Below are positions 1 through 29,276 of a stretch of 29,276 nucleotides of DNA, one piece after another. The DNA comes from an uncultured Verrucomicrobiota bacterium (GTDB lineage: Bacteria > Verrucomicrobiota > Verrucomicrobiia > Limisphaerales > CAYQCZ01): assembly GCA_964415955.1 (NCBI GenBank), contig CAYQCZ010000002.1:1-29276 (forward strand), read 5' to 3'. The position numbers and the translations under genes are program-made. The notes under the pieces were generated by a model. The model saw only the letters and a program-made list of their open reading frames with translations, made no database searches and was not told the origin of the DNA. Position 1 is the stretch's first letter. Each line of letters begins with the position of its first letter.

Positions 1-80
1 CCGCCATTCCATCACCCAAATCTGAAAACCCCCCTTTATTCAGCGGCTCCTTAGACCCCGAACACGACTTGAGCCTCTCG

Positions 81-95
81 TAGAGCAATGCTCTA
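81..95. promoter_or_regulatory. 7-1-7 inverted repeat TAGAGCA-A-TGCTCTA, possible operator
   Basis: Perfect inverted repeat ending 11 nt before the ATG at 107; function is inference. Confidence 0.3.
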
Positions 96-106
96 GCAAC
101 GCGAAC

Positions 107-1213
107 ATGCCCCTCGTTCTCGAGAGACCAGTTCAGCACCAGTTGCCAGCGTTTCAGTCCGCTCCCAGACACGCCGACAACCGCGTGGGCATGTGGTCTT
201 CACCCGCCGTCATCGCGCCGAACAACTTCGTTTACAAGAGCCTCTCAAACTGGGCGTTCAACGTTGCAGTTGGTTGCTCGCATGCGTGCCGGTTCTGCTA
301 CGTGCCCAGCGCGGCGACCATCAAGCAGGGGCCGAAGCTCGCCGAATACGGCGTGCAAGACCCGGACGCAGAATGGGGTGATTACATCCTGCTCCGCCCT
401 TGGGACGAGGGCAAGTTCCTCGCGTAGTTGCGCGCGGCGGAGAACACCCCGCGCTCACAGCTCAAGCCCGACGGCAATCGCGCGGTGATGTATTGCAGCA
501 CCACCGATCCCTACCAGGTCATTCACCATCCCGATCCGGAGCGGCAGCGGATGCTCGCGCAGCACGCCCGCCGGCTCGTGCGCCGTTCGCTGGAACTCAT
601 CCGCGACCACTCCACGCTCAACGTCCGCATCCTCACCCGCAGTCCGCTGGCCCGGGCGGATTTCGATCTGTTCAAGAGTTTTGGCCCACGGCTGCTGTTC
701 GGCATGAGCCTGCCCACGCTGCGCAACGACCTCGCGAAGGTCTATGAGCCGAAAGCACCAGCACCGTCGCAACGTCTCGCCGCGCTCCGCGCCGCCCGCG
801 AGGCCGGCCTGCACATCTATGTGGCCGTTGCGCCCACCTACCCGGAGTGCGACGAAGCTGATTTGCGCGCTACGCTCCGTGCCGTGGCCGAGGTCGAACC
901 CGTCACCATCTTCCACGAACCGATCAACATCCGTGCCGAAAACGTGGAACGAATCCAATCCCATGCCGGGGAACTGGGGGTGAACTTGAAGACCGACGTA
1001 TTCGCGACGCGCGAACAATGGCAGGACTATGCCGTGAATGCATTGCAAACCGTGGAACGCCTGGCCGCCGAACTGGGCCTCGCCGACCGCCTCCATCTCT
1101 GGCCGGACAAATCACTGGGCAACGTGGGCGTGGCGAACCGGATGCCCAAACCGAAGGAACACCTGCGTTGGCTGCGGAAGTGGTGGGGGCGGATCAGCGA
1201 GTGGCCGGTGTAA
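107..1213 (+). pseudogene. SPL-like (spore photoproduct lyase / MJ0683-Rv2578c-like) radical SAM protein interrupted by an in-frame TAG at 425-427
   Basis: CxxxCxxC motif GCSHACRFCYV in 107..427. The frame continues directly after the TAG (428..1213) with TDPYQ, RILTRSP and TIFHEP motifs typical of this family. Confidence 0.8.
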
Positions 1214-1235
1214 ACTCTTTCGCCAGTGAGACGTA

Positions 1236-1643
1236 TTGCAGCTTGTGATTGGCGGCGATGATGTATTTGCCCATCCGGTGACAGATATCGCCCGATCCCC
1301 AAGGTTGGATTTGGTCCGAACCGTCGTTGCCCGGTTGCTCGTCGCCGGTTTCAAACTCACGAAGCCAGCCCAATGCGGAGGCGTATTGTCGTTATTCCAG
1401 CAGAGGAAGCACGGGCAAAGTGGGTTCACCTTGCAGAAAAAGGATGGAAGCAGACCCGGCATCTGGTTTCATGACCCCGTTATGCCGCTGTGCTCTGTCA
1501 CCGTCAATCTTGGGTCCGGATTCAAACGAGCCTGCGATATTCGGAATCACCTCCCCGGCACCTTCACCTTCGGGAGTGGCGCTACGAAGGAGGAACTGGA
1601 TGAAATTATCAGGCTTTCCCTCTCTTTATGGCTGCAGTCGTAG
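1236..1643 (+). CDS. hypothetical protein (start uncertain)
   Basis: 135-aa ORF filling the gap between co-oriented genes; no recognisable motif. Confidence 0.45.
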   Translation: MQLVIGGDDVFAHPVTDIARSPRLDLVRTVVARLLVAGFKLTKPAQCGGVLSLFQQRKHGQSGFTLQKKDGSRPGIWFHDPVMPLCSVTVNLGSGFKRACDIRNHLPGTFTFGSGATKEELDEIIRLSLSLWLQS

Positions 1644-1658
1644 CAACGCGATCCTCAC

Positions 1659-2759
1659 ATGGAACCGTCTGAGAACACTCCCCAAATCATCACCCTGGCG
1701 CGCGATCCTCAGGCCGGGCTGGTGACCGTTCTGCCCGGTATTGACGCCGATATCCTGATCAGCGTGCTTGAAGATGCAGGGGTCCCGTTTCTCATCGCCA
1801 AACCGGACAGTCCGCAATACGCCGGGCCGGGGCATGTCTGCCTGATCTTTGGCTCCGAGCATCCGCTGGCATTGCAGCAGGTGCTGAAAGCTTGGGACTT
1901 CGAGGTTGTTCTGGGCCCCGGCTCGTTGCTCCCGGAGCACACCTATGCGCCGCCGCTCGACCGGCTGCTGACCCTGGGCCAGCCACCCCATGGCACGATC
2001 GACATCAACTGTGATGAGCTGGGGCTTCGCGGGGAACACACGCGGGAGCTGATCCGGCTGGCGTTGGATTCCTCGCTCCATTTCGCTCCCTCAGACAGCC
2101 TGGCGGTCTGGGCTCCTGTGTATGCGTGGCGCGCACTGGCGGCACTGAAGGCGACGGAGGCGGCATGGCCTTTGACGGTATTACTGCCCAGAATGGACAG
2201 CGGAGAGGGGGATGAATACATCGGCATTGAACTGCCCAAGGTATTTGCCGCTTTGGGCGGGGTGGCCCTTGAGCCTTTGACATCGTTTCTGGCGGATGAA
2301 AACCAAGGGGAATGGTCTCGCTCGACGGCCGCAGACGCGTTGGAAAAGATCGCCCAAAGGCATCCGGCTTTGCGAGATGACTGCATCAAACGTATCACCA
2401 GCCAGCTCGGGTCATTCGCCAACCATTCCGAGACCCTGAATGCCTCACTGATCTGGAACCTCGCCCAGCTAAAGGCATTGGAGTCCATGCCGGTGATACA
2501 AGCGGCGTTCGCCGCCGGGAAGGTGGATGAAGCGCACTGTGGCGATCTCGATGACATCGAAATTGAAATGGGCCTCAAAAAGGTTCGTGAACGTCCGCGC
2601 AAGCCCAACCGGCTGACAGAGCTGGGTGCGAAGCTGCGGGCCCTAGGGGAGGCCAAACGTGAGCCGGCCATGCCCTACCTTGCTCCGCCCAAGCCCGGCC
2701 GCAACGAACCCTGTCCGTGTGGCAGTGGACGGAAATACAAGAAATGCTGCGGCCGCTGA
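1659..2759 (+). CDS. HEAT-like/DUF1186-type helical protein with C-terminal SEC-C zinc-binding motif
   Basis: C-terminal PGRNEPCPCGSGRKYKKCC; helical repeat core such as AWRALAALKA and RSTAADALEKIA. Confidence 0.85.
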   Translation: MEPSENTPQIITLARDPQAGLVTVLPGIDADILISVLEDAGVPFLIAKPDSPQYAGPGHVCLIFGSEHPLALQQVLKAWDFEVVLGPGSLLPEHTYAPPLDRLLTLGQPPHGTIDINCDELGLRGEHTRELIRLALDSSLHFAPSDSLAVWAPVYAWRALAALKATEAAWPLTVLLPRMDSGEGDEYIGIELPKVFAALGGVALEPLTSFLADENQGEWSRSTAADALEKIAQRHPALRDDCIKRITSQLGSFANHSETLNASLIWNLAQLKALESMPVIQAAFAAGKVDEAHCGDLDDIEIEMGLKKVRERPRKPNRLTELGAKLRALGEAKREPAMPYLAPPKPGRNEPCPCGSGRKYKKCCGR

Positions 2760-2768
2760 TGGACCTCC

Positions 2769-4001
2769 ATGCGCATGAGAGTGTTGATCACAGTTTGTTT
2801 TCTGCTGGGTGTTCATTCCACCCACGCGCTGACCAACATCACGGGGGATCTCATCGTCGAGGCGCAGCGGCTGGAGAATTTCTCCAAGGTGCACTTCGGC
2901 GAGGGATCGAACAATTACGTAGCGCCCACTGGCCCCGAATGGACGCAGTTCAGGGTGCTCGCGGCCTCGCTCTGGGCGGGCGACACCAATGCCGCCGATG
3001 CGCAGGCGACCGCGCTGGGCTACGACCTGTTCACCTTTACGGACACCAATTGGAACGCGCTGCTCTACGGCGTGCGTTCGCAGGAGACCAACGGTTTCCC
3101 GGTGAAAGGCTGGGGCACCTACTTTGTGAACACCAATTCCGTCGTGCCCGCGCTCATCCAGGCCCCGCATCCGCAGTGGGATTTCCGCACGCCGCTCCTG
3201 GCCGCCGAGGTGTTCCTCAAATCCGGCGCGCGCGGCTTGATGATTGCGGGGGCGCACCGGCATGTGAACGGCACTGGCACGGCTGATCCCGCCGATTTGA
3301 CGGGAACGATTTTCCACGCGGTTCACGAGGAGTGGAGCGGGCCGGGTGCCACCAATCTTGCGTGGCAGATTCATGGATTCAATCCGGCAAACCACGGTGG
3401 TTTTCCACAGGGAACACTGGCGGTGCTTTCCACCGGCAAGGACGGGGACAATTTCTTTTCCACCAATCTTGTGCGGCTGGACCAGCGTCTGGAATGGAAC
3501 GGCATCAAGTCCTACGGCTACGCGAAGAACCTTCCATTGAACGATCCGCTCAACCTGCTGGTGAACGAGGGTGCCGATGGCCAGACGTTTTCGCCGTTGG
3601 GCGCGCGCTCGAATGTGCAGGGTGATTATTGTCACGCAGCGGGCGGTGATTTCCTGCACATCGAGATGGCCACCTACACGCGGACGAATGTGCCCACGCG
3701 CAGCCTCGTGGCGGATTCGATCGCGTGCTCGGTGTTGCTGAGCCGGACCAATGCGCCGCCTGCCGAGGGCTCCTTCACCGTGTCGGGTGCCACCCGCACG
3801 CAGTCGGAATTCAGGTTTCAATTCCAGTCAGCCAGCCGGAGGTCCTATCGGGCGGAGCGCAGCGAAACCTTGTCCAGTCCATCGTGGCAGGTGTGGCAGG
3901 TGCTGCCCGGCAATGGCGGGCTTCTGTGGGTGACGAACAGTCTGCCGCCGGTGAGCGGGGCGTTCTTTCGTGTGGTGCGTGAAGGCAGTGACCAGCCATG
4001 A
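2769..4001 (+). CDS. secreted putative Zn-dependent hydrolase with a short C-terminal beta-rich domain
   Basis: Signal peptide MRVLITVCFLLGVHSTHA; motifs IQAPHP, WQIHGF, FLHIEM; C-terminal SYRAERSETLSSPSW...TN...FFRV. Confidence 0.6.
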   Translation: MRMRVLITVCFLLGVHSTHALTNITGDLIVEAQRLENFSKVHFGEGSNNYVAPTGPEWTQFRVLAASLWAGDTNAADAQATALGYDLFTFTDTNWNALLYGVRSQETNGFPVKGWGTYFVNTNSVVPALIQAPHPQWDFRTPLLAAEVFLKSGARGLMIAGAHRHVNGTGTADPADLTGTIFHAVHEEWSGPGATNLAWQIHGFNPANHGGFPQGTLAVLSTGKDGDNFFSTNLVRLDQRLEWNGIKSYGYAKNLPLNDPLNLLVNEGADGQTFSPLGARSNVQGDYCHAAGGDFLHIEMATYTRTNVPTRSLVADSIACSVLLSRTNAPPAEGSFTVSGATRTQSEFRFQFQSASRRSYRAERSETLSSPSWQVWQVLPGNGGLLWVTNSLPPVSGAFFRVVREGSDQP

Positions 4002-4363
4002 GCACAAAGACCACACGGGCGGTTGGTTCGCGCGCGCGGCTGACGCGGCGTGGCTGGCTGGTGCTGGTGGTGCTGCCCGCACTGGCATTGGCGATCTGGA
4101 CGGCGTGGAGTCTGCGACCCAAGTGGGTGCTGACGGACAAGCGCGGCCCGACCTCTGTCTGGCGCAAGGGCAATGTCATGCACACGGATCTGAATGGCGA
4201 CGGGCGCGTGGATGAAGTGGTGGTGCTGGCGAGCGATGGGCGGATGACGCACGTCAAGCGGGACAGCGATCTGGACGGGTGGTTCGACCTGGAATACGAC
4301 CTCGGCCCCCACGGTCTGGCGTTGAACGTGCGCACGATCAGGGAACGCGCGCCGAGGCATTGA
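3998..4363 (+). CDS. small membrane-anchored protein with two DxDxDG-type Ca-binding-like loops
   Basis: One TM segment WLVLVVLPALALAIWTAW; DLNGDGRVDE and DSDLDGWFDLE; ATGA overlap with the upstream gene. Confidence 0.65.
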   Translation: MSTKTTRAVGSRARLTRRGWLVLVVLPALALAIWTAWSLRPKWVLTDKRGPTSVWRKGNVMHTDLNGDGRVDEVVVLASDGRMTHVKRDSDLDGWFDLEYDLGPHGLALNVRTIRERAPRH

Positions 4364-4377
4364 GTGTCACAGCGGGG

Positions 4378-5667
4378 TCAGACGCGCAGCAGGGCCACAT
4401 ACGCACCGTCCACAGCATCCTGCACGGGATGAAGCTGGCGTTCGTGTTCCAGCCGCAGGTCTGGATGGGCGGCCATCAGTTTCTGGATTTGATCACGGTT
4501 CTCCTCGGGCTCAAGGCTGCACGTGCTGTAAACGAGCGTTCCACCGGGTTTCAAGAGCGGCAGGGATTGCGTCAACAGGGCTGATTGATCTCCGGCGAGC
4601 CGGTTGATCTCCTCCGGGCGGATGCGCCAGCGCAAATCCACACGCCGTCGCATGACGCCGGTGTTGGAACAGGGCGCATCGATCAGAATGCGGTCGAAGC
4701 TCGCCGGTTTCGCGCGGAAGGCGTCCGCCGGGTGTGCTTCCACACATTCCACGCCCAGTCGCGCGCAGTTCAGGGCCAGACGCTTCAGGCGGTCGGGGTC
4801 GCTGTCCACGGCCACGATGCGGCCCTGATTGTTCATGCGGGCGGCGATGGCGGTGGTCTTGCCGCCGGGCGCGGCGCACAGATCAAGGATGGTTTCTCCC
4901 GTCTGAGGATCCAGGGTGTGAACCGCCAGCAGCGTGCTGGGATCCTGGATGTAAAACAGCCCCTCCTGAAAGGACGCGAGTTCGGTCAGATTCGGATGAC
5001 TGGTCAGCCGCCAGACGGTTTCAGCCCCGGTCCAGTCGGTTTCAACCGCATGGAAGCTGACACCTTCGGCGGTCCAGCGTTCCGTCAGGGAACGTGCGTC
5101 GCCTTTCAACGGGTTCAGCCGTGCATGGGTGAGGGGGGGCTGGTTGTTCCATTCGAGCAGGCGGGCAAGATTGTCCCCGCCGAATTGTGATTGCCAACGG
5201 TCCACCAGCCATGCGGGATGGGAGAAACCGATGGCGGGCTGTGTGGCTTTCAGCGTTTCGAGCTGGTGGCGGGTGGTGTCCTTGGTGCGGACGTAACCGC
5301 GCAGGACGGCATTGATGAAGCCGCTTTGGGGGCCGCAGCCGAAGCGGCGGGCAAGCTCGACAGATTCATGGACGGCGGCATGGTCGGGCACGCGGTCCAG
5401 CCAGAAAAGCTGGTAGAGACCAAGACGGAGGATCACGCGCAGGACGGGCTTCTGGGGGCGGCCGCCGGTCTTCTGATCGATGAGCCAGTCCAGTGCGCCC
5501 TGCCAGCGCACGGCCCCATAGACCAGCTCCTGGACGAGTCCACGGTCCTGCGGTGAAACAGGCGCCTGCGACAGCTCCGCCGCCAGCAAATTTTCCACAT
5601 AATCCGTCCCGCCCTCCCGGCGCTGGAGGGTGCGGACGGCAATTTCTCTTGGTTTTTGAAAAGCCAC
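4378..5667 (-). CDS. rsmB: 16S rRNA m5C967 methyltransferase RsmB/Sun (NusB-like N-terminal domain)
   Basis: DLCAAPGGKT, DAPCSNTG and YSTCS motifs; N-terminal LVYGAVRWQGALD and ILRLGLYQL. Confidence 0.93.
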   Translation of the reverse strand: MAFQKPREIAVRTLQRREGGTDYVENLLAAELSQAPVSPQDRGLVQELVYGAVRWQGALDWLIDQKTGGRPQKPVLRVILRLGLYQLFWLDRVPDHAAVHESVELARRFGCGPQSGFINAVLRGYVRTKDTTRHQLETLKATQPAIGFSHPAWLVDRWQSQFGGDNLARLLEWNNQPPLTHARLNPLKGDARSLTERWTAEGVSFHAVETDWTGAETVWRLTSHPNLTELASFQEGLFYIQDPSTLLAVHTLDPQTGETILDLCAAPGGKTTAIAARMNNQGRIVAVDSDPDRLKRLALNCARLGVECVEAHPADAFRAKPASFDRILIDAPCSNTGVMRRRVDLRWRIRPEEINRLAGDQSALLTQSLPLLKPGGTLVYSTCSLEPEENRDQIQKLMAAHPDLRLEHERQLHPVQDAVDGAYVALLRV

Positions 5668-5684
5668 GCGGCCATAATGGCCGC
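5668..5684. promoter_or_regulatory. 8-1-8 palindrome GCGGCCAT-A-ATGGCCGC carrying -10-like hexamers on both strands (divergent rsmB/greA promoter)
   Basis: CATAAT on + (5673-5678) and CATTAT on - (5679-5674), the latter 6 nt before the rsmB GTG. Confidence 0.45.
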
Positions 5685-5716
5685 CATTCGTTTCGAGGCG
5701 AGCGTTTTAAGGCATT

Positions 5717-7609
5717 ATGAGAGAGGAACTAGAGAAACTGGCTGCAGCCGGGAAGATCGGGAAGCAGGATGTCGATCCCCTGGTGCAACTGGCCACCAGC
5801 GGCTATTGCATGCACAAGAGCTGGGGCTTTGGAAAAATCACCACGGTTGATGCGGTGCTGTCGCGCCTGAGCGTGGATTTCCAGGGCAAGGCCGGCCATT
5901 CGATGGATTTGTCCTTTGCCGCCAGTTCGCTGAAGCCCATTCCCGCCAGCCACATCCTTTCCCGCAAGCTTTCCGACCTCGCAGGACTTCGCCAGATGGC
6001 GGCCCTGCATCACCTGGACCTCATCAAGGTGGTCCTCAGCAGTTATGACGGCAGGGCCACCATCGAGCAGATCCAGCAGGTCCTCGTGCCCGAAGTCATT
6101 GCCGATGACTGGAAAAAATGGTGGGAGGTCGCCCGCCGCGAGATGAAGAAGGACGGCCACTTCCAGCTTCCCATCAAGAAAAACGACCCCGTGGTGTATC
6201 ACGAGCGGGAGGTGTCCCTGAAGGACAGCCTTCTGAACGAATTTCGCGAGGCCAAGGGCTTGAAGGCCCGCATCACGGTCATCACCGAGATGCTCAAGAA
6301 CCTGTCCGATCTCTCCGACGCCACGCACGCCGCCTCGGACATGATCACCGCGTTGAACATGGACATCCAGAGCCATCAACGCACACAGCCCGGGCTGGCC
6401 CTCGAGGCCATCTTCGCACGGGACGACCTCCGCAAGGCGCTCAATCTCCAACCCCAGGAAGGCGAAGTCACCGAGGCCATGGTCTGGGCCCAGGAAGCCC
6501 GGCTTTCGAGCGTGTGCGACCAGATGCCCGCCCAGAAACACCGGCGCGCCCTGCAATCCTACAAGGACGCCCACCCCGACACCTGGTCGGAGACCGTGCA
6601 GGACCTGCTCACCAGCGCCCCTGCCAAGCTCTGCGGCGAGTGCGCCCAGATTCTCGCCCAGTCGGGCAACCTTGATCAGCTCAAGGCCACGCTCGCGCGG
6701 CTGATCAGCCAGCATCAGGCCAGCACCGAGTTGTTGCTCTGGCTGGCCAAGGAACGCTCGGACACCTACGCCGACATCCTCGGCCCCGAGGTGTTCCGCG
6801 CCATGATCACTGCGATCGAGCGTGACCAGTTCAACGAGAAGAAGTCCAACCGGCTGCCGGATTACATCCTCAGCGACCACGAGTTGATCCCGGACCTGAT
6901 CGAGGCGGCGGACATCGAGGTGATCAGGGATCTCACGCGCGCCCTTCAGTTCTCCCCCAGTTTTGATGACATGGACAAGCGGTCCCTGCTGGCCCGCATC
7001 GTCAAGGTCTTTCCCGCCGTGCAGTCGCTCATCTCCGGCGAATCCACCAAGCAGGACGCCGGCCTTCTGGTTTCCTGGGGCAGCCTCGAACGGCGCAAAT
7101 CAGAATACGAGGAGCTTGTTCAGAAGAAGATTCCGGCCAACTCGAAGGACATCGCCGTGGCCCGCAGTTACGGTGACCTCCGCGAAAACCACGAATACAA
7201 GGCGGCCAAGGAGATGCAGAAGGTGCTCATGCGCCGCAAACACGAGCTGGAAACCCAGCTCACACGGGCGCGTGGCACGGATTTCGCCAATCCCCGCACC
7301 GATGTCGTCAGCCCCGGCACCAAGGTCGCGCTCACGGACCTCGGCTCCGGCCAGCGTGAAACCTACGCCATCCTGGGCGCGTGGGATGGCGACCCCGACA
7401 AGGGCGTCATCAGTTACCTCACCCCCATGGCCCAGAGCATCCTGAACAGGAAAGCGGGCGAGGAGGTGGACTTCGACATGGAGGGTGTCACGAAACGTTA
7501 CCGCGTGGAATCCATCGAAGCCGTCGATCCCGCCCTGATTCCCGCCCAGTCTGAATCCATTCCTGCGGCTGCCACGCCGGCATCCGGCGAACCGGCCGCG
7601 GCAGGCTGA
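5717..7609 (+). CDS. greA: transcription elongation factor GreA/GreB family, long form with ~450-aa N-terminal extension
   Basis: C-terminal IAVARSYGDLRENHEYKAAKE and ILGAWDGDPDKGVISYLTPMAQSIL match the Gre family. Confidence 0.9.
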   Translation: MREELEKLAAAGKIGKQDVDPLVQLATSGYCMHKSWGFGKITTVDAVLSRLSVDFQGKAGHSMDLSFAASSLKPIPASHILSRKLSDLAGLRQMAALHHLDLIKVVLSSYDGRATIEQIQQVLVPEVIADDWKKWWEVARREMKKDGHFQLPIKKNDPVVYHEREVSLKDSLLNEFREAKGLKARITVITEMLKNLSDLSDATHAASDMITALNMDIQSHQRTQPGLALEAIFARDDLRKALNLQPQEGEVTEAMVWAQEARLSSVCDQMPAQKHRRALQSYKDAHPDTWSETVQDLLTSAPAKLCGECAQILAQSGNLDQLKATLARLISQHQASTELLLWLAKERSDTYADILGPEVFRAMITAIERDQFNEKKSNRLPDYILSDHELIPDLIEAADIEVIRDLTRALQFSPSFDDMDKRSLLARIVKVFPAVQSLISGESTKQDAGLLVSWGSLERRKSEYEELVQKKIPANSKDIAVARSYGDLRENHEYKAAKEMQKVLMRRKHELETQLTRARGTDFANPRTDVVSPGTKVALTDLGSGQRETYAILGAWDGDPDKGVISYLTPMAQSILNRKAGEEVDFDMEGVTKRYRVESIEAVDPALIPAQSESIPAAATPASGEPAAAG

Positions 7610-7652
7610 GCCCCATCAAGGCGGCTCACTGCCGGGCCTCAACCCGCATCGC

Positions 7653-8630
7653 ATGGCGGTCATCGAAGTTCAGGGCCTCACCAAGACTTTCCGCACCTAC
7701 AAGAAGCTGCCGGGCTTCAAAGGCGCCCTGCGCGGACTTTTCCACCGCACCTACGAGCACACCACCGCCGTCAAGGACGTCGCCTTCCGCATCGAGGAGG
7801 GTGAACTGGTCGGCTTTCTCGGCCCCAACGGCGCGGGCAAGACCACCACGCTCAAGATGCTGGCCGGCCTCCTGTATCCCACCGGCGGCGAAGCCCGTGT
7901 GCTGGGGCACGTTCCGTGGGAACGTGAGGATGGTTACCGCCGGCAGTTCGCCCTGTTGCTGGGTCAGAAGAACCAGCTCTGGTGGGATCTTCCGGCCTAC
8001 GAATCCCTCGAGCTGAACGCAAAGATTTACGGCATCGAACCCGCTGAATTCAAACGCACGGTGGATGACCTGACCGCGCTGCTCGGCGTGTCTGAAAAGC
8101 TCAACGTCATGGTGCGCGAACTGTCGCTGGGCGAGCGCATGAAGATGGAACTCATCGCCGCGCTGCTCCACAAGCCCCGCGTGCTGTTCCTGGATGAACC
8201 CACCATCGGCCTGGACGTCGTCTCCCAGAAGATCGTGCGCGAATTCCTCCGCAGCTACAACGCCACGCAAAAGACCACCATCCTCCTGACCAGCCACTAC
8301 ATGGCGGACATCCAGGAGCTCTGCAAACGTGTGATCATCATCGACCACGGCACGATCTTCTTTGACGGCCGTCTCGGCGAGGTCATGGACCGGTTTGCCG
8401 ATTTCAAGGTGCTGACCATCGACTGCGCGGGCGGCCTCGGTTGCGACCCGGGCTCCCTTTCCCACCATGGCGAGGTGATGGAAAGCACGCCGGTGAGCGT
8501 GAAGCTCAAGGTGAAGCGCGACCGCGTCATACCCGTCTGCAAGGCGCTGCTCGACAGGCTGCCCGTCACGGACATCGACATCCAGGAAGTGCCCATCGAG
8601 GACATCATCCGGCAGATATTTTCGCGGTGA
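7653..8630 (+). CDS. ABC-2 type exporter ATP-binding subunit
   Basis: Walker A GPNGAGKTT, signature LSLGERMK, Walker B LFLDEPT, H-loop LTSHY. Confidence 0.93.
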   Translation: MAVIEVQGLTKTFRTYKKLPGFKGALRGLFHRTYEHTTAVKDVAFRIEEGELVGFLGPNGAGKTTTLKMLAGLLYPTGGEARVLGHVPWEREDGYRRQFALLLGQKNQLWWDLPAYESLELNAKIYGIEPAEFKRTVDDLTALLGVSEKLNVMVRELSLGERMKMELIAALLHKPRVLFLDEPTIGLDVVSQKIVREFLRSYNATQKTTILLTSHYMADIQELCKRVIIIDHGTIFFDGRLGEVMDRFADFKVLTIDCAGGLGCDPGSLSHHGEVMESTPVSVKLKVKRDRVIPVCKALLDRLPVTDIDIQEVPIEDIIRQIFSR

Positions 8631-8636
8631 GGCGGT

Positions 8637-10076
8637 TCACTCCGCCGCCAGTTCCGCCAGCATCTCGAGCAGTTGCCTCACGATGATGGTCGAGGCGTCC
8701 TTCTGCACGCGGTTGGTGCCCAGCCAGGTTTCGTAGCCACCCAGTGCATGCTGTTCGGGCGTGGGCAGGTAGCCGTTGTAGCCGTTGGCAATGCTGATCA
8801 CCATGGTCTGCGGCAGAGGACTGCGCTTCTTCAGCTCCAGACCAATTTCACAAAACGTCTCGAAGGGAATGGCGCAGACCGCCAGGTCGCCCACGCGCAT
8901 CGCCTGCAACGGCACCTTGATGCTGCGCGCGCCTTCCGCCACCGAGAGCGTGCGGCGCGCATAGACATCCGCCAGCCGTGGCAGCTTCGCTTTTTCCGCC
9001 GGGTCTTTGACGGCCAGGACCTTGTTGGCGGCGGCCACCTGCTCCGGCGTGACCTCCCGTGTTTTCAGTGTGATTTCACGCTGGCGCATGCCCAGCTTCA
9101 CCTCCGGCTGGTGCTTCTCAATCTTCCGCCACGCAAACCACGCCGTGTCCGCCGCCTTCTGCGCCACAATCCGGATTTGTTCGTAAGGTTCGCGCGGCGG
9201 ACGCGTGACAGTGAACGGGATGTTGTTGATGTCGCCCGAGGTGCCATTGGACATGATGGCCACAAAACCGTCATCACCCCGCACTCGCGATGGCAGGAGA
9301 CGGCAGAATTCACCGTAATAATCTGCGGAGATCTTTCCCTTCGGCGGACCGCCCACGTAGTGCAGCGAGTAATTGGCCAGCAGCGCCAGCGGCTTGCGCG
9401 ACTTCGCATCCTGCACGGAAAGCACGGTGATGTCGGGGTCGGTCGGACCAGCCGCGCGTTCCAGAATCACCGGGTTGGTGCCCGGGTTCATCTTCACCTT
9501 GTCGAGTTCGCCAAATGGATTCAGCGGCATGGCGTCCGGCTTGAGAAACCAGCGGCGGTTGAACACTTCGTCCGGCAATGGATGTGCCGCAGCGCCCACC
9601 GCGGCAGGTCGCAACGCGGCGTGCGCCTTCACGATCGCCTCCGCAATGCCTGCCACCAGCAGCCTGCGATACGCGGCTTCCGGACCGGACGACGCCCTCG
9701 AGTTCGACGGTGCCGCCGAATGCGTGTGTGTTCCGGAGATCATGATGCGGTCCGGCGCAATGCCGCATTGTTTCGTGGCAATGGCGCGTGCGTCCTCCGC
9801 CGTCTCGGCTGCGATGCCAAGATTGTCCACCACCACCATCGCAATGGTCGTGGTGCCGTTGTCCAGCACCAGCGCGCGGGCGTGAAGCGGATCGTGCGCG
9901 CCATCGGCCGGGTTCTCGCTGAAGCCGCCGGGCATGTTGATCGGATACTCGCGCGGTGTGACATCCACCGCGGCGGCGCCGGCACGCAGCGGAGCGGCGT
10001 GAACCGCAGACGCGGAAAGCAGCACAACGGTGGCGAGGCAGATTCGAAGGGTGGTTTTCAGGTGATGCATGGTCAT
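8637..10076 (-). CDS. exported neutral/alkaline ceramidase-like hydrolase (substrate unknown)
   Basis: Signal peptide from M at 10076; GTHTHSA, NGTSGDIN and NGYNGYLPT...GGYET motifs. Confidence 0.8.
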   Translation of the reverse strand: MTMHHLKTTLRICLATVVLLSASAVHAAPLRAGAAAVDVTPREYPINMPGGFSENPADGAHDPLHARALVLDNGTTTIAMVVVDNLGIAAETAEDARAIATKQCGIAPDRIMISGTHTHSAAPSNSRASSGPEAAYRRLLVAGIAEAIVKAHAALRPAAVGAAAHPLPDEVFNRRWFLKPDAMPLNPFGELDKVKMNPGTNPVILERAAGPTDPDITVLSVQDAKSRKPLALLANYSLHYVGGPPKGKISADYYGEFCRLLPSRVRGDDGFVAIMSNGTSGDINNIPFTVTRPPREPYEQIRIVAQKAADTAWFAWRKIEKHQPEVKLGMRQREITLKTREVTPEQVAAANKVLAVKDPAEKAKLPRLADVYARRTLSVAEGARSIKVPLQAMRVGDLAVCAIPFETFCEIGLELKKRSPLPQTMVISIANGYNGYLPTPEQHALGGYETWLGTNRVQKDASTIIVRQLLEMLAELAAE

Positions 10077-10086
10077 GGAGGGTTGT

Positions 10087-10848
10087 TCATTCTTTTGACG
10101 TCGTTGCCGGCGCGCCGGCCTCACGCAGCAGTTTTGCGGCTTCATCCCTGCCGATCTCGCGCACAAAGATGTTCCGCCAGCGGATTTCACCGCCGTGGGT
10201 TTGCAGCATGATCGGGCCCTTTGCCGGCAGCGGTTTCGTGCGGTCCCAGTAATTCTCCATGACCGCATTCTCCACCACTGGCTTCCCGTTCAGCCACACC
10301 CAGGTGCGGTCGCCGACCTGCCGGATGCGGAAGCTGTTCCATTCGCCGAACGGCTTGTCCGCGTTGAACGCCGGATCACGCCCCGGCGCACCCGGCGTGT
10401 TGTTGAACAGGCCGCCCGAGCCGAGATGCGGCTTGCGGTCCGGCCGTTTTGGATCGAACGCCTGGGTATTGTCCCAGATCTGCACCTGCGGCGTGCCGCG
10501 CAGGTAGATGCCGCTGTCGGCCTTGGGCACCGTTTTGTATTCGATGAGCAGTTCGATGTCGCCAAACTCCGCGTCCGTGGTGGCGTAGGGGCCGTGGCCG
10601 TCGTTGACCAGTTCGCCGTTTTCGGCCTTCCAATACGTGGCGAATTCCCCGCGCATTTTCTCCAGGGCGGCCTCGCGCTTCTCGCCCTGCAGTTTCACCA
10701 CTGAATGCGGGTTCAAGCCATGCCAGCCATCAAGGTTGCTGCCGTTGAACAACGCCCGGAAACCTTCGGGCGGTTTGGGCTCATCCGCAGACAGTGAAAC
10801 AGTGAGAACGCATAGAAGGCCGAGCGTGCACAGAGGGATACGGGTCAT
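10087..10848 (-). CDS. exported DUF1080 (3-keto-disaccharide hydrolase family) protein
   Basis: Signal peptide from M at 10848; LFNGSNLDGW, DSGIYLRG, GEWNSFRI and IMLQTHGGEIRWRNI. Confidence 0.9.
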   Translation of the reverse strand: MTRIPLCTLGLLCVLTVSLSADEPKPPEGFRALFNGSNLDGWHGLNPHSVVKLQGEKREAALEKMRGEFATYWKAENGELVNDGHGPYATTDAEFGDIELLIEYKTVPKADSGIYLRGTPQVQIWDNTQAFDPKRPDRKPHLGSGGLFNNTPGAPGRDPAFNADKPFGEWNSFRIRQVGDRTWVWLNGKPVVENAVMENYWDRTKPLPAKGPIMLQTHGGEIRWRNIFVREIGRDEAAKLLREAGAPATTSKE

Positions 10849-11043
10849 GCGTGCAGATTGCAAAGGAGAGGCATCGCGGGCAAGGCCCAACTCCGTGGAA
10901 CAAAACAGGGAACTTGTCTTGTTCCCTTGAATCTCCTACCCGCGACCAGTTATGAGTGAGGGAAGTCCAACGACTCATATATCCAACAAGAGCGAAGGTT
11001 GGGTTCGGCATCAATTGGATCAAACCCAGCCAAAACAACTGAC

Positions 11044-11241
11044 ATGAACACGGCTGCACGAATCATGACAGCTTTGCTGCTGCTCGGCGTAACAGCGTTT
11101 TGCGTGTTCGGATTCATGGCGACATTCGAACCGCTGGATGCTTCCATACAACTCACGTGGCGCATCGTTTATGGAATGGTGGGCATAACGTGTCTGGGCC
11201 TCACAGTAGCATTGTTGCGTCCCGGCAGAAAAGCCAAGTGA
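11044..11241 (+). CDS. 65-aa two-TM membrane protein
   Basis: Two hydrophobic helices with a basic tail (RPGRKAK); ATG at 11044. Confidence 0.65.
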   Translation: MNTAARIMTALLLLGVTAFCVFGFMATFEPLDASIQLTWRIVYGMVGITCLGLTVALLRPGRKAK

Positions 11242-11292
11242 GTGCCGAGGCGCGTGGTTGACCGTGCCATTGGCTTGCTTCAAGGTTCCATC

Positions 11293-12651
11293 ATGAAGCC
11301 CCTCATTGCCCAGGCATCCACGCCTGTATCCCGTCGTCAATTCACCAAGGCTGCACTCGCCACCAGCGCTTTGCTCGCCGCCCCGGCCATCGTCCGCGGC
11401 CAGAACCTGAACAACAAACTCAACGTCGCCATCATCGGTGCTGGTGGACGTGGCGGCGCGAGCATCAAGGGTTGTGAGAAGGAGAACATCACCATCCTTT
11501 GTGACGTGAACGAGGTGAACCTCCAGGCGGCTGCCGCCAAGCTGCCCGGGGCAAGGACCTTCGTGGATTTCCGCAAGGTGTTCGATCACGCGAAGGACTT
11601 TGACGCCGTCTGTGTGAGCACCTGCGAGCACACGCACGCGCTGGCCACCATGATGGCCATCAAGGCGGGCAAGCACGTGTATTGCGAGAAACCGATCACG
11701 CACAATGTCTGGGAGGCACGGCTCATCCGTGAGGCTGCCGCCAAAGCGGGTGTGGTCACCCAGATGGGCACCCAGATGCACGCCACGGACAATATGCGCA
11801 GCGTGGTGGAGTTGATCCAGTCCGGCGCCATCGGCCCGGTGCACGAGTCGCACACGTGGGTGTCCCGCGCGTGGGGATTGCAGAGCAAGGAGGCCGCCGA
11901 AGCCAACAAGGACCGCGTGTATGTGACGGAACGCCCGACGGACACCATGGATCTGCCCAAGGGATTGAACTGGGATCTGTGGCTGGGGCCAGCACCCGTG
12001 CGGCCCTTTCACGAGGTCTATTTCCCCGGGCCCAAATGGTATCGCTGGTGGGACTTCGGCAACGGCACCATGAGCGACCTGGGTTCGCACTGGAACGACT
12101 TCGCCTTCTGGGCGCTCGAACTCAAGGCACCGCTGACCATCGAGGCCTTGCACCCGCAGCCCGCGCATCCGGAGATAGCTCCAGCGTCTCTGACAGTTGT
12201 GTATGAATACGGCAAGCGCGGCAGCCTGCCGCCTGTGAAGCACACCTGGTATCAGGGAGAGGACAAGCCCCGCATCTGGAAGGAGGGCGGCATACCGCAG
12301 TGGCAGAACGGCGTGTTGTTCGTTGGTTCCAAGGGCATGCTCATCGCGGATTACTCGCGTCATCTATTGCTGCCTGAGAAAGATTTCCAGGGGTTTCCCA
12401 AACCGCCGCAGAAGTTCGACCGTCCCGAGAGCCATCACGCGGAATGGATCGCCGGTTGCAAGGGCGGGCCGAAGCCGTTGTCCAATTTCGACTACGCCGG
12501 GCTGCTCACCGAGGCCAATCATCTGGGCAACGTCGCTTACCGCACCGGACGCAAGCTGCACTGGAACTTCGCCGCCATGCGCGACTGGCATGTGCCCGAG
12601 GCGGACAAGTTCATCACACGCGAGTATCGCGAGGGCTGGCGGCTGGTGTGA
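11293..12651 (+). CDS. Tat-exported Gfo/Idh/MocA family oxidoreductase
   Basis: Twin-arginine SRRQFTK; AIIGAGGRG; HVYCEKP; DLGSHW. Confidence 0.92.
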
Positions 12652-12690
12652 GAGAACAGGTTCTTGACAAGATCACGAACGTCACAAGCA

Positions 12691-12771
12691 GCTCCAACAA
12701 CAGAGGACGTGAAGGAGGAAGGCGTGCCATGCAGGGGACCAATGCCTTCCACAGACCGGCTCTGCCTTGTC
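12691..12771 (+). repeat. imperfect direct repeat, copy A
   Basis: 12691-12729 matches 13545-13584 at 33 of 40 columns (shared GAAGGAGGAAG, GCTCCAAC, GTGCCA); CAATGCCTTCC vs CAATGCCTCCC also matches. Confidence 0.7.
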
Positions 12772-12850
12772 TGCGTGGGTGGATGGTGGGCGACGTGAAA
12801 GCCTGGCGTCTTCGCAGCGAAGGAGTGGGCGAGCAGTCTTCGGGCGTCAA

Positions 12851-13084
12851 TCAGGCGTGGGTCAATTCACGGACATGGTTCACGTCCCGTTTGCCAACGG
12901 GGCGCACGTTGCACGCGTCCACCGTGATGATGGCGATGGTTTTGCCTGCCAGCGTATTGAACTCCACTTCGTAGGCCTCGCCGCCATTGTGGGCATGCAC
13001 CACTGTGCCGACATCGCCCGCCTCAAGCCCTTCGGCGGGCACATTGGTGGTCAACACCACGCAGTCATGCTCTTTGATTTTCAT
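12851..13084 (-). CDS. DUF4926 family protein (putative antitoxin)
   Basis: HDCVVLTTNVPAEGLEAGDVGTVV...YEVEF pattern; 77 aa. Confidence 0.85.
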   Translation of the reverse strand: MKIKEHDCVVLTTNVPAEGLEAGDVGTVVHAHNGGEAYEVEFNTLAGKTIAIITVDACNVRPVGKRDVNHVRELTHA

Positions 13085-13422
13085 AACGCCTCCGAAGGAT
13101 ACGCACTGATCAAGCGCGGCGCAACCGTGCCTTTGTCCATCTGCCAGACCGTTCGCACATGCGGACGCCGGCCGGATGGAGTGTTCAATTCCCCTTCCAC
13201 AATGTAACGCGGGCCGAATCCTGTTTCACACACGTGCGCCACGTCATGCACCCAGCCGTGTTCACGCAGGCGCTCCGCGAACACTTCCCAGTGGTCGATC
13301 TGAAAACCGAATTGTGAGAAGAATCGCGCCTTGCCTGCACCGTAACGATGCGCGGGATTGAGCAGGTAATCCACAATCTTCCCGCGTTCCACAATCAACT
13401 GGTCTGGTTGCGGCAATTTCAT
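13081..13422 (-). CDS. DUF6883 family protein (putative toxin)
   Basis: KIVDYLLNPAH...GKARFF..FGF and RTVW...PRLISAYP pattern; ATGA overlap with DUF4926. Confidence 0.85.
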   Translation of the reverse strand: MKLPQPDQLIVERGKIVDYLLNPAHRYGAGKARFFSQFGFQIDHWEVFAERLREHGWVHDVAHVCETGFGPRYIVEGELNTPSGRRPHVRTVWQMDKGTVAPRLISAYPSEAL

Positions 13423-13544
13423 TTTACTGCCCCCTGGTCTGCCAGAATGCAGGCTTTGATCATGCCCGGAAGCCTACCCGGCAGCACGATGATGTCATTC
13501 CGAATATGTCCGCGTCTTTGAAGCAAGCGCAACAGCCACCGGGG

Positions 13545-13635
13545 GCTCCAACCACGGACGGCCGGGAAGGAGGAAGCTGTGCCAGTTCCTTACGGAAAAG
13601 TGCAATGCCTCCCGGCAACCCGCCCTTGCCTGGCC
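13545..13635 (+). repeat. imperfect direct repeat, copy B
   Basis: See copy A; same orientation, 854 bp offset. Confidence 0.7.
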
Positions 13636-13732
13636 CCGGCTCCTATGAAGCGTTGCTTTATTCGCAGCGCAGGCGGATAGTGTTGCCGTCTCAATCCATG
13701 CCGCCCATGACAGTGCCCAACCCCGTCCAGCC

Positions 13733-14656
13733 ATGAACACGAATCCCATCAACCGCCGCGAATTCCTGTCCCACGCCGCCTCCACCACCGCCGTGTTGTC
13801 CGTCACAGGCGCAGCCATGACGCATGCAGCACCCGCAGCAACAACGTTCCGCATCCAGGCCGACCAGGTGCGCAGCCTTGCCGCTGGTCCGCAGGGACAG
13901 CTGGTCGTGGCGGCGGATGACCGGCTGGTGTTTCACCGTGCGGATGGCACGCTGGAACGATCCCTTCCCACCGGCCTGCCGGTGCGTGCGGTGGCGTTCG
14001 ATGGCAAGGGTGGTCTCTTCCTGAGTTTCAAGGATCAGGTGGCGCGCGTGGTGGATGGCAGCACGATTGAACGGCTCGGCAGTTCGCTGGGCCGCCAGAG
14101 TGCGCTGACCGGGCTGGCGGTGTCTGACGCCGGGGACATCTTTGCCGCCGACAGTGGTGAACGTGTGATCTGGAGGCTGGATGCGAAGGGCGCGGTGAAG
14201 GGGCGCATCACTCCCGAGGGCAGGGAATTCACGGTGCCGCGGGCGTTCTTCCCCATCGCATGGCATGACGGACGATTGCTGGTGGCGGACCCCGGCAGGC
14301 ATCAGGTGCAGGCGTATTCGGCGGAGGGCCGGTTGCTCGGTCAATGGGGCCATCGCTCGCGTGAGGAGGATGGATTTTCCGGCTGTTGCAATCCCGTGGC
14401 GCTGACGGTGCTGGCAGATGGCGCGTTCATCACCGCCGAGCGCGGGCAGACGCGCGTGAAGCAGTTTGACGCGCAGGGACGGCTTGCGCGCGTGCTGGCC
14501 GGACCGGAGCAATTTCTCGAGAGCACCCAGTCGGGCAAAGGCGGGGCCGATGACCTGCCCGGTTGTGACGGCGGCCTGCTGGACGTGGCCGGACTTCCCG
14601 GCGGCAAGGTTGCCGTGCTCGACCGCACCACACGCAAGGTGCGTATTCTTGGCTGA
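13733..14656 (+). CDS. Tat-exported NHL-repeat beta-propeller with GCCNP motif
   Basis: NRREFLS twin-arginine signal; NHL-like blades (GDIFAADSG, LLVADPGRHQV); FSGCCNP. Confidence 0.8.
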   Translation: MNTNPINRREFLSHAASTTAVLSVTGAAMTHAAPAATTFRIQADQVRSLAAGPQGQLVVAADDRLVFHRADGTLERSLPTGLPVRAVAFDGKGGLFLSFKDQVARVVDGSTIERLGSSLGRQSALTGLAVSDAGDIFAADSGERVIWRLDAKGAVKGRITPEGREFTVPRAFFPIAWHDGRLLVADPGRHQVQAYSAEGRLLGQWGHRSREEDGFSGCCNPVALTVLADGAFITAERGQTRVKQFDAQGRLARVLAGPEQFLESTQSGKGGADDLPGCDGGLLDVAGLPGGKVAVLDRTTRKVRILG

Positions 14657-14676
14657 GGATCCTGGCTATTCGCGTC

Positions 14677-16014
14677 ATGAAGCCTTCACTCAAAGTCACC
14701 TGTGCAGCGCTCTGTCTGGTGCTTGGCTGCCCGTTGCTCACAGGCGCGGAAGCTCCTTCTCTCGAAAAGCCCACGCACAAGGAAATCGAGCCGATCAAGA
14801 TTGCCATCGGGAATGACGGGCACCTCAAGACCATCGCCATGGACAGCAAGGGCAACCTGCTGGTGGGCGTCTCGTGGCTGCCAGAAGGTGCCGCGCCATC
14901 GCCCAAGCATGAACCGCCCGGCAAGCCGGAGTCCGCTGCGCCCGGCGAGGCCAGGGGGCGTGACAAGGTGTTGAAACTCGTGCGTGATGCCGTGGCTGCG
15001 GCCACACCTGAAGCGTGGGATAAAGTGGCCGATCAGGTGACACCCCAGGAGTTTCGCGACGCGATGTCCTCCGCCGGCCCCGCCGAGCGACGTCCCATCA
15101 TGGAGGCGATGCCGCCCGAGGTGCGGCAGAAGTTGATGGCAGGGTTTCGTGGCCCCGGCGGGTCGCCCGGCAAGGGCCGCCCCCAAGGTCCCGGCGGACA
15201 GATGTCCGATGCGCGCGGCGGGATTCTACCCCAGTTGTCCATCGATGGCACAGGCCATATCTACGCGCTCAAGGTGGTGAGCCCCGATGGAAAAGTCCTC
15301 GCCACATGGCCCATGACCGACGGCCTTCAACCCAAGATGATTTTCGGGCATCCGGATGGCACAGTGTATGTCGCGGGCGGCGGTCGGCTGGCGCAATTTG
15401 ACGACAAGGGCAAACGCCTCCGTATGGTGGACACCGATGCCATCTACGGCCAGAAGGCCGCTGCCAGCGGACTATGCGCCGATGAGAAGCACGTCTTCAT
15501 CGCCTTCGGCATGGGCAACAGCCTGCGTGCCACCGAGGACATCTACCGTTTCAAACGCGACCTCACCGAACCCGCGAAGATTGTCGAACGCCAGTATGGC
15601 TGCTGCAGTCACATCGATCTCCGTTCGGCAGGCGGCGAGCTGCTCATTGCTGAAAACTCACGTCACCGCGTGAACCGCTTTGATCCGGATGGCAAACAGC
15701 TTGGCACGTGGGGCCGGCGCGACCGCGAGGACATTGCCGGCTTCACCGCGTGCTGCAACCCGTGCAATTTCGACTTCGGCCCCGGTGGTGTGCTTTATAC
15801 CGCCGAGTCCGGCGTGGGCCGCGTCAAGAAATACGCTGCGGACGGCACCTTCCTCGGGCTGGTCGGCCACGTGGACACCACCAAGTTCGACAACGGCAGC
15901 CAGCTCGCGGCGATTTCCTGCTACATCCCCATCGAGGTGAACCACGATGCCAGCCGCATCTACGTGATGGACGTTCGCGCCCACATCATCCGCGTGCTGG
16001 CAAAACAGGACTGA
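14677..16014 (+). CDS. exported NHL-like beta-propeller with GCCSH and ACCNPC motifs
   Basis: Signal peptide; LLIAENSRHRV and LYTAESGVGRV blades; QYGCCSHID and FTACCNPCNF. Confidence 0.8.
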   Translation: MKPSLKVTCAALCLVLGCPLLTGAEAPSLEKPTHKEIEPIKIAIGNDGHLKTIAMDSKGNLLVGVSWLPEGAAPSPKHEPPGKPESAAPGEARGRDKVLKLVRDAVAAATPEAWDKVADQVTPQEFRDAMSSAGPAERRPIMEAMPPEVRQKLMAGFRGPGGSPGKGRPQGPGGQMSDARGGILPQLSIDGTGHIYALKVVSPDGKVLATWPMTDGLQPKMIFGHPDGTVYVAGGGRLAQFDDKGKRLRMVDTDAIYGQKAAASGLCADEKHVFIAFGMGNSLRATEDIYRFKRDLTEPAKIVERQYGCCSHIDLRSAGGELLIAENSRHRVNRFDPDGKQLGTWGRRDREDIAGFTACCNPCNFDFGPGGVLYTAESGVGRVKKYAADGTFLGLVGHVDTTKFDNGSQLAAISCYIPIEVNHDASRIYVMDVRAHIIRVLAKQD

Positions 16015-16021
16015 GCGTCGC

Positions 16022-18001
16022 GTGGACATCCGCCTTCGCACACTATCCAGCATGGCCTGTCTGTGGCTGCACGTGGCCGCCGTGGCATCTGCCGCCGAAC
16101 CCCTTCACATGATCGTCATGGACCCGCTGGCCGCGCCGCTGGCTTGCGCCTGCGTGCCCGGCACGGGCCAGCGCCGTTACGACGAGCTGGCGAAGCACTT
16201 CGAAGCGCACCTGAGCCGCCCGGTGCAGGTCACTTTCGATGAAAGCCTGAAGCTCGCCCGTGAACGCACCGGCGGCCGCGCCGACATCATCATCGGCAAG
16301 GATTCCATGGTGCGTCACGATGCCGCAAAAGCCGGTCTGAACATCCACACCATCGCCGCGCTCACGGACAACTCCGGCTCCACCACCTTCAAGGGCGTGT
16401 TCCTGGTGGCAAAGAATTTTCCCGCGCGCTCGCTCCGGCAGTTGGCTGGCAAGCGCATCGGCCTGGGGCCCGCCGAGGAGGAGGAATCGCACGGTGCCGC
16501 GCGGCGCGCGTTGACGGGTGTCGCCGTGGCATGGAAACACTTTGGCAGCATGGATGCCGCCGCAATCGCCATGAACGACGGCGAGGTGGATGCGGCGGTG
16601 GTTTCCGATTTCCTGCCGCGGCTGCTGGAAGGCTGCGGCAAGCTCGACAAAGGCGAGTTCAAGGTGATTGGCGAAACTGCGCCCTTGGCGTTCATCCGCG
16701 TGTTCGCAAACACGACCGTGGACACGGCTTTGGAGGAAAGGATTGTGCAGGGGTTGCTGGCAGTGGCGGACCAGCCGGCATTGCTGGCGGCGATGGAAAG
16801 CAAATCGGGTTTTGTGAAACCGGGCGGGGAATCTGTGACGGCCTGGACGGACTGGCGTGGGCCGAACCGCGCCGGTGTCGTGCCGCAATTGCCGCAGTCG
16901 CTGCCTGCGCAGTTGCCCGTGATCTGGCGCGCCGGACTGACCGGTCCCGCAATGGCCGGACCGGCGGCCACGGAGGAACTGGTCGTCGTGCCGGACAAAT
17001 CGGAGGACTTCAAACGCGACGTGTTCCGCTGCCTGAGTGCAAAGGACGGCGCCACACGCTGGACCTACAGCCACCCGGCGCCGGACGATCTGGAGTATTC
17101 CAACGCGCCCCGCGCCACGCCGGTGATCCATGACGGGCGCGTGTATGTGCAGGGTGCGTTGGGGCATCTGCACTGCCTGGAACTGGCCACGGGCAAGGTC
17201 CTCTGGCAGGTGCATCTCTACACGGATTTCGGTGCTGACAAACTCACCTGGGGCACGTCCGTGCCGCCGCTTGTCGTGGATGATGTGTTGATCGTCGCGC
17301 CCGGCGCGAAGCACGCCTCGGTGGCTGCGCTTGATTTGAAAACCGGCCGCGTCCGCTGGCAGACACCCGGCCATTCCGCCGCCTACTCCGCCTTCATCCG
17401 CGCCACGTTCGATGGCGTGGACCAGATCATCGGCTACGATGTCGCCGGTCTGGGCGGGTGGAATCCCAAGACCGGCCAGCGCCTCTGGGAACTGGTGCCG
17501 CCCGGCGGTGCGGATTTCAATGTCACCACGCCCGTCGTGCTGGGCAACCAACTGCTGCTCGCCGCCGAGAACAACGCCACGCGCCTGCATTCCTTTGATG
17601 GCAAAGGCCGCATCGTTCAACAGCCCGCTTCGCAGAACAAAGACATGGCCCCGGATACATGCACGCCCGCCGTGGTGAACGGGCGTGTGTTCGCCACCGC
17701 GTATGGAGAACTGTTCTGTCTCGATGCGCGCGACGGCTTGAAGACCATCTGGCGCAAGGCCGACGACATGTTCCACGACCACTCGAACATTGTTGCCGGG
17801 AAGGATCATGTGCTGGTCTGGACGATGTCCGGCGACCTGCTGCTGGTGGATGCCATGGCGGACAGCTACAAAGTGATTTCCCACCTGCGTCCGCTGGTGG
17901 AGAAACACCCCGACTCCATGGCGCATCCCGCGTTTGCCGGGGACCGCATTTATCTCCGATCGCCAAGGGAGCTGCTGTGTTTGCGGCTGACCCGGCCGTA
18001 G
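16022..18001 (+). CDS. fusion of PhnD/SsuA-like substrate-binding domain (CxC motif) and BamB/PQQ-like beta-propeller
   Basis: N-terminal MDPLAAPLACACVPG and SLRQLAGKRIGLGP; C-terminal WTDWRGPNRAG, RATPVIHDGRVY and repeated D..TG...W blades. Confidence 0.8.
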   Translation: MDIRLRTLSSMACLWLHVAAVASAAEPLHMIVMDPLAAPLACACVPGTGQRRYDELAKHFEAHLSRPVQVTFDESLKLARERTGGRADIIIGKDSMVRHDAAKAGLNIHTIAALTDNSGSTTFKGVFLVAKNFPARSLRQLAGKRIGLGPAEEEESHGAARRALTGVAVAWKHFGSMDAAAIAMNDGEVDAAVVSDFLPRLLEGCGKLDKGEFKVIGETAPLAFIRVFANTTVDTALEERIVQGLLAVADQPALLAAMESKSGFVKPGGESVTAWTDWRGPNRAGVVPQLPQSLPAQLPVIWRAGLTGPAMAGPAATEELVVVPDKSEDFKRDVFRCLSAKDGATRWTYSHPAPDDLEYSNAPRATPVIHDGRVYVQGALGHLHCLELATGKVLWQVHLYTDFGADKLTWGTSVPPLVVDDVLIVAPGAKHASVAALDLKTGRVRWQTPGHSAAYSAFIRATFDGVDQIIGYDVAGLGGWNPKTGQRLWELVPPGGADFNVTTPVVLGNQLLLAAENNATRLHSFDGKGRIVQQPASQNKDMAPDTCTPAVVNGRVFATAYGELFCLDARDGLKTIWRKADDMFHDHSNIVAGKDHVLVWTMSGDLLLVDAMADSYKVISHLRPLVEKHPDSMAHPAFAGDRIYLRSPRELLCLRLTRP

Positions 18002-18009
18002 TTCGTCGT

Positions 18010-18513
18010 TCAATCAACGGACAGCGCCGTCTGAATCCGCCGCACCAGCCGCACCGAGCCCGTGCCGCGCCGCTTCAACTCATGCTCCCACACGCGCAGC
18101 ACACGCCAGCCCGCCCTGCGCAACGCACGGTTCACCCGCCGGTCCCGCGCCGCGTTCGCCGCCAGCTTCTTCCGCCAGAACACACCATTCTGCTTCGGTT
18201 TCGTGGCGTGCTTCGGACAACCATGCCAGAAACAACCGTCCACGAAGATCACCGTCCGTTGTTTGGGAAATACGAAGTCGGGACGGACGGTGAGTTGATG
18301 GTCGTTGGATGATGGTCGATGGGTGCCACGCTGTTTCCGCCCATCAACCCTCAACCGTGAACCCCCAACCGCGATGCGCAGATGTCTTCTCCACCCTGAA
18401 ATCCGGTGTGCACGGAGCAACCGCACCAGCGCCAGCTCCGTGTCCTTGTTGCCCCGCGAACGGATGCGCGACATCACCGCGCTGCGCTTCGCTTTGGAAA
18501 AGACATCGGCCAC
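18010..18513 (-). CDS. vsr: very short patch repair endonuclease with an internal insertion
   Basis: DVFSKAKRSAVMSRIRSRGNKDTE, RPDFVF, FVDGCFWHGCP, FWRKKLAANAARD, GWRVLRVWEHE. Confidence 0.92.
   Translation of the reverse strand: MADVFSKAKRSAVMSRIRSRGNKDTELALVRLLRAHRISGWRRHLRIAVGGSRLRVDGRKQRGTHRPSSNDHQLTVRPDFVFPKQRTVIFVDGCFWHGCPKHATKPKQNGVFWRKKLAANAARDRRVNRALRRAGWRVLRVWEHELKRRGTGSVRLVRRIQTALSVD
18291..18375. repeat. inverted pair of degenerate heptamer arrays inside vsr
   Basis: TTGATGG-like x4 (18295-18322) facing CCATCAA-like x5 (18341-18375). Confidence 0.75.
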
Positions 18514-18753
18514 GCACGAGTCTTACCACGCACCGTTGCGGATACAATGGCCCGGGGATGGCGCGCTGGCGTCACTCCCCGCCCCGCCGTTGGAATCCTG
18601 CTCGCACCCGGTGACGCTTTCTGATTCACTGGGGTTGTGCCGGTCGAATCCGGAATTTCCGCGCCCATCGATTGGATCGCGATCATACCCACCTCAGGCA
18701 CTTCCCCCCCGCCGCGGGACCAGCGCGGCGCAGCATGCGAAAGGCACAGTCTC

Positions 18754-18933
18754 ATGAGCTTCGAAAAACAGATGGACCAATACTTCAAACGAAACTGCTA
18801 CTACACCAACGAACTGAGGAAGGTGGTGGACACCCCCGCCTACAAGCTCGCCGCAGAGCAAAAGGACGTCATCAAGGCGCAGGAAATCGTCACCCAGACC
18901 CTCGAAGGCCGCCAAACACCCTCGAAACCATGA
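18754..18933 (+). CDS. 59-aa hypothetical protein
   Basis: Strong G/C third-position bias; ATGA overlap with the next ORF. Confidence 0.6.
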   Translation: MSFEKQMDQYFKRNCYYTNELRKVVDTPAYKLAAEQKDVIKAQEIVTQTLEGRQTPSKP

Positions 18934-19166
18934 GCAAAACCAAAAACGCAACCACAGGTGTGGGATACACCGGCGAGATCATGGTCCACAAGATCACCCA
19001 GGCCATCGGCATCGTGGACAGTGTCACCGAGGCCCGGGAAGGCTGGCCGCCGTCCATCAAGCTCAAACTCCCCGATGGCACCCTCATCAAGGGCAGGCTC
19101 AGCAACTTCCGAGAGGCCACCGCCAGGGAACGCCATCAGCACCTCGCCGACGGCCAGAAGACCTGA
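18930..19166 (+). CDS. 78-aa hypothetical protein, possibly a small beta-barrel
   Basis: Coding-like codon bias; alternating beta-strand pattern (MVHKITQAIGIVDSV, IKLKLPDGTLIKGR). Confidence 0.65.
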   Translation: MSKTKNATTGVGYTGEIMVHKITQAIGIVDSVTEAREGWPPSIKLKLPDGTLIKGRLSNFREATARERHQHLADGQKT

Positions 19167-19261
19167 ACCACACCCCGAACTGCCCGGCTGCGACCACGAA
19201 TGAACATGGTTTCAGATCGGCTGATCTCAACTGACGCCTTCAACCCGGACCGCATGGAGGT

Positions 19262-19627
19262 TCACCAGCGTGGGGCTTTGAGCAGCGCCTCCACCCGCCC
19301 CGGATAATCCTCAACAATGTCAGCGACCATTCCGCCCGAGGCCATGGACCCGCTCAGATCGAGCAGGATGGTCGCACGGAGGTTGGTTTCCTCCTCGTAT
19401 TCGCGGACGTAAAACCGGTCCGTCTTGCCAAACACCTTCCAGTCGATGCAGCGGATTTCATCGCCCTGGACGTATTGGCGGTGCTGGGCAAACTCCATGC
19501 TGAAGCCCTTGTGCGGCGAGCGGTGCAGGCCGGAATAGAAGCCCTCCACCACCAGACGCGCCACCACCTGCAGATTGGAAATCTTCTGCAGCTCGGCAGG
19601 CGACAGGAAATCAGCGACGTGGGCCAT
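19262..19627 (-). pseudogene. truncated DUF58 (MoxR-associated vWA-like) gene
   Basis: [32 protein letters not shown]...ILLDLSGSM, then an unrelated tail and stop at 121 aa; family members are ~300 aa. Confidence 0.8.
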
Positions 19628-19650
19628 GCAATAACGCTGGAAATGAAAAC

Positions 19651-19680
19651 CACAGATGAATGCCGTTGAACACAGATTTC
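19651..19680. repeat. degenerate 10-mer tandem repeat (CACAGATGAA unit x3)
   Basis: CACAGATGAA / TGCCGTTGAA / CACAGATTTC. Confidence 0.4.
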
Positions 19681-19801
19681 CGCTAGGAAGTGAGCAGTTT
19701 GCCAAACTTCGCCCTACCACTTTCATCCATCTCGATATGCACGGCCATGCGCGTTTGAAACCTTCGCCGGCAATTTCTTCGTCGCGTCCGTGCGATTCAT
19801 T

Positions 19802-19825
19802 GTAGCAGCCAACGTAAGCTGGCTC
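19802..19825 (+). repeat. GTAG-type REP copy 1
   Basis: GTAGC-AGCCAAC-GTAA-GCTGGCT-C. Confidence 0.85.
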
Positions 19826-19873
19826 ATTCTATGTTTGAGCGGGTCATGTGGATGCTTCGCAGAATCAAATTCA

Positions 19874-19897
19874 GAGCGGACTGACTTCCGCTGCTAC
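19874..19897 (-). repeat. GTAG-type REP copy 2 (inverted doublet with copy 1)
   Basis: GTAGC-AGCGGAA-GTCA-GTCCGCT-C on the minus strand. Confidence 0.85.
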
Positions 19898-19951
19898 AGA
19901 CTGAGGTGATCCCGCTCGTGGCGTGTGGCGTGGTCGAGCACATCAACGATT

Positions 19952-19975
19952 GTAGCAGCCGACGTGAGTCGGCTC
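19952..19975 (+). repeat. GTAG-type REP copy 3
   Basis: GTAGC-AGCCGAC-GTGA-GTCGGCT-C, perfect 7-bp stem. Confidence 0.9.
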
Positions 19976-20022
19976 ACTCCTTCTTCGTGCGATTTCAATG
20001 GCGCGAGCATGGTGCAAAGTTT

Positions 20023-20046
20023 GAGCGGACTCACGTCCACTGCTAC
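20023..20046 (-). repeat. GTAG-type REP copy 4 (inverted doublet with copy 3)
   Basis: GTAGC-AGTGGAC-GTGA-GTCCGCT-C on the minus strand. Confidence 0.88.
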
Positions 20047-20049
20047 GGG

Positions 20050-20664
20050 TCAAAATGGTGGCCTCGTAATCTTTCCGGCGTCGGGAGCAATCGCAGCCAG
20101 ATAGAGCTTCCAGAACTTTGGCCAGAAATCTCCCTCCAGCGGATGCATGGCTGGATAGCCGGGGATGATCGCAGTGCAGAACTTCCATTCCTTGGTATGC
20201 TCGACCAACCCCTCTTTCCGGGCATTATCAACGATGTAGAAGCAGACCTTGGCGAAGGCGTTGCGTTTTCGTTGCTCGACTCACAGGACGCGGTCGTGTG
20301 CCTGATGTTGGAAACGATGCGGACGCAGCTTTACCGCGAGGTGTTCGCGCAGAAACTTCATGCCGTTCTTTTGGTCAGTTTCGCGTCGGATGCCCATCCA
20401 GACGAGATGAATGTGGTCCGGCATCAGGCAATAGGTCGGGCAGAAGAGTCCTTCGCGCACGGCGGCGTGGAGCAAGACTTCACGGAAGTGGGCGTGAAAC
20501 GCATCGTTCAACCAGCCTGTGCCGCGCATCGCAATGGGCATGGTCCAATGAACGACGGAGTCGGCCTGGTAATATTCGCGCGGGAGACGCTGCAGGTAGA
20601 AGGCCCGATTTGTGCCTGAGCCGTTGAGCGGGGTTGCGCCATCAGGTTGATCGGGCGGGTTCAT
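20050..20664 (-). mobile_element. REP-associated tyrosine transposase (RAYT, Y1 HUH family) with an in-frame TGA at 20281-20283
   Basis: YCLMPDHIH HUH motif and FQHQAHDRVL. After the TGA the same frame reads VEQRKRNAFAKVCFYIVDNA...WKFCTAIIPGYP...FWPKFWKLY to a TGA at 20050-20052; flanked by REPs. Confidence 0.88.
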
Positions 20665-20671
20665 TTGATCA

Positions 20672-20695
20672 GAGCGGACTCACGTCCGCTGCTAC
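20672..20695 (-). repeat. GTAG-type REP copy 5, just upstream of the RAYT start
   Basis: GTAGC-AGCGGAC-GTGA-GTCCGCT-C, perfect stem, 7 nt before the ATG. Confidence 0.9.
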
Positions 20696-20771
20696 AGGTC
20701 AGAATGCAGAGGCCGTGCAAGATCTTGCAGTCCCGCATCGGGTAGGCCTTCCTGACGCCCACAGGCCAAAC

Positions 20772-21752
20772 TCACCGATTCGGCGCGAGCTTACCGATGT
20801 CGATCATGTCGGAGAAGCGTGGCAGTTGTTCCCATTCCCTGCCGCTTTCGTAGAACTCACCATCAAAGGAGATGTTCAGCACTTCGTCGTGAAGGTGGCA
20901 GCGCACGATGGGTGTCGCACCGCCCACGAGTGACATCACGCGTTGACGCCAGGCTTTCATGGTGATGGCTGCGCCGCCCGCGTAGGCGGCAGGCACGGGA
21001 CGGTTGGCAAATTCGTAGGTGTAGGACGTGGTCAGCTTGGGGTCCTCCAGCCCGAACAACAGTTCCCCGGCGTGTTTGCCGGAAGGGCACAGCAGATCAT
21101 GGGCTGACAGATATTTGGGAACGAGGCTTGAGAGATGGTCGGGCGTGTCCTTGTGCTCCTTGCGATGCGCCTGGATGGCCACGTAAATGCGCTCCAGATG
21201 TTTGCGGCATTCGGCCTTTGCACGCGTGTCTGCCGCACGGGAAGGCTTCTTCGGCTCAGCGGGTTCGGGTTGGGGTGTGGAAGGTTTGATCTTCACCACT
21301 TCGACAGGCTCGATCTTTGGCTCGGGCATTTTCTCGGGCTTGGGAATCTTCGCCAGGATGGCCTCCACCTCACCGGCGCCTTGCTTGGTCTTCAGAAACG
21401 TCGTGGTCAGGCGCTCCCTGCCTTCCACGATCAGGTCGTCGTCATAGAAGCGGTAGGCAAAGGAAAGGGATTCACCCGTCGCCGCATCCGTCAGCACGAA
21501 GCGCCCGCTCTCGGCGATGTAATGGCCGGACAGCGTGCGCGACTGTTCCTGCCAGGCAAATGCGCCGGCCCGGTTGAAGGTGAGCATGATGATGTCAGCG
21601 GGCTGGTGCGTGCCCTTCTTGCTGTCGGCAAAGCTGATCCAGTGACCGACGAGTTTTTTGTCCGAACGGGACGCGGCGGAAGCCGGCGTGGCGGCAAAGG
21701 CAAGGCATCCCAGGACGAGAGCGAGCGCGTGGTGGAGAATGGAGGTCTTCAT
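20772..21752 (-). CDS. exported two-domain hypothetical protein (beta-rich N-domain, Pro/Lys linker, pilin-head-like C-domain)
   Basis: Signal peptide MKTSILHHALALVLGCLAFAATPASA; PEKMPEPKIEP linker; ECRKHLERIYVAI...LSSLVPKYL...LCPS...SYTY. Confidence 0.7.
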   Translation of the reverse strand: MKTSILHHALALVLGCLAFAATPASAASRSDKKLVGHWISFADSKKGTHQPADIIMLTFNRAGAFAWQEQSRTLSGHYIAESGRFVLTDAATGESLSFAYRFYDDDLIVEGRERLTTTFLKTKQGAGEVEAILAKIPKPEKMPEPKIEPVEVVKIKPSTPQPEPAEPKKPSRAADTRAKAECRKHLERIYVAIQAHRKEHKDTPDHLSSLVPKYLSAHDLLCPSGKHAGELLFGLEDPKLTTSYTYEFANRPVPAAYAGGAAITMKAWRQRVMSLVGGATPIVRCHLHDEVLNISFDGEFYESGREWEQLPRFSDMIDIGKLAPNR

Positions 21753-21982
21753 CTTGGCGTGAAACATGATTACGGCACCGCAGTTACTAAAGGAATCGCC
21801 GGTCCGCGTCACTCCCGAAGTGGATTCAGGCCGGATTCCCAAGAGGGAATGCCGAAAGAAACGAAACAGCACGAAAAACCTGACACTTCATTCGTTCTCC
21901 GTTCGGAAAGATAATGAGAATCCATGCGGTTGGGCTTTTTTTGCTTCCTTCCACTCTTTTCGGCCAGCTTTGGTTTTCGGAT

Positions 21983-22468
21983 TCAAGCCGCCTTCACAAC
22001 ATCGCCGGGGTGGATGACGCCACCCTTCACCACGGTCGCCAGCACGCCCTGTTTTCCGTCCTCCATCAGTTCCCGCAGACCCTGCGCCAATGCGTCCATC
22101 TGATGACACGGTGTGCGGGGCGCATGGAAATGCAGCACGGCTTCGCCCACCTGCACATCCCGGCCGATCAGGGAGACGAGGCTGATGCCTGTGGTTTCGA
22201 TGTTGGATCGCGCCTGGCCCGGTGAAAAGGAAACCACACCCAGCGCGGCGGCGTGTTGCTCCAGTTGCTCGCGCTCGATCAAGGTGACCTTGCGACGGCT
22301 TTTGCGGTCGAAGTAGCGTTCGTCTTCCACGATGCCCTTGTCCGCGACCAGTGTGAGTTCGCTTGCAGGAAGCATCGGCCGGCCGGATTGCGGCGGATGC
22401 AGGTGCAGGGAAACGACGGTGCCGGTTTCGGCAATGACAGGTTTCGGGGGCATTTCGGTGTTGGGCAT
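21983..22468 (-). CDS. MOSC domain protein
   Basis: RKVTLIERE, ARSNIETTGI, VGEAVL...PRTPC and GVLATVVKGGVIHPGD. Confidence 0.88.
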   Translation of the reverse strand: MPNTEMPPKPVIAETGTVVSLHLHPPQSGRPMLPASELTLVADKGIVEDERYFDRKSRRKVTLIEREQLEQHAAALGVVSFSPGQARSNIETTGISLVSLIGRDVQVGEAVLHFHAPRTPCHQMDALAQGLRELMEDGKQGVLATVVKGGVIHPGDVVKAA

Positions 22469-22492
22469 GGCTTCTGCGCGCTGCCGGGCTGT

Positions 22493-23599
22493 TCATTCAA
22501 GCGCCGCCTCGCTCCATTTCAGCCCATGCGCTTCGGCCACGGCCTTGCAGGTCAGCTGGCCATCCATGACATTGATGCCGCCCTTGAGGGCGGGTTGGCG
22601 GCGGCAGGCCTCGGCCAGGCCGTGATCCGCGAGAAGTTCCACGTAGCGATAAGTGACATTGGTCAGTGCCTGGGTGGCGGTCCTTGCGTAGGCGCCGGGC
22701 ATGTTGGCCACGCAATAATGGGTGACGCCCTCCTCGACATAGACCGGGTCATGGTGGGTGGTCGGACGGGAAGTTTCGGCGCAGCCGCCCTGATCAATGG
22801 CGATGTCCACCAGCACACTGCCGGGACGCATGCGCCGGAGCATGTCGCGGCGGATGAGCCGGGGTGCTTTGGCACCGGGCACCAGCACGGCACCAATCAA
22901 GAGGTCCACACGCGGCAGTTGCTCCATCAAATGCGCTTCATCTGAATACAACGTGTGCGCCGAGTGCAGCGTGATGTCGAGGAAGCGCATCCGCTCGAAG
23001 TCCACTTCGAGAATGGTTGTGTCCGCGCCCAGTCCGGTGGCCATGCGGGCGGCGTTCACACCGGCAACGCCTCCGCCCAGCACAAGCACGCGGCCGGGCA
23101 GCACGCCAGGCACTCCACCAAGAAGGATGCCGCTGCCGCCGCGATGTGTGGAGAGGTAGTAGCCGCCCACCAGCACGCTCATGCGCCCGGCAATCTCGCT
23201 CATGGGCTCGAGCAACGGCAGGTGATGCCCCACCTGGATGGTTTCGTAGGCCAGCGCAGTGACGCCGGACTTCATCAACGCACCGGTGAGTTCACGGCCG
23301 GCGGCCAGGTGCAGGTAGGTGAACAACAATTGTCCGCGCCGCAACAACGGCCATTCCGGAGGGAGAGGTTCCTTCACCTTCACGATGAGGTCGGCCTGCT
23401 CAAACACTTCATGATGCGCTGCCACCAGTTCCGCACCGGCCTGGGCGTAATCTTCGTCCGGATAACCCGATCCCGCACCCGCGCCACGTTCCACAATCAC
23501 GCGATGGCCGCGGCGGATGAGTTGGTAGGCCGCCGAGGGCAGCAATGCCACCCGGAGTTCCTGCTCCTTGATTTCTTTGGGGACGCCGATGATCATCAT
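22493..23599 (-). CDS. ald: alanine dehydrogenase
   Basis: [46 protein letters not shown] and [10 protein letters not shown]. Confidence 0.95.
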
Positions 23600-23833
23600 G
23601 TGAATGAATGAAAAATGTTTGCCGGAAGATAGGCCGGACCGTGTCCATGTCCAAGCATCCGTTCATGGCGGGCAACCACGGGCTGCTGCCGGTGTTTGAG
23701 ATGGACAACCTGGCCGGGCCGGGTGGCTTCTCCCCGCGGGCAAGCCGGTGTCATGTTGGGCCAAAATAGGGCTTGGCGTGGTCCGGCAAAAACGTGAATA
23801 AACGTCGGTTCAAACAGTCTGAAACACGTGCGC

Positions 23834-26185
23834 ATGAAAGCTTTTACAGTCCTTGCAGGCCTGCTGCTGGCTGCCTCGCTGACCGGCAGCAGCCGGGCCG
23901 GGGCCGCCACGCCCAGTTTCAGCCGGGTGGTCGGCGAGTTCTTTGACCGGAACTGCATTGACTGCCACGGCGGCAAGCAGACCAAGGCCGACCTCGATCT
24001 GAAGCTCTTCAAGCAGGACAAGAACATCATCAAGGAACAGCGCGCGTGGCGGAACATCCTCCAGCAGGTCAACTCGGGCGAAATGCCGCCCAGGAAACAT
24101 CCGGTCAAACCCACCGCCCAGGAAATCGAGGCGCTCAACACCGCCGTTGAACAGGCCATCGCCAAAGCCGAGGCCAAGCTGCCGCCCGATCCCGGCCATG
24201 TGACCGTGCGCCGCCTCAACCGCAAGGAATACAACAACACCATCCGCGACCTCGTGGGCGTGGACTTCAATCCTTCAGAGAACTTTCCCGCGGACGACAT
24301 CGGTCATGGGTTCGACAACATCGGGGACGTGCTCAGCATTTCGCCCGTCCATCTGGAGCGTTATCTCGATGCGGCGGACACCATTGCGGCGCGCGCCATC
24401 TTCACCAACCTGCCCGCGCCACCCACACGCACCACGCCGTCCATCTTCCTCGCGCCACGGTATGGCTCCGAGAATGGCCACCGTCCGATCACGAACTCCC
24501 CGCCCGAGCTGTTCCTTTACGATCCGCACGAAATCAAGGTGGCCGGTGAATATGTGTTCCGTGTGTCCGCCCAGTCCACCAACGCCCCGGACACCGAGCC
24601 TGCGCGCATGACGCTGCTTGTGAATGACGAAGCGCAGGCCACCATGGTCGTGACCAACATCAACGCCAGGGATTCGCGCCGCTCCGCCGAATATGAAATC
24701 AAGCTCCAGCTCCCTGAAGGCAGGGCGGCGTTGAAGGTGCGTTTTGACAATCCGCCGACCGAAAAGCAGGAACGCATGCTGTTCGTGCGGGAGATCAAAC
24801 TCATCGGCCCGGCGGACACACGCACGGAGTTCATGAAACGCGTCGCCGCCATCGAGCCCGGCAGGGAAACAAAGGACCGCGTGCGCCCCGTGTGTGAATG
24901 GTTCCTCACCCGCGCCTTCCGACGTCCCCCCACACGGGAGGAACTGGACCGCTACGAGCAGGTGTTTGTCACCGGCCAGCAGGCGGCGGGCGGCAGTTGG
25001 GATGCCGGACTGCGCCAACTGGTCAAGGTCGCCCTCTGTTCCCCAAAGTTCCTGTTCCGTGTGGAACTGGACGACCGCCCCAAGACTCGCGACAGCCACC
25101 CGCTGGATGAATTCCAGATTGCCTCGCGCCTCAGTTACTTCCTCTGGAGCACGATGCCGGACGATGAACTGCTCGACCTCGCCGCCAGAAAACGCCTTAC
25201 CCGCGAACTGGAGCCCCAGGTGCGCCGCATGCTGAAGGATCCCCGCGCGGAATCGCTGGTGCAGAACTTCGGCCTTCAATGGCTGCAGCTCGAACGCCTC
25301 CAGGCCTTCATGCCGGACAAATCCATGTTCCCTGACTTCGACGACCGCCTTCGCAAATCCATGCTCCGCGAAACCGAGTTGTTCCTCGGGGAGATCATCC
25401 GCGAAGACCGCAGCGTGCTGGACCTTGTGGATGCGGATTACACCTACCTGAACCGGACACTGGCGCGGCATTACGGGGTGAAAGTCCCCGAGTTTGAGGG
25501 CGGTGATCGGTCCGGATCGCGCCGTGGCCGGAGCAGCAGCGAATTCAGTGAATTCGTCCGTGTCACCTTGCCCGCCAAAGACCGGGGCGGCTTGCTGACA
25601 CAAGGAAGCGTGCTCACGGTGACCTCCAATCCCACCCGCACCTCACCCGTGAAACGCGGCAAATGGGTGCTGGAACAAATCCTCGGCACACCTCCGCCGC
25701 CCGCACCGCCCGGTGTGGCATCGCTGGAGTCCCAGAAGGAACTCACCGGCACGCTACGTCAGCGCATGGAGCAGCACCGGTCCGACCCGCGTTGCGCAAG
25801 CTGCCATTACCAGATGGACACGGTTGGATTTGCATTCGAGAACTTCGATGCGATTGGCCGCTTCCGCGCCAAGGATCTTGAAGGGCCGATTGATCCCGCC
25901 GGAGAACTGCCCGATGGCAGCAAGTTCCAAGGCCCTGCCGAGTTGAAGGAAATCCTCAAGGGCAAGAAGGAATTGGTGGCACGAAACGTCACTGAAAAGC
26001 TGCTCACCTACGCCCTCGGACGCGGCCTCGAATACTACGACGAACGGACCATTCGCAGGATCGTGGCCGACATGGGCAGGGCGGACTATAAATTCTCCAG
26101 CCTGGTGCTGGGCATCGTGAACAGCGATCCGTTCCGGCTGCGTCGCGGCACCCGGTTGATGGAGCAGGCCTCCGGGGCCGAATAA
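23834..26185 (+). CDS. exported cytochrome c-containing DUF1587/1595/1592/1588/1585 protein
   Basis: CIDCH and CASCH heme motifs; RRLNRKEYNNTIRDL, LASRLSYFLWS-like segment, TSPVKRGKWVL, GFAFENFDAIGRFR. Confidence 0.92.
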   Translation: MKAFTVLAGLLLAASLTGSSRAGAATPSFSRVVGEFFDRNCIDCHGGKQTKADLDLKLFKQDKNIIKEQRAWRNILQQVNSGEMPPRKHPVKPTAQEIEALNTAVEQAIAKAEAKLPPDPGHVTVRRLNRKEYNNTIRDLVGVDFNPSENFPADDIGHGFDNIGDVLSISPVHLERYLDAADTIAARAIFTNLPAPPTRTTPSIFLAPRYGSENGHRPITNSPPELFLYDPHEIKVAGEYVFRVSAQSTNAPDTEPARMTLLVNDEAQATMVVTNINARDSRRSAEYEIKLQLPEGRAALKVRFDNPPTEKQERMLFVREIKLIGPADTRTEFMKRVAAIEPGRETKDRVRPVCEWFLTRAFRRPPTREELDRYEQVFVTGQQAAGGSWDAGLRQLVKVALCSPKFLFRVELDDRPKTRDSHPLDEFQIASRLSYFLWSTMPDDELLDLAARKRLTRELEPQVRRMLKDPRAESLVQNFGLQWLQLERLQAFMPDKSMFPDFDDRLRKSMLRETELFLGEIIREDRSVLDLVDADYTYLNRTLARHYGVKVPEFEGGDRSGSRRGRSSSEFSEFVRVTLPAKDRGGLLTQGSVLTVTSNPTRTSPVKRGKWVLEQILGTPPPPAPPGVASLESQKELTGTLRQRMEQHRSDPRCASCHYQMDTVGFAFENFDAIGRFRAKDLEGPIDPAGELPDGSKFQGPAELKEILKGKKELVARNVTEKLLTYALGRGLEYYDERTIRRIVADMGRADYKFSSLVLGIVNSDPFRLRRGTRLMEQASGAE

Positions 26186-26256
26186 GCCGCAGCGCCTGTC
26201 TGAAACAAAGACTTTGCAACCAGTCCAGTTCGGCTAACGTCAAAAGAATCAAACCT

Positions 26257-27624
26257 ATGCGTCATCCGTTGAACATCTCCCGTCGCACCATGCTGCGCGG
26301 CCTTGGCGCCGGCATGGCCCTTCCATGGCTCGAGATCATGGGACCCATGACCAGCTGGGCTGCCGGCACCACCAAGGCACAGGCCGCCCCCAACCGCATG
26401 GCCTTCCTCTATGTCCCCAACGGCAAGAACATGGTGGACTGGAAGCCGAAATACGAAGGCGCCCTCAAGGAACTGCCGCTCATCCTCCAGCCCCTGGAGG
26501 CGCACAAGAAGGATTTCTCGATTCTGACCGGTCTGACCGCCGACAAGGCCCGTCCCAACGGCGACGGTGCCGGCGATCATGCCCGTGCACTGGGCGCGTT
26601 TCTCACCGGCTGCCAGCCGCGCAAGACCGATGGCACGGACATCCGCGCCGGTGTGTCCGTGGACCAGGTCGCTGCGTCACGGCTTGCCGACCAGACCCGC
26701 CTCGCATCACTGGAAGTGGGCACCGAGGCGGGCTCCATGGCCGGCAACTGCGATTCCGGCTACAGCTGCGTGTATTCCTCCACCATGTCCTGGCGCTCGG
26801 CCACCCAGCCGCTGCCCAAGGAAGTGAATCCCAAGCTCGTCTTCGAACGGCTCTTCGGCGCAGGTTCCGCCAGGGAACGGGCCGAACGCGACGCCCGGCG
26901 CAAGAGCATCCTCGACTTCGTGAAGGATGATTTCAGCGACATCAACAACCGCCTCGGCACCAGCGACCAGCGCAAGCTGGACGAATACTTCTCCGCCGTG
27001 CGGGATTTGGAGCTGCGCATGGAACGGGCCGCCCGGATGGAATCTCCCGAGCCGCCGCAGTCGTTTGCCACGCCCACGGGCATTCCGCAGAGCTACCAGG
27101 ACCACATCCGGCTGATGTTCGACCTCATGGTGCTGGGCTTCCAGACGGACACCACCCGTGTCATGACCTTCGTCCTCGCCAACGAGGGCAGCAACAAACC
27201 GTATCCGTTCATCGAGGTGAAGGAGGGGCACCACGACCTGTCCCACCACGGCAACAGCGAGGAAAAGAAGGCCAAGATCGCGAAGATCAATCACTTTCAC
27301 ACCACCCAGCTGGCCTACTTCCTCGACAAGCTGAAGTCCGTGAAGGAAGGGGACGGCACCCTGCTGGACCACTGCATGATCGCCTACGGCAGCGGCAACT
27401 CGGACGGCAACGCCCACAACCACGACGACCTGCCCATCCTGCTGGCCGGTCACGGCTGCGGAACGCTCGAGCAGGGCCGCCACGTCGTGTATCCGAACAA
27501 CACTCCGCTCAACAACCTCTGGCTGGGCATGCTCAACCGCATGGACATCGAGACGCACCAACTTGGCGACAGCACGGGCGAACTGCGCGGCCTGGGCGGC
27601 CCCGAAAAGCCCGTCGAGAGCTGA
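26257..27624 (+). CDS. DUF1552 family protein with Tat-like signal
   Basis: SRRTMLRG, RMAFLYVPNG, SVDQVAA, NPKLVFERLF, HHDLSHH, HNHDDLPILLAG. Confidence 0.92.
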   Translation: MRHPLNISRRTMLRGLGAGMALPWLEIMGPMTSWAAGTTKAQAAPNRMAFLYVPNGKNMVDWKPKYEGALKELPLILQPLEAHKKDFSILTGLTADKARPNGDGAGDHARALGAFLTGCQPRKTDGTDIRAGVSVDQVAASRLADQTRLASLEVGTEAGSMAGNCDSGYSCVYSSTMSWRSATQPLPKEVNPKLVFERLFGAGSARERAERDARRKSILDFVKDDFSDINNRLGTSDQRKLDEYFSAVRDLELRMERAARMESPEPPQSFATPTGIPQSYQDHIRLMFDLMVLGFQTDTTRVMTFVLANEGSNKPYPFIEVKEGHHDLSHHGNSEEKKAKIAKINHFHTTQLAYFLDKLKSVKEGDGTLLDHCMIAYGSGNSDGNAHNHDDLPILLAGHGCGTLEQGRHVVYPNNTPLNNLWLGMLNRMDIETHQLGDSTGELRGLGGPEKPVES

Positions 27625-27654
27625 GAGCCTCCAGTCTTCTCATCCCTCCCTTTG

Positions 27655-27692
27655 ACGGCGCATTTGCATCAGCAAATGCGCCGTTCCCTTTT
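27655..27692 (+). terminator. probable intrinsic terminator of the DUF1592-DUF1552 operon
   Basis: Perfect 13-bp stem ACGGCGCATTTGC-ATCA-GCAAATGCGCCGT followed by TCCCTTTT. Confidence 0.7.
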
Positions 27693-27752
27693 CACAGGTG
27701 CCTCATACCAACTGCCAATGAATCCGGTGGAGTTTCCGACCCGACGCAACCG

Positions 27753-27900
27753 CCTTCCTCTCCCTTGCGGAGCGAGAGGGAGTGAGGGGTTGGCCGCGTC
27801 ACGCATGGGTGTCCGCACCCCTCATCCGGCCTTCCGCCTCCGCCAATGCTACGGCGGACAAGTCGGCCACCTTCTCCCCTCGCTGCGCGAAGGGAGAAGG
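27753..27900. repeat. inverted doublet of CCCCTCA...CTCCC/GGGAG palindromic intergenic elements with a nested hairpin insert
   Basis: TGAGGGG (27783-89) faces CCCCTCA (27818-24); hairpins CCTCTC/GAGAGG, CCTTCTCCC/GGGAGAAGG and TCCGCC/GGCGGA. Confidence 0.65.
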
Positions 27901-28024
27901 CGCGCGCCTGAACCAGCGGCATTACCGGATTTCACCAGCAATTGATATCAGAGCCTGCCTCAAAAGCAGCATGGGCTGCGACAGATCCTGTCGCAGCCCA
28001 TGGCTCGCCGAAAAGGTGCTGAAC

Positions 28025-28450
28025 TTATTCCACCGGAGGGCGCTGACGGTCAGGGCCGGGGCGTCCACGGCCGGGGCCGCGTCCTTCGGCAGGTCCACGT
28101 CCTTCGCCGGCACCCTGCACGTCCACAGGGCCGCGTCCCTCGAAGCCTTCCGGACGGGGCGGCATCAGTTCATCACGGGTGATCTGGCCGTCACCGTTCT
28201 TGTCCAGGGCCTTCAGAGCGGCCGAGGCATTGGCGATTTCCGCAGCGTCGATCACGCCGTCATTGTTCTTGTCCAGCGCTGCGATCAACGGCATGGGCGG
28301 GCGCATGCCTTCGCCGCGGGGGCCGCCGGGGCCGCCGGGCCGGCCGCCGAAGGGGCCGCCTTCAGGACGTCCGCCAGGGGCGTCCTGAGCAACAGTGGTA
28401 AACGCGCTGATGGCCAGCGCCATGGCTGTGAGTGTGAGTGAGGTTTTCAT
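28025..28450 (-). CDS. exported EF-hand protein with Gly/Pro/Arg-rich flanks
   Basis: Signal peptide [21 protein letters not shown]; [14 protein letters not shown] and [14 protein letters not shown]. Confidence 0.88.
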
Positions 28451-28540
28451 GATGTTGACGGATGGGTGCGCAGCAACTGCAGTCCGGCCAGATGCGGTTG
28501 CCACGCGTTGGAGTTGTCTGTGTTTGGGTTGTGCCGGGGT

Positions 28541-28573
28541 CCGCTTCACCGGAAGGGTGAAACGGTGAAGCGG
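28541..28573 (-). other. 11-bp perfect stem-loop in the leader of the EF-hand gene
   Basis: CCGCTTCACCG-N11-CGGTGAAGCGG. Confidence 0.5.
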
Positions 28574-28648
28574 GCCGCACGTCACGGGCAGGAGCAGGCG
28601 CGCGCTTGCCGCCGCTGCTTCATGATGTGCTTCATACTTCATGACGCG

Positions 28649-28681
28649 ACGTTAGCGCACCCAACCTTAACCAGCGGTGAA
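28649..28681 (-). promoter_or_regulatory. OmpR-type box TTCAC-N6-TTAAG, then N11, then -10-like TAACGT (towards the EF-hand gene)
   Basis: Box 28681-28666; -10 at 28654-28649; mirror copy on the + strand. Confidence 0.6.
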
Positions 28682-28730
28682 GCCTCACGGATGTGCAGAA
28701 TTTTTTTCAGAAAAAAATCGCAGCGCATCC

Positions 28731-28763
28731 TTCATCGCAGCTTAAGGTTGGCGGTTGCAGATT
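28731..28763 (+). promoter_or_regulatory. OmpR-type box TTCAT-N6-TTAAG, then N11, then -10-like CAGATT (towards the response regulator)
   Basis: Box 28731-28746; 19 of 22 nt identical to the reverse complement of 28661-28682. Confidence 0.6.
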
Positions 28764-28828
28764 CCGCCTGCGCGCCTGTATGGAATGGACAATCCGCTCC
28801 GTCTGCGCCAAACCCTTGAAGCCACATC

Positions 28829-29276
28829 ATGCGAGTCCTGGTCATTGAAGACGAACCCGACCTGCTGCAGACCATCGCGCGTTCACTGCGCGAGGAGGAG
28901 TATGCGGTGGACACCGCCGCCGACGGCGAGGACGGCCTCTACAAGGCGGAAAGCTGGGACTACGACGCCATCGTGCTGGACGTGATGCTGCCCGGCCTCG
29001 ACGGCTGGGAGGTGCTCAAGCGGTTGCGCCAGTCCAGACAAACTCCCGTGCTGATGCTCACCGCGCGCGACGCCGGGCGCGACCGTGTGAAGGGACTGGA
29101 CACCGGCGCGGATGATTATCTGACGAAACCCTTTGACCTGGATGAACTGCTGGCACGCCTGCGCGCGTTGATCCGGCGCGGCGCGGGCAAGGCAAATTCC
29201 TCGATGGAAATCGGCCCGGTCAGCATCGACACCGCCGCGCGAAAAGTTTGTCTCAAGGGAGCCGAAGTCCAGCTCA
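28829..29276 (+). CDS. OmpR/PhoB family response regulator (partial, runs off the window; not in the ORF track)
   Basis: MRVLVIEDEPDL...YDAIVLDVMLPGLDG...PVLMLTARD...GADDYLTKPFDLDELLARLRALIRR. Confidence 0.95.
   Translation, partial: MRVLVIEDEPDLLQTIARSLREEEYAVDTAADGEDGLYKAESWDYDAIVLDVMLPGLDGWEVLKRLRQSRQTPVLMLTARDAGRDRVKGLDTGADDYLTKPFDLDELLARLRALIRRGAGKANSSMEIGPVSIDTAARKVCLKGAEVQL

What the first reader, a model, noticed from the sequence alone, without database searches (positions are those of the whole stretch)
13733..18001. Uncharacterised three-gene exported beta-propeller system with vicinal-cysteine motifs
Seen: three tightly spaced co-oriented genes (gaps 20 and 7 nt), all with N-terminal export-type signals. 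The first is Tat-type, which implies export in a folded or cofactor-loaded state. The two NHL propellers share an F(S/T)(G/A)CCNP motif, the second adds GCCSH and an extra Cys (CCNPC), and the third carries CAC in a binding-protein domain. Established: vicinal Cys-Cys disulfides are redox-relevant in PQQ alcohol dehydrogenases, and Cys clusters bind soft metals. Inference: a periplasmic thiol-redox or metal/chalcogen-handling complex with no named family function. No transporter or Fe-S partner is adjacent.
Basis: partly seen in the sequence, partly recalled or inferred. Interest (0 to 1): 0.7.

Follow-up and report, generated by a model that had tools for sequence, protein, structure and literature searches.

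The report
Exported cysteine-pair propeller gene trio
Three neighbouring genes encode exported propeller-shaped proteins that carry never-changing pairs of adjacent cysteines; the trio recurs in two bacterial phyla, belongs to a very large unstudied protein family, and most likely does thiol-based redox or metal chemistry outside the cytoplasm.

Summary
Three co-oriented genes (13733-14656, 14677-16014, 16022-18001; gaps 20 and 7 nt) encode a Tat-type NHL propeller (g1), a Sec-type NHL propeller (g2) and a PhnD-fold binding domain fused to an 8-bladed BamB-like propeller (g3).

- **Motifs.** GCCSH, ACCNP and SC in g2, GFxGCCNP in g1 and CxC plus EGCGK in g3 are invariant across Verrucomicrobiota and Planctomycetota homologues.
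- **Synteny.** In 13 loci only these three genes are shared.
- **Position.** In g2 the three Cys motifs lie just before the innermost strand of three successive blades. That is the usual active-site position of propeller enzymes.
- **g3 pocket.** The oxyanion loop (STSS in PtxB) is replaced by GPxEDxExH.
- **No characterised family explains the cassette.**
- **New link.** g1 belongs to a very large family with invariant GFxGCCNP. Its other members sit in a conserved cluster with NapG/NapH-like iron-sulfur electron carriers. This scan noted that cluster earlier on other DNA, but not this trio. Trio genomes lack NapH.
- **Negative checks.** No selenocysteine variant was found. The complex prediction gave no verdict.

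Best reading (about 0.4): a self-contained periplasmic dithiol/disulfide relay. A cysteine-bound metal site is the main rival (about 0.3). The substrate is unknown.

The parts
13733..14656 (+). g1: Tat-type exported six-bladed NHL propeller (307 aa). The mature protein has exactly three Cys (218, 219, 278).
   Evidence: ORF. PF01436 NHL 36 bits against a cut-off of 20. Alignment A3. Closest to the NHL of NapGH-linked clusters (33% identity, 4e-38).
13754..13768 (+). Twin-arginine motif RREFL of g1
   Evidence: RRxF is conserved in orthologues. TIGR01409 scores 13.3 against 16.7.
14372..14395 (+). GFSGCCNP signature of g1 (vicinal C218-C219)
   Evidence: Invariant in A3. CC.P is present in 126 of 126 top single-domain family members.
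14555..14575 (+). LPGCDGG: third Cys of g1, at the equivalent position of the next blade
   Evidence: Kept in 17 of 19 aligned sequences; coordinates.
14677..16014 (+). g2: Sec-exported six-bladed NHL propeller (445 aa) with a variable helical/low-complexity insert (about residues 70-190)
   Evidence: ORF. Model pLDDT 80. Z 26.3 to the Mei-P26 NHL domain and Z 23.0 to PAL. 178 homologues, all unnamed.
15598..15612 (+). GCCSH (C309, C310, H312), just before strand A of blade IV
   Evidence: Invariant in A1 and A4. The position follows from the secondary structure of the model. It reads GCCGQ in the two-gene variants.
15739..15765 (+). GFTACCNPC (C359, C360 invariant; C363 varies C/V), just before strand A of blade V
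15913..15930 (+). ISCYIP (C415 invariant), just before strand A of blade VI
16022..18001 (+). g3: Sec-exported fusion of a PhnD-fold binding domain (about residues 30-270) and an 8-bladed BamB/PQQ_2-like propeller (about 290-659)
   Evidence: PF12974 72 bits and PF13360 115 bits. Model pLDDT 89. Foldseek to BamB E 6.5e-21, and to tetrathionate hydrolase. 740 homologues with the same fusion.
16139..16156 (+). LACACV: invariant CxC loop inserted before helix 1 of the binding domain
   Evidence: Kept in two-gene variants at 34-36% identity. It lies outside the region alignable to PhnD/PtxB.
16466..16492 (+). GPAEEEESH: acidic loop at the place of the oxyanion-binding STSS loop of PtxB/PhnD
   Evidence: Residue-by-residue alignments to 5o2j and 5jvb. 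P, E and E are nearly invariant.
16628..16642 (+). EGCGK: third invariant Cys of the binding domain

Best explanation
The cassette encodes a self-contained machine that works outside the cytoplasm through short-spaced cysteine pairs.

- **g1 and g2** are six-bladed NHL propellers. Their invariant vicinal Cys-Cys pairs sit at the mouth of the central channel: one pair plus one Cys in g1, and two pairs plus one Cys on three adjacent blades in g2. I read these pairs as redox-active dithiol/disulfide centres, as in the C-terminal Cys-Cys or Cys-Sec of thioredoxin reductases.
- **g3** joins a BamB-like scaffold propeller to a PhnD-fold clamp. The clamp's anion pocket has been rebuilt with Glu/Glu/His and a new CxC loop, so it should hold a cationic or thiophilic ligand, not a phosphonate.

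Working model: g3 captures the ligand or partner and hands it, or reducing equivalents, to the Cys cluster of g2 and on to g1 by thiol-disulfide exchange.

Shown: gene structure, export signals, invariance of the motifs, synteny, folds, the remodelled pocket, and kinship of g1 and the g3 propeller with the propellers of NapGH-linked clusters.

Inferred: convergence of the cysteines on one face, redox activity, the order of transfer, and physical association. The substrate is unknown.
For: 1. In the basal family only two Cys are invariant and they are adjacent. A conventional structural disulfide has no partner there. Mature g1 has three Cys and g2 five invariant Cys, so at least one thiol in each is unpaired.
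2. The three Cys motifs of g2 lie 2-4 residues before strand A of blades IV, V and VI. Strand A lines the channel, and by established knowledge of propeller enzymes the D-A loops form the active-site face. The flanking B-C loops (ENSRHR, TAESGxGR, MDxR) are invariant too.
3. The same three-blade pattern (GCCGQ, GCCEP, GC) survives at about 28% identity in two-gene variants. The CxC of g3 survives at 34-36% identity.
4. Relatives of g1 (33% identity, 4e-38) and of the g3 propeller (25% identity, 1e-30) are encoded with a Tat ferredoxin and a NapH-like polyferredoxin in 12 or more Verrucomicrobiota genomes and in L028. These propellers therefore end an electron path.
5. About half of the family has a membrane anchor or Sec signal rather than a Tat signal (66 against 52 of 126). 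The shared reactive group therefore cannot depend on a cofactor inserted in the cytoplasm.
6. The cassette is conserved as a unit in 13 loci with no other shared gene. The g2-g3 adjacency is kept in both gene orders.
Against: - There is no biochemical evidence.
- No electron donor or acceptor is encoded nearby. NapH-like genes were not found in G000 (88% complete) or in five other cassette genomes (90-97% complete), while five control genomes all matched.
- Iron-sulfur donors give one electron at a time and feed a metal centre more naturally than a disulfide.
- The Glu/Glu/His/Cys pocket of g3 looks like a metal site.
- No selenocysteine variant, which would have marked a redox site, was found.
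Confidence: 0.4

Rival explanations
1. Cysteine-ligated metal or metalloid centre. The vicinal Cys pairs, with conserved Glu/Asp/His, bind a soft metal loaded in the periplasm, such as Cu(I), Zn, Ni, Hg or As(III). The g3 clamp acts as the capturing or chaperoning domain. The cassette then sequesters, delivers or transforms that metal, or uses it as a catalytic redox centre.
For: - The g3 pocket has Glu/Glu/His in place of the Ser/Thr oxyanion loop, plus CxC and a third Cys.
- g2 has five clustered Cys plus an invariant His, and g1 has three Cys.
- g1 has a Tat-type signal.
- By established knowledge, Cys-Cys and CxC motifs bind Hg, As and Cu in MerA, MerT, ArsD, CopG and CCS.
- Iron-sulfur donors in related clusters would suit a metal acceptor.
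- There is a weak hit to the zinc chaperone AztD (17.8 bits).
Against: - No transporter, efflux pump, metal regulator or maturation gene is shared in 13 loci.
- The basal family keeps only two invariant Cys and no invariant His or Met.
- The His of GCCSH is Gln in the two-gene variants.
- The AztD score is far below its cut-off of 400.
- Many family members are Sec- or anchor-type, not Tat.
Confidence: 0.3
2. Non-catalytic envelope scaffold or binding proteins. The propellers act as protein-protein or glycan-binding platforms, like BamB or NHL domains elsewhere. The cysteines only stabilise the folds.
For: - The best structural matches are non-enzymatic NHL domains (Mei-P26, Brat, TRIM2) and BamB.
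- No cofactor motif is recognisable.
- The flanking genes differ from locus to locus.
Against: - Adjacent cysteines cannot form ordinary stabilising disulfides.
- The Cys counts are odd.
- About 80 invariant positions between two phyla, concentrated on one face, point to an active site.
- Relatives are wired to electron carriers.
- The g3 clamp keeps a remodelled, conserved pocket.
Confidence: 0.1
3. A quinoprotein-type (PQQ) dehydrogenase system in which the vicinal disulfide assists PQQ, as in methanol dehydrogenase.
For: PF01011/PF13360 hits in g3. The vicinal disulfide next to PQQ in methanol dehydrogenase is established knowledge.
Against: - TIGR03075 scores 38.7 bits against a cut-off of 480. 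The closest NCBIfam of that kind is an 'empty quinoprotein' group.
- The g3 propeller has no Cys-Cys. The pairs are in the NHL propellers, a different fold.
- No pqq genes are nearby.
Confidence: 0.03

Closest known systems
NapG/NapH-linked propeller clusters (membrane-anchored PQQ_2 propeller, CCNP NHL propeller, Tat ferredoxin, NapH-like polyferredoxin, second PQQ_2 propeller). I found no paper on them; they were noted repeatedly in this scan.
   Same: g1 shares the invariant GFxGCCNP signature and 33% identity with their NHL protein. The g3 propeller is 25% identical (1e-30) to their first PQQ_2 propeller. In both systems an NHL and a PQQ_2 gene are adjacent.
   Different: - The trio has no ferredoxin, polyferredoxin or NADH flavoprotein, either at the locus or in the genome (with the control).
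- It has a second NHL propeller with five invariant Cys.
- A PhnD-fold domain with CxC replaces the membrane anchor of the PQQ_2 propeller.
PhnD / PtxB phosphonate and phosphite binding proteins (PF12974; PDB 5jvb, 5o2j, 3p7i)
   Same: The fold and family of g3 residues about 50-266 (PF12974 72 bits; profile E 2e-12 to 5jvb).
   Different: - The oxyanion-binding STSS loop is GPxEDxExH.
- An extra CxC loop precedes helix 1.
- There is no ABC transporter.
- The domain is fused to a propeller.
- TIGR01098 scores 28 against 112 and TIGR03431 scores 12 against 261.
BamB and other PQQ_2 propellers without PQQ (for example tetrathionate hydrolase, PDB 6l8a)
   Same: An eight-bladed propeller fold (Foldseek E 6.5e-21 to 3q7o and 7e-19 to 6l8a).
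   Different: - TIGR03300 scores 67.6 bits against a cut-off of 285.
- g3 has no lipoprotein signal.
- It is fused to a binding domain.
- Its partners are NHL propellers, not BamA.
NHL propeller enzymes and domains (peptidyl-alpha-hydroxyglycine lyase PAL, PDB 3fw0; TRIM/Brat NHL domains)
   Same: A six-bladed NHL fold (Z 23-26). PAL shows that the central cavity of this fold can hold a catalytic metal site (established knowledge).
   Different: 12-17% identity. None of these has vicinal Cys motifs at the strand A entries.
Vicinal Cys-Cys or Cys-Sec redox and metal centres (thioredoxin reductase C-terminus, MerA C-terminus, ArsD)
   Same: Adjacent cysteines serve as the working group. This is recalled knowledge, a lead for mechanism only.
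   Different: Unrelated folds, cytoplasmic location and flavin partners. No homology.

Membership tests
NHL repeat beta-propeller (PF01436) | Pfam score above the gathering cut-off | tested here: met
   g1 36 bits and g2 21.3 bits against a cut-off of 20.
NHL repeat beta-propeller (PF01436) | Six-bladed propeller fold | tested here: met
   g2 model: Z 26.3, rmsd 2.6 over 255 residues to Mei-P26 NHL; Foldseek E 5e-11 to Thin NHL. g1 was not modelled.
CCNP-NHL family of NapGH-linked clusters (unnamed) | Invariant W-G-x7-8-G-F-x-G-C-C-N-P signature | tested here: met
   g1 and g2 both carry it. 126 of 126 top family members have CC.P.
CCNP-NHL family of NapGH-linked clusters (unnamed) | Adjacent Tat ferredoxin and NapH-like polyferredoxin | tested here: not met
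   Absent from the window and from 13 cassette loci. There is no NapH-like match in G000 or in five other cassette genomes. Five of five control genomes match.
PhnD/PtxB phosphonate-phosphite binding proteins | PF12974 domain | tested here: met
   72.3 bits against a cut-off of 27.
PhnD/PtxB phosphonate-phosphite binding proteins | Ser/Thr oxyanion-binding loop (STSS) | tested here: not met
   It aligns to PAEEEESH in g3; the family consensus is GPxEDxExH.
PhnD/PtxB phosphonate-phosphite binding proteins | Equivalog or subfamily score, and linkage to an ABC transporter | tested here: not met
   TIGR01098 28 against 112; TIGR03431 12.1 against 261. No permease or ATPase gene in 13 loci.
PQQ-dependent alcohol dehydrogenases | Family score (TIGR03075), and a vicinal disulfide in the PQQ propeller | tested here: not met
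   38.7 bits against 480. The g3 propeller has no Cys-Cys.
BamB | Equivalog score and lipoprotein signal | tested here: not met
   TIGR03300 67.6 against 285.2; NF008351 54 against 423. The g3 signal ends ASA-AEP with no lipobox. The fold similarity alone is met.
Tat-exported proteins | Twin-arginine signal | tested here: inconclusive
   RREFL is present and RRxF is conserved in orthologues, but TIGR01409 scores 13.3 against a cut-off of 16.7.
AztD zinc metallochaperone | Family score | tested here: not met
   NF038015 17.8 bits against 400.
ScyD/ScyE/ScyF scytonemin NHL proteins | Family score | tested here: not met
   NF035926 28 against 350; NF033206 19.8 against 80.
Selenoprotein variants of the Cys-Cys site | In-frame TGA at either Cys codon in a homologue | tested here: not met
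   Strict back-translated patterns gave 0 and 2 hits in genome contigs and 1 hit in metagenome contigs. All three hits are out of frame or not NHL genes. The patterns are strict, so rare variants could be missed.

The most novel reading that the evidence does not exclude
The trio is the free-standing catalytic end of an undescribed class of extracytoplasmic enzymes. These would be cofactor-less beta-propellers whose working group is a vicinal Cys-Cys pair at the channel mouth (the CCNP propellers). In anaerobes the class is fed by a NapGH-like iron-sulfur conduit. In aerobic Planctomycetota and Verrucomicrobiota it is replaced by a second multi-Cys propeller and a CxC-bearing binding domain. 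The family would then be a new kind of periplasmic thiol redox system alongside Dsb, DsbD and MsrPQ.
Probability: 0.3. Interest if true: 0.8.

Novelty: categorically new. Interest (0 to 1): 0.62.

Why it matters
- **Size of the family.** The CCNP-NHL signature marks a very large family with no studied member: 2,393 representatives of 50%-identity clusters at E <= 1e-30.
- **A simpler entry point.** Its relatives end a conserved electron path whose final reaction is unknown. The trio described here is a smaller, self-contained version in aerobic, partly cultivable lineages (Prosthecobacter, Pirellulaceae). All candidate reactive groups sit in three soluble exported proteins, so the chemistry of the whole family becomes testable by ordinary expression, thiol and metal analysis and structure work.
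- **Ecological reach.** Some homologue clusters hold hundreds of metagenome member sequences, so the function may matter for trace-metal or redox processes in natural waters.

Tried and rejected
- **Complex prediction.** g2 with g3 (the Pirellulaceae pair, alignments A4 and A5) scored a median of 0.21 against a mark of 0.32, which is no verdict. It counts neither for nor against binding.
- **Selenocysteine check.** Patterns with TGA at the first or second Cys codon gave only three chance hits: an SDR gene, an unrelated frame, and a frame full of stops.
- **Literature.** Six full-text searches found no paper on the motif, the trio or the NapGH-propeller cluster. NHL proteins of cytochrome clusters (PMC5815863) and SOQ1/NHLRC2 have their cysteines elsewhere.
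- **Structure and feature searches.** Fold searches gave only generic NHL, BamB and tetrathionate hydrolase matches. ESM Atlas features gave only generic NHL clusters.
- **Considered and dropped:**
  - Formylglycine motif C-x-P-x-R: there is no Arg at +4.
  - Haem c CxxCH: absent.
  - Lipoprotein g2: the LVLGC of this copy is not conserved.
  - Cysteine tryptophylquinone: the invariant Trp is on the outer strand.
- **Promoter and terminator scan.** It gave nothing above shuffles.
- **Cys distances.** Model coordinates are not exposed, so Cys-Cys distances could not be measured.

Full report
**Observation**

- g1: 13733-14656, 307 aa.
- g2: 14677-16014, 445 aa.
- g3: 16022-18001, 659 aa.
- All are on the + strand, with gaps of 20 and 7 nt.

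g1 begins with a twin-arginine motif (N-R-R-E-F-L) that its orthologues keep. The TIGR01409 score is just under its cut-off (13.3 against 16.7). g2 and g3 have Sec-type signals. For g3, the GTG start at 16022 gives a charged n-region that the database start at 16052 lacks.

Pfam calls g1 and g2 NHL propellers. It calls g3 a PF12974 (PhnD-type) binding domain followed by a PQQ_2/BamB-type propeller.

Neighbouring genes are unrelated: a 3-keto-disaccharide hydrolase, a Gfo/Idh/MocA oxidoreductase, a DUF6883 protein and Vsr. The window is contig 2 of an 802-contig assembly that is 88% complete.

**Conservation**

g2 has 178 or more homologues, all unnamed, from Verrucomicrobiota and Planctomycetota. 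In a 20-sequence alignment at 49-67% identity, these residues are invariant:
- C309, C310 and H312 (GCCSH).
- C359, C360, N361 and P362 (ACCNP).
- C415 (SCYIP).
- About 70 further positions.
- The extra Cys of CCNPC alternates with Val.

The g3 fusion has 740 homologues. The CxC loop, EGCGK and four Cys in the propeller are invariant.

In g1 the block W-G-x7-G-F-x-G-C-C-N-P is invariant. C278 is kept in 17 of 19 sequences.

Synteny holds in both phyla, in the order g1-g2-g3 or g2-g3-g1. Across 13 loci, the three genes are the only families shared beyond genus-level neighbours.

Distribution is patchy. g2 orthologues occur in 20 of 401 genomes of the same order and in 6 of 166 genera, but in 12 of 13 genomes of one genus.

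A more divergent two-gene form pairs a g2-like NHL with a g3-like fusion. It keeps GCCGQ, GCCEP and GC in the NHL at about 28% identity, and the CxC in the fusion at 34-36% identity. The g2-g3 pair is therefore the conserved core.

**Anatomy**

The g2 model (pLDDT 80) is a canonical six-bladed NHL propeller:
- Z 26.3 to Mei-P26.
- Z 23.0 to the enzyme PAL.

Reading the strands of the model, blade VI is closed by the N-terminal strand. A variable helical insert sits inside blade I. In some metagenome homologue clusters this insert carries EF-hands.

GCCSH, ACCNP and SC each lie 2-4 residues before strand A of blades IV, V and VI. Strand A is the innermost strand, and the D-A loops form the face where propeller enzymes have their active sites (established knowledge). 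The five cysteines and the His should therefore ring half of the channel mouth. The neighbouring B-C loops on the same face are invariant as well.

Mature g1 has exactly three Cys. All are at these equivalent positions on two adjacent blades.

The g3 model (pLDDT 89) is a two-lobed binding domain plus an eight-bladed propeller. The propeller resembles BamB and tetrathionate hydrolase.

In residue-level alignments to PtxB and a PhnD-like protein:
- The oxyanion-binding STSS loop corresponds to PAEEEESH. The family consensus is GPxEDxExH.
- The CxC loop is an insertion before helix 1 and lies outside the alignable region.
- The pocket therefore no longer suits a phosphonate. It looks built for a cation or a thiophilic ligand (inference).

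**Relatives elsewhere**

A profile of g1 and its relatives finds 51,036 representatives at E <= 1e-3 and 2,393 at E <= 1e-30. Among the 150 best hits:
- All 126 single-domain proteins carry CC.P, nearly always as GFxGCCNP.
- 52 have Tat-like N-termini.
- 66 have a hydrophobic anchor or signal.

The anchored members sit in a conserved five-gene cluster:
1. An anchored PQQ_2 propeller.
2. A CCNP NHL propeller.
3. A Tat ferredoxin.
4. A NapH-like polyferredoxin.
5. A second PQQ_2 propeller.

A NuoF-like flavoprotein often follows the cluster. I found the cluster in 12 or more Verrucomicrobiota genomes.

g1 is the closest window protein to that NHL (33% identity, 4e-38). The g3 propeller is closest to the first PQQ_2 protein (25% identity, 1e-30).

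Earlier notes of this scan describe the same cluster many times as an NADH-to-periplasm iron-sulfur path that ends in propellers of unknown chemistry. They also mention CCNP in PQQ-like propellers. Those notes are unchecked leads. I reached the cluster independently and verified only its gene content. A look-up by the g2 sequence found no note of its cassette in any other genome.

The two systems do not overlap in the genomes tested. A NapH-like query matched 0 of 6 cassette genomes: G000 at 88% completeness and five others at 90-97%. It matched 5 of 5 genomes with the five-gene cluster.

**Interpretation**

Three points argue that the cysteine pairs are working groups rather than structural staples:
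- The basal family keeps only two Cys, and they are adjacent.
- Cys counts are odd.
- The motifs persist at very low identity, at the active-site face.

Association of relatives with iron-sulfur carriers points to redox chemistry. The mix of Tat, Sec and anchored forms argues against a cofactor loaded in the cytoplasm.

I therefore favour a dithiol/disulfide relay, at about 0.4. g3 would capture a ligand or partner with its CxC clamp, and g2 and g1 would act through their vicinal pairs.

The main rival, at about 0.3, is a cysteine-ligated metal or metalloid site loaded in the periplasm. The Glu/Glu/His/Cys pocket of g3 and the one-electron nature of iron-sulfur donors fit this rival well. The lack of any transporter, regulator or maturation gene in 13 loci, and the absence of invariant His or Met in the basal family, count against it.

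A purely structural role (about 0.1) and a PQQ dehydrogenase role (about 0.03) are poorly supported.

The electron source or sink and the substrate of the free-standing trio remain unknown.

**Comparison with known systems**

Membership tests fail for PQQ dehydrogenases, BamB, PhnD/PtxB transport proteins, AztD and the Scy proteins. Only the generic folds (NHL, PF12974, PQQ_2) are met.

No paper describing the motif or the cassette was found. The cassette lies outside every characterised system I could test, so I rate it categorically new. The caveat is that this rests on absence of matches and on inference, not on demonstrated chemistry.

**What led nowhere**

- The g2-g3 complex prediction gave no verdict.
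- The selenocysteine search found only chance hits.
- Fold and Atlas searches were generic.
- The promoter and terminator scan was uninformative.

Noticed in passing
L028:5595-11596; also L032-L038, L042-L045, L048: A conserved five-gene cluster: anchored PQQ_2 propeller, CCNP NHL propeller, Tat ferredoxin, NapH-like polyferredoxin, and a second PQQ_2 propeller. In L028 a NuoF-like flavoprotein follows. It occurs in many Verrucomicrobiota genomes that lack the trio.
   Followed up: partly
L030:5848-8826, L031:4667-7701, L039:6266-10245, L040:2663-5979, L041:5674-8969: Two-gene variants of the cassette: a g2-like NHL with GCCGQ, GCCEP and GC, plus a g3-like CxC binding-domain/propeller fusion, with no g1. 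Some of these NHL proteins carry a further Cys-Cys (AQCC).
   Followed up: partly
P0037, P0040, P0069, P0074 and relatives (homologues of window 14677-16014): Metagenome g2 homologues carry EF-hand calcium-binding motifs inside the variable insert of blade I. Some of these clusters hold hundreds of member sequences.
   Followed up: no
window 16022-16054: The start of g3 is ambiguous. GTG at 16022 gives a proper charged signal n-region. The public gene call starts at ATG 16052 (649 aa).
   Followed up: partly
window 5717-7609: A 630-aa protein has GreA/GreB N- and C-terminal domains only at residues 455-601. About 450 residues with no Pfam match precede them.
   Followed up: no
window 13081-13422: A DUF6883 gene on the minus strand sits between the Gfo/Idh/MocA oxidoreductase gene and the cassette.
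   Followed up: no
window 18010-18513: The Vsr endonuclease gene matches its Pfam model in two stretches.
   Followed up: no
G089:C3:52579-53811: The NapH-like gene of one five-gene cluster has an in-frame TAA within the match.
   Followed up: no
L003:5073-5557: In the Pirellulaceae locus two TatA/B/E genes lie about 2.4 kb upstream of the cassette, on the opposite strand. This is not seen in the other loci.
   Followed up: no
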